This document shows positions 1 to 64,000 of a stretch of 64,000 nt of DNA, one piece after another (position 1 is the stretch's first letter; each line of letters starts with the position of its first letter). Source of the stretch: Eledone cirrhosa (lineage: Eukaryota). The notes under the pieces were generated by a model, which saw only the letters and a program-made list of their open reading frames with translations, made no database searches and had not been told where the DNA came from. Location of the stretch: contig OZ024740.1 of the NCBI GenBank assembly GCA_964016885.1, positions 196,230,001 through 196,294,000 on the forward strand, read 5' to 3'. The position numbers and the translations under genes are program-made.

Positions 1-829
1 TTATGTGCAATGAACAAAAAAAGGATATATATATAGTTGCAGTGTGTCATGTGTGCCAATGTAGTAATATTTAACTGATCTGACCTGTATTGGTAAAATT
101 TTCCCAGCAAGGCTGGCTAGCGAGAGTGTGTACTGTATATAATGCTACATTACAAGCCAAACAAAACAAGTGATCTCTCTGTTGTGTGTCAGGAGGCAGA
201 CTGATTTTTTCAAAAGGAAATTTATCTATTATTCTCCCTGTATACAACTGGTAGAGTTAGTCCTTGAACCAGAAAACATTATTTAAATTATGGGGCTCTG
301 AGGTTGTAGGTCAGTATTAAGATGGTTGTATGTGGCAGACTATGAAAAACCATTGTGTGAAATTGTGTTGAGATTTCACTATACTTGTATGTGGGGTCAT
401 ATGGCAGTCATGATATATTTCATTTAATGTCTGTCCATAGTCTATTCATCATCCTCACATGAAAAAAAAAATCAAAAAAATCAGAAAACTCCAGTGTTGT
501 CCACAATGGAGATAGGACCTTCCAGGCAGGGAGGGGGGGGGGGGGGGGGGGGGGGGGGGTCTGCATCTTGCTTATGTATGGTCATATGTTCTATCAAGTG
601 CACAGAAGTTGTCATTTCTTTGACACAACTAAAGGGTCCTCATACCTTTTGTTTTGCAAGCTTTCTATGGCTGGATGCCCTTCTTATCACCAGTGTGTAC
701 TGGGTGCATTTCTCATGTAGATCACCAACACTAGGGAAGTTGTTGTGTCTTTGACACAACTGAAGAGTCTTTTTAGGCATGGATATTGAAACATCAATTT
801 TGTAGATGATTATTGAAACAACAATAACA

Positions 830-992
830 GCCAAGACTGCTGCTACTACCACCATCACTACCAACACCATCACCACTAACACCACTACCAACACAACTAC
901 TGCCATCACCAACATTACCACCACCACCAGCACCATCACCACCAACACCATCACAACTACCGTCACCGCCACCACCACTACCACCACCACCA
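830..992. repeat. (ACC/ACT) trinucleotide low-complexity tract; many (TA)n, (GA)n, (TG)n, (ATCT)n and (CAG)n microsatellites elsewhere (3860-3992, 5060-5130, 5566-5755, 8520-8640, 32314-32386, 33265-33325)
   Basis: Simple repeats are directly visible. Confidence 0.95.
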
Positions 993-1145
993 AAATACAA
1001 AAAGTAAAACAATTATGTTAATCACCAAGAAAATTCAGTCAGATCTTGTTCAAACTTCAGACCTGTTCTTATCCTGGTTGGTAATGTCTCATGAAATCAT
1101 TAAATAGATGTTAAAATATGATAAATTATGTTAGATTAAACTTAC

Positions 1146-1249
1146 AGAATATTCCTCAACTGCCAGAGTTCGTTGGGATTTAGATTTAAATGGAACAGTT
1201 ACAGCTTTGGAACTGGACAGTACAAAATCATAATTAACAGAATATTCAC
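1146..1249 (-). CDS. STPG1: STPG1-like exon 6 ((C)EYSVNYDFVLSSSKAVTVPFKSKSQRTLAVEEYS); gene continues beyond the window
   Basis: tttttctacag acceptor in phase 1 completes PGP-C-EY. FKSKSQR matches STPG1 FKSKTNR. TCT|GTAAGT donor. Confidence 0.8.
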
Positions 1250-3262
1250 CTGTAGAAAAAAAACAAAATTTGTTTTCGCTGTTAACATGGTGGAGACCTA
1301 AATGTATTCATGAGTGAATAATGATATTGTAATATCATAACATTATAAACAGCCTCATACCTCCAAGTATCGGCCGCTCTCCAACAGGTTTGCAGTCGAG
1401 CCCCTAGCAGTGGAGACTTCTGGTGTCCTTGGCCCTAGGACCACCTCACCACCATAGGTGCTGAGCTGGCTAGCCGCAAGTGTGAGCCTCGCGAGAATGG
1501 CTCTTCCAGCGCATCTCCCTTACATCTTACATTCTGTCTGCTGGGGCCGTGGGGCGACCAGCGCGTGGGATCCCATTTGCTCATAATAGTGAGAGATAGG
1601 GAGGGCGAGAGAGATTGAGGCGATGACAGTAGGATTTCAGCTCCTCTGTATTCGGACCTGGTGTACGTGTTTGTGTGTACGTTTACTTCTATTCATTCGA
1701 TATGACAGTAACAAGTAATACCAATAAATCACACATTCAAACACGACGTGGTAGATGACGTCACCTTTTTGTTCCAGCAGTAGCTGAGAGAAAACAATCA
1801 ACAATTGTTTCGGAGTATCTTGACAAGGAGCAAGATACTCCGAAACAATTGTCGATTGTTTTCATTCAGCTACCACTGGAACAAAAGGATGGCGTTCTAC
1901 CACGTGGTCTTTTATGAGGCTATTTACTTGTGAACAAACCGAGTGGATTGGCAGTATCGGTAGAGCGTCAGATACCATGCTTTGCAGCAGAGTTATGGCC
2001 CTTTACGTTCTGAGTTCAAATCCCGCCGAGGTTAACTTTGCCTTTCATCTTTATGGGGTCGATTAAATAAAGCACCAGTAATGCACTGGGGTAATTGCTG
2101 GCCTTGTGCCAAAAGTAGAAACAATTATTATTCACTCACGAATACACCTGTAGAAAAATATATTATTTTTGTTAGGGGAGAAGGTATATGCCACACACAC
2201 ACACAAACCCATATATGCACACAGATGAAGACGTGTGTGCATATATGTATGTGTGTAGGTTTTTGCCAATGAAGACATTTGTACCAATGATGACGATGAT
2301 GAAAACGATGACGATGATAATAATTTTTTATTGAAATTCAGTCAACAACGTGGCAAACTCCATGTGGTCGTTCATTCTTTTAGAAATAGCAGTCAAATCT
2401 TCCTCAAAGTGCAACCTTCCTTATTAAAACGGAAGGACATGCTGGACAATGCACACAGTCTACGTAAATAAAAACGGGATGGTCAACCTAGAATGCCTTT
2501 GATAAAAAGGTCCTCTCAATCAAAGCCGACATGGGAATAACACTATTCTGAATCGAAGAAAATGTTTGCACTGATTGCATGTACATTAATGTGTTCGTTT
2601 AGTTTTGCCCCCCCCCCCCCTCCCCCTCTTTTTTTTCTTTCTCTTTCTCTCGCTCTGACATGTGTTTAACGAACTACATACACGGATTATATAAGAAAAT
2701 AGTTAGAAAAGTTATATAAAAATATAATGCTGACGGAACGAAAACAATATATACAAATATAAGAAAAAAACGGATCCATAAATTATATTTCGATTTATAC
2801 ATGCTGTGTATTTTTTTTAGTATATTTTGTAAAAACTGTGAATTTGTAATGTTGTTCCTACATGTCAGTGGTTTCCCACAATAAAAATCATTTAGTAATA
2901 TAAGCACTCCATTCATTAGTTAAGAGCCATAATATGAAACCTTATAATGTGGATGAATCCCAAGCCTGTATGTATGTAATTATGAGTATGTGTGCATATA
3001 TATATATATATACGATATTAAATAAATGGAAACTATATTTATAAAACCATATTTATTTCATTATATATATAATGAAATATATATAATGAAATATATATAA
3101 TGAAATATATAATGAAATAAATATAATGAAATAAATATGGTTTTATAAATATAGTTTCCATTTATTTAATATCGTAAATATACTCCAAATACTTGTTGAG
3201 TGCTTTTATATCAGTTATAAATATTTACTCGTTGTAACCCAACAATTTAAATAAAACTTTGC

Positions 3263-3296
<34 letters not shown>

Positions 3297-3466
3297 GGGG
3301 GGGGGGCTGAGTAATATTGTAGAACAATGAAACTATGCATATATTAGATAAGTAGCACTCAACAATTGGTAGAACTGGAGTATATATATATATATAATAA
3401 AGATAGTTATAAGAGTTCCGTGTAATAAAATATATAGAACTCTTATAACCATCTTTATTTCATCTT

Positions 3467-3501
<35 letters not shown>

Positions 3502-3768
3502 AATACAAATTAGCGAGAATCGTATTTCGGCTTAGGAATTAACGAAAAACAACTTCGGAGATGTGTGGCAAGCGCTCAATGATTCAGATGAACCAGAGCT
3601 ACAACATACGTTAAAGGCCAAACACACTGAGACGATGGTTAAACAATCACCCTCACAACCATAAAAACGACCAAGTAATTCGGGTCAAACAAATAAAAAT
3701 ATATGTGATTGAAAATATAAAACGGAAGATGTCTGTCTGTGTGTGTGTATGGTTTTTATGCATTTCCA

Positions 3769-3822
3769 CATTTCTGATGAAAGCGCACCATAGTTTACCT
3801 TGCCCTTGAAATATGTATAATG
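3769..3822 (+). ncRNA. Hammerhead-like motif, second Penelope-type family
   Basis: CAUUU CUGAUGA AAGCGCA..UGCCCUU GAAA UAU GUA| UAAUG; stem II and stem I each have one mismatch. Confidence 0.55.
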
Positions 3823-3862
3823 AAATAAATATGGTTTTATAAATATAGTTTCCATTTGTTAA

Positions 3863-3997
<135 letters not shown>

Positions 3998-5058
3998 TGA
4001 GAAAAAAGGGAGAGGGATTGAGAAAGAAAGAAAGTTTAAGCAAAGAATCGCTGCTTTCAACATTAACGGGATCTTCTGAAACTAAAAAATTCAATCTGTG
4101 AACGCAGAATTAAATATTTCGAGAAACGTTGCAACCGAAGGAAAACAGGAAGACGATATTTTGGTTCGTGAAGACGTTCCCTGGTAATGACCAGAAATAA
4201 AGCGAGGATAATACGTCGTTATGTGGACCGAGAAGAACAATTTCATGCAAAGACAAGACCAAGTTTATGGTGTAAATGGAGTCGTTAGACTAATCTATTT
4301 AAAATAACCGAATGATTTCCAGCCCCGGAGTTTAAGAATGATGTAAATAAAATTGTAAACGAAAATGACAGAAGTTATTAAAATAGTTGTTTCTACTTTT
4401 GGCACAAGGCCAACAATTACTCAGTACATTACTGGTACTTTATTTTATCGACCCCGTAAGGATGAATGGCAAAGTTAACCTCGACGGGATTTTAACTTTG
4501 CCTTAAATTAGTAAAAGTAAATAGTGAAGATTTAGGCCAGTACATACGTATGCGCCGACGGACATACACATACATATACATACGCACACACAAATACATA
4601 CACACACACACGCACGCACGCGTATGTGTAAACCTTATGCATTTCTACAGTATTTTCACCAAACGTAAGACATAGGTTACTTATGTACTCCGGATGGTCA
4701 TGGGCACTTTCATTTTTACAGATATTGATTATAGGGCCTCCAGGCAGATAATCCCCTTTAACCACTTCCTTGGAGTCGACTGAAGCACTGCAGTGCAATG
4801 CAACAAAATGTCATAACCTCTGGAGTTCGCAACCGATTTCCACAAAACTTGACACATGGGCTACGTTTGTTCTACAGATGAATGTGAACTCTCAGAATTG
4901 GCACATATTGAGTAGGGGACCCTGGGGGAAGGAACCCACTTTTGGAAAAAGCCGATGATTTTGTAAAAGTATAGTTTTCGAAGCAGCACTGAAGTATTGA
5001 CATAAATGGTATACATAACCACTATTTAATACCCGAGCAACGCCGGGTACCTCTGCTA

Positions 5059-5126
<68 letters not shown>

Positions 5127-5132
<6 letters not shown>

Positions 5133-5480
5133 GATATTAAACAAATGGAAACTATATTTATAAAACCATATTTATTTCATTATACATATTTCAGGGATAC
5201 CATATTAAAAATATGGCATGCCTTCGTCAGATAAAATACAATATATAAACAGTTTTATAAATAATTTTGACGTACCATAATATAAGCGACCATTAAATTA
5301 GAAGGCTGCCTTAATGGTCGCTTATATTATGGTACGTCAAAATTATTTATAAAATTGTTTATATATTGTATTTTATCTGACGAAGGCATGCCATATTTTT
5401 AATATGGTATCCCTGAAATATGTATAATGAAATAAATATAGTTTTATAAATATAGTTTCCATTTGTTTAATATCGTATAT
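5127..5480. repeat. About 350-bp near-perfect palindrome (170-bp arms, 14-nt spacer), Penelope-like inverted end
   Basis: 5127-5296 is the reverse complement of 5311-5480. A related, shorter palindrome at 3011-3176 has the same downstream sequence. Confidence 0.85.
5368..5434 (+). ncRNA. Hammerhead-like motif inside a long palindrome (mirror copy at about 5173-5239 on the - strand)
   Basis: CUGACGA, stem II AGGCAUGCCAUAU/AUAUGGUAUCCCU, GAAA UAU GUA. Stem I is degenerate. The 3' flank matches the 3769 copy. Confidence 0.5.
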
Positions 5481-5565
5481 CTACTCCAAAAACTTGTCGA
5501 GTGCTTTATATCAGTTATAAAATATTTACTTGTTGTAACCCAACAATTTTAAATAAAACTTTTGC

Positions 5566-5758
<193 letters not shown>

Positions 5759-6169
5759 CGGGATAACAAGTTATCGTTATAGGCAATCCACTTAGAGGTA
5801 CTCCGTGTTGTGGATGGTTTTAACGTATGGCTTAGTTTGACTCAACAAGACGCTTCCATGGTGATGCAGCGAGTTCGCGATGATTTCTATGTAGGTTATA
5901 CTTGGAGTAATAATAATTCAAGAAAGAAGAGTAACATGGTTGACTATACAATAAGGGCTTTATTCAGTGCTGACAATTGTTTCGTTGATCTCGTAGGTCT
6001 AGAGCTCGCTAATTGCTTGATGTTGCATCAATCGATCTCCAATACTTTGTTTACAACCAGTCAATTCATCAGAGCGTGTGGATGTGAGGATAATACGCAA
6101 AGCATGGCTTTTATAGAAGAGTGGTGTTAGTCCAGAACAATAACATCAGTAACAAACTATCAAGATACT

Positions 6170-7140
6170 GAATAATTAAAATAATAACATCAATATAAGT
6201 AAGAAATAGAATATAATGATAAACCAAGCATGGTAAACGAACAGAGATGATACAGATGTATGAATTGACATGCGAAATCTACCATAGGGTACTTTATAGG
6301 TAGTAGTTGAGGGATGAATTAACATAGATGAAGAGATAACTAATAAAATGTACTTAGAGTTAGATATTGGAATCTACACTTTAAGTGCAATTATGAGGGA
6401 TTTAGATACAAGTGGGCTGTGGGTCTGAAAGCCTACTAGCGATAAACCGGAGATTGATTTATGGTTTGACAGATAAGTATTTTTTTCTGTTGTATCAACT
6501 TAGTGAGATTGATGGAGTGAGTGTATAAAGATTTATGGTTCTTAGGTAGCTGGTATTAAGTGAAGTTGTAGATTCAGTATGTTAAGGTTTAGGTGGCTTA
6601 TTCTAAATGTTGGGATTGCTAGTTCGAATCATGGGGGTTTAGTTTTCGCAACATCAATAACAAAGAGCGTATAATTAAAACAATAACATCAACAATAAAA
6701 CATGCATGGTAAATAGATAGAGAACATGATGAATAAAATTAGGGATAGGGTACATTGAGATGATCATAATAATAAGAAGAAGAAAATAAGAGTTTCAAAG
6801 GAGTGTAAGAGTAATAAGATAATGTACTTAGAATTAAGTTCATCTGTTAGAGATCATGGGTCCTAATATGAGATATGTAGATATAATTGTGTGGTCCTAA
6901 AGAATAAACAACCGCAAAGACGAGATTGATTTATGGGCTGACAAGATAATTGGTAGATGTTTGTAGACATTCCTGCCCTATCTTGGTGGTATAGATGTAG
7001 GGAGGCTGGAAGGTGTTTATAGAAGTTTATGGTTCTGAAATAGGCTGTGTGAGAATGCGGATTTCATACGTTAAAGTCTAGGTGGTTTTCCATGAATTTT
7101 GGAGATGCTGGTTTGAATCACGGTGGTTTTAATCTCGTAA
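6170..7140. repeat. Diverged tandem duplication of about 480-490 bp
   Basis: Colinear anchors: ataattaaaa..ataacatcaa (6172/6671), aatgtacttaga (6346/6821), gagattgatttatgg (6450/6922), tttatggttct (6532/7025), taggtgg..tgct.gtt.gaatca (6590/7079). Confidence 0.7.
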
Positions 7141-7349
7141 ATTTAGTAGCAATCCTGTCTGCAGAAAATTGACCTTTCTATTTTGCTGTTAAGTAGCATT
7201 TTATCGTACCTTAAGATATGTAGCAATTCAAGGTTGCAGAGCCCGCAATGGGACATACCGCTGCTATAGGCCTTTGCGGCCGCTAATTTCGACCAGTTAA
7301 TATTGTAATCAAGGTTTTTATCCTTAAGTTGCTAGATTTTGTCCGCATT

Positions 7350-8049
7350 CCAGACCCTGTGAAATGTGAGTGAAAAAAGGATTTCACACAGGTCAGATGG
7401 TAGGAAGTGAGAGAGGGGAAGTAGCAGAGAGTGAGTGAGTGAAAGTGTGGGGAACAGGCCAGCTGAGAGAGGGTGACTGGCAGAGGGGGTGAATGAAGGT
7501 AAGAGATACAAGGAGAGAGAAAGAGGATAGCAGTAAGAAAGAAACAGACTGATCACAGCGGAGGGAAAAATATAAATGAAAAATGGCAATTGGCGTGCTG
7601 CGTTGTTGCAAATGGGATACATATGAATAAAATTAGAGCGAGAAGACAGGACTGCCCGTCATCAGTGATCTTCCAGCCATCATCGGTATTTCTTCGCATT
7701 AAAGACCATATACCTCAGGCTGGTGCGAACAATAACTAAAAAAAGTTATTGGGACAAGTAGAATTGGGTGAGAAAGCAAGACATGTAAACAAACAGAGAT
7801 GGTAATGCAACGGAAAGAGAGGAAGATGAGAAGCAAGTCCGTGATATCTGTGAACTTAAGTTCGAGCAAATCGTGGACGAGAGAGAAGACACGTCCAGAC
7901 CCTGTGAAATGTGAGCGAGAAAAGGATTTCACACAGGTCAGACGGGAGGAAGTGAGAGAGGGGGAGTAGCAGAGAGTGAGTGAGTGAAAGTGTGGGGAAG
8001 AGGCCAGCTGAGAGAGGGTGACTGGCAGAGGGGGTGAATGAAGGTAAGA
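7350..8049. repeat. About 155-bp direct repeat pair (7350-7506 and 7895-8049)
   Basis: ccagaccctgtgaaatgtgag...gggggtgaatgaaggtaaga occurs twice; possibly pseudo-LTRs of a Penelope-like relic. Confidence 0.75.
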
Positions 8050-8274
8050 TATATATATATTTATATATATATATGTGTGTGTGTGTGTACGTATGCATAC
8101 TTACCTTTATGAATCAGCTGTGCTAGAGCGAGAAATAAAATTCTTATTTCATTTTTAATATTCGGCAAAGCCAATCGCAACTCGCTCGTTATGCAAATGA
8201 GGCTACTCAGCCGATGTATACTTAAGAAAATACTGTCTATTTTCAACCGTTCAACACATTGGCAGAGAGGTATA

Positions 8275-8315
8275 TAGTCCTGATGAAGTGTAATGACCCA
8301 GAAACATGTTGATTG
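8275..8315 (+). ncRNA. Hammerhead ribozyme motif (diverged relative of the 36-kb element)
   Basis: UAGUC CUGAUGA A GUGU-AAUG-ACCC A GAAA CAU GUU| GAUUG. Palindromic AACAUGUU; one mismatch in stem II; outer stem GUUCAACAC/GUGUUGAAC. Confidence 0.7.
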
Positions 8316-8516
8316 TTCCTCAAAGCCAGTGTTGAACAAACAGATGACGGCTGGTCACCGGCACAGCACAGCCTTTAATCGGGCTCGTTTCGATAATGTT
8401 CGATATAACCCATACGTACATATGTATATATATAGTTAAATATTAGACAGGAACAAAAAACAGAAAGGCAGCACAAATAGTAGTTTATTAGGTTCACGCT
8501 TTTGAGAGTGGGGGAG

Positions 8517-8644
<128 letters not shown>

Positions 8645-9314
8645 TATGCATACTTACTTCTATTCATCAGCTGTGCTAGAGTGAGAAATAAAATTCTTAT
8701 TTTAATTTTATATATATGTAAAATCCCATTATAACGATTTTTTAAATACCTCGTGAAGTTCGTCATAGCGGAATTTCAGTGTGCGTGTGCGTGTGTCTCT
8801 CTCGTATATTTATGTGTCGTATATTTATTTATATCTATTTAAGTATTACAAATCTAAACAATTTCAACGTCAATCCTATTTACCAATAGAAGGAAATACT
8901 TGAAGCCGATTCTTAGAAATAGACTAATTTATTTTTATTTTACACTCCTTCAGACTGTAAAATAAAACCACACACATAATAGAATTCAAACACATGAGAA
9001 TATATATATCTACGTTTCTTGATAACCTCATTCCCTCACAAACAAAGTCGTAACAGTAATTTGTTATTCCCTCTTTTTAATATCATTGGCTCTTTATCCT
9101 TAGGTCAAAAAAAGAAAAAAAGAAAAAGAGTTGTTTTACTTCGGTGACATGCCTGAAAATATACTTTGGCGCTTTCCTTTTCACATTTTCAAATCTCCAC
9201 TAACTGAGAATTATATTAAACTAGCAGAGCTACCCGGCGTTGCCCGGTATAACTCTCAATAGAGTAGTCGTTCAAATGAACCGAAAGACTTCCGTTAAAC
9301 ACGACTATAGAAGT

Positions 9315-9720
9315 AACAATTTATATGTGTTGGCCCTAAAGAGGGCCTTTGAACGTTCACTTTGAAATATCTCTGCGGCGGTGCTGCCAGCAAAGACGAA
9401 TCCGATGGTAACAATTTAAAGTTGGTGGCCCTAAAGAGAGTCTTGGATCGTTCACTCTTAAAAGTCTCAGCGGCGGTGCTGCCAGCAAAGACGAATCCAG
9501 CGATAACAATTTATAGTTGGTGGCCCTGAAGAGGACCTTTTAACGTTCACTTTGAAATATCTCAGCGGCGGTGCTGCCAGCAAACATGAATCCGATGGTA
9601 ACAATTTAAACTTGGTGGTCCTGAAGAGAGCCTTGGATCGTTCACTCTTAAAAGTCCCAGCGGCAGAGCTGTCAGCAAAGACGACTCCGATTAGAGGTGG
9701 TGGCCCTTAAGAAGTCCTTC
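9315..9720. repeat. 95-bp minisatellite (about 4.3 units, alternating A/B) in the Helitron 3' region
   Basis: AACAATTT unit starts at 9315, 9410, 9505 and 9600. Units 1/3 and 2/4 share diagnostic variants. Confidence 0.9.
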
Positions 9721-12700
9721 ACGCCACTTTGGTGTGTCGTATTTGCTTTGCTTGTTATTTGAGATTGTAACCTAGAAAAGCATGTAACAGTCGGTGGCCA
9801 CAAAAACGGCCTTGGCAAGATCACGGTGGTATGTCAAAAAAATGTGTAAATAAGATGTAGGGAAAAGTAGATTAATTAGGTTAAAACTACGGAATATCGA
9901 TAGCGAAGCGTAATAGCAACATATAAATGTGGAAAACGAAGACATTGAACATTTATAACGTATAGCAAAAGCAGCCTCAGAGGCGTACGTGGTATTGTCA
10001 AAAGGACAAAAATAGCACACGGATACAGCAAATGTAAGCACTTATACCAAAAAAAAAAAAACACTGATTACTTGTTGGCGGATGGAGTGCCTACAAAACT
10101 TCCTTATAGACTATATTTTGGGTTTTCTCGCGAATTGCAAAAGCAAATAGGTTATGTCAGCTCCCCTCTAGAGAGCAGTCAACATATAGTTGACCATGGG
10201 AGAAGCACGGTTCTTCTAAATTAAGCCTTACGACCGTCAGCATTTGACCCTGTGATTTGTTAATCGACATGGCGAAACTGAGCCGGAGAGGGAATTGCAG
10301 TCTTCTGAATGTGAAAGGAATGTCTTTACCAGATGGAATGAGAGGTATCCTTGGTATGAAGACAGTATCTCCCTTACCACATCCTGTAAGTATTGTTGCC
10401 TCAATAATATGAGGCTTCGCCTTTTGGACGACCAACGCGTGCCGTTGGAAAGCCTTCGGGGTTCCAAAGTCCTGAAGAGCATGACAGGGACACCTTTCTT
10501 AAGTCGCAGTAAGTATCCGGGAGGGTCTAGGGAGTTAAGAAATTCTGTGGGGGTAATTAACAACTTCGTCCGGATCAGCCATAGAGTCAAGGGACTTGTA
10601 GACGTGCAGGTTTCTAGGCAAGCACAGCATGAGCTGTTCATTGATGCTTCCAACTATGTGGTTTTTCGAAGCCAATATTGCGCGTTCACACAACCACTCT
10701 TGATTTATGTAGTTCTCCTCAAGATTAGGAAAAGCAGACGTCCGTAACTCAGCAATTGACTTAACGCATCTGCAAATCCCTGTGAGGTCCGCTGCACCAT
10801 CTCCGTCGAGTGGGACTTTGCCATCTCCCAATGAGAAAATGGCAGCAGCAAAACCCGCTGATGTCTCATCACCTTGCAGTTGTGCTCTCGTTTGTTGTAA
10901 GCGTCAACTTTCTTACATAACGCCAAAGTGGGGAGGCCTTAAGGCATGCACCAACCTCATCAGCCCACATACTTTTTGGGATTACAGGCAGAGTCTGTCG
11001 GAAGTCCCCAGATAACAGGAAAGTGACACCTCCTCTTGACAGTCCCTGATGTCTCTGAGTGACCGGTCTAATGCCTCGAAAGCCGCCTTGTGGGCCATTG
11101 TGCATTCGTCTCAAACAATTAGTAGGCAGCGCTTTAACACCAGTGATTTTCCAGAAGACTTGCTGATGTTGCACGTGGGTGTCTCAGATGATGCCACGTT
11201 GAGAGGAAGACTGAAGACAGAATGGGCTGTCCTGCCACCAGGCAGCAAAGTTGCTGCAATGCCGGAAGAAGCCACAGCCAATGCGATGTTTCCATGTTGC
11301 ATCACTGCAGCGAGTAAAAGTTTGATTACAAATGTTTTGCCCGTGCCTCCAGATGCGTCCAGCAAGAATAAACCCCCTCCCCGATTACGGATGGAATCAA
11401 CGACAATGTTGTAGGCTTGTTTTTGATCCATTAGAAGTTTTGGTTCATTTTTTTCAACATACCTTTTGAGTTCGTCAACATCATATGATGTTTCACGTAT
11501 AATGTCGTTGGGAATGTCAGATGGCGCATCTCGAAGTGTTTGCGGAAGCCCATATTTCTCCAAGACATCTCCGTCCATTGAAGCCACTCTGTCTTCAATA
11601 TTGATCAGAGTTCTGTTATATATAGCGTCTGAAAAGCCGACATCTAAGTTTTGATATTGCAATTGAGCGAGATGCCTATATTCATCTGCGAAATCATCTT
11701 TAAACTTTTGCCATAAAGAGTAAGGATCGCTCAATTCACAGACGTGCAAGAGGATAGCAAAAAAAGTGCCCTTAGACTACGGGATGATTGTGAGATCGCA
11801 GCTTCTGTCAAGGTTGCATCCCATTGTGCGTCATCTTCTAAAAGTCCATGCCTCGAGCAGGCTTCCCTGTACGTTCCGCAGGCGTATCCAGTGACGGTTC
11901 TCAGATGAGTGAAGCTGGTCGGCCCTCTTACCTCATGAAGCAGAAGTCGCAGGTAGAAGCATTCGTGTTGGGTAGGGTGGACCGTATAAACTCGCCCAAG
12001 GCAATTGTCGAATTTGATGCCTGGATGTCCAACCACCTCTTGCCCTACCTTCTTTCGTAGTCATTCTGTCCAGTTCCATGTATAGTAAGACGGTATTTCA
12101 GAATACAGCAGAGTTCGAGCGAAGTCGTCGTGTTGACAAAGTTTGAAAAAAGCGGTGAGTGTAGTTTCCTTTGGTGAAATCGCTAGCTGAGCAGCCGTAG
12201 CATCGTTGAAATACACCCGTCGACCGTTTTCAAGGTGAACGGCAAGTTGTTTAATGACGGGGTGTCGTTGGTGCAGTGGGAAGCCAAAAATCCGCCAAAA
12301 GGCTTCATTGCTGCTAATGTATCGGCCTGCTTGGTAGTCAGATACCTCGTCTCTACTGTTTTCATGATGAAGACCAAAGACGGCAGCATCCGATCCCTTG
12401 TTTACATACTTACAAACGTATTTAATTGATTTTAGTGAGTTGCAAAATTCGACGTTTATATGGGCGTTGAACGCTTCCAAGAGGAGGGGGAAATATGACA
12501 CTAACCAGCTGTTGTCGATTTCGCGTTCGCCAACTTTTGCTGTGAACCCACCGTCTTCAGGTCTCCTGCGCCTATACAACGGATATTCGGTCACCACCAA
12601 TCTGTGTTTCCTGTAAAAACGGCCTGTATGCAAAAACGGCGTGTATGCACTGGGACTTCATATTGAGTCCATGTCTGCAAGGACCATGGACCAAAAGTTT

Positions 12701-13774
12701 CTTTTGATTTAATTTAATGAACCATAATCTCTCGGACTCCATTTTAACGGCCATATCAACAGTAAATTGTTGGAAAAGGTCTCGAGAACGGTGTTGATGG
12801 TTGAATGAATTGTCCCTTACCAAAAATCGGAAAGCGTAGAAATCCATGCAGGTGACAGTTTTGCTAAGATGTGACTCGCCATTGCCTGTTGAATGTTGAG
12901 GAATGCCGAAATGGTATCCATCCTTGCCGTTGACAAATAGCAATGGATACTGGAGTGCATCGTAGGACCTGTGTGTCTCATTGATATGCTGTAATGTGCT
13001 GTCTCGGTGCTGTTCACCACAAATAACTGCAGCAATCTCATTACATGTTGGTGCGTTGAACTGACCAGCGTGTTCTCCAGAATGTATGACCACACTAAAA
13101 TTTGGGTCAGTGGCTGTTTCCAAAACGTACTTGAAACTGCGAACATAGCTGTTTTTGTCATGAAGCATTTCTTGAAGTTTTATTATGGTTTCAATGTTAA
13201 TTTTGGACGAAATAGAGTTTCACATCTCTGCCTGCTCCTGATAGTTTCCAATGAAGTGTAACTGAAGAAATTGAGGATCCTTTTCTGCCAGAGGCTGAAT
13301 AGACCCAATCAAGTGGTAGATCTGCCTCTGGACCTTGAAAGTTGGCATGAACCCACGTTCCGAGGCAAGCTTTGCTCCGAAGGATGTCATCTGAAACGCG
13401 GAGTTGTAGCGGCGGATATTACGCAGAAATTTCGATGATTCCTCCGTCGTGTCTGTCAAAAGGAGTTGCAATGTCTCTGGAGGGTCGTGAATAGGAGGTA
13501 GTCTAACTTTACCGTTTGAACAGCACATACCATCTCTCTCCCTTGGCCACTTTTTCGTACGACAAAACTGGCAAGTAGAGATCATTTCCCCTAATTTGAA
13601 TATCTGCATGGACGGCGTAGTCGGAGGAGGGGTCGTAGTTAAAGGCCTTCAACAACCATCGTGAATTGCAAGTCCTAGAAATGCCACGTAACGATGATCG
13701 CCGCAGTTCACTTTGCAGAAGTCGGCCACGTCGTTGCTCTATGGTCTCAGTATTTCGTGCAGCAGCAGTGGCAG

Positions 13775-14030
13775 CGGCGCCACTGCTTCGTCAAACAGCA
13801 CGTCGTCCTTCATCCTCTCGAGCGCGAGTAGCGGATGTTGCAGCGGCGTCCCTGCTTCGTCAAACGGCACATCGTCCTTCATCCTTTCGAGCGCGAACAG
13901 CGGATGTTGCAGCGGCGTCCCTGCTTCATCAAACGGCACGTCGTCCTTCATCCTCTCGAGCGCGAATAGCGGTTGTTGCAGCGGCGTCCCTGCTTCGTCG
14001 AATGGCACATCGTCCTTCATCCGCTCTTGC
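13775..14030 (-). repeat. 69-bp (23-aa) coding tandem repeat at the Helitron ORF N-terminus
   Basis: Repeat starts at 13801, 13870, 13939 and 14008. The - frame reads RSRDAAATSAxRAREDEGRRAV then ETIEQRRGRL, typical of Helitron N-terminal R/E repeats. Confidence 0.85.
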
Positions 14031-16064
14031 AGCTGCCGTTTGCACAGCATTCTGTGAGAGCCTGATCGCAGTCGCATTTACATCTTCAGTAAGACGCCTT
14101 CGCTTAGACCTACTTGCATCATAAGATAATCGACCAATGAAAGTTCTTTTCTTGGGGGGGCATTGTGTTTAGAAAATTAACCAGGGAGAACAATAAATAG
14201 TGGACAAATAACGTTTAAGTAAGCAAATCTAAACACGGATATAAATTGTGAAAAAATGTGATAAATCTATGTGGTCTGAGAAAGTGGATATGTTTTGCAA
14301 GATTTTGTGTACCAGTCAAATTTTAAGTTAGGGTCAGAAGTTGAAATGCTTTGCTGCGACCATAATATGAACTTTAAAAGTGGTCCAAGGAGGCTCACTG
14401 CCCTCCCTAGAGGGTTCCCTTGCAAAATTCAAGTGATAACGAATGTGTGGTGCTTTATCTTATGGCAGGCAATAACCATTTCATTGAGTTTTTTGTAAGA
14501 ATCAAGTATAAACTCCCAAAGTTATGGTGCTTTTTTTATTGTGGCAGTTTGAACTTTTATAGGTTAATGAATTGGGCTCATTGTCCCCGAGGGGGTCCTC
14601 TTGCTGAATTGAAATGAAAGTAAATGTGCCTCACTGTATCTTCATCTGTAGTACATGAATAACAACTAAGTCAAAATTAATTTTATTGGACTACCAATTA
14701 TCGAAGCTATGACGCTTTGCTGCATTACAATAGCCAAATTCAATAAATGACTCACCGGGGCTTATTGACCCCTGAGGGTCCCTTTGCTTGTTCCGAGTAT
14801 AGACAATGTCTTAAACATCATTTGTAGGCAATGAGTAACTAATGTATCCGGTAAAGTTAAAATCGAATGTAAACTTCAAAAGTTATCAGGTACTAATACA
14901 GTGTTAATGTGAACTTCAATAGATAAGTCGAAGGGGCTTACTGACCCCCAGGGGTCCCCTTGATAAGTTCAAGTTAAAGTTCATGTGTTCACCTTCCTTT
15001 ATAAGCCATGGGTAATCAATACGTCTCGCTTCGTGAAAACCAAATGCCAACTCAAGCAGTTATGACGTTTTGTTGCATTCATCAAGTCGGTTTACTGCCC
15101 CCCAAGGGGCCCCCTACTTGAATTTCTGCGCAAGTACATGCCTGAAAATTTATTTGTAGGCCATAAGCAAACAAAAGATTAATTTTGGTGAAGATGGGAG
15201 GCAAACTGCAAGAATTATGGGGCTTTTATGCAGTAGTACTGCTGACTCCAAGCGAGAAGCTTAAGAGGGTTATCTGCCTCTGGGGACCTCACAATCGATG
15301 TACAGAAAAATAAAATAGCCTACGACGTGTAATAGGACCTCAGAAACCTATGTATGAAATTTGGTGCAAATCGGTTGTAAAATGTAGAAATGCATGCGGT
15401 TACACAGACAGACAGACATCTGTTTTATATATAGAGATTGATATTCTTATTATGTTTTTTGTTTGTTTAGATCAGAATTTATTTGGAAATTTACAGTGAA
15501 TTTTCTGTGTATACAGCATTCCTTGTTTTAGCGTGTGATTAAAGGAGTGTGTATACCTTTATTTTAGTTTTGACCCATTTTTATATCTCTATGATATACC
15601 CCTTTGTTGATCTGTATGCATTTCTTTTCTTTTTTTAATATATATATTTGGAATATTAATAAAAACAAGGAATGAATTAAAAAAAAAATAAAGTATACAC
15701 AAAAAAAGAAGGAAATACATGAAATAAAATTTGAAAATGTCAAGCTGTATTTATTGTTTGCCGCCTTTATATATTAATCAGTTTTGATAAGGTTTAGAAC
15801 ATCCGAGTGTACGTGACTAAAGTCAGATATTTAACCAGTTACTAATGTACCCATACTAACAGAAATGAAAGAACACTGATTATGCATATAATAAATACAG
15901 TTAATTATTGCTAGGAATCTCACAAATTTGATGCACAGAAATATGATCAAAATAAAAGAAAAAGAAAGGAAAGAAAAAAACTAACTAAAACAACCATCAA
16001 TTCACCACCAAGTGAGACAATTGGCTGTACACAATAAGGGTGAACGGAAACTTTTGAGGCATGC

Positions 16065-16500
16065 CAACATGCTCGCAGCATTACTTGCAGGTGATAGCAA
16101 GGCTAAGGCGCTAAAACACCCAAGCATTCTCAAGGGCATCAGCTGACATCTTGGTAAAGTGAGCCGCCAACGATGACAAGAACTTCGCTGTCAGCGGCCC
16201 AGCTTCACCAAACGTCTCAAACATCACAGGCTGGAAAAATTAGTTACCGCGACATCAATGATATGGAAGAGAGCAAAAGAGTCACTGACTGTGGCGTCCC
16301 AAATGAGACACCTACCCCTTACCCAGGGACAAAGGGTAAGACCGCCAGGTCTCTTCCCATCACTTCTGGATAATCCAGCCGGCTCCAGAACTGAGAGAGT
16401 AGTTACCTGAGCTAAGGCCCACTTAAGGATCAGGTTTAACTTGGTGTGGCGGGCGAAGTGACAAGCATTCAGGCGACAGGACAAACCATGTAGGCCTCAC
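16065..16500 (-). mobile_element. CRE-like RLE retrotransposon fragment (further fragments at about 1360-1550, 20805-21208 and 29935-30165)
   Basis: LEPAGLSRSDGKRPGGLTLCPWVRGRCLIWDATV, a restriction-like endonuclease region. Confidence 0.75.
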
Positions 16501-16514
16501 ACCCGATCTGATTC

Positions 16515-16858
16515 ATTCATTCATTTCACTTCATTTTACGTCCACTTTTTCCCTGCTTGCAAGGGTGGGACAGGAACTGATTCTGGCTTGATTTCTACAG
16601 CTGGATGCCCTTCCTAACACCAACCTCATTTACAGTGAGTGCTGGGTGCTTTTTTGCCGTGGCACCTCCACGACCACTTTGCAGTGGAATGATAGGGACC
16701 CCAGTCCCTATCATCTCATTTCTACAGCTGAGTAAATTGGAGCAATGTGAAATAAAGTGTCTTGCTCAAGGAAACAACACATCACCCGGTCTGAGAATTG
16801 AACTCACAACCTTTCGATTGCAAGGCCAATGCTCTAACCACTAAGCCATGTGCCTCCA
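16515..16858 (-). mobile_element. tRNA-derived CORE-like SINE family B with an RTE-derived tail; second copy at 26832-27161
   Basis: The - strand reads TGGCTTAGTGGTTAGAGC...GAGTTCAATTC, then CORE-like CCTTGAGCAAGACACTT. The 3' part matches the RTE 3' UTR at 46880-47060. Confidence 0.85.
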
Positions 16859-17363
16859 TATATATATATATCAGATAGGGTGTGGTAATACCAGGTGGAC
16901 CATAACCCACCAGAGTACTCTATACTTGGGGTAGTAGAGTGGGTAATAGGAACAGATTCAGGACCCCGACGGCCGTTTCGACAGCTAGATTGGAACGGTT
17001 CAGATCTAGCTGTTGAAACGGCCGGAGCTCAGCCGTCGAGGTTGAATCTTTATATCTAAAACAATGAATGTCTGTCTGTCAGCTCCCTAAAACTCGAGAA
17101 ACACCCAACCAATTGTTTTCAAACTTTACACATGTAATACTTATGGTCCTGTGAGTGTTTTGAGAAAAAAATTTCAAATTTTCAATGCCCTAGGGACCGC
17201 ATTAGGCGATTTAGCGATCTCTCTCTATAATTCTTAGTCTTTCTTTTTAGATAGATACATAGATATAACGTTGCGCCCTTATAATATCTGTCTGTATGTC
17301 TGGTTGTCTGCATTACGACATTATGACGCTGTGTGTGTGTGTGTGTGTATATATGTATACATA

Positions 17364-17425
<62 letters not shown>

Positions 17426-17694
17426 TGTAACGTTTTTCGAAATATTTACTTCTGCGTTCAGAGATTGATTCTTTTAGTTTCAGAAGATCCCGTTAAGGGT
17501 GAAAGCAGCGATTCTTTGCTTAAACTTTAATCTGTTATTTTAATATATATATATATATATAATTATATATTCGTGTACATATATTTTTGCATACACAATA
17601 ACAAAATATAAACAAACGTATTTATTTCACGAGGCAAGAACCCTACAGCAAATCTCGAGCAGTGCTGGGCTATTCTGCTAGTATATATATATTA

Positions 17695-19161
17695 ATTAAT
17701 TTATATGCAGATGACCTAACACTCATAGCTGAATCAATGGCCGAGCTAGAGAAGAAATTCCAAACATGGAAGCACGGCCTAGAATCAAAAGGCCTTAAAA
17801 TTAACCTGGCTAAGACTAAAGTTCTAGTTTGTAAGAAAGAAAATAAGGCGGCGGTCCCTTCCGGGAAGTGGCCATGCTCAGTGTGTAGGAAAGGCGTAGG
17901 TAGAAACTCCATTTTGTGTCCCAAATGCAAAGTATGGGTGCATAAAAGATGTAGTGGGATCACAGGTAAGCTAACTAAGAACATAGATTTTACATGTGGC
18001 CGGTGCTCTGGTGCAATAAGTAGCAGCAAGTGCCCACAAAATACTAGCTCTTTCAACTGCGCAGAGGGTTCTATAGAAATAGTGGACAGCTTCCGTTACC
18101 TGGGTGACAAAATCAGCAGTGGGGGAGGGTGCTCTGAAAGTACAGTAGCTAGAGTCAGAACTGGATGGAAAAAGTTCAGAGAGCTTATACCACTATTAGC
18201 CGCTAAAGGGTTCTCCCTAAAAATGAAAGGCAGGTTGTATGATGCCTGCATACGAACAGCAATGTTGCATGGCAGTGAGACCTGGGCATTGTGTGCAGAG
18301 GATATACGCAGACTAGAGAGGAACGAAGCTTGCATGCTCCGCTGGATGTGTAATAGTAATATATGTGAACGGCAAAGCATAAACGAACTAAGGAAAAAAT
18401 TAGAAATAAGAGGGATCAGATGTTGTTTACTCGAGAGAAGGCTACGTTGGTATGGTCATGTGATGCGCATGAAAGACGATAGCTGTATAACAAAGTGCAG
18501 GGCAATAAAGATAGACGGTAGCCACGGAGTAAGCAGACCCAGAAAAACCTGGGACGAGCTGATAAATTCCGACCGCACACACTTACACCTCTCCAAGACA
18601 ATGTCACTGGACCGAGACCTTTGGCGGTACTCAGTAATAGAGAAGACCCGCCTTACCTAAATACTAAGTGAAACCTACTACAGTCAGTAGGCATCTCTAA
18701 CAAAATACACCCCTGTCCCACTACCCCCACCCCATCCACACCGCCCCTTTCAATGTAAAGTTATGTTGGTGCCACACCATCCAGGCCGAAACAAATGAGA
18801 TCGTGTAGGTGTCACGACAAAAAACACACAGTCCACGCTGTAATGTGGCCGTGTATGCAACACGGCAAAAACCTCCCAGCCCCACACTGTAAATGTGGTT
18901 GGTGTTAGGAAGGGCATCCAGCTGTAGAAAACCCGCCAGACAGTCCACGCTGTAATGTGGCCGTGTAGGCAACACGGTAAAAACCTCCCAGCCCCACACT
19001 GTAAATGTGGTTGGTGTTAGGAAGGGCATCCAGCTGTAGAAAACCCGCCAGACAGTCCTATGCGAGCAAGACAATCACTCTTGCTTCAAGTGGGAAAACC
19101 CCCGTCCAAACCCATGCAAGCGTGGAACATGGACGTTAAACGTTGATGATGATGATGATGA
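17695..19161 (+). mobile_element. RTE-clade LINE, 5'-truncated, open 3' ORF with PHD-like finger and (GAT)n tail
   Basis: LYADDL, WPCSVC..C..C..WVHKRC..C..C, FRYLG, LHGSETW, RLRWYGHV; the 3' UTR has a tandem duplication (about 18830-19040); ends ggacgttaaacgtt(gat)n. Confidence 0.93.
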
Positions 19162-19905
19162 TATGTACAGTGTGTTCACTTTTTACGCGATGATGCGTTC
19201 ACGAACGGGGCGCATAATTCAAGTCTAACTTTCTGATAAATAAAAAAAATTAAAAACAACACGCGTAATGGCACGTTATTCGCGCAAAGTGAATCTATAA
19301 TATTATAAAGCTGAGCGTCGTATGTATTATGTATGTATGTAACCTACACACCTCCCTATAGTTTTTAGCTTTACCCTCTCCGTCGCTCTTCCCTCTCTCT
19401 ATAATTTAACTGCTTTACTCTCTCTGTCGCTCTTCACTCTCTATATGACAACACTTTTTTAGTTTCCGTATCCCCCTTCAATATATACACATTGAGAGAG
19501 AGAGAGAAATTAGGAAAACTACACGCACACATCTACAGAGAGAGAGACAGAAAAACAGAGGGAGGGGAAGAGAGAGAGAGAGAGAGACAGAGGGGGGACC
19601 AGCAAGTGATCGATTCTCCAATGACGTTAAATCAAGTATCGGCATTAAAATAATTTTGAAATAAACAATGTGTATGATCAAATGTAGCACACACACACAC
19701 ACAAACACACACACACGCACACACACACACTTTCACACCTGATTTCGCCAATTGCCGGATAACATCAAAACAAAACACTGAGACACACATGTACATACAC
19801 ACATACACAAACACACATACACAAGCACACACATATCTATACTTATAAAGCTGATGGTCGTATATATGTATATATATATATATATGTATGTATACAACAT
19901 TATGT

Positions 19906-20510
19906 CAGGTCACCAGTTGGTGCTACTGGTAACATGTATCCCAGTACAACCTGTCCCATGGTCGAGTCGTTGACGACTAAACTGGCAACCCCACCAAGGT
20001 TTCTTGGTGAGGAGGGTGACTTTGGACATCCTGCAGGACTAAAAACAAAACCTGTCAAAGGGCAAAGGAGCTCTTAAGAGTCAATGGCCATCCAAAATCA
20101 CCGGGAGAGATGACCCCTTAGCCTTTATCAAGGCAGAATTCTAGGAGAAGGAAAACTCTGATATAACACCTGCAACCCTGATGGTATCCAATGATATTGA
20201 CTTGTTCTTTTTGGTAAATATCATCTTGGTTAAGAGATTGGGACTGGCTTTGTGCAGTGCCTTTTCTCACTATAAAAGCTTCACAGCACAGGCATTGCTT
20301 TATATCTGGAGATCTCTCTACACTTGTCGTCACATGGTACTATGGGCCCAGCACTATGTGTCAATAATTGTCACAAGTGTAGTGTTTGTACCAGAGTTTT
20401 CAAGTCGCTGGCTGGACTAAAAAGTCACATCGTTCAGCGCATCGGTAGGGGTTCTCCTATATGGATATAAAGTAGTGGCCATACTCGAAAACGAGTTGGC
20501 AGCCACCATA
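19906..20510 (+). mobile_element. Internally deleted RTE/BovB-like non-autonomous retroelement
   Basis: RTE-type 5'-like segment joined to a C-terminal C2H2 remnant (CSVCTRVFKSLAGLKSH) and a ggccatactcg...cgag 3' end. Confidence 0.45.
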
Positions 20511-21208
20511 TTAACAACACAGCTTAACTCTTTCTTTTTAAACTCATTTCTACGGTAACTCCTCCCCTTTGCTACGAAGTCGGAAGGACAATGTGAAACG
20601 GGAGGGTGTGTGGTATCTTTGCAGTGGAGTGGTGGGGGCAGGTATACCTAGCCGGGTGCCAGCCGGACGGGCCAGCTAGTATTTAATATTTTTCAAAAAG
20701 GCGTTAAAGCGAATTCGCGCACTTCAAGTTCGCGTAAAAAAATTGTAGCCCCATGGCAACCCCCCCTCCTTTTGACTGGTCCGGGTACTCATGACTATAT
20801 TAATATGTCCCTAGCTCAGGCAAATATCCCCTCAGTTCTGGAGTCGGCTGGATTATCCAGAATTGATAAGAATAGACCAGATGGTCTTACCCTTTGTCCC
20901 TGGGTAAGAGGCAGATGCCTCCTTTGCTCCCCCACCCCACATCATGCCGCGGTAAATGTGGGGGTCATTGCTTCCGTAGCCGAAAGGAATAAAATCCAAA
21001 AATACCAGGAATTATCAAACAATTATTTTTTCCAACCTGTGGTGTTAAGAGACGTTTGGTGGAGTTGGGCCGCTGGCAACGGAGTTCTTGAGATCGCTGG
21101 CGGCTCGCCTTACTGGGATGTTAGGTGATGCCCTTGAGGGTGCCTGCTTGTTTCAGTGCCTTAACCTCGCCATCACCCGCTGTAATGCTGCAACAAGCGT
21201 GTTGGCTT

Positions 21209-23090
21209 CAGCGCTGCCGATGACTGTACGTTCGTACAAAACTGTACGTTTTGCTCAAAATTTTGATGTGCTGTACGTTTGTACGAATTTGCTGCACGTT
21301 TTAGTGATCTTGTCATCGGTTTATAAAATTCATGTTTTGACGCATTGATTGAGTGCATTTTTACATAAGTGCGTTTCGGAGCTTCAAAAAATGAAAGCAC
21401 GAGAGAATGCAGATGAGATTTGTGCATGCAAGCGCGCGTTGACTTATGAGGTCAAGGGCGTCTGTAAATTTGGAGGAAGTATATGTCCAGTTTACCACGC
21501 CATATCTGTCATAACGCAGGAATTTTTCTCACAAATTGGTGTAAAAGGTGCGTGAATTTTTTTTCAAAAGTTTGATAGATTAGATTTAATTTTACAGAGC
21601 TAATTTATACAACCACACTGTATCAGTCTGAACACGAAAGCAGAATTCTTATAACCTACAGTGTAAACGGTATGTGATGTTTTTAATAGTTTAATTGATT
21701 CAAATAAATCTTATAGAACTAACTCGCACAATATATGAGTGATAGAACTGTGAAACGAGTACATTCTTCAGATGAACGTAAAGCAGCAGCAGATGAGAAG
21801 AAGGTTAGATGGGCATCGTATGAAAGGAAGCTTCCGTCCAAATTATTGTACGATGAAAAATTTTCTTCTTTGTTTGAAGTGGGCAAGAAAGATACAACTA
21901 AAGGCGAATGCATATTTTGCAAATGTGAAATTGCCGGCAGTTTGAGTCAAATTTTACGACATGAGCAGACAGAAAAGCACCGCAAGGATGCAAAAGAAGC
22001 GAATAAAGCAACGAAATTGACAAATTTTATCCAAGCTTCTTCGTTTTCTTCACACTCCAGGAAAGTAGTATCTGCTGAATTAAAGTACTCTGCTTTGTTG
22101 CTGACCATAATCTACCCATCTCTATTTTGGACCAATTGCCTGGCCTTGTTGTAAACACCTGTCCTGATTCTAAAATCACCCAGGATGTGAAGTGTGCCAG
22201 AACAAAAGGCACATCCATCTTTTGAAACGTCATCGGCCCCTATGGCTTCAACACTTTATTAAAGAAATTCATTCGACAAAATTCTCCCTCATCTTTGATG
22301 AAACAACTGATGTTTCAACACTTAAACAACTCGTCCTTGTATCCAGATATTACGACGTTGAAATTCAAAAGACTGTCGACGATTGTCTAACTCTTATAGA
22401 AATAAATGATTGCAGTGCTGTGGGTATTTACAACTGTCTTCTATTGTTTTTCAACGAACACGCTATTCCTTTGGAAAATTTGATAGGTTTCGCCTGTGAT
22501 GATGCGAGTGTTATGATGGGCAGCAAAGGAGGCGTCCAACATTTAATGAAGCAGACGAGACCAGATCTACTTGTGCAAGCCTGTGTTTGTCATTCATTAC
22601 ACTTATGTTCATCAAAAGCGTGCAATGAATTACCAAATTCCGTGGAAGAATTGACAAGAAGTATTTATGCATACTTTAGTCACAGTCCTAAGCGGTTCAA
22701 TGAATACAAAGCTTTGCAGAAAATAGCTTCAATTAATCCTCACCAAATCCTGCATGCAAGCTGCACGAGGTGGCTGTCTCTCAAGCAAGTTGTGGAGCAC
22801 ATTTTAGAGCAGTGGCCAACATTGCTGGCATATTTCACCCAAGAAACATTAGAGGATAGGTGTCCGTCTATGGCTCGAAGAATTCTCACTGAAATGAAGA
22901 ATCCGCTTACAAAGATGTAATTTGCATTTCTATCTTTTATTTTAAACAACGTCAACAAACTTAATCTGGAATTCCAGATCGAAAGCTATCGGATGCATAA
23001 ACTCAAAAGAGTAATCAATGCTGGAATGAAGGGAATTTTGAGCAATTTCATTAAACCTGATTTACTTTCTGTCATCAATGTGTGTGAGAT
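21209..23090 (+). mobile_element. hAT-superfamily DNA transposon remnant (ZBED-type transposase, frameshifted, 3' end lost)
   Basis: Left end CAGCGCTGCC plus subterminal TGTACG repeats; BED-like CIFCKC..H..TEKH; FSLIFDETTDVS, FACDDASVMMG, CVCHSLHLC, TRWLS. The sequence is broken by SINEs at 23090. Confidence 0.88.
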
Positions 23091-23557
23091 TAATTGTTTC
23101 TACTTTTGGCACAAGGCCAGCAATTATCCAGTACATTACTGGTACTTTATTTTATCGACCCCCGTAAGGATGAAAGGCAAAGTTGACCTCGGCGGGATTT
23201 GAACTCAGAATGGCAAGGGACGTAACTCTATGCGTCAAAGCATGGCGTCCGACCCTCTACCGATACTGCCAATCCACCGAAATACGTTAATATAATTGTT
23301 TCTACTTTTGGCACAAGGCCAGCAATTACCCAGTGCATTACTGGTATTTATGTTATCGACCCCGTAAGGATGAAAGGCAAAGTTAACCTCGGCAGGATTT
23401 GAACTCAGAATGGCAAGGGCCGTAACTCTATACATCAAACCATGGCGTCCGACCCTCTACCGATACTGCCAATCCACCGCCCTATACGTTAATATAATGA
23501 ATAGTAATTGTTGTTTAGGCTCGGCCTATTAAACGTATTCTTATCCTTATAATTACA

Positions 23558-25169
23558 CTAGCAGATGTACCCGGCGTTGCTCGGGAAATGAATGACAGCC
23601 TGTTTGTCCGTATAAAGAGTGCCAAAGGTTGAGCAAAGAATTGAAATGTAATTGTAAAAAAAAGTTTAACAAAATGGGTGTACAGTGACATGATTGAGTG
23701 AAATAAACAGCAACATAAAAACAATTCATGGGGTAGCTTGAATTAATTGACGTGAGTAACGTCGTGCTATCAAACGTATTTCTCACAGGAATATGCACGC
23801 TATATGTTCAGTCATGTTGACTAATGTTAGTTGTGTAGTCCAATTAGAAATCGCGACCTTCAATCGGGCGAATTGTTCAAGGTCGTTTATGGCTTAGCTA
23901 GCAATTTCTGAGTGCATGTCAGCTAATTGGCTAGCCAATGAGAGGTCACCTCAATAACACGTGCCAAATCGGCCTAGTACTTCAAAAGTTAAAAGGGGCC
24001 TAGTATTTGTACACAGACAGATACACACATAAAATCGATTTTTTTTTTCAAATTTGTTTTTGTCCAAAACCTGCTCTGGCATATAAGCAACATGTGTGCC
24101 AAATTTGGTTGAAATAGGCCTAGTACTTCAAAAGTTAAAAGGAGCCTAGTATTTGTACACAGACAGACCGACTTGCTTTTATATATATAGATTAGCAGTG
24201 GCACCCGGCGTTGCACGAGATAAGGTATTTTGGAATGCGGGCCGCCAATAGACCTAAAAACTGCATGCCTGGACAATATGTAAAGAAAATAAACCGAATA
24301 CTCTGATGGCTGGATAATCTTTAAGATTTTCCCCGATGAAGCAGGAAAAATGCGGGCCTTAGGGGTTCAAGAAAATGAATTTTTTTTATGTGCATAATAG
24401 GCCTTGAAATTTCGGGAAAATCGGCTCGACGTAACGCCTCCAAAAAACCATAAGAAACTGAAAAAATGAAGTTTTTCACCTAATGTGGGCCCTAGGCCAT
24501 AAGAAAGTTAGATTTTCTTTGCTCACGGTATGAAGAAGAGACTGACTAATATATAGTTACAATTTCAAGGAAATCGGTCTGACGTAACGCCTCAAAAAAA
24601 CCCTAAAAATGTTAAACAACGCAGTTTTTCACCTAATGTGGGCCCTAGGAGATACAAAAAGTTGAATTTTTTATGTGCATAACACACCCTGAAACATAAG
24701 TAATACACATGTAAAGTTTGAAAGAAATCGGTTGGGTACTTCTCGAGTTTTAGGGATTCAAACTCACACACACACACACATCCTCAAAGAAGTGACGTAA
24801 TGCAGACACGCAGACATACAGACAGATATTATAAGGGTGCGACGTTATAAGTATGTATCTATCTAAAAAGAGAAAGACTAAGAATTATAGAGCGAGATCG
24901 CTAAATCGCCTAATGTGGTCCCTGGGGTATAGAAAATTTGAAATTCTTTTTGCTCAGAACACTCCCTGAAACATTACATGTGTATTACATGTGTAAAGTT
25001 TGAAAACAGTCGTTTGGGTGGTTCTCGAGTTTTATGGATTCGAACTCACACACACAGACATACATACATCCTCAGTTTTATATATATAGACTAGCAGAAA
25101 ACCGCCCTCGGGTGGTTTTCTGCTAGTATATATATATATATTACACACACAGAAATGTATATATATTTC

Positions 25170-25204
<35 letters not shown>

Positions 25205-25610
25205 TACACACACAGAAATGTATATATATTTCTGTGTGTATATATATATTACACACACAGAAATGTATATATATTCTGTGTGTATATATATATATATTTC
25301 TGTGTGTGTATATATATATATATTACACACACACAGAAATGTATATATGTTTCTGTAGCACTCCTCAATTCCCCCCTCTCTCCCTCCCGCTATCCCCCTC
25401 TTGTAGTCTGTCTCTTTCTTTCACTCTCACTCTCTCTACGCGTGCGCAAAAAACATTCGCACGCGCGCACGTGTTTTAGCGTCTATTCACTCTCTCTCTC
25501 CCTCTCGCTATCCCCCTCTCGTGCGCAAAAAACATTCGCACGCGCGCACGTGTTTCCACTGTCGGACAGACAGACAAACAGAGATATTGCTGGTTATATA
25601 TTATAAGGAG
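23558..25610 (-). mobile_element. Head-to-tail stack of non-autonomous Helitron derivatives (others at about 4550-5060, 17050-17680, 20650-20680, 27260-28201 and 34913-35720)
   Basis: Repeated CTAG + CCCGGCGTTGC hairpin ends (23558, 24193) and TC-TATATATA...(GTCT)n starts (24190, 25090), matching the termini of the large Helitron. Confidence 0.8.
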
Positions 25611-28600
25611 ATTATGGTTTAGCCAAGTCAACTACGATCGTGTAAACCTATGATTAAATGTATTCCATGAATGACCATCCTAACCTTTTGAGGTTTGTCT
25701 AGAGCCACACCATGTAATGTCGAATACCCCACTTATTTTTAAAGGTGGTAAAGCGATATGCATGTTAAGCGGCGGCCTTTTTTTTTATATTTAGGACATT
25801 ATATAATGATTTCTTCGTTTTCTAAGGTGAGGGGGTGTATTTGGTTGCTATTGCTAGCATGTCGAGTGACAACGTAGAGGCTATCCTTTCTCTCTCTCTC
25901 TCTTTATATATATATATTATCTAGGTCTACATTATGTAATGTATCCTTCCCTTTTTTAAAACGTTGGGCAAATATGGGGGTGGTATTTGGTTGTTGTCTC
26001 TAACAAGATCTAACGACAACACAAATTCCTTCGGTACCTTAAATCCATCTCAATTCATTACTACTTATGATCTAATTTCCTCGGCAAATATGTGACCCTG
26101 TCCCAGGTTTAGGAATGAGAATATGGGGAGTTGAGTCGATAGGATGCTGAGAAATCAACGTTTCACTTCTAGTCGGTAGCGGCGATCCTCGAATATACAG
26201 CTTGTGTAATTACACCTAACATAATTTCGTTTGGCGATCAGTGACCTGGGGCTAAACAGTTACTATTAATTTTAAAAATACAATTCGAAGAGAAATAACA
26301 GCAAAATGTACACAAAGGAAACATAAAAACGAACAAGTATGTTATGTTTCTTTTGTGCTGTTGTAAAATGATTTTTGGTGCGTTTTCTGCGTAGATTTTT
26401 CTTTTGCCTCTCTTCAAATTAAATTAAAAAGTAAATACCAGTAATATATTGCCTTTATAAATACATACACACGCATGTACGTATATACGTACGTGTATAT
26501 ACACATACAATATAGCAGTAGATCGCCAACCGCCAAAATAAATCATATATACGCAGTAGCTCTGAAAGTGAAAGTTGACACACATATTCAAGGATCGCCG
26601 TCACCACCATTGTTTGTATCGTTTAGACCCCGAATAAGCTCTCTATTGAAGCAGATTTTTTATCATCAAAGGGTTCCATTTATGGTCATCTCATTTTATT
26701 TGCAGACAATGTATTCAAGACTGCATTATCAAAAGACTTTGTCGTTGGGTTGCCAGTACTATGTAGTTAATGAAAATTTGAAGGCCTAGATACTTGTATA
26801 TGTGGTGTGGTAAATATATATATATATATATTCATTTTCATTTTACGTCTGCTTTTTCCCTGCTTGCAAGGGTGGGACGGGAACTGATTTTGGCTTGATT
26901 TCTACAGCTGGATGCCCTTCCTAACACCAACCTCATTTACAGTGAGTGCTGGGTGCTTTTTTGCCGTGGCACCTCCACGACCACTTTACAGTGGAATGAT
27001 ATGGACCCCAGTCCCTATCATCTCATTTCTACAGCTGAGTAAACTGGAGAAATGTGAAATAAAGTGTCTTGCTCAAGGAAACAACACATCACCCGGTCTG
27101 AGAATTGAACTCACAACCTTTCGATTGCAAGGCCAATGCTCTAACCACTAAGCCATGTGCCATATATATATAAAGTCTGAATATAATTGTTTCTACTAGC
27201 AGAAAAACCACCATTCGGGTGGTTTTCTGCTAGCATGTGTAGTATGTATGTTGATCATAATCTATAAAGCTCAGTGTGTGGTCATGCTCCTTTCTTATAG
27301 AAATCTACGATATAGAATTTCTTCAATTGAAATTTACAATTCAGCATTCGAAATAGTTTCGATTGCATCTTGACGCAGATAATTTTTTCAATTTCACCCA
27401 CAATTACACAAAAAAATAGATAAAACTCAATATTTTACGATTTTTCTGTCATTTAAACTGCTAAACTCTTTCCACTACCATTCAAAATCTATACAACTTC
27501 ATACTTTCTGCTACTTTCTCTTTCCAAGCTTGATGGTGATACTGTCCGTTTTACTCTCTCAACACACTCACTTCAACAACAACAACAATCTGCCTTTTAT
27601 AGATAATTGTTTCTACTTTAGGCACAAGGCCAGCAATTACCAGTGCATTACTGGTACTTTATTTTATCGACCCCGTAAGGATGAAAGGCAAAGTCAACCT
27701 CGGCGGGATTTGAACTCAGATGGTAAAGGGACGTAACTATGCTGGAAAGCATGGCGTCCGACCCTCTACCGATACTGCCAATCCACCACACACTGCCTTT
27801 TATAGATAATGATAAACAATAATATCCTCTATGAGGTCACTAAACCTGCTAGAAACAGCAGCTAACTCTCCCCCATATCACACCCATCCCGACTGTCTTA
27901 AATTTAGAAAATACACAGACAACCATGCAGAACAACTCCATCGCAGCTCTGTTGTTCGGCTGGCATCGTCTACGCGCGTGTTGCGCAAGTACTGTGAAAC
28001 AATAAATTTCAACACTTTTTTGCACAGAGATAATATCCATAGGCGAAACTACAATTGTCACTGCTGGCGCAGCTCCTGCTTCCAGGTCTGCAATTCATTC
28101 ACCCAGTGCCTGGCAGACAAAAAAGTGCTGCCATAAAATGGGTGGTGCAACCTAACTTTGGTAACTTAATGACCCCGAGCAACGCCGGGCTTTAATGCTA
28201 GTATTATATATAAACTGCATTAGGAGAAAATTAGTGACAGAAATATATGAATATTTATTTAAACGATCGCTAACCGATAGTGTTGATATTTGAAAATTTT
28301 AAAGAAGTGAATCTTTAAATAAGTAATAAAATATATTTAATGAACAGCCACGAAATTTAGTAGATAAATTATGTAATATTCATTCATTATTTATTCAAAG
28401 TAATCCAACTTATTTTACTAAGGGGATAAAAAATTATAAACCGTACGCAGTCCCACGCTTCTTACTTTATTATAGTTTAGATTTTTGGCACAAGGCCAGC
28501 AATTACCCTAGGAAAATAGCAAGCAGTGAAATTGTACCCCTGCCCAAACATCCGACATCCATCTTTCAGCTGAAAACAATACATGAAAATTATTGTACTT

Positions 28601-30198
28601 TTACCTACAATATAAATAGTTTATTGATCCAGCTACCATAGTGCTTCTCACCCATGATAATTGTTTCTACTTTAGACACAAGGCCAGCAATTTGAAGGGG
28701 GTAGGGAGTAGATTAAATCGACCCCATTGCTTACTGTTACTTTATTTTATCGGCTTTGTAAGGATCAAAGGCAAAGCTAACCTCGGCAGGATTTGAACTC
28801 AGAACATAAAGGGCTCTATGCTGAAAAGCATGGTATGTGACGCTCTGTCGATACTGCCAAGACAGATCATACATCTGAAGAAGTTTCTTTTTTCAGTCTT
28901 AATAGAAAGTGCTCTTAACACAAGTTGCGACCCCCTTCAAGTGGGACACATGGCACGTACCATACCCTAGTTATGCCTCTGCATAGCTGCCCTAAATATG
29001 GGGAGTATAGTAAAGTTAATAAGTCCTCTAGCTTATTCGTCAAATTGAGTAATGTTTCCAAAAACATATATTCTAACTTTCATGAAAAAACCCGGGCGTC
29101 GCCGTGCACCTCTACTAGTCCTTAAATCATTGTTTGCCTCACAGACGAGATGACGAAGGAATACTGCGAGTGGAGGGCGGCTGTGCTGGAAAGTGCCAGT
29201 CCAACCCATGCTAGCATGGAAAACGGATATAAAAGTATGAAAATAATTGAATGAAATAGGATTGATTTTCACATTCTTGATAAATATGTGTTTCCTCTCT
29301 AAATAGTCTAAAAAGGTTATAATTGTATGAACGGCTCATTTATTTCCGCCATGCTACTGTGTACTGACATTATTGGCAGTATCGGTAGAGGGTCGGACGC
29401 TATGCTTTGACGTATAGAGTTACGGCCCTTGCCATTCTGAGTTCAAATCCCGCCGAGGTTAACTTTGCCTTTCATCCTTACGGGGTCGATAAAATAAAGT
29501 ACCAGTAATGCTCTGGGTAATTTCTGGCCTTGTGCCAAACGTAGAAACAATTATTTCAAAATTGGAAGTATCGTTGTTGAGAAGTTAAAGAAACATTTCA
29601 AAGTGATACAAATGTCTTAAACATTATTTTGATTGTTGATTGTAGCGTTATTTACTGTTTTTAGCGTTTTTATATTTGACTTTACTTGCTCTTTTCCCCG
29701 CTCTTTCTTTCATTTGGTCACGTATTTTTGCACTCATCATCAAGTAACATATATAGTAAATGGAAATAAAAAAAGAGTAGACGCAATCATTTTTTTTTTT
29801 TGTTTTTTTTGTTTAGAAAGTCAGATATATCTTCTTCGAGAAAAAGGAGTGCAACTGATTTTCTAAAAAAAAATCTTTGTGTCGACTCCTTTCTTTTCAT
29901 TTACTATATATGTTTCTTGATGACGAGTGCACTCGCATATAGGAATAGCCCAACGCCTCGGCTTCCGCGCGTGTGAGCCTCATGAATGCTGTTGTGGGAC
30001 AGTTGTAGATGAGTTCGGCCTGCACCCATTATTATGCCGCCAGAGCTAAGGCCGGTTCTCCCAACATGCCACTCTCAACGACATAATGAGAAGGAGCTTC
30101 GATGCAGCCGGCTTCCTGTCACAACTGGAGCCTATAGGCCTCGATCATGGTAGCGGCAAGCACCTCTCAATTATTATAAAAATAATGATTTCTACGCC

Positions 30199-30400
30199 GT
30201 CCTGATTCTAAAATCACCCAGGATGTGAAGTGTGCCAGAACAAAAGGCACATCCATCTTTTGAAACGTCATCGGCCCCTATGGCTTCAACACTTTATTAA
30301 AGAAGCTTCATCGACAAAATTCTCCCTCATCATCGATGAAACAACTGATGTTTCAACACTTAAACAACTCGTCCTTATAGCCAGATATTACAACGTTGTA
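30199..30400 (+). mobile_element. Duplicate fragment of the hAT transposase region
   Basis: Near-identical to 22161-22355 (FSLIIDETTDVSTLKQL). Confidence 0.85.
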
Positions 30401-31395
30401 TCCAGATATTACAACAATTTGGGGGGATGGGAAAGTCGATTAAATCGACCCTAGTGCGTGACTGGTACTTTATTTCATCGACCCTGTAAGGATGAAAGGC
30501 AAAGCTATACTCGGCAGAATTTGAACTCAGAACGCAAAGGGCCGTAACTCTATGTCGCAAAGTATGTTGTCCGACGCTCTACCGATACTGCAAATCAAGT
30601 AGTAGTATAGTCAATTGATTTAAATCCCGGTATATTATTGATACTAGCAGAAAAAACACACTTCCGGTGGTTTTCTGCTAGCATGTGTAGTGTGTATATT
30701 GATATTATACGCAAGTATATATACATGTAGACATGATACATCAAATAAAATCGTAATTGACAATATAAACAGAAATTGAACGAAGACGTTGTTACACTGT
30801 CTTATGTAATCAGTAACGTAATCCATGATACATTAAAAAAAGACGATATTATATATAAACTGCATTAGGAGAAAATTAGTGACGGAAAATTAGTATGTTT
30901 ATTTAAGTGATCGCCACGGGAAGTGTTAACATCACACACTCTCTCTTTCTATATATATATATATATATATGGTAGTTGAAGTGGTGGTGGTGGTGGCAAC
31001 GATATACCGGAAGTGCAACTTTGAAAAGAAGTCAATTTTAAATTATTTATTTTTACGAAATTATTTTTGTTTACGAAATTTAGTAGATAAATTATGTAAT
31101 ATTCATTCATTATTTATTCAGAGTAATCCAACTTATTTTACTAATGGGATAAAAAAAAATATACCGTACATAGTCCCGCAGACCTTCCTTTATTATAGTT
31201 TAGATTTATTTTAATGAACACTCCCACAGCCATCACCACCACCACCACCACTGTAGAGGGATATAAGATAGATTTCTTTATTTGCCACAAGGGCGCACAA
31301 GAAAAGGGGAGGGGTATAAGATAGATAGATAGCTTCAACCTTAGAAGGATTTGAACTTAGAGTGTTTTATTGACAATCCAATGGGGTCAAAAATA

Positions 31396-31590
31396 CAAAC
31401 CTGTCAACTCTCTCCGTCCAATGGGGAGATTTGCAATAGCCTTTGGGGTGGGTCAGAGATGTCTTCTCTTGTGAAAATGGGTATAGCTTTCATTATGTAA
31501 AAGTCCCCCATTTTGCCTCATTTCTCCCCATTTTGGGTCACTTTTTTTCATAGTACTCCTTGTTTAGGTTTTTAGAGGTTGGCAGGTCTC
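31396..31590. mobile_element. MITE with ACCTGTCAAC/GTTGGCAGGT inverted ends; inverted copy at about 42376-42552
   Basis: The two dispersed copies share the interior (gaaaatgggtatag..ttcattatgtaaaa) and the termini. Confidence 0.6.
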
Positions 31591-32025
31591 AAAATACTCT
31601 GCTGAGATTTGAATTGAGAATGTAAGTAAGTTTGGGGACAGATCAATGTTGATTAAATCAACACTGGTATTTGACTAATACTTCATTTTATAAACCCTGG
31701 AAAGTTGAAAGGCAAAGTTGACCTCAGTGGGATTTAAACATAGAATGTAAAGAGCCAGAACAAATACCACAATTGCATTTTGTCCGACGCTCTACCAATT
31801 CTGCCTATTGAACACTAATATTAATGACACAAAAAGTTAGGTTAAGTTTATATTTTTACTATACTCTTTTACCTATTCCAAGCCATCCGACTGAGGTCAT
31901 GCTGGGGTACCACCCTTGAGTATAATATAGAAATTAAGAGAGAGAGATTATGAGAAGTTAAGAAAAACATAATATCGATAAATGGAGAGAGAGAGAGAGA
32001 GGGGGGGTTAATTTTTAACACATAC

Positions 32026-32125
32026 ATGGACCAGGTGCATTTCCCTGATAGTTTAGGAAATCTCGTTTGGTTTTTGAGCGGAAAACTGCTTCTGCAGACA
32101 TCGTTTTCTTAGGCTGTGAGTTTAT
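32026..32125 (-). CDS. STPG1: STPG1-like exon 5 (INSQPKKTMSAEAVFRSKTKRDFLNYQGNAPGP)
   Basis: F.SKT.R followed by PGP; tttgtttatcag acceptor, T|GTATGT donor, phase 0 to 1. Confidence 0.88.
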
Positions 32126-32312
32126 CTGATAAACAAAATTGAGAAAGTTTACTCAATAGAAGAATTATATATAGAAATATAGGTTTATATATAGTTAGCA
32201 AAATAATTGTACTTGTCTTGATTCTCATAATCAATCTCTTCTTTGTTAACGTTTGATTTGAAAAAACTGTATCTACCTACCTACCTACTATCTCTCTCTC
32301 CCTCTGTCAATC

Positions 32313-32387
<75 letters not shown>

Positions 32388-32878
32388 CACCTCTTCCTTC
32401 TTTCTGTCATTACTCAAGATTCATGACCAACACCAACACTCAGTCATCAATTAAAGCGACTTAAGTGTAAAAGCCAAACAGTGTATCTATCTTGATTGTT
32501 ATAAATAATTTAAAATTCAGCTCAACACTGAAGAGATCCAGTTACGGTCAAAATTTGTATATGTGATTGGAATTTTGTGATTTTTTAAATCTAATTCAGC
32601 CTACTTGCATTATCAGATGACTAGGCATTATTAAGCAACGGGTGGTGTATTGGCAGAATCAGTAGAGCGTCAGACACCATACTTTGCAGTATTTAGTTAT
32701 GGCCCTTCATGTTCTGAGTTCAAATCCCGCCGAGGTTAGCTTTGCCTTTCATCCTTAGTGGTCGATAAAATAAAGTACCAGTCACACACTGGGGTCTATT
32801 TAATTGACTTTCCTCTCCCCTCCCCTCAAATTGTTGACCTTCTGCTTAAATCAGAAACCATTATTAGGCAACTTTGCA

Positions 32879-33071
32879 GGGCGGTGGATTGGCAGTATCG
32901 GTAGAGGGTCGAACGCCATGCTTTACAGCATATAGTTACGTCCCTTTACGATCTGAGTTCAAATCCCGCCGAGGTTGACTTTGCCTTTCATCCTTACGGG
33001 GTCGATAAAATAAAGTACCAGTAATGCACTGGGTAATTGCTGGCCTTGTGCCTAAAGTAGAAACAATTATT
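32879..33071 (+). mobile_element. tRNA-derived SINE family A, representative copy (others at about 1943-2130, 4385-4497, 23090-23280, 23292-23481, 27603-27788, 28656-28860, 29372-29553, 30420-30590, 31630-31810, 32640-32865, 43498-43574, 49410-49490, 53358-53542, 58606-58797)
   Basis: A box TGGCAGTATCGG, B box GAGTTCAAATCC, core GCCTTTCATCC..GGGGTCGATAAAA, (ATT) tail. TSDs visible, e.g. ATTATTAGGCAACTTTGC here and CTGCCTTTTATAGATAAT at 27589/27792. Confidence 0.9.
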
Positions 33072-33427
33072 AGGCAACTTTGCCTTTCATCCTTTCAAAG
33101 TCGATAAAACAGTACCAGACTACTACTGGGGTTGATTCTTCCTCTGTATTTCTTTCTCACTTCCTTTCTCTCATTTTATATCCTTCTCTGGAAGAAATCT
33201 GCTATACTCAGGCCTGGAGAGGGATGGGCTCCACCAGGCTTAGAATGCCTAAGAAACACTGTATGCAGCAGCAGCAACAGCAGCAGCAACAACAACACCA
33301 ACAGCAGCAGCAGCAGCAACAACAAAAACATCAACATTATCTTCTTAATTCATATTGGCAGAATGTTTGGATTAATGAGAAAAAAGCATAAGTTAATAAG
33401 GAAATATATCAACAATGATTTCTTTAC

Positions 33428-33601
33428 CTGATACTGGTTGGGTGCTGGTAGTGAGAAACGTTTCATTTGTTCGGCGATTTGTTTTTGGAAAGGTCTAGTA
33501 TTGCCAGAACGATTGAAGTCCCTTTTGCTGCTGAATGATGATGGCAGTGAAACAAATGGACCACCATTTGTGGCACTTGATAGAGAAAATTTACGTTTAG
33601 T
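33428..33601 (-). CDS. STPG1: STPG1-like exon 4 (TKRKFSLSS...LPSSFSSKRDFNRSGNTRPFQ...PAPNQYQ)
   Basis: PS.F.SKRDF and PAPN.Y motifs of STPG1; 174 nt, phase 0/0; CAG|GTAAAG donor. Confidence 0.9.
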
Positions 33602-33766
33602 CTGGTGATTCACATTTGATCATAGTAAAAAGTAGAAAAAGTAGAATAAAAAGATGAAAGAAGAAAGTAAGATTGTATATTAATTAAATTAATCAGAAAT
33701 TCATATCATCCTCATTTTCTTCTTCTTTGCCCACTCATTCCTGGAAGGGTTTTGGAGGTAGAGTCC

Positions 33767-33973
33767 TTAACCCTTTAGCATTTACATTACTCTATTGTAT
33801 TTTCACGGTAAAGGTTTTATCTCACATAATATCGAATCTATGAGATTTTGATATTATTTATTTTGAGAACAATACCTTAACGTCAGTATGAGGAGTCGGT
33901 TGGGGCCAGTTTGAACAGAAAGAGGTGAGAGAATTCTGGCCGGATAGAACCAGTTTAAATGCTAAAAGGTTAA
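33767..33973. mobile_element. piggyBac-type TTAA MITE (copies at 42794-43020 and split at 43613-43805/47095-47121; a related MITE at 47118-47341)
   Basis: TTAACCCTTTAGCATTT...AAATGCTAAAAGGTTAA terminal inverted repeats; interior shared between copies. Confidence 0.85.
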
Positions 33974-34215
33974 ACACTACTTCCAGCAGGTCCTGTCAGA
34001 AGCAACTGTCCCCAGCTGATCTGGCTGGATCTCCGAATGAGACCAGCTGAGCTCATGGATGTTATCCAACCACCTTGCTCTGGGTATCCTGTCAGTTGGT
34101 TTTGCCTGTGAAACCTGTCCAGCGATTCTTTCCAAAGACATACTAACCACATGCCAGTAGTATCGGAGCTGTGATCTCTCAATTCGGAGAAGTAGTGACT
34201 CTATCTTGAATGACA
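33974..34215 (-). mobile_element. RTE (Expander-like) LINE 3' fragment; a related copy is at about 54660-55090 (+)
   Basis: ESLLLRIERSQLRYYWHVVSM...PRARWLDNI. Confidence 0.65.
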
Positions 34216-35902
34216 CTCATCATTGTTTAATTCTCTGTTTTCCTTACTAGCAAGGGTTGCACACTTCATCACAGACAGGTCAGTACTTAAATTGACCCTC
34301 TGACCTCCAGGTCGACTAGGGACCCAGCATACAATCGCATGCTCCACTGAGTGCATTTTATCATGGCATCAAGAGTAGGGAAGTTGTCATGTCTTTGGCA
34401 AAGCTAAAGAGTCTTCCTTAACCTTTGTTTTACAGGTTTTCTATAGTTGAATGTCCTTCTTATCTCCAAAGACTTCACAGAGCATATTGAGAGATCGCTT
34501 ACTGTGTAGATCACCAACACTAAGGAGGTTGTCATGTCAATAACACAGCTGAAGAGCCTTTCCAACCCTTTGTTTGACAAATTTTCTATTACTGAAAGCC
34601 CTTCTTATCACTAACCACTTTAGTGTGTTACATATGTATTTACTTATTCTTTTAGCGATTTCAGTATTTCCACACAGTTTCCGGCTACCAAATTTCACTT
34701 GCAAAGCTTTAGTTAACCAGTAGTAAAAGTGTAGAAGGCATTTTCCTGAAGTGTTATGCGATGGGATCAAACTCATAATCATGTGGTTGCAAAGTGAAAA
34801 AGAAAGAGGCAATGGTACCCCAATGGTACTTAAACACATTGGAAAGGCTCTGGATGCAACAATTTAAAAATCAGCCTCAATTAGATTTGATCTCAGAACA
34901 TGGATATATACTACTAGCAGCAGTACCCAGCGTTGCCTGGGTAGGTAAAATAATATCTGCTTTGATGAAAAGGTGTTGATCTTAGCGACTGCGTCTCGAT
35001 GACTCATCTATGGCTACACACAGGCCATGCGGGGGAGGGTGGTGATGACCTCTATTACTGAGAGACGCGGGTGACTGACGAAGGGGCATGCTGGGGGAGG
35101 GAGTTTCGAATTTGAACGAAATCGGTTGAAAAATGTGGGAGCCAGAGCCGAAAAGGCGGAAATTTGAGCGAAAAGGTGGTATTTTGGAATATTTAAGTGG
35201 CTGCCACGCCGTTCCTGAACAAAAAATCCAAAATGTAAAGCCACTTTAAGACGTGAAATAATCAGATCTAGCGTAGTGTAAAATTTGAACAAAGTAGGTT
35301 GATTAATATGGGAGCTAGAGCTGAAAAAGTGGAAATTTGAGTCTAAAAGTGATATTTTTGAATATTTAAGCAGCTGCCACGCCGTCCCTGAAGAACAAAT
35401 ACAAAATATAAAGCCATTACAGGATGTACAATGATAAATTCTATTTTGCTTTAAAATTTGAACGAAATCGGTGGCAAAATGTGGGAGCTAGAGCCAAAAA
35501 TCTTATTTTTCGATACCTAAAAAAAGGTGACTCCCCCTATCGATTTTTATCTGCAGAATGACCCCGGAATAAAAACAACGATACGCTGATGTATAGAAAA
35601 CACTCCCCGATGACTAATCTATGAGCCTGTAAAGTTTCATGAAAATCGGTCGTAAGATGTAGGCTCCTATAGGTAATACACAGACACACACGCACATACT
35701 TAATTTTGTATATATACAGATAAAGCATGTGTTCAAACATATGCTGTCTTAGCCAAGTCAAATGCCCTTCTATACGCACATAAGATTAAAAATAGAATTT
35801 TCCAAATGTTTTTCCTCTAAGTACCATTTAATAGTAGAAATAAAATCTTAAGCTTTCATAATAAATTTTTGTAAACAGAGATGATAAAGATTACAAACTT
35901 AC

Positions 35903-36001
35903 CATTGATGCTAGACCTCCAGTCCCTTTTACTGAAAATGAACTACTGCTTGATTCAAAGGCTGAATGGGTAACATATTTTCCTGGCCCAGGAATATCAT
36001 T
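35903..36001 (-). CDS. STPG1: STPG1-like exon 3 (NDIPGPGKYVTHSAFESSSSSFSVKGTGGLASM)
   Basis: PGPGxY SHIPPO motif, matching STPG1 NDIPGPGFY...SKKGT...SM. 99 nt, phase 0/0, ATG|GTAAGT donor. Confidence 0.9.
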
Positions 36002-36346
36002 CTGTTCAACAGAAAATGTTACAATATTCAGGAGGATATTCATATATCAAATTTCTGGGCTCAAGTCAGATCAATGTTGATTTAGTTTTTTATGCAATTA
36101 GATTTTCTCTTTGTGTTATTAGTTATTCCAACGAATAACCAACTGAAATGCTTGAGCCAACACAACACAATATACTAACCATGGTCTCAGTCACCTCAAG
36201 GAGATTGTCAAATATGTTGAGATTAATGAGAAATAATAAAACACATGTAACATATTTAGTCTTTCTGTCAAAACTATTTAAGATTAACTCAGCCGTTAAT
36301 ATGCATAAGGTAAGTATATACGTTCAACAATCTGGCAGGAAGGTAT

Positions 36347-36389
36347 ACGTTGCTGACGATAGCTAACAAGCTTGAAACTAGTACAGCGT
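36347..36389 (+). ncRNA. Minimal type I hammerhead ribozyme, copy 1
   Basis: ACGUUG CUGACGA U AGCU-AACA-AGCU U GAAA CUA GUA| CAGCGU: full core, 4-bp stem II, palindromic stem III (ACUAGU), stem I ACGUUG/CAGCGU. Confidence 0.85.
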
Positions 36390-36768
36390 TCCTTTGTCAG
36401 TGTTGAACAAACGAGCAACGGTGGTTGCTAGACACTACGGCTTAATACGGGATGTTTGTTTACAAACACACCGAGCATTATAATAAATGTTCGGTGAATC
36501 CATACGTGCATATATATATGTGTGCATGTATGTATATATATATATACATACTACTGTACGTCGGTATACATATATGTATGTACGTGTACATACTTATATT
36601 TAAGTAACAGCCGTACTAAGAGTGGGAAATGAAATATCGTTTCATTTTTTCCGTTTATCGTTTTCGGTGCACCCGGCCGATTAACCCACTCGATATGCAA
36701 ATTGGGCTACTCAGCCGTTAATATGCATAAGGTAAGTATATACGTTCAACAATCTGGCAGGAAGGTAT

Positions 36769-36811
36769 ACGTTGCTGACGATAGCTAACAAGCTTGAAAC
36801 TAGTACAGCGT
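36769..36811 (+). ncRNA. Minimal type I hammerhead ribozyme, copy 2
   Basis: Identical to copy 1 and exactly 422 bp downstream. Confidence 0.85.
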
Positions 36812-37339
36812 TCCTTTGTCAGTGTTGAACAAACGAGCAACGGTGGTTGCTAGACACTACGGCTTAATACGGGATGTTTGTTTACAAACACACCGAACAT
36901 TATAATAAATGTTCGGTGAATCCATACGTGCATATATATATGTGTGCATGTATGTATATATATATATACTACTGTACGTCGGTATACATATATGTATGTA
37001 CGTGTACATACTTATATTTAAGATTAAACCCTAGTAAATACAGACTTTTTACCATAGACCAGGGCTATAGTGATTTTGAGCCTCCTTAGACTTTTTCTAG
37101 GCCTAGATCTGATTCACATGATCTCTGATTTTGACAGAGACACTTAATAAATAAGTACACAGATATATAGAATATGACATTGTTTTGACAAAGAACTATC
37201 AAAGTAAATTATACATGTGAACCTTGGGTAATACATAAATGTCACAATTATCATTTCACTTTTTTTTTTTTTTTACTGCTTAGTCAGGGATATAAGGGCA
37301 GAGCCCATGACATTTTTGAAAGCCTCTAAAACTGGTGGG

Positions 37340-39435
37340 AGGGGATTTGGGTATATTGTCTATGCTTCAGCTTCGGCTTGTTCCCGTGGGAAGTCGGGTC
37401 TTCTGTATTACTGCATGACACCAGAGGTCACGGTCCTGTGTCATCATCGTTGAGAGGTGCAATTAAGCAAGGTCAGCTTTTATCACCTCATCCCAGGTCT
37501 TCTTGGATCTCCCCACTTCATGGCTTCCATCAACTTTTATGCTCTGCACCTTTTTATGCAGCTGTCATCCTTCATATGCATCACATGTCCATACCAACAC
37601 ATCCTCCTCTTCTGCACACAGCATTTGATTCCTCTTATGCTCAGTCTCTCTCTCTCTTCGCTTATGCTCAGTCTCTCTCTCTCTTCGCTTATGCTTTGCC
37701 ATTCGCGTATATTACTATTACACATCCATCGGAGCATGCAAGCTTCATTTCTTCATACAGTCTGCCTTTCATTTTGAGGGAAAAGCCTTTTGCAGCTAGC
37801 AGTGGTAGTAGCTCCCTGAACTTCTTCCATCCCGTTCTTACCCTGCTTACTGTACTTTCAGAAGACCCACCTCCACTGCTAATTTGGTCACCTAGGTAGC
37901 TGAAGCTGTCTACTGTTTCAACAGAGCCCTCCCAGAGTTTGGTAGTGCTTGTTTCCTGTGACTGTTTGCTGATTACTGTCCCGGTGCAGCTGCTACATGT
38001 AAAGCCTACATTCCTAACTAAGCTTCCTGAGATCCCACTACATCTCTTGTGTACCCATAGTTTACATTTGGGGCAGATGATTGAATTCCTACCTGCACCT
38101 TTTCTACAGACTGAGCAAGATCATTTCCCTGAGGGGATCTGGGTTCTGTTTTCTTGTCTACTTACGAGGACCTTAGTCTTTGTCAGGTTGACTTTGAGAC
38201 CTCTTCTTTCTAGTCCCTGCTTCCATGTTTGAAATTTCTTCTTTAGTTCCACAATAGATTCAGCTATAAGTGTAAGCTTATCTGCATACAGAAGTTTCCA
38301 TGGGCATCTGGTCTTAAACTCTTCTGTTATAGCCTGCAATACTATAATAAACAGGAAGGGCTAAGAACAGAGCTCTGGTGGACACCGACCTGTATGCTAA
38401 ATTCCTCGCTATAGTCATTGTTAACCCTAACTTTGCTGACTGCTCCCCTATACATGGCTTGTACAACTTTCACAAGCCATTCATCTACTCCTAGTTTTCT
38501 AAGAGCCCACCAGATTACAGCACATGGAACTCTGTCGAAGGCTTTTTCCAGATCGCCAAATGCCAGGTAGAGTGGCTTACTTTTAGCTACGTACTTTCCC
38601 TGTAACTGCCTCACAAGGAAGAGAGCATCAGTAGTGCTTTTTCCTGGCACAAACCCATATTGCATCTCATCTAGTTTTACCCAGTCTCTTATCAACTGTG
38701 CTATAACTCTTTCCGTTACTTTCATGACCTGGTCCATCAGCTTTATACCTCTATAGTTTCCTCTGTCTAATGCATCTCCTTTACCTTTGTAGCAGTTGAC
38801 AAGGATGCTACTGCACCAATCCTCTTGTATTACCTGGTTAACAATACGTGTGGTTATGGTGTGACCTACCGACCTAGATGCTTTCAGCATCTCAACAGCT
38901 ATACCCGATGGACCGGTTGCCTTCCCAGTCTCCATATCTTTAATTGCCCTACTTACTATGCTGCTGTTGACTTGTATTGCTGGTCCCTCTATATGATCCA
39001 TTTGGAGTAGAGTCTCTTTCTCCCATGCATTCTCCTCATTCAGTAATCTTTCATAATGGCTCTTCCACGCAGCTTTCTTCTCGGCACTTGTGAGGGCAAG
39101 CTCACCTTTATCATTCCTGATACACTTCTCTCCAGTGATATCACAATTCTCTCTGACACACTGCCTCGCAATCCTCAACACCTACTGTTTCTGGTCCTCA
39201 CGCTGTAAAACATGCTTGAATTTTCTATCCTCCGCTTCCCTTCTAGCTAAGTATACTTGTCGCCTAGCTTCCCTCCTGGTTTCTATGTAATGTACTCTGC
39301 TTCCCCCATTCTTCCATTCTTTCCATTCCTGTCTCTTGGCCTTAACTGCCTCATCTACCTTATTGTTCCACCACCAAGTCACTCACCTCCTCCCTGTGGT
39401 CTTGCTCCAACCACAAATCTTGTCCGTCACCTTTA
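37340..39435 (-). mobile_element. RTE LINE fragment, decayed
   Basis: YKGKGDALDRGNYRGIKL, GFVPGKSTTDA, DLEKAFDRV, GVHQ, LLYAD; same family as 43808-47093. Confidence 0.92.
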
Positions 39436-41370
39436 GTAAAAGCCAAATTGATAACTTACTTGTAAGACCAGATAAATGGACTGTAATAAATACTGAGGCC
39501 TTCCCTGGGGAAGAAGGCATTGCCCGGTACAAGTTAGTTATTAGTGATGCCACAATAAACACAAGACAGAACAAGACATGTAGGAAAATATGGAGACGGT
39601 GGGGTCTGGAAGATAAAGGACTTTTTGGTTAAATATAGGTTTAGAAAGGCCCTACGGGATGCAGCAGACAACAGGCGTGACAAACTAGATACATATATCA
39701 TAGAGTATAACTGGAAATTCTTATGTGACAACCTTTTGCAAGCTACCGACGAGACGAGCAGCTAGAGTAAAGTGCCAGCCAGACAGGGTGACCTGGTGGT
39801 GGAACAACACAGTGGATAGAGCCATTAAAACCAAGAGACAGGCATAGAATGACTGGGGAAAATGGGTGTAACAGAGGCTGGTACAAGGTAGCTAAGAAAG
39901 AAGCTAAATGACAGGTATACACACCTCTGAGAGAGGCTGAAGAAAGAAAATTTGTTAACGTCTTGAGACAAAGAAGGACCAGGTATTGAAGATGACAGTT
40001 TTAGGGTCAAAGACGCCATCAAGAAGATGAAAAACGGTAAAGCTGCTTGACCTTCAGAGATAGTTGCTGAGATGCTAAAAGCATTGAGAGAAGTAGGAGT
40101 CAAACTAGTAATCTGCATAATCAATCAGGTAATACAGGACAGTCATACCCATGACTGGTGCAGCAGTACAATGATAATTGCTATGAGGGCAAAGAGATGC
40201 TCTAGAAAGGAGTAACTACAGAGAAATAAAACTAATGGACCAAGTTATGAAAGTGACAGAAAGAGTTATAGTGCAGTTAATTAGGAAAAGAGTCAAATTA
40301 GATGAGATGCAGTTCGGTTTCATGCCTGGGAAAAGTACTACAAAATGTACTACTCACTCTTTCCAGCACAGCAACTAAAAGAAAATTTCTTAGCCAAAAA
40401 TTAGCCACTATATTCCATGGGAACTTCTCTATGCAGAAACCATAAAAGGACAAGAAGATGAGTTTCGATTATGAAAACAGAATTTGGAATCAAAAGGCCT
40501 GAGAGTAAACTTAGCCAAAACTAAAGTGCTAGTGAGTAGGAAAGAAGATAAGACCCTGCTCAATATGTAGAAAAGAAGTAGGAATAAACTCCATATGATA
40601 TACACAATATAAATCTTGAGTACACCAAAGATGTAGTGGGAAACAGGGAGACTAACAGAAAGGGAAGATTTTGTATGTAGAAGATTCACATGAGTTATGT
40701 GATATAAGAAGAGTGCCAATGATATAAACCTTTTTCAGTCACAGGAAGGATCCATAGAAGTGGTTGATATCTTCTGCTACCTAGGTGACTTAATTAGCAG
40801 TGTAGGAGGGGTCACTGAGAGTATAATAGCTAGAATAATGATAGGAAGGAAGAAGTTTAAAGAGCCACTGTTGACAACAAAAAGTTTCTCCCTATCTACA
40901 AATGGACAACTGTATGGCGCCTGTGTGTGAAGTGCAATACTGCATGGTAGTGAAACATGGGCTGTGACTGCAGAGGATATGCTTAGACTGGAGAGAAATG
41001 AAACAACCATGCTTCATTGGATGTGCAATGTAAATGTGAGAGAAAGGCAGAGCTTGGATGAACTGAGGGAGATGCTGGGTTTAAGAGGAATCCAAGGTGA
41101 TTTTCAGGAGAGAAGACTGTGTTGGTATGGACATGTGATGTGCATGGACAATGACCGCTGGGTGAAGAAAAGCACCTGGAAATACCAGTGGAAGGAAGGT
41201 GCAGTAGAGGTGGATCAAGAAAGACCTGTGCAGAGGTTGTGAGAGCTGACCTCAAATCATTGAGACACACAGAGGAAGTGATGAAGGAATGTCACGAGTG
41301 GAGGGATGCTGTGCTGAGAAGAACATGTCCAACCCACGCAAGTGTGGAAAGACGTAAAAACAATGATGAC
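39436..41370 (+). mobile_element. Older, more diverged RTE LINE
   Basis: SQIDNLLV, WWWN, NYR..KLMDQVMKV, LHGSETW and RLCWYGHV remnants with many stops; RTE-type 3' end (ccaacccacgcaagtgtggaaagacgtaaaa). Confidence 0.85.
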
Positions 41371-41779
41371 AGTTTGACACCATGTTCCTACTTCTTATAA
41401 TTATATATATATACCTTTCAATAAATATCCCTTTTCTTCTTTTTTTTTCTTTATCACTTAGGCAAGTAGGTTTTTGAAATTGGTGGAGGGGGAGGGGAGA
41501 TATCCTGAAATAGTAGAGCTAGCCAAATTGTTAAGTGGACATGGCTAAAGGCACCCAAGATGTAGTGTTAAACTGGACAATGTAGGCCATAGTAGGATTA
41601 TTATAACTCAGAACATAAAAAGATGGAACAAATAAGGTATATTATCTAATACTTTAACAATTTTGGACTTACAAAATTGAGTTAATATGTTAGTCAATGT
41701 TTATAGCATGAACACTCTCGAAGTACAATATCATTTTTCAACAAGACTAAAATTGAGGACGTTTTTATGCTTTACTCAC

Positions 41780-41895
41780 TGTTATATTTTTAAAGCGTTT
41801 AGATGTTGTAAGGAAGCCTTTTTTGTCATTTTCAATAATAACAATGGTTTGGTATTTTGATGGAATTGAAGCATTTGTGGATATAAGTTCTGCTC
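41780..41895 (-). CDS. STPG1: STPG1-like exon 2 (GAELISTNASIPSKYQTIVIIENDKKGFLTTSKRFKNIT)
   Basis: SIP.K....EKKGF....KRF pattern as recalled for STPG1; cattgtag acceptor, ACA|GTGAGT donor. Confidence 0.85.
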
Positions 41896-43807
41896 CTACA
41901 ATGATATGTAGAGAAATAATCAGGCTTCTTTCATTTTGAGACGTTTCTAAATTATATACTGATGTTATATTTTTTAAAACTAACAGAGATATTGGCAAGC
42001 AGGACAGTCACTTGAGGCACCATGTGCTAGAGGGTATCATGTCATGTTTGAGACCTTCCAAATACAAAGGGTAAAATGTGAAAATTATAAATGAAATAAA
42101 ATAAAAGCAAAATGTGAAAATTCCTTGGCATTTGTTACATCTACAAGAGATCAACATCTTTCAGACTTTCTCTCATCCTTTACTCAGTGCTTCTAATGCA
42201 AATGTGCCAAAATCATTGCCACTATTGTAAATACTCTCTCTCCTAGTTATATAAATGAAAACATTTAAAATTGTGTTTCAACTGCTCTCCTTAGCCTGCA
42301 TACTGTAATAAACACTTTATTCTTATGATTGCAGATTTTTCTCCTTGTGGAAATTTTAATAATTATACTTACAAAAGATCTGCCAACCTCTAAAAATCCA
42401 AATGGGGAGTACCATGAGAAAAAGTGTTCCAAAATGGGGAGAAAACAGGCAAAATAGGGAGATTTTACATAATGAAATCTATACCCATTTTCACAACAGA
42501 AGACATCCCTCACCCATCCCAAAGTGTCAGACAGGGAGAATTGACAGGTCTGTTACAAACATAATCAGGTTGCCTGGGGTAGCAGCAGCCCTTGGGCCAG
42601 TCTTGAAATCTAAATTTCATACTGTTATCTTGTAATGCTGAATTCAAATCCTTCCAGGAATGTATTGATCAAATAGGTTTACTCTAGATACACTACTCAA
42701 AAATAAAGTGATGTCCCAACCAGAGACCTGAAAGGTTGAGTATCACTACCCAGCTACACCAATCCTTCAATCTCTTTTTTACCAAAACCATCTTAACCCT
42801 TTAGCATTTAGATTACTCTATATTTACTATTACATTTTCACAGTAAAGACTTTATCTCACAAGATTATCTCATATAATATCGAATCTATGATATTTTGAT
42901 ATTATTTATTTTGAGAACAATACCTCAACATCAGTATGAGCGGCCAGTTATGGCCAGTTTGAACAGAAAGAGGTTAAAGAATTCTGGCCAGATATGACCA
43001 GTTTAGATGCTAAAGGATGAAACTGTCAGTTAATATATATTTTTTTCTTTTTTGATAACATTATGAGATGGATGTGAGCTAAGAGAAATGCTGGATATCA
43101 AATGTGACAAATGAAGTTATATAAGATCAAAAGGGGTAGCAATATGATACATCTAACCCAGATCTTGATATGATACAGCTAATCCACAGCTTTCCAAAAT
43201 GTTCAAATATATGAATTTTTATGGCACATTGAGCTATTTTTTAGTGATAGAAAATTAATTAAATCAATAAATAATCAATTAAATATCACACCAAGTGTCA
43301 CCAGTTATGTTTCAAATTGTATGCAAAGATGTAAAATCTTAAGTATACTTCACAACCAAATATTTTTAAAAATTGACCAGTATTGGTAACACACTTAAGT
43401 ATTATGACACAGTTTGGAAACCTCTCATCTAAGATAGTCTCACTAATTTGGAAAACAAACTTGGAAAAACAGATATTAAGACATATTAAAACAGAATAAT
43501 AATTGTTTCTACTTTAGGCACAAGGCCAGCAATTACCCAGTGCATTACTGGTACTTTATTTTATCGACCCCGTAGAATAATAATGACAAAAGAAAAGGAG
43601 CTTGTTATTTCATTAAACCTTTAGCATTTAAACCAGATATATCCAGCCAAAATTCTCTCGCCTCTTTCTGTTCAAATCAGTCATAACCGGCTGCTCATAC
43701 CGACATAAAGGTATTGTTCTCAAAATAAATAACATAAAAATCTCAAATTCAATATTATGTGAGATAATTATGTATGATAAAACCTTTACCACAAAAATAC
43801 AATAGTA

Positions 43808-46800
43808 TATGAAAGGAAGAGCAGGAGAAATCGTAGAGATGCTAGAGCGAAAGGAAATTGATGTATGCTGTGTGCAAGAGACTAGATGGAGAGGAGAGTC
43901 TGCTAGAGTCCTTGTAGGAAAAAGTCAGTGCTACAAATTTTTCTGGGTGGGAAATGACGATGGGATGGGTGGTGTAGGTGTCCTACTAGCTGACAAGTGG
44001 GTAGATAAGGTAATCTCAGTGAACAGGGTGAATGCAAGAATCATTAAACTGAGACTAGTCCTGAATAAAACAATTACCACAATAATATCAGCTTACGCAC
44101 CCCAATCGGGGTTGCCAGACGAACTTAATGATAGGTTTTATGAATCCCTAATGCACACTACTGCTCTAACAAACGACAATGACTGCCTAATCATTGCAGG
44201 AGATTTTAACGGCCACGTAGGTAAATAGCGTGACGACTTCTATAGAGTCTATGGAGGCCATGGGGTTGGCACAAGAAATGAAGAAGGATTCAGGCTTCTA
44301 GAATTCTGCGATGCCAATGACATGTCGATATGTAACACAAATTTCAAAAACCCGACAACCACCTGATCACCTATAGATCAGGGGAGCATCTAGCCAGATA
44401 GATTTTATCCTCATCAGAGGACGTGACAGATGGACGGTCGTAAACACAAAAGCCTTCCCTAGTGAGGAATGTACCTCCCAACATAGCTTAGTTGTCAGCG
44501 ACCTCACGGTCAGAACTAGATGAACCTGGAAACAGAAACCAATCTGGAGAAGAAAGATCTGGAAGCTGAAAGACCCCTCAGCCAGTAACAGATTTAAAGA
44601 TATTTTACTCAATGCCTACGACAGTAAAGAAGAACAGATAGAGACATTCAATGTAGAAGAGCACTGGGAGTTCCTAAAAAATAACTTACTAAAGGCAACG
44701 GATGATATATGTGGCTGGAGTAAGACCAAGGCATGAGGAAAGTGACTTGGTGGTGGAAAAATAAGGTAGATGAGGCAGTTAAGGCCAAGAGACAGGCATG
44801 GAAAGAATGGAAGAAGCAGGGTACATTACATAGAGACTAGGAGGGAAGCTAGGCGACAAGTATACTTAGCTAGGAGGGAAGCAGAGTATAGAAAATTCAA
44901 ACATGTTTTGCAACGTTAGGACCAGAAACAAGAGGTGTTCAAGATTGCGAAGCAGTGTGTCAGAGAGAATTGTGATGTCATTGGAGAGAAGTGTATCCGG
45001 AATGATAAAGGTGAGCTTGCCCTCACAAGTGCTGAGAAGAAAGATGCGTGGAAGAGCCATTATGATAGATTACTAAATGAGGAGAATGCATAGGAAGAAG
45101 AGACCCTACACCAAGTAGACCCTATAGAGGGGCCAGCAGTACAAGTCAGCAGCAGCATAGCAAGTAAGGTAATCAAAGATATGAATACGGGGAAGGCAAC
45201 CGGTACATCGAGTATAGTTGCCGAGATGCTGAAGGCATCTGGGTCGGTAGGTCACACCATAACCACACGTATTGTTAACCAGGTAATACTAGAAGGTGTC
45301 ATTCCAAAGGATTGGTGCAGTAGCATCCTTGTCAACTGCTACAAAGGTAAAGGAGATGCACTAGATAGAGGAAACTATAGAGGTATAAAGCTGATGGACC
45401 AGGTCATGAAAGTAACAGAAAGAGTTATAGCACAGTTGATTAGGGATTGGGTGAAACTAGATGTGATGCAATTTGGGTTTGTGCCAGGAAGAGGCACCAC
45501 TGATGCCCTCTTCCTTGTGAGGCAGTTACAGGAAAAGTACCTAGCTAAAATTACCTGGCATTCATCGATCTCGAGAAAGCCTTTGACAGAGTTCCCCGTG
45601 CTGTAATCTGGTGGGCTCTTAGAAAACTAGGAGTAGATGAATGGCTTGTGAAAGCTGTACAAGCCATGTATAGGGGAGCAGTCAGCAAAGTTAGGATTAG
45701 CAATGACTATAGCGAGGAATTTAGCGTACAGGTCGGTGTCCACCAAGGCTCTGTTCTTAGCCCTCTCTTGTTCATCATAGTTCTGCAGGCAATAACAGAG
45801 GAGTTTAAGACCAGATACCCATGGGAACTCCTGTATGCAGATGACCTCACACTTATAGTTGAATCTATGGTAGAACTAGAGAAGAAATTCCAAACTTGGA
45901 AGCAAGGACTAGAAAGAAAGGGTCTCAAAGTCAACCTGACAAAGACTAAGGTCCTTGTAAGTAGACGAGAAAACAGAACCCAGATCCCCTCAGGGAGATG
46001 ACCTTGCTCAGTATGTAGGAAAGGTGTAGACAGGAATTCCATTCTCTGCCCCAAATGCAAACAATGGGTACACAAGAGATGTAGCGGGATCTCAGGAAGC
46101 TTAACTAAGAACGTCGGCTTCACATGTAGCAGCTGTGCTGGGACAACAAGCAGCAAACAGCCACAGGAAACAAGTACCACCAAACTCTGGGAGGGCTCTG
46201 TAGAAACAGTAGACAGCTTCTGTAACCTAGGTGACCGAATTAGCAGCGGAGGAGGGTGTTCAGAAAGTACAATAACTAGGGTAAGAATGGGATGGAAGAA
46301 GTTCAGGGAACTACTGCCACTGCTAGCTGCAAAAGGCTTCTCCCTCAAAATGAAAGGCAGACTGTATGATGCGTGTATACGAACAGCAATGTTACATGGT
46401 AGTGAGACCTGGGCGCTGTTTGTGGAAGACTTGCGTAGATTAGAAAGAAATGAAGCCTGCATGCTCCGATGGATGTGTAATAGTAATATACACGAACGGC
46501 AAAGCATAAATGAATTGAGAGAGAGACTGAGCATAAGAGGAATCAAATGTTGTGTGCAGGAGAGGCGGTTGCGTTGGTATGGACATGTGATGCGTATGAA
46601 GGATGACAGCTGCATAAAAAGGTGCAGAGCAGTAGAAGTCGATGGAAACCACAGAGTGGAGAAACCCAAGAGACCTGGGATGAGGTGATAAAAGCCGACC
46701 TTACCCAATTACCCCTCAAAGACGATGACACATGACCGTGACCTCTGGCGTCACGCAATAATACAGAAGCCCTGACTCCCCACAGGTACAAGCCGAAGTT

Positions 46801-47093
46801 GAAGTATATAGACAATATGCCCCCACACCGGCCCACTGCAAAAAAACCACCCAGCCCACACTGTAAAGTGGATGTGTAGGCGCCACAGAAAAAAGCGCCC
46901 AGCACTCACTGTAAATGAGGTTGGTGTTAGGAAAGGCATCCAGCTGTAGAAATCAAGCCAGAATCAGTTCCCGTATGAGCAAGACAAGGTCAGCCGACTG
47001 GACACTGCCCACAACAGGACAACCCATCTTACCCATGCTAGCGTGGAAGAACGGACATAAAACGGTGATGATGATGATGATGATGATGATGAT
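43808..47093 (+). mobile_element. Near-full-length RTE LINE (APE endonuclease, RT, PHD-like finger), inactivated
   Basis: CVQETRW, ISAYAPQ, GDFNGHVG, SQIDF (APE); RT motifs GVHQGSVLSP and LLYADDL; several in-frame stops; (GAT)9 tail at 47067-47093. Confidence 0.95.
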
Positions 47094-48195
47094 GAGAGTA
47101 ATATAAATGCTAAAGGGTTAAACCTTTCATGACCATAGTTCTCATGAAACTCACTGCATATATATTTTAAGAAATTTTGAAAATAGTCAAGAATTCTTTT
47201 CATTATTAAACTGGAGCTTGGAGTATAGTTTCACAAAGGTTCCTACATAAAATTATGATGGAAAAGCTTTAATTTCAAAACAAATACTTTAAAATCACAG
47301 AACCAGAGGTGGTTTCAGACTGGTTGGTATCAAAAGGTTAAGGTGACCTAAGAGATGATGATTTCTATCCTATCACATATGCTTCATATATTATTCTGAG
47401 CAAATGCACAAAGCTCCCAACAGTCAAGTCCACTTACCTGTAAAATAGTGAGATAGAATTCATTTCTGTAAGCAAATGAGACACTGTGAAACTAATGAGT
47501 GCTTGTTAGTTAACAATGGTTCAAACTCTTTGTAATAGAAACTTGTTTTTCTAACAAGGAATGACGATGGCTTTAAACCATGTAAATTACCCAAATAACA
47601 GAAATAAACTTTCATCATAGCTTAGTCAGATAAAAGGACAGTCCCTATGTCCCTTTCCAGTGACTTAAAGACTGATGGGAGGGAGGAAGATATCTTCAAA
47701 CAGGATACCTGGTCCAAATGCTTGAAACAGAGTAGAATCTCCTAAAGTCACATAAGGACCTGTGGTGCTATTAAACTGGGCAATAATCAGATCAGAGGCG
47801 AGCAATGCTCAGAAGAACCTGTGGTTTAAAGATCTTACTGAAATCTTAATGCCATCTAGAAATAAAATGTTGACACTTCTACTCCATTAATATCATCATC
47901 ATCATTTAATGTTCATTTTCCCTGTTAGCAAGGGTTAGATGTATCGTGACAGACTGCTCAGTACTCAATTGAAACACAGTCATCTAGGTGGGCTAGGGGA
48001 CCCAACATGAAATTCTACGCTCTATAAAGTGCATTTTATCATTCTACCATCACAAGGGAAGATGTCATGTCTTTGATACAGTTGAAGAATCTTCCTGATC
48101 CTTTGTTTGGATGCCTTTCCTACCCCACAAACATTTTACAGAGTGTACTGGGTGCATTTATTGTGTAGATCACCATCACCATTAATACTCTAGAT

Positions 48196-48881
48196 CAAAG
48201 GTTCTCAACGGGGGGAATATGCACCCCCGGGGGGCGTTTCGGAACTCCAGGGGGGGGGGGGGGGGAGCAAGGTCAAGTTAGGAGCTGGGGGAGGGGGGTT
48301 GAGGGGGCGCTGGAAGGCTCTTTATTTTGGTAAGTTTTATAAGCCATATTTGTATGTCTTTGAGACAGCCAGTGTGAATGCATTTGAATGAGCTTGCAGA
48401 CAGCATAACTATAGTCTGACCGCAGCTGTGAGCAGGTGAGTCCGGTAATTGAGATCCTAAAAATGGAAAAACCCACAGTCAACTGGGTCAAAGACACTTT
48501 GAGCGCAGTCAATTAGAATCTTAACTTTCCTTCACCGATAACAATGTATTTCATGTCTGAAATTATTGACTCAACTGTAACGAGTTAACACTATGTAGAT
48601 CTATTTTATTCCCTATTGTATAAATAATATTACAAATAAAAAAAGAAAAGAAAAAACAGAAGCGAGTAGCACACACATGTAGGACCACATGCAACACATA
48701 ATCAGATAATACACACATCTAGAACCACATACAACACAATCAGATAATACACACATCTTTGGAATATTGTTAATTAATTTTTTAGTAATCTACTGATATA
48801 AAAATCAGTAGTATATTGAAAAATGGAAAAATAGGGGGGCGTTTCGTGATTTCGAGGGACAAAATGGGTTGAGAACCTGTG
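48196..48881. mobile_element. hAT (Charlie-like) MITE with an adjacent partial second copy (48890-49030)
   Basis: CAAAGGTTCTCAAC...GTTGAGAACCTGTG termini; 8-bp TSD CTCTAGAT. Confidence 0.8.
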
Positions 48882-51836
48882 CTCTAGATCAAAGGTTCTC
48901 AACGTGACGTTTTGGAGCAAGGGGGCGTTTGAAGCTTTGGGGGCGCTGGAAGCCCCTTTAGTTTGGTAAGTTTTATAAGTCATATTTGTATGTCTCTTAG
49001 ACAGCCAGTGTGAATGCATTTCGAGTCTAGATATATTCCACCCTAGCTATATGTCAAGACAGGAATGAGGCAAAATCATTCAAGCAAAAGGTGATATATC
49101 TAATTTACAAATGATCTCATTAGTTCATAAGCAGATTCATGAAGTGAGGGCACCTCTATGTGGCAACTTGGCCAGAGTTGGACATACCCATAAGCTAAAT
49201 AAGCTATAGCTTAGGGCCACACACTCTTGGAGGCATCATTTAAAAAATATATTCGTATTTTATCATGTTTTTATTCTTTGACACTAAATCATCAATTTTT
49301 TTTTTTTTTTAGAGAAGGGGCTCAAATTCCATATAGCTTAGGGCCTCAGCAGGTGAAAGTCCGACCCTGAACACGACCTGCTAGAAATAGCAGCAGTATT
49401 TATTCTGGTTCATCGTGTTCTGAGTTCAAATTCCACCAAGGTCAATTTTGCTTTTCATCCTTCTGGGATCGATAAATAAAGTACCAGTGTAGGACAGTAG
49501 ACTAGCAGAATCATTAATCAGGCAAGCTACCTTGTTCCCGCTCTTTATGTACTGAGTTCAAATCCCGCAGTGGTATACTTAATCTGTTCCTCGTTTTAAC
49601 AACACCACCTGATCCTTGGGTGCTTTTAGCATAGTTCATGCAGTTGCAGGGACCAGGTGTCTGGTTTGAAGGTACCTTCCTCTCTTTCTACCGCGAGTCT
49701 CAGAGGCCCTGTTCTGAAAGTATTGTGACCAGAGTAAAAGTTGAGTGGAAAAGGTTTAGGGAGCTATTGCCAGTTGTAAAAAAGAAAACGATTACGCTTA
49801 AATTGTACACCAGTGGGTACCACCTCCTTGAAGTAAGGCCCCTTGACAATGTGCACAGCAATCCTAGTAGTGAATTTCCCATCCTTCAAAAGTATCACGG
49901 ATATCCTCTTCCTGAAAGCAATTGAGGTAATAGTCCTTACTCCAGCTAGTAAAAAGACCAGGTTTCGTGTGAAATGTAGGTTTCATTTCAAACTGTTCAT
50001 TAAGTATTTTATTAATTAGTGTGTGTATATATTATGTTCGTGTTGCAGTCCCCCACCCTATCTCAACAGTTTTCTACTAGTACTACCGAAAAGTTATATA
50101 CGATTTTAGGTACACACACGCAAGCACATTTAATATAGAAAGAGAAAGAAAATTGAAATTATTTCGAAAAAGTTTTAATTTAATTTTTTTTCATAAAAAC
50201 GCCAATGAAATATTATTTAGCTTTAAAGGTTACAAAATGTATTTATTCTACTGACTGAAAACTGAAAAAGAAACTCTGCTGCTCTGTTTTCAAGTTGAAG
50301 GAATCAATTAATTAAATAACCGAGCGCATTAAATTATTGTTATTCTGATACAGACTCTGTTTTTCTAATATATATTTATTCACACGCCTCATAATTCAGA
50401 AATATTAAAAATAATAATAAAAGAAATTAAGCAAAATTAGAATTAAGATTGTAACAGTGAACACTCGGTTATTTTTCAAGTGGAATTATTTTGTTAACTG
50501 CCGCGCTTTTAATCAAACAACAAAGTGTTTTATGTAATCTACTATACACCCCGACCCCAATAATTATGTCGTGCGTCCATATTAGAAGTAAATATCTGAA
50601 TAGATAGTTTGTTTTTAGGAAATTATATCGAACCCATGATATATCGTTGATGTTTAGCCTTAGATCTAGTTTGAGAACTACGACCAAAGACATTCCAATA
50701 ATAAAATACATTTTGTTTACAGGCGTAGTGAATGCATTCCTGATTACATTCAAATTTATTTTTAAAGACTACATTTGGTAGCTATTTCCAGTAGAGTGCC
50801 TTCGTAGTGGCTCCTCACTTAGTTCAATATTAATAGTTTGTTCAATCCCTGGTCAGTCTTGATTGAGCAGAATTATTACTAAAGGCGTTCCACATACGAG
50901 TCAAGCAAATCCGAATAGCTAGTCTTCGGAGAAGCGAAAGTACTATTCATAATTTTCTACATTGATAAATGATTCTCACACACATACAAAGAGAATACAG
51001 AAATGACTATTTCTATTAATTTAATACTGATTTTATTTTTCTTAAACCTTTTTTCACTTTCGACCATCTCAACCTTTAAGTGGGAATATCTTCACCCATG
51101 CAGATCACCACCGCCCAGCTGTCTACACATACATAGAAGGCGATTGTCAAGCCGATACAGCTGGACACCAGATTATTTAAATAACAGAGGGCATTAAACT
51201 ACTGATATTTTGCGGGTAAAATACTGTTTATGTATTAATTATTTGAACCTATAACTAACTTCCTCGTGTTTGGAACAACAAAAGTTCATACATAAAATTA
51301 CGATGGAAGGTTTTATTGATTAATACAGATCTGGATACTGTGTTCTTGTCGAGTTCAATAAAGCAATACTAGCAGTATACTATGAGTTGATTAGATCAAT
51401 AATAGTATTACCTTGGCCCCTGTAATAATATATCGGTTAACTGATTTCAAATCATTTTATAAAAGGCGTTGTCTTTGTGAAGATAAGCCACAACTTTAGT
51501 TTTATAAATCTAACGCTAAGAAATTAAGTTACACACGCAGTTATATTTGTATAAATATATATATATATATACATAGACAAAAGACGTATACTTAATATAC
51601 ACTTATGGTGCTAAAAATATATATATTTATGATATAAGAAGTACATTTTTCTTCGAGATTTTAGTTCATTAATCGAACTCAACTTAAGGAATAATAAAAA
51701 CGCGAGAAAAAAACCGACTTCAATATATATATTTTTAAATGACAGCAACATTTAATAACGCCAGTTCATATTTTCAAACATATGTATACATCGTTTATGT
51801 GTATATGTTGTTTGGGTGTATAACTAATCTAATTAC

Positions 51837-51897
51837 CTTTTACGTTGTCAAAATCATTATTGTTACTTTTCATAACTTTGTCCATTAATTTTTGCAT
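51837..51897 (-). CDS. STPG1: STPG1-like (O6-methylguanine-induced apoptosis 2 / SHIPPO-repeat) putative first coding exon (MQKLMDKVMKSNNNDFDNVKG)
   Basis: ATG-initiated open stretch ending AAAG|GTAATT in phase 1, the phase required by the 41895 exon. Ends in ..KG like vertebrate STPG1. Sits just downstream of an X-box. Confidence 0.6.
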
Positions 51898-52542
51898 GTT
51901 TCTGTTATCGTTGTAAATTTGCTTTCAGAAGCTTAAATTCACACGATTATAACTCATATAGTAAACCATAAGAGTATAAATAATACAAAACGTTTACTTC
52001 GTTTTTGCGCCAAATATTAGTTAAAATTGTCGTCGAAAGAAATTGTATATTATTACATCGTTGCTAGAGCAACCGATTCAGAAGAGTGTTCAGGACAATT
52101 AATTTGAATTGACGTCGAGTTATTTATGAGGCGAATAATTTAAATTTAGAATTTTACAGGTGCTTATTATTTCGATAAAACTTTTAATGCGTAATTTTCC
52201 ATCCTGTCCTTGCTTTGAATTAGTTTTATTTATCTTTTGTTGTTGTGAGTCTCCTTTCTTCTGATTGGATACTTCGAAAGTTTAGGCGCCGAATCATTGA
52301 TAACCGCGGCTATATTAAACCGCTCACTATTCTCTATTCTGCACTTCTCCGAAAATACTTTAAAAGGCGTTAGTGCTGCTCTCTTCTCTTAGCTAATTTC
52401 GGCATATTTATTTCTATTAATTCGGATATCTATCACGAAATTTCGATCTTTAATATTCTTAATTCCAACTTTTCTAGCATATTCTATTTATCGATACACT
52501 TTCATCTCAACATACGTATACATTTTTTGCCTATCCAACACA
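51898..52542. promoter_or_regulatory. Bidirectional promoter between STPG1-like and RRM2
   Basis: E2F-type TTTGGCGC (- strand, 52007-52014); X-box GTTGCTAGAGCAAC (52060-52073); CHR-like TTTGAA (52103, 52214); CRE-like TGACGTC (52110); CCAAT box as ATTGG (52264); TTTAGGCGCC (52281); TATA-like TATATTAA (about 52311). The interval is CpG-richer and repeat-free. Confidence 0.7.
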
Positions 52543-52596
52543 ATGAGTCTAGCATCAGTTAATAAGTACAACATGAAGATAAACGACGAGAATCAG
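52543..52596 (+). CDS. RRM2: Ribonucleotide reductase small subunit, coding exon 1 (MSLASVNKYNMKINDENQ)
   Basis: ATG at 52543, CAG|GTAT donor at 52597, phase 0. Resembles mollusc R2 N-termini as I recall them (MKI..EN..KKVLGE..N). Splices in frame to the downstream exons. Confidence 0.8.
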
Positions 52597-53639
52597 GTAT
52601 ATATTTATTTCCGTATATTTCCTAATTTACCTTTTTTAATCATTTTTCTTTATTTTTTGTATAGCACTATAGCTTTGGAATGTTTCGTGTCCTATAAAGA
52701 AACGGATGAGATTGGGGGTAGTCGGATGAAACTTAAAAACTTTAATCAGCTTTATTCAACAAAGCTTTTTTTAATTTGGTCAATTTAAGTCAATTCAGAC
52801 TTGGATAAACAAGGCAAACCGTGCAGATTAGAAGAAAAAAATCGGAAGAAAAGTCCTAACTGTATGATGCAAAAGCTTGCAGGAAATGATTTCCCTCCAA
52901 AAAGTAAACAAGTTATCTAACGAACAAAATTATAATATATAACTAATCCGAACGCCTACATATCACAATCTTTCATCAGCTTCTAAATCTAATTATTTCA
53001 CAACTTCTGCAATAATTTTTTATTATTATTTCAGGCAAACTTTTGTTGTTGCTAGATACAAAGAAAACGATTTATGGAGGGAAAATTTGACTACTCTCTC
53101 ACCCAGCTCCAGAAATCTTTCTGGTTAAATTTATTTTAAATATTGTGAATCGGGAATATATATACCATGACAAATGCTGAATTTATTTAGTTATTTTTAG
53201 AAAAAATTAATTTTTAAAATAATGCAATTATATTTTTGAAATTGTTAAATTTAGCTAAGGTCATTTGATATACTTGAAAGCTTAACCTAACTTTCTTATT
53301 TTTCTTTTATTTATACAAACATTCTTGAGTTTCTGTGTATATTTGATAACAAGAAATATAATTGTTTCTACTTTTGGCACAAGGCCAGCAATTACCCCAG
53401 TGCATTACTGGTACTTTATTTTATCGACCCTGTAAGGATGAAAGGCAAAGCTAACCTCGACAGGATTTGAACTCTGAATGCCATAACTCTATGCCGCAAA
53501 GCATGATGTCTGGCGCTCTACCGATACTGCCAATCCACCGCCAAAGAAATGTAATAGTAACATTATGAATAAAAAGAAATAAATATAATACAATGCTTAC
53601 AGAATGAGCGCAAAGAATATATAAAGGGGTGGATAACAG

Positions 53640-54510
53640 CGCAACGATAAGCAGTATCGCGAGGAGCACTGGGAAACCTCTCTAATGATTTTTGACAATG
53701 CTGATGCATTGGAACAACCAAGGGCCCTCGCTAGATTCATGAGTTACTTCTGTTAGGAATCTCGCAGTCAGCAGCCCGACTCCTTCGAACACCACAGGCT
53801 GGGAAATGTAGTTGGCCGACAGATCACAGTATTTTAGGATTTTGCTCCCGCTCTAACCGCAGCATCCAGGTTGTGGGAAGAAGCCAAAGAGTCACTAACT
53901 GTGACGTCCCAGGCAAGGCACCTGCCTCTCGACCAGGGGCACAGGGTAAGTCGTTAGGTCTTTTCCCATCACTCCTGGACAACCTAGATGCTTCCAAGAT
54001 TGAGGGGATGTTCGCCCGGACCAAAGCTCTCTTGAGAATAAGGTTTAGCTCCGTATAACGTGCGAAGCGACAGGCATTCAGGCGGCAAGAAAGACCGTGG
54101 AGGATTGCGGAGTCCGACACCAAACCCGTACAGACGTCAGTTCCCCCTCAGAGCAATAGAGTTGATGCCCTATCCAAGCTGGATAGGGCATCAACTCAGT
54201 CACCTGAGTATCTGGCGCTGGCAGATAGTAAACGGCACCTTGCAAACTGATACGCCTGGACGTCTTGCATCTTCTCGAACAGAGAAGCCCAACTCCATTG
54301 TTGGAGGATGTTGCTCACCAGGGTGGGTGAAGCAGGGGAGAGAGGGTCGAACATTTACGAAAACCAAGACCTCCAAATCGCTTGGGCAGCGCAGCCTGAT
54401 CGCGGGATTCTGGAGAGTGTCTAACATTGACGAAGGTTAGGTCGTCGAAGCGTTGGAGGCAGGACGGAAATCTGAGCAGATACAGGAGCTTAGGAATCGA
54501 AAGGTAGTGA
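53640..54510 (-). mobile_element. CRE-like (RLE-type) non-LTR retrotransposon 3' fragment in RRM2 intron 1
   Basis: QAALPKRFGGLG, HGLSCRLNACRFARYTELN..KRAL, GLSRSDGKRP, WDVT motifs. Confidence 0.75.
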
Positions 54511-55478
54511 AGCACAAAAAAAAACAAACAAAACAAAAAACGTAATTACTATGTACAAGTACGACGTAAAGAATCTCATTTCCGACTAGAATTCACTAAG
54601 AAATACCTTTTCTAAAATATTTGTTTATAATCTGATAGTATATGGAATAATCGAAACCGGCGGCAAAAGCTGGTGCAGTAATCAGAAGTGAGGTAGGCGT
54701 AAAATCTCGCTATCTTCAATTCGGTTTTTGTGCCATCCCTTACCTATTGGTCAACAATCTTGGATAATGATCAAAAGAATACGATCGCGAATACAAGTGG
54801 CCGAAATAATATTCTTCCGAAGCGTCTTTGGAGTAACGTTACTTACTCGATAGTGCGTAGCTCGGAGATCAGTCGCTCCTGGTGCATGTGGTTAGAATGT
54901 TTCTGGAAAGAATCGCTGGACAGATTTTACGAGCAAGAAACCCAGAGCAAGATGGTTGGATAACATCCATGAGTTTGGCTGTCACGCTTGGGGATCCAGT
55001 CGGATCAGTTGGAGACGGTTGCTACTGACAGGAAGGAGTATTTGAGGACTTTCCCCCACGACCCTCCCAGGAACAAATGGGCTAAGAAGGCAGCAAACCC
55101 CTTATTTCTAGGGGCTTTTTTTGTTCGCCACACTTATACAGTCTAAATCTGTCAATTTGCCGACAGTTCCTTAACTGTTTAGAACCATCAGGAATGCATC
55201 CACATGCAGCATTGTTTACATATTCTTCACACAATGAAGTCAGTTATTTGACCTATTATAATGTAGCTGGTGGATTAAAATGGGATGTATATAATGCATT
55301 GCTTGACTGCCGAAATATTGAATTCTTAGCTAGTAGTCCAAATACATTGATTCAGCGGCTATCTGATAATCGACCGGCGTGTTCTGCCCGGACTTATATT
55401 TTGGAAGGTTCAATCATGTTTAGCACCGCTTTCTTCGTTTATTATTGGAGTTGATGAAATTTCCCATTTCATTTCCAG

Positions 55479-55529
55479 GCTTCCGTGCGTCGCTCACCTA
55501 CCAAAAAGAAGGTGCTCGGAGAAAGTCAA
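55479..55529 (+). CDS. RRM2: RRM2 exon 2 (ASVRRSPTKKKVLGESQ)
   Basis: ttcccatttcatttccag acceptor, CAA|GTAAGT donor, 51 nt, phase 0/0. Contains the KKVLGE motif and an SPTK CDK-type site. Confidence 0.8.
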
Positions 55530-56832
55530 GTAAGTAATCATTTTTTCCTCTTATTTCTTATCTTTTTTGTAAAATTAAAAGGTTGAATCCTTAACGCTGC
55601 AAAAAAAAAAAATGGTAAAAGTAACTTGACTTGTTGCCGATCGTTCTTGGAAAACACCGCAGTTCATGATTAATTCGTATGAGTTCTTCATTATTTGTTC
55701 TATCTGGACAATTTCTATACATAGTTTCTTCAGATTAGTGTTTTACTTTATTATAATGAGCATAAAAAAATCACTTGGTAATATATTATTCATCCTCTTA
55801 TTCCTGAAAATGTTAGTCTTCTAAAGGGACCGCTTATTTGCATTTTCAATTGTCTTTATATTTATGCGCTTTAGTTTTTTTTTTGGGGGGGGGGGGTGTC
55901 AAATAACGAACCCTTTAAATTGCTAATATTAAAACACGGGGTTCGTGAATTTGATAAAAATGCGCTGGACCAAGCAATCCCGCAGACATAAATAAATATC
56001 TACTTCTTTATTACTAATGATGTGCAAAATTTGGTGTTTACATGGTCTATTGAAGCGTAAGTTTCGTGTCTTCATTTATAACCAGGTGCATCATTGAATC
56101 ATTTTTTTTTTTAATCAGAAGACGGTTTTGCAAATTGTAAACATTACGTAATTATATCTCTTTCGTTATATCCCATATACATTAACTCATTCAGGTATTT
56201 CTGAAGGTCGTGAATTAATCAGTTCGTTCAAGCTAATATTTTCTGGGGAAATATTTTAGAATTTTTTAGTTTTAAAAAACCTTTCAATACAGATCTGACT
56301 GGTCTATTACATATCTTCTAATTTTATTGTTTATATTTAAATTAAAACCTGCCATTTAATGTCTATGTAGGAGCATTATGTCACAAACAACTACTTTGTG
56401 GAATTATTTTAATAAATCTTTGCAAATGATTTCAAAATGAATTAAAACGGCATTGCATTGTTTTACGCTAGAAATAGTCATGAAGTGTTAAAATATCGTT
56501 CGTATTTTATCTCAAATCAGCCCCGTTTGAGCATATCTACAATCTAAAAGTATTGCAACTATAACCATTACAAGTGTCCTTCCCCTTTATCAGATATGTG
56601 CAATTTGGGATAACTCTGGATATTTCCAGTATATCCACATTGCTCCTTTATTGACTTTTGTTATTGCTCTAGACACTTCCAGAATCTACAAAATACAGTA
56701 TGAGGGAGATTATATCAAACTCTTTCCTATTACAGCTGTAAACTTATAAATTTGATCTTCAGACAATTTAAGTTCTTTTCTTAGACTTGTTTATCATTTG
56801 TAGTCTAACACTTTTTTTCTTCTCCTTTTCAG

Positions 56833-56859
56833 AATATTATTGCTGTTCCTCAGGAGCAG
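56833..56859 (+). CDS. RRM2: RRM2 exon 3, 27-nt micro-exon (NIIAVPQEQ)
   Basis: Long pyrimidine tract ending ttttcag, CAG|GTATGT donor, phase 0/0. Completes KKVLGESQ-N. Confidence 0.7.
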
Positions 56860-56932
56860 GTATGTTATCATTTCATGAATTGGTATTGTTAGGGGGGTCA
56901 TTAACAAAGTATTGAAAAATATCTATTTAAAC

Positions 56933-57072
56933 CAGTTATAGGCAAACTGCAGCCCATTGGGCTTTCTGAATGGCATACCTAGTTTCAAAACTGCCTTGAA
57001 TGTTTTTAGTGCGTCTTGCCATATGCTGAAACCATTCTATGCAGCCCACTGCTCGAAAAAGGTCTGTGCCTG
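56933..57072. mobile_element. Small Charlie-like MITE in RRM2 intron 3
   Basis: CAG...CTG ends, GCAGCCC internal motifs, 8-bp TSD ATTTAAAC. Confidence 0.55.
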
Positions 57073-57530
57073 ATTTAAACGTTTTTGTTTTAAAGTGCTG
57101 TGAACCAATAAATAACTACATAATTGTCTACTAGTAGTAATATTTGAATGAATTGAATAAGTATTGCTGCTGTTGCCACTGGCATCTTATTTGTCCTCTA
57201 AGTCATCAGAATGCTTGTTAATTAGACTCCAACCTCTTAACTTAGTATTTGATGGTTAGAAAAACTGCTTGGACAGATTTTAAAGTTTTATCACATCTGT
57301 TGGAGGGTAGACAAACACTGAAACTGTCTTATCTTATTTATTTGTAGCTTTTACTTTTGCTAATTCCCATTCCTTCAACTACTTGGTCAACATGGGCGAT
57401 TGCCTAATGGTATTTCCAATTGTAGAAGTTGAAAATTTCATTAGTATGAGATCATTGGAAATGCAATTAACTGAATTATATAATTTAAGAATGTTATTTA
57501 GATTTTTTTTCTATATTTTCTTTTCTTTAG

Positions 57531-57797
57531 CTCTCTAAGAAAGATGGGAAAATGACGAATGTTCAGGTGGAACCCCTATTACAAGAAAGCTCAAATCGTT
57601 TTGTGATGTTTCCTATCCAATATCAGGACATATGGAACATGTATAAAAAGGCTGTCGCTTCATTCTGGACAGTCGAAGAGGTTGATTTATCAAAGGATTT
57701 GGGTCATTGGGAGAAATTAAAAGCTGAAGAACAACACTTCATTTCTCATGTCTTGGCCTTTTTTGCTGCAAGTGATGGGATTGTCAATGAAAATTTG
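57531..57797 (+). CDS. RRM2: RRM2 exon 4 ([17 protein letters not shown]...[13 protein letters not shown])
   Basis: EPLL...[34 protein letters not shown] and [13 protein letters not shown] are R2 signatures. AG/GT boundaries. Confidence 0.97.
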
Positions 57798-58429
57798 GTA
57801 AGATGTACTTCTATCTTGTAGGGCATCATTTTTTATACAAGGTCACTTTTTAGTTAGCTGTGAAATTTGAAATCCAATCAGAATTATTAATGAAGTGGGC
57901 GCTCAGATTTTCAGTCTCTTTACAACTCATTAGGTTATTCTGTACTGTCATGCCCAAAAATATTAAATCTAAATCAATAAAAATATAAACAAGATTGATT
58001 TAAAGGTGGTTTATCAGAACAGGTATATTGATAGATGGGCATTAATGATTTGTTCAATGTGAAATATGTTGAATGAGAGCTTAATTTTATCATGTAAGCA
58101 AATGTTGACTTGCTTTAGACAGAAATGAGTTGGCAGATATATCTAAAAGTTTTATCAAAAGATGAGCTGTTTTTAGTTGTACATATTTCCCCTCACATCA
58201 AAATGGTATACTGTTTCTGTAAAATGTTTTGGATTTTGAAGAAGTCGATATGAAGAAATACTGTTGACATGAGTTGGTGATTGGTTTTTAGTTAGCTATG
58301 CTGATCTTGTCACAAGGTTGGGTGTTAAGTCTGAAGAGACATAAGACGTGTGGATTGTATATAAAAAAAAAAATTTTCAAACCCCTTTAATTGATCTATA
58401 ATTCTTTGTTTTTGAACTGATTTTCGTAG

Positions 58430-58563
58430 GTTGAGCGGTTCTATCAAGAGATCCAAGTCTCCGAAGCACGTTCTTTTTATGCATTCCAAATTGCGATTGA
58501 AAACATTCATTCTGAAATGTACAGTCTCCTTATTGATACCTACATTAAAGACTTTAAACAGCG
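58430..58563 (+). CDS. RRM2: RRM2 exon 5 ([45 protein letters not shown])
   Basis: ENIHSEMYS carries the iron ligands and radical tyrosine. 134 nt, phase 0 to 2, canonical splice sites. Confidence 0.97.
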
Positions 58564-58828
58564 GTATGTGTGATAAAGCATTTCTTCATTTTATTTTTGA
58601 AATCAGGGTGGTGGATTGGCAGAACTGTTAGACTGTCTGACTAAATGCTTTGTATTTTAGTTATGGCCTTGTACTACCAAAGTTAATTTTGCCTCATTCT
58701 TTTGGGGTTGGTAAAATAAAGTACCTGTCTCAATTTAATTGATTTTGCCCTCTACCCCAAAATTACTGTCCTTATGTCAAATTAGAAACTATTATTATCT
58801 TGCAACTTGAACTAAATATATAATTTCT

Positions 58829-59825
58829 TTAACCCTTTTGTGTTCAAACCGTCCAAAATTATTTCCCCTTCATTTGTTCAAACCCCCCGAAAACACCTAC
58901 ACTAAAAAATTGTTCTAAAAATAAACAAACCATCATCAAAATCTCAATTCTAGACTGCTGCGAGATTAGGCCCTTACTGCGAAAATTAACACTTAACAAC
59001 TTAAAACAACACGTGTTTTTTTAACTTTGAAAGTAGAACAAATTTTTTTAGTATCAACATGGCATCAACGACATTCAAAATAAACAAACAAACGATAATA
59101 TTAGTGATTTATCTTCAAATGAATCTGAATGTTTATATTTCTGAAATTTCGTCCGACGAGGATTGTTATTTTGAAAGTGAAAACTAAGCAGATCTCCAGG
59201 ACACCATTGAAAATATTTCAGCAACATGGTCGAAAAATACCACACCAATTACATGTTCCTGATTTTGTTGAAAATACTGGTCCACAACATAATTACCTCT
59301 CGATGCTAAAGCACTGGATTATTTCTTTTTGTTTTTACCACAAACTTTCTCCAAAGTTGTGGCAGAAGAGATTAATCAATATGCCCAACAACAACATTTC
59401 AAATCGAGGAAAACCCGATCTGTTTGGCGACCGACATGCTGCAGAAATGTAAGCATTTTTTACCATAAATATTATGGTCGGTATAAAACAATTTCCAAGA
59501 CTGGAATTACTGGAACACTGATATAAAGTTTAGTGATTCTTATATATCAAGTATTATGCCGAAAACGACGTATTTAAAATTAAACCAGTATTTGCACCTA
59601 GTTGATACTTCAAATGCCCCTATTAATTTCACCTGCTCATAAAAGTCAAATTTAACCAAAAAAATCAGGTAAAATTATATAATTGTAAAATTTCAAGCCT
59701 GCACATAGAACATTAAGAAAATTACAAACAAATAAAATTGATAACCCTCTTGAGTATGATTAACTGAAAATAATGCGAACAGATAAGCATGACATTTGAA
59801 AATAATGTGAATGTTAAAGGGTTAA
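58829..59825 (+). mobile_element. piggyBac deletion derivative in RRM2 intron 5
   Basis: TTAA-CCCTTT...AAAGGG-TTAA ends. The decayed interior reads F..F....VVAEEINQYAQQ, W.PT, NYW.T, SSIMPK..YLKLNQYLHLVD (PGBD-like). Confidence 0.8.
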
Positions 59826-59898
59826 ACCATAGTTGTAGTTTTGTTGACTTGGTGGTCAGATTTTGGCATATATCATTCATTATGTTTTTTCCAAATAG

Positions 59899-60124
59899 GG
59901 ATCATTTGTTCAATGCCATAGAAACAATGCCGTGCATTAAAAAGAAAGCTGATTGGGCTTTGAAATGGATTTCTGAAAAGGTCCCTTATTCGGAACGTGT
60001 TGTAGCTTTTGCTGGAGTGGAAGGTATCTTCTTCTCTGGTTCTTTTGCTGCCATCTTCTGGTTGAAGAAACGTGGTATCATGCCTGGTTTAACATTCAGT
60101 AATGAATTGATCAGCAGAGACGAG
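59899..60124 (+). CDS. RRM2: RRM2 exon 6 ([12 protein letters not shown]...[10 protein letters not shown]...ELISRDE)
   Basis: [36 protein letters not shown]; phase 2 to 0; GAG|GTAGGT donor. Confidence 0.97.
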
Positions 60125-60776
60125 GTAGGTTTATATTTTAATCTTGACATTAAGAAAATTATAATTTTAACAATAATTTAACCCTGTGAGCTATGATTAT
60201 CTTTTCAGTTGCTGACTACTCCCCATATTGGAATATTTTTTAGTTTACAAGCAGTATAAATGAGAAACATTTTAATGTGAAAAATTTAGAAAGAAAATAT
60301 GCATTGCCTTTTCTTTCTGAAAGTTGTTAACTTCTACTGTGACTTCACTGTCATCAAGATACGAGGGGAGAGGGAATCTGAAAAGATGTAAAATCAAATT
60401 TCTAACCTTTTTGATTTATGAATATAATATCAGAAGTGTAGTTCATATATTTAAAAAAATATGTATGCTGCTTTTTTAATCAAGTTACATAAACTATGAA
60501 TCTACAAGCAAGTATTTCTATAAGAAAACATACATCATTGACATGGTTTTGTGTGTGTGAAAACATACATCATTGACATGGTTTTGTGTGTGTGAAAAGA
60601 TATATATATATATTATATCACCAAGTATGTTTGGGGCTAATTGTTAGTTAAAATAGATTTAGATTGTACAAAATTTCAATGAAGGGAATATTTATAAGGA
60701 ACAATTTATCAGTGGAATGTGCAAATATATTTTTTCTTTCCTGTATCTTGATATTTATTTTTTTCTATATTTACAG

Positions 60777-60995
60777 GGTCTCCACACAGACTTTGCCTGT
60801 CTTATGTTCAAACACTTATCTCATCCACCATCTCAGGATAGAGTGTATGAGATCATTACTGATGCCGTTAAAATTGAACAAGAATTCCTTACAGAAGCTC
60901 TTCCTTGTAATTTAATTGGAATGAATTGTGAACTGATGAAACGTTACATTGAATTTGTTGCTGACAGACTTCTTGTTGAACTCAACTGTAAGAAG
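60777..60995 (+). CDS. RRM2: RRM2 exon 7 (GLHTDFACL...[17 protein letters not shown])
   Basis: Completes the DEGLH iron-binding motif; 219 nt, phase 0/0; AAG|GTAAG donor. Confidence 0.97.
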
Positions 60996-61995
60996 GTAAG
61001 CTAGCTCTGAGATATTTGCCCTCTGTTCTCCAGATTAATCCCAGTATGGAGTGGTTGTAGTGTTGGTGGTGATTTGAAATTGCATTCTTTAGTCTTTACA
61101 TTTTTCTTTGTACATAATGGATGAGATGAAAAGGTATTGAGTTAAGTAACGAGTAGAGTCATGGATTTAGTGATAATTATATTGGAGAAATGTTATGAAA
61201 ACCTAACTACTGTATACTATAGGCATTTCACTACTGGATAAGTAATGCCTTTTTTTTTTTTTTTTCACCTAGTAACTTAAAAGTTGATTTGCATGAAAAA
61301 ATTCTCAACACAATGGTATTCAAAATGTCTAGTCAGAGCATATTAAAACTTAATTCATTGTCTGGTTTAATACCACCACTTAGATGTCTTTAGCAGTTTA
61401 TTCTGTATTTGTGTCGGGTTTCCAGTTTGAGTATACTTTCCCTTGCAATCAAACTGGAAAAGGGTTTTGGGTATTGCCTTATTCCTCCTTGACGAAACGA
61501 GTTTACACATTCTTAAAATTATTTTATTAGTTTTGGAGGGTGTGTACAGATAGAGCTGTCTCTAGAAAAGATTTAAATTCTGGTTGGGTTTTATATGCGG
61601 ATCAAGAATCGGACCTGAGGTTGAGATTGTTACAACTGATTTTGTTTATATTTATGACTGTATAATACTTAGTATAGTTAATAGTCTTGTCGGATATATA
61701 ATAAATTACTAAGCTGATACATTGCAGTAGAAATATATAAAGAGCAAAGGATGACAGACCAGAAATCTGTTTTACCTAATATATATCAACATATTTCAGG
61801 AACACATTGATTGTTCCTTTTGTTTTGAACTGTTTTCATTTGAAAAGAGGGTATTGGCCCAGAAATATACTGGGTAAAACATTACTTTTTGTTTTATTTG
61901 CCCTTTATATATTTCTGAAATTTATCAGTTACTATAATACTTGTTGGCTCACGCATGCACAATTTTATCTTGATACTTTATATTCTCTTTTGCAG

Positions 61996-62145
61996 ATCTA
62001 TAACTCGGAGAATCCATTTGATTTCATGGAACATATCTCATTGGAAGGAAAAACTAATTTCTTTGAAAAAAGGGTTGGTGAATACCAAAAGATGGGTGTC
62101 ATGTCTGGTTCAAGTCACACATTTACACTTGATGCTGACTTCTAA
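61996..62145 (+). CDS. RRM2: RRM2 last exon ([32 protein letters not shown]...FTLDADF*)
   Basis: Ends in the R1-binding heptapeptide FTLDADF and a TAA stop. Summed CDS is 1128 nt (375 aa) and open throughout. Confidence 0.97.
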
Positions 62146-62246
62146 ATATCTGGCCATTTCTAATTTATTTTTCCATATTGTACATAAAAAAGATTTGCTT
62201 TAGAGTGATATGATTGTTAAGAGATTATTGGTGTAATCGGAATGTA

Positions 62247-62266
62247 AATAAAATTCTTTCAATAAA
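62247..62266 (+). promoter_or_regulatory. RRM2 polyadenylation signals
   Basis: AATAAA at 62247 and 62261, about 100 nt after the stop, followed by a U-rich tract. Confidence 0.6.
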
Positions 62267-62601
62267 TTATTTCTTTTATCACTTGGTCAACTCCATATTA
62301 AAATGCTAATGTAAGTATATCTATGTATGTAACTGAACCTGGCAGCTATTCTCTCCACCTAATGGAATGAAATAAAATGTTGAAGACAGTTTTGGAGTGC
62401 ATATGCCCCCCTTGTTTTGGAGCAAGGGGGCTGGTAGCCCCTTTAGTTTGGTAAGTTTTATAAGTCATATACATACAAGCCTGCGTTTGATGAGGTTGAT
62501 AACCTGGTCAGCTTTCAGCCAGAGCTGTGGTGTTTAATCTCCCTAGGTAGTAAAATCTGGAGCCAGAATATCAACATCCTTACACTTAAATCTACATGCA
62601 T

Positions 62602-64000
62602 ATCATCACCGTTTTATGTCCGTTCTTCCATGCTAGAATGGGTTGTCCTATTGTGGGCAGTGTCTGGTCGGCTGACCATACCTTGCTCATACGGGAACTG
62701 ATTCTGGCTCGATTTCTACAGCTGAGTGTTTTTTTTTTTTTTGCTATGGCACCACCGTGACCACTTGGCAGTGGGAGCATATCGTTTATATGCTTCAGCG
62801 TGTACCCATCGGGTCTTCTGTATTACTGTGCGACGTCACGGTCCTGTGTCATCACCTTTGAGAAGTGTAATTGGGTAAGGTTGGCTTTTATCACCTCATC
62901 CCAGGTCTGCGGTTTCCATCGACTTCTAGTGCTCTGTACCTTTTTATGCAGCTGTCATCCTTCATATGCATCACATGTCCATACCAACGCAACTGCCTCT
63001 CCTGCACACGGCATTTGATTCCTTTTATGCTTTGCCATTCGCATATATTACTATTTATTACACATCCATCGGAACATGCAGGCTTTGTTTCTTGCTAATC
63101 TATGCAAGTCTTGCACAGACCACCCAGGTTTCCCTACCATGTAACATTGCTGTTCGTATACACATATAGTCTGCCTTTCATTTTGAGAGTAAAGCCTTTT
63201 GCAGCTGGCAGTAGCTCCCTGAACTTCTTCCATCCTGTTCTTACCCTAGTTATTGTATTTTCCAAACACCCACTGCTGCTAATTCGGTCAGCTAGGTAGC
63301 AGAAGCTGTCTACTGTTTCTCCAGAGTTTGGTGGTACTTGTTTCCTGTGGCTGCTTGTCTCAGCACAGCTGTTACATGTGAAGCCTACATTCTTAGTTAA
63401 GCTTCCTGAGATCCTGCTACATCTCTAGTGTACCCATTGTTTGCATTTGGGGCAGAGAATAGAGTTCTTACATACTGAGAAAGGCCATTTTTCCCTGAGG
63501 GGATCTGGGTTCTGTTTTCTTGTCTACTTACAAGGACCTCAGTCTTTGTCAGGTTGACTTTGAGACACTTGCTTCCAAGTTTGGAATTTCTTCTTTAGTT
63601 CTACCATAGATTCAACTATAAGTACGAGGTTATCTGCATACAGGAGTTCCCATGGGTATCTGGTCTTAAACTCCTCCGTTATTGCCTGCAGAACTGATGA
63701 ACAGGAGAGGGCTAAGAACAGAGCCTTGGTGGACACCGACCTGTACGCTAGTCATTGCTAATCCTAACTTTGCTGACTGCTCCCCTATACATGGCTTGTA
63801 CAGCTTTCACAAGCCATTCATCTACTAGTTTTCTAAGAGCTTACCTGATTATCGCACGGAACTTTGTCAAAGGCTTTCTTGAGATCAACGAATGCCAGGT
63901 AGAGTGGCTTACTTTTAGCTAGGTACTTTTCCTGTAACTGCCTCACAAGGAAGAGGGCATCAGTGGTACCTCATCCTGGCACAAACCCAAATTGCATCTC
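62602..64000 (-). mobile_element. RTE LINE 3' part, runs off the window
   Basis: Reverse complement of 45470-47066 with deletions (LQAITEEFKTRYPWELLYAD). Confidence 0.9.

Follow-up and report, generated by a model that had tools for sequence, protein, structure and literature searches.

The window analysed here, a 64,000-bp stretch of the genome of Eledone cirrhosa (contig OZ024740.1, positions 196,230,001 to 196,294,000), contains five exons of a ribonucleotide reductase small subunit gene (RRM2; 57537-62142, plus strand), for which the best named match is from Octopus vulgaris (90% identity), with 80% identity to cuttlefish. LINE-like reverse transcriptase (RT) fragments, which we take to be of the RTE/CR1 type, are common in the window, and minus-strand frames at 10200-14100 resemble what is presumably a decayed Helitron Rep-helicase. 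The feature under study is a tandem insertion (Table 1), which the initial annotation had described as bounded by a 13-bp duplication and built from about 1.7 near-identical 422-bp units. Indeed, the repeat is exact at both flanks, and the 727 bp between its two copies correspond to 1.72 units, which are identical except for one substitution (36475/36897) and 4 nt missing from the (TA)n tract of one unit. The predicted 422-nt monomer has a GC content of 38%. The insert is non-coding, its longest ATG open reading frame comprising 51 amino acids; neither the RT + GIY-YIG frame of autonomous EN+ Penelope-like elements (PLEs) nor a tRNA or tRNA-derived head was found in it, and the 422-bp array is missing from the TRF listing. 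Among the contigs from four public runs of unrecorded kind, some independently pass into (TA)n at 36658 (runs X2 and X5) and at 37017-37020 (X5 and X6); no joint that skips the insert is listed for these runs, which does not bear on an empty allele.

The insertion belongs to a large family, of which it is a young copy. It is truncated at its 5' side at unit position 326, carries no inversion and has its 3' end at the position described below as priming site 1. The first 8 of the 13 bases of the right repeat also occur as the element's own bases at 36597-36604, so that they represent a continuation of the element and thus microhomology at the right junction; judged from this sequence match, base pairing between target and RNA may have taken place during priming. 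Release of a monomer from this particular copy would need plus-strand transcription that starts upstream of the first ribozyme. In the neighbourhood, a 173-bp tandem repeat (2.3 copies, 35102-35500) lies ~780 bp to the left of the insertion, and an exon-like stretch on the minus strand (35903-36002), with splice signals and a PGPGxY motif, is ~270 bp away from it. The latter resembles proteins that we take to be of the STPG1 type, but was confirmed neither by Pfam nor by a genome search, so that an intronic position of the insertion is no more than a possibility.

Table 1. Features of the insertion and of a diverged relative, in window coordinates
Feature	Position	Strand	Basis or remark
Diverged relative (family C) with its own hammerhead core at 8280	8086..8358	+	nhmmer E=8e-32
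Left copy of the 13-bp target-site duplication	36275..36287	+	exact repeat
Retrozyme insertion, 1.72 units, 5'-truncated, ending at putative priming site 1	36288..37014	+	
Hammerhead domain 1, extended stem I	36322..36408	+	predicted cut after 36383
Domain 1, core	36353-36359	+	sequence
Domain 1, stem II	36360-36373	+	fold
Domain 1, GAAA	36374-36377	+	sequence
Domain 1, palindrome	36378-36381	+	sequence
Predicted cleavage-to-cleavage monomer, 422 nt	36384..36805	+	
Putative priming site 1 (unit position ~213) and following bases matching TA-rich targets	36587..36604	+	
The 62 nt separating the fixed 3' ends ("tail")	36597..36658	+	36658 is the end of site 2
Conserved predicted helix around site 2	36620..36691	+	
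ATGCAAAT motif	36695..36702	+	invariant in alignment A4 (8 sequences)
Hammerhead domain 2, identical to domain 1	36744..36830	+	predicted cut after 36805
Right copy of the duplication, first 8 nt continuing the element	37015..37027	+	

The hammerhead domain and its relatives

The two hammerhead cores begin at 36353 and 36775, and the GUA triplets preceding the predicted cuts end at 36383 and 36805, as had been proposed from the sequence; the long outer stem that had been drawn for each unit also folds as described. Within the full insert the predicted pair probabilities are 0.45-0.94 for stem I and 0.94-1.0 for stem II, and the monomer folds better than all of 100 shuffled sequences (z = -8.1), although a TA-rich hairpin inflates this value. 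Stem I consists of 6 bp, a bulge with invariant bases and an extension, stem II of 3 bp on a U.U, and stem III of a single base pair beneath a palindromic tetraloop, the palindrome itself covarying. At the base of stem II most family A sequences have the U.U, while family B has a G-C pair. The suggestion of a minimal, PLE-type hammerhead is not borne out, since that form combines a long helix II (7-8 bp) with a short helix I (4-5 bp) and a poorly defined loop 1 (PMC4209133), a combination that is not found here; on its predicted pairing, the ribozyme is of the canonical type I animal form. The U.U resembles that of the axolotl ribozyme HHR_Amex2, and the 1-bp stem III with its palindromic tetraloop that of HHR_Amex1, both of which cleave well only as dimers (PMC7229834). 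Because of the U.U in most family A sequences and the one-pair stem III, cleavage may be slow.

The structure is conserved in evolution. The catalytic core is invariant in all 13 sequences compared (families A, B, C and F). Of the 16 ribozyme pairs, 11 show changes on both sides in these sequences, which are kin to each other, so that a comparison with shuffles yields no probability. Pairing according to the named structure is found in 91% of 208 cells, as compared with 30-51% for slid controls; families D and E were left out of this comparison, as their lengths differ and family D was misaligned. Rfam, to which the initial annotation had pointed as a check, gave no hammerhead match in the window, neither at the gathering threshold nor among the 66 matches at E<=10; the microRNA matches correspond to the TA-rich hairpin and are all below gathering.

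In the 3.0-Gb host genome the exact 40-nt ribozyme motif occurs 1,740 times, a relaxed version of it 25,223 times and the motif of the sister family B (unit 467 bp) 6,145 times, with no occurrence of the reversed control in any of these searches. Thus a single octopod genome holds more than 30,000 hammerhead motifs, in a case where Rfam finds none in the window. The element is therefore neither single-copy nor devoid of core conservation, and the genome-wide search for further copies revealed a large, dispersed family, which, together with the covarying ribozyme stems, bears out the initial reading as a retrozyme. Natural family A cleavage-to-cleavage monomers are ~400-540 bp long (n=77), and monomers taken from 29 loci, one per locus, are 85-100% identical to the window unit. 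The family C relative within the window, which the initial annotation had overlooked, extends over 8086-8720, is interrupted, has the palindrome CATG and ends in TA repeats. Further non-coding relatives emerged from a profile search of stretches fetched from the genome (numbered with L below). A second tandem retrozyme family has a 310-bp unit (L058 8169-9704, L065 5806-7983, L134 6859-8947), shows the loop II pattern and U.U base of family A and also forms inverted arrays. Families D (L066, L109, L119, L121) and E (L102, L151, L234-L263; 1,294 pattern matches) are other non-coding hammerhead families.

The ATGCAAAT motif lies 80-100 nt upstream of the ribozyme core and may be a promoter element or part of an RNA helix. 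It is also carried by most copies of families D and E, ~70-100 nt upstream of the core, and is absent from the 160 nt upstream in the 310-bp family. A promoter of the snRNA type was considered, with newt satellite 2 as a parallel, for which no confirming passage was found in the literature. This idea was rejected, as the motif is missing from the 600 bp upstream of four out of four host U2 genes and no convincing element is common to these genes and the unit. The host has a tandem U2 snRNA array with a 2.2-kb unit at 307.35-307.45 Mb of contig C3 (L163-L172).

Inverted arms and the RNA template

Insertion footprints were scored in 107 fetched stretches, a non-random set that consists mostly of the first intact-motif matches on contig C1 and includes some family B loci picked for opposite-strand neighbours; elements shorter than 150 bp or touching the edge of a stretch were dropped. 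In the resulting table two L034 elements look like duplicates, and the L057 row merges nested elements. Half of the elements (60 of 120) carry a head-to-head inverted arm.

If cut linear monomers were the usual template, copies should often start at the cleavage site. Genome-wide junction patterns revealed 11 such starts, as compared with 12 for a control position 5 nt upstream and 36 for one 3 nt downstream, the latter pattern covering more subfamilies; at least four of the 11 are small deletions or duplications. The lack of an excess indicates that cut linear monomers are not the usual template, and that the template is continuous across the cut, being either a circle or an uncut multimer. 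Of the proposal in the initial annotation that a released 422-nt monomer is retrotransposed, copying of the linear form thus finds no support. The two arms of an element are nearer to each other than to the arms of other elements in 17 of 21 cases and no nearer than background in the other 4, while 2 more elements were too short for the comparison. In L205/206 a single variant set is seen in all 18 full units scored over both arms, and in L038 and L208 variant sets are common to both arms. By contrast, L031 and the old array L041/42 contain mixed units, which a single circle would not predict without later change.

These observations bear on the strongest competing explanation, in which the family derives from Penelope, is non-autonomous and is copied from linear RNA that spans several units and stays uncut, the hammerhead being slow or dependent on a protein. 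Uncut RNA accounts for the missing cleavage-site starts as well as circles do, could be supplied by the long genomic arrays (L041/42, L182-L213) and fits the mixed units in L031; moreover, the anole Penelope element does without ribozyme activity in vitro (PMC11167929). However, compensatory change maintains the ribozyme stems in four families, 18 identical units over both arms arise most simply from one circular monomer, and circles are abundant for the retrozymes of coral, mussel and axolotl (PMC7229834). We therefore regard copying from uncut RNA as unlikely, if still the most serious rival, and lean slightly toward a circular over an uncut multimeric template.

Two fixed 3' ends and a probable Penelope link

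The 3' ends of family A and B copies are fixed at two positions: of 180 ends scored, 68 are at site 1, 90 at site 2 and 22 elsewhere, with a distance between the sites of 62 nt in A1 and 74 nt in B. (TA)3 adjoins 143 of the 158 defined ends. In inverted elements with both ends defined, one end is at each of the two sites in 47 of 48 cases (binomial p=3e-13; A 33/34, B 14/14), the sole exception (L070) ending 8 nt past site 2; a further 12 inverted elements have an undefined end. Even among non-inverted copies a tiny arm of the other type is present in 8 of 51, and one of the same type in none. Duplications of 12-14 bp were seen at three other copies in targets that are not pure TA (L037, L176, L207), while 7 of 28 copies lack a duplication and most of the remaining ones are ambiguous within TA repeats. 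Site 2 is enclosed by the predicted helix at 36620-36691, in which 2 of 6 pairs show two-sided change (in one sequence each) and which, on this modelled fold, is a candidate protein-recognition domain.

Two fixed 3' ends, an inverted 5' copy and a bias for microsatellite targets, all of which are found in this family, characterise PLE integration, so that the guess of Penelope mobilisation in the initial annotation has gained support from the genome-wide end signature. The host genome contains long RT + GIY-YIG frames, with 10,596 GIY-YIG candidates, of which 150 were scored. One of these families (L101) encodes RT + GIY-YIG with a CxxxxCxxC linker, a feature associated with Neptune, Nematis and Naiad as well as with the targeting of TA repeats (PMC8557442). 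Its ends show the same pattern: of 38 matches, 30 stop at one of two positions that are separated by 68 nt, and (TA)n follows in nearly every case. Among seven inverted copies with both ends defined, assessed by eye, six combine the two end types and the seventh carries the same end on both arms. PLEs with a zinc-finger-like linker (L101 3809-6622, minus strand; L103, L107, L117-L119) have 3' regions without a canonical hammerhead; canonical PLE clades are said to carry one, and a related family (L104, L105, L110, L115) does.

No autonomous Penelope element with the sequence or terminus of the unit, as the initial annotation had envisaged, was encountered among ~230 fetched stretches, which cover few of the 10,596 GIY-YIG candidates. 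Copies of the family at 50 GIY-YIG loci are separate insertions only, and family E is not consistently attached to an open reading frame in 30 loci. The best-matching autonomous family has no hammerhead in its 3' region and shares with the unit one short U-rich stretch, which was picked post hoc and was equalled in 12 of 2,000 shuffles.

It is very improbable that the element is instead SINE-like and moved by an RTE/CR1-type LINE, with the TA flanks as 3' tails. The LINE-like RT fragments in the window would provide a source, and LINE insertions also show 5' truncation, duplications and inversions. In twin priming of LINEs, however, only one of the two 3' ends is fixed, the other being internal and random, so that the two fixed ends of the inverted copies largely refute this explanation. 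The same end pattern marks a GIY-YIG element of this genome. Least credible is satellite DNA spread by unequal crossing-over or extrachromosomal circles with an incidental ribozyme, since the old long arrays (L041/42) do contain repeated variant blocks, as from unequal crossing-over, but dispersed copies that share fixed 3' ends, vary at the 5' side, have 12-14-bp duplications and favour certain targets bear the marks of retrotransposition, and the RNA structure covaries, so that satellite processes are refuted as the route of dispersal and probably acted secondarily on long arrays. Taken together, the element is almost certainly of the retrozyme type and its mobilisation very probably of the Penelope type; the combined reading, that of a non-LTR retrozyme family which is predicted to self-cleave and is likely copied into TA-rich sites by a Penelope-like RT/GIY-YIG protein, we consider probable.

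Known systems and a possible route of insertion

The class of retrozymes and the idea of a Penelope partner are already known; what is new is the insertion footprint. Metazoan non-LTR retrozymes share with the present family non-coding tandem units of a few hundred bp, a GC content below 50%, one type I hammerhead per unit, a stable fold and a duplication of more than 4 bp (PMC7229834), and the short tandem units (~150-450 bp) in many dispersed copies that mark such elements are found here. The retrozymes of coral, mussel and axolotl differ in sequence and host, and the text of that paper, as far as available, mentions neither a tail nor fixed 3' ends, and neither inversions nor a preference for (TA)n targets, all of which are seen here. 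According to a 2020 review, no conserved motif points to the element that mobilises retrozymes (PMC7761336). Recently, it was argued that vertebrate retrozymes derive from PLEs and are non-autonomous (Li, Clavereau, Pollet 2026, bioRxiv 10.64898/2026.07.22.740005). That preprint reaches the same conclusion, that PLEs mobilise retrozymes, from co-occurrence and pLTR homology in 35 species, with no mollusc among the classes listed in the available part; here the argument comes from the integration footprint, and no pLTR homology was found among the ~230 fetched stretches. Of nine Xenopus retrozyme dimers, one cleaved in vitro (bioRxiv 10.64898/2026.07.22.740005).

EN+ PLEs such as Neptune, Poseidon and Naiad have in common with the family partial tandems, an inverted 5' copy, an optional tail at one end, TA-rich targets and a hammerhead upstream of two RT start sites (PMC8557442, PMC3846280, PMC11167929), but the family has no open reading frame, its ribozyme is canonical rather than minimal, and its tail measures 62-74 nt instead of 30-40 nt. 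PLE copies often have the tail at one end only, an inverted 5' copy and a (TA)n bias (PMC8557442). The one-of-each rule, counted here in 47 of 48 copies, appears as "often" or "optionally" in the accessible descriptions (PMC8557442, PMC3846280). For the anole Penelope, both target strands are cut and extended in vitro by a protein predicted to be a dimer, the tail is the span between two internal RT start sites, ribozyme mutants insert normally and uncut RNA is the main substrate; priming occurs without target homology, unlike the microhomology at the junctions here, and both strands use the same start sites (PMC11167929). As to cephalopods, a squid genome paper lists 235 Rfam hammerhead hits, and the terms "hammerhead" and "ribozyme" are absent from the main text, in its accessible part, of a 2026 Octopus vulgaris repeat annotation. 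Neither retrozymes of cephalopods nor a strict rule of one end of each type was found described in the literature searched, although supplements and paywalled papers might differ.

The following route would be compatible with these features. A plus-strand transcript would cover two or more units, the paired hammerheads, joined via the palindromic stem III, would excise the monomer, and a host ligase would circularise it. A Penelope protein would then bind the structured domain around sites 1 and 2 and nick both target strands ~12-14 bp apart, whereupon each nicked end would anneal to a short TA-like stretch of the RNA and prime cDNA synthesis, one at site 1 and the other at site 2. The resulting cDNAs, of variable length and often longer than one unit, would be joined head to head; where one cDNA was lost or tiny, a simple 5'-truncated copy as in the window would result. 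In its most specific form, a double rolling circle in which a dimeric Neptune-type Penelope enzyme starts cDNA from the two strands of a TA-rich target, each at a different, obligatory site of a single retrozyme RNA circle, this model is put forward tentatively, as a possible rather than the expected mechanism.

The case for a Penelope-retrozyme partnership in animals has so far been built mainly on co-occurrence and on a ribozyme type common to both, to which homology of the termini has recently been added; in the present family it is the copies that bear the Penelope integration footprint. The 47/48 rule leads to a prediction for Penelope tails and inverted ends in general, namely that both start sites are used in every insertion, with each target strand primed at a different one. 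In vitro tests are feasible, since the sites on the 422-nt RNA are mapped and the genome supplies young copies by the thousand as well as Penelope candidates with long ORFs. If the double rolling circle is true, a single step would account for the Penelope tail, the head-to-head inversion and the tandem arrays of retrozymes, and autonomous elements that are themselves free of hammerheads would spread hammerhead-bearing circles in trans.
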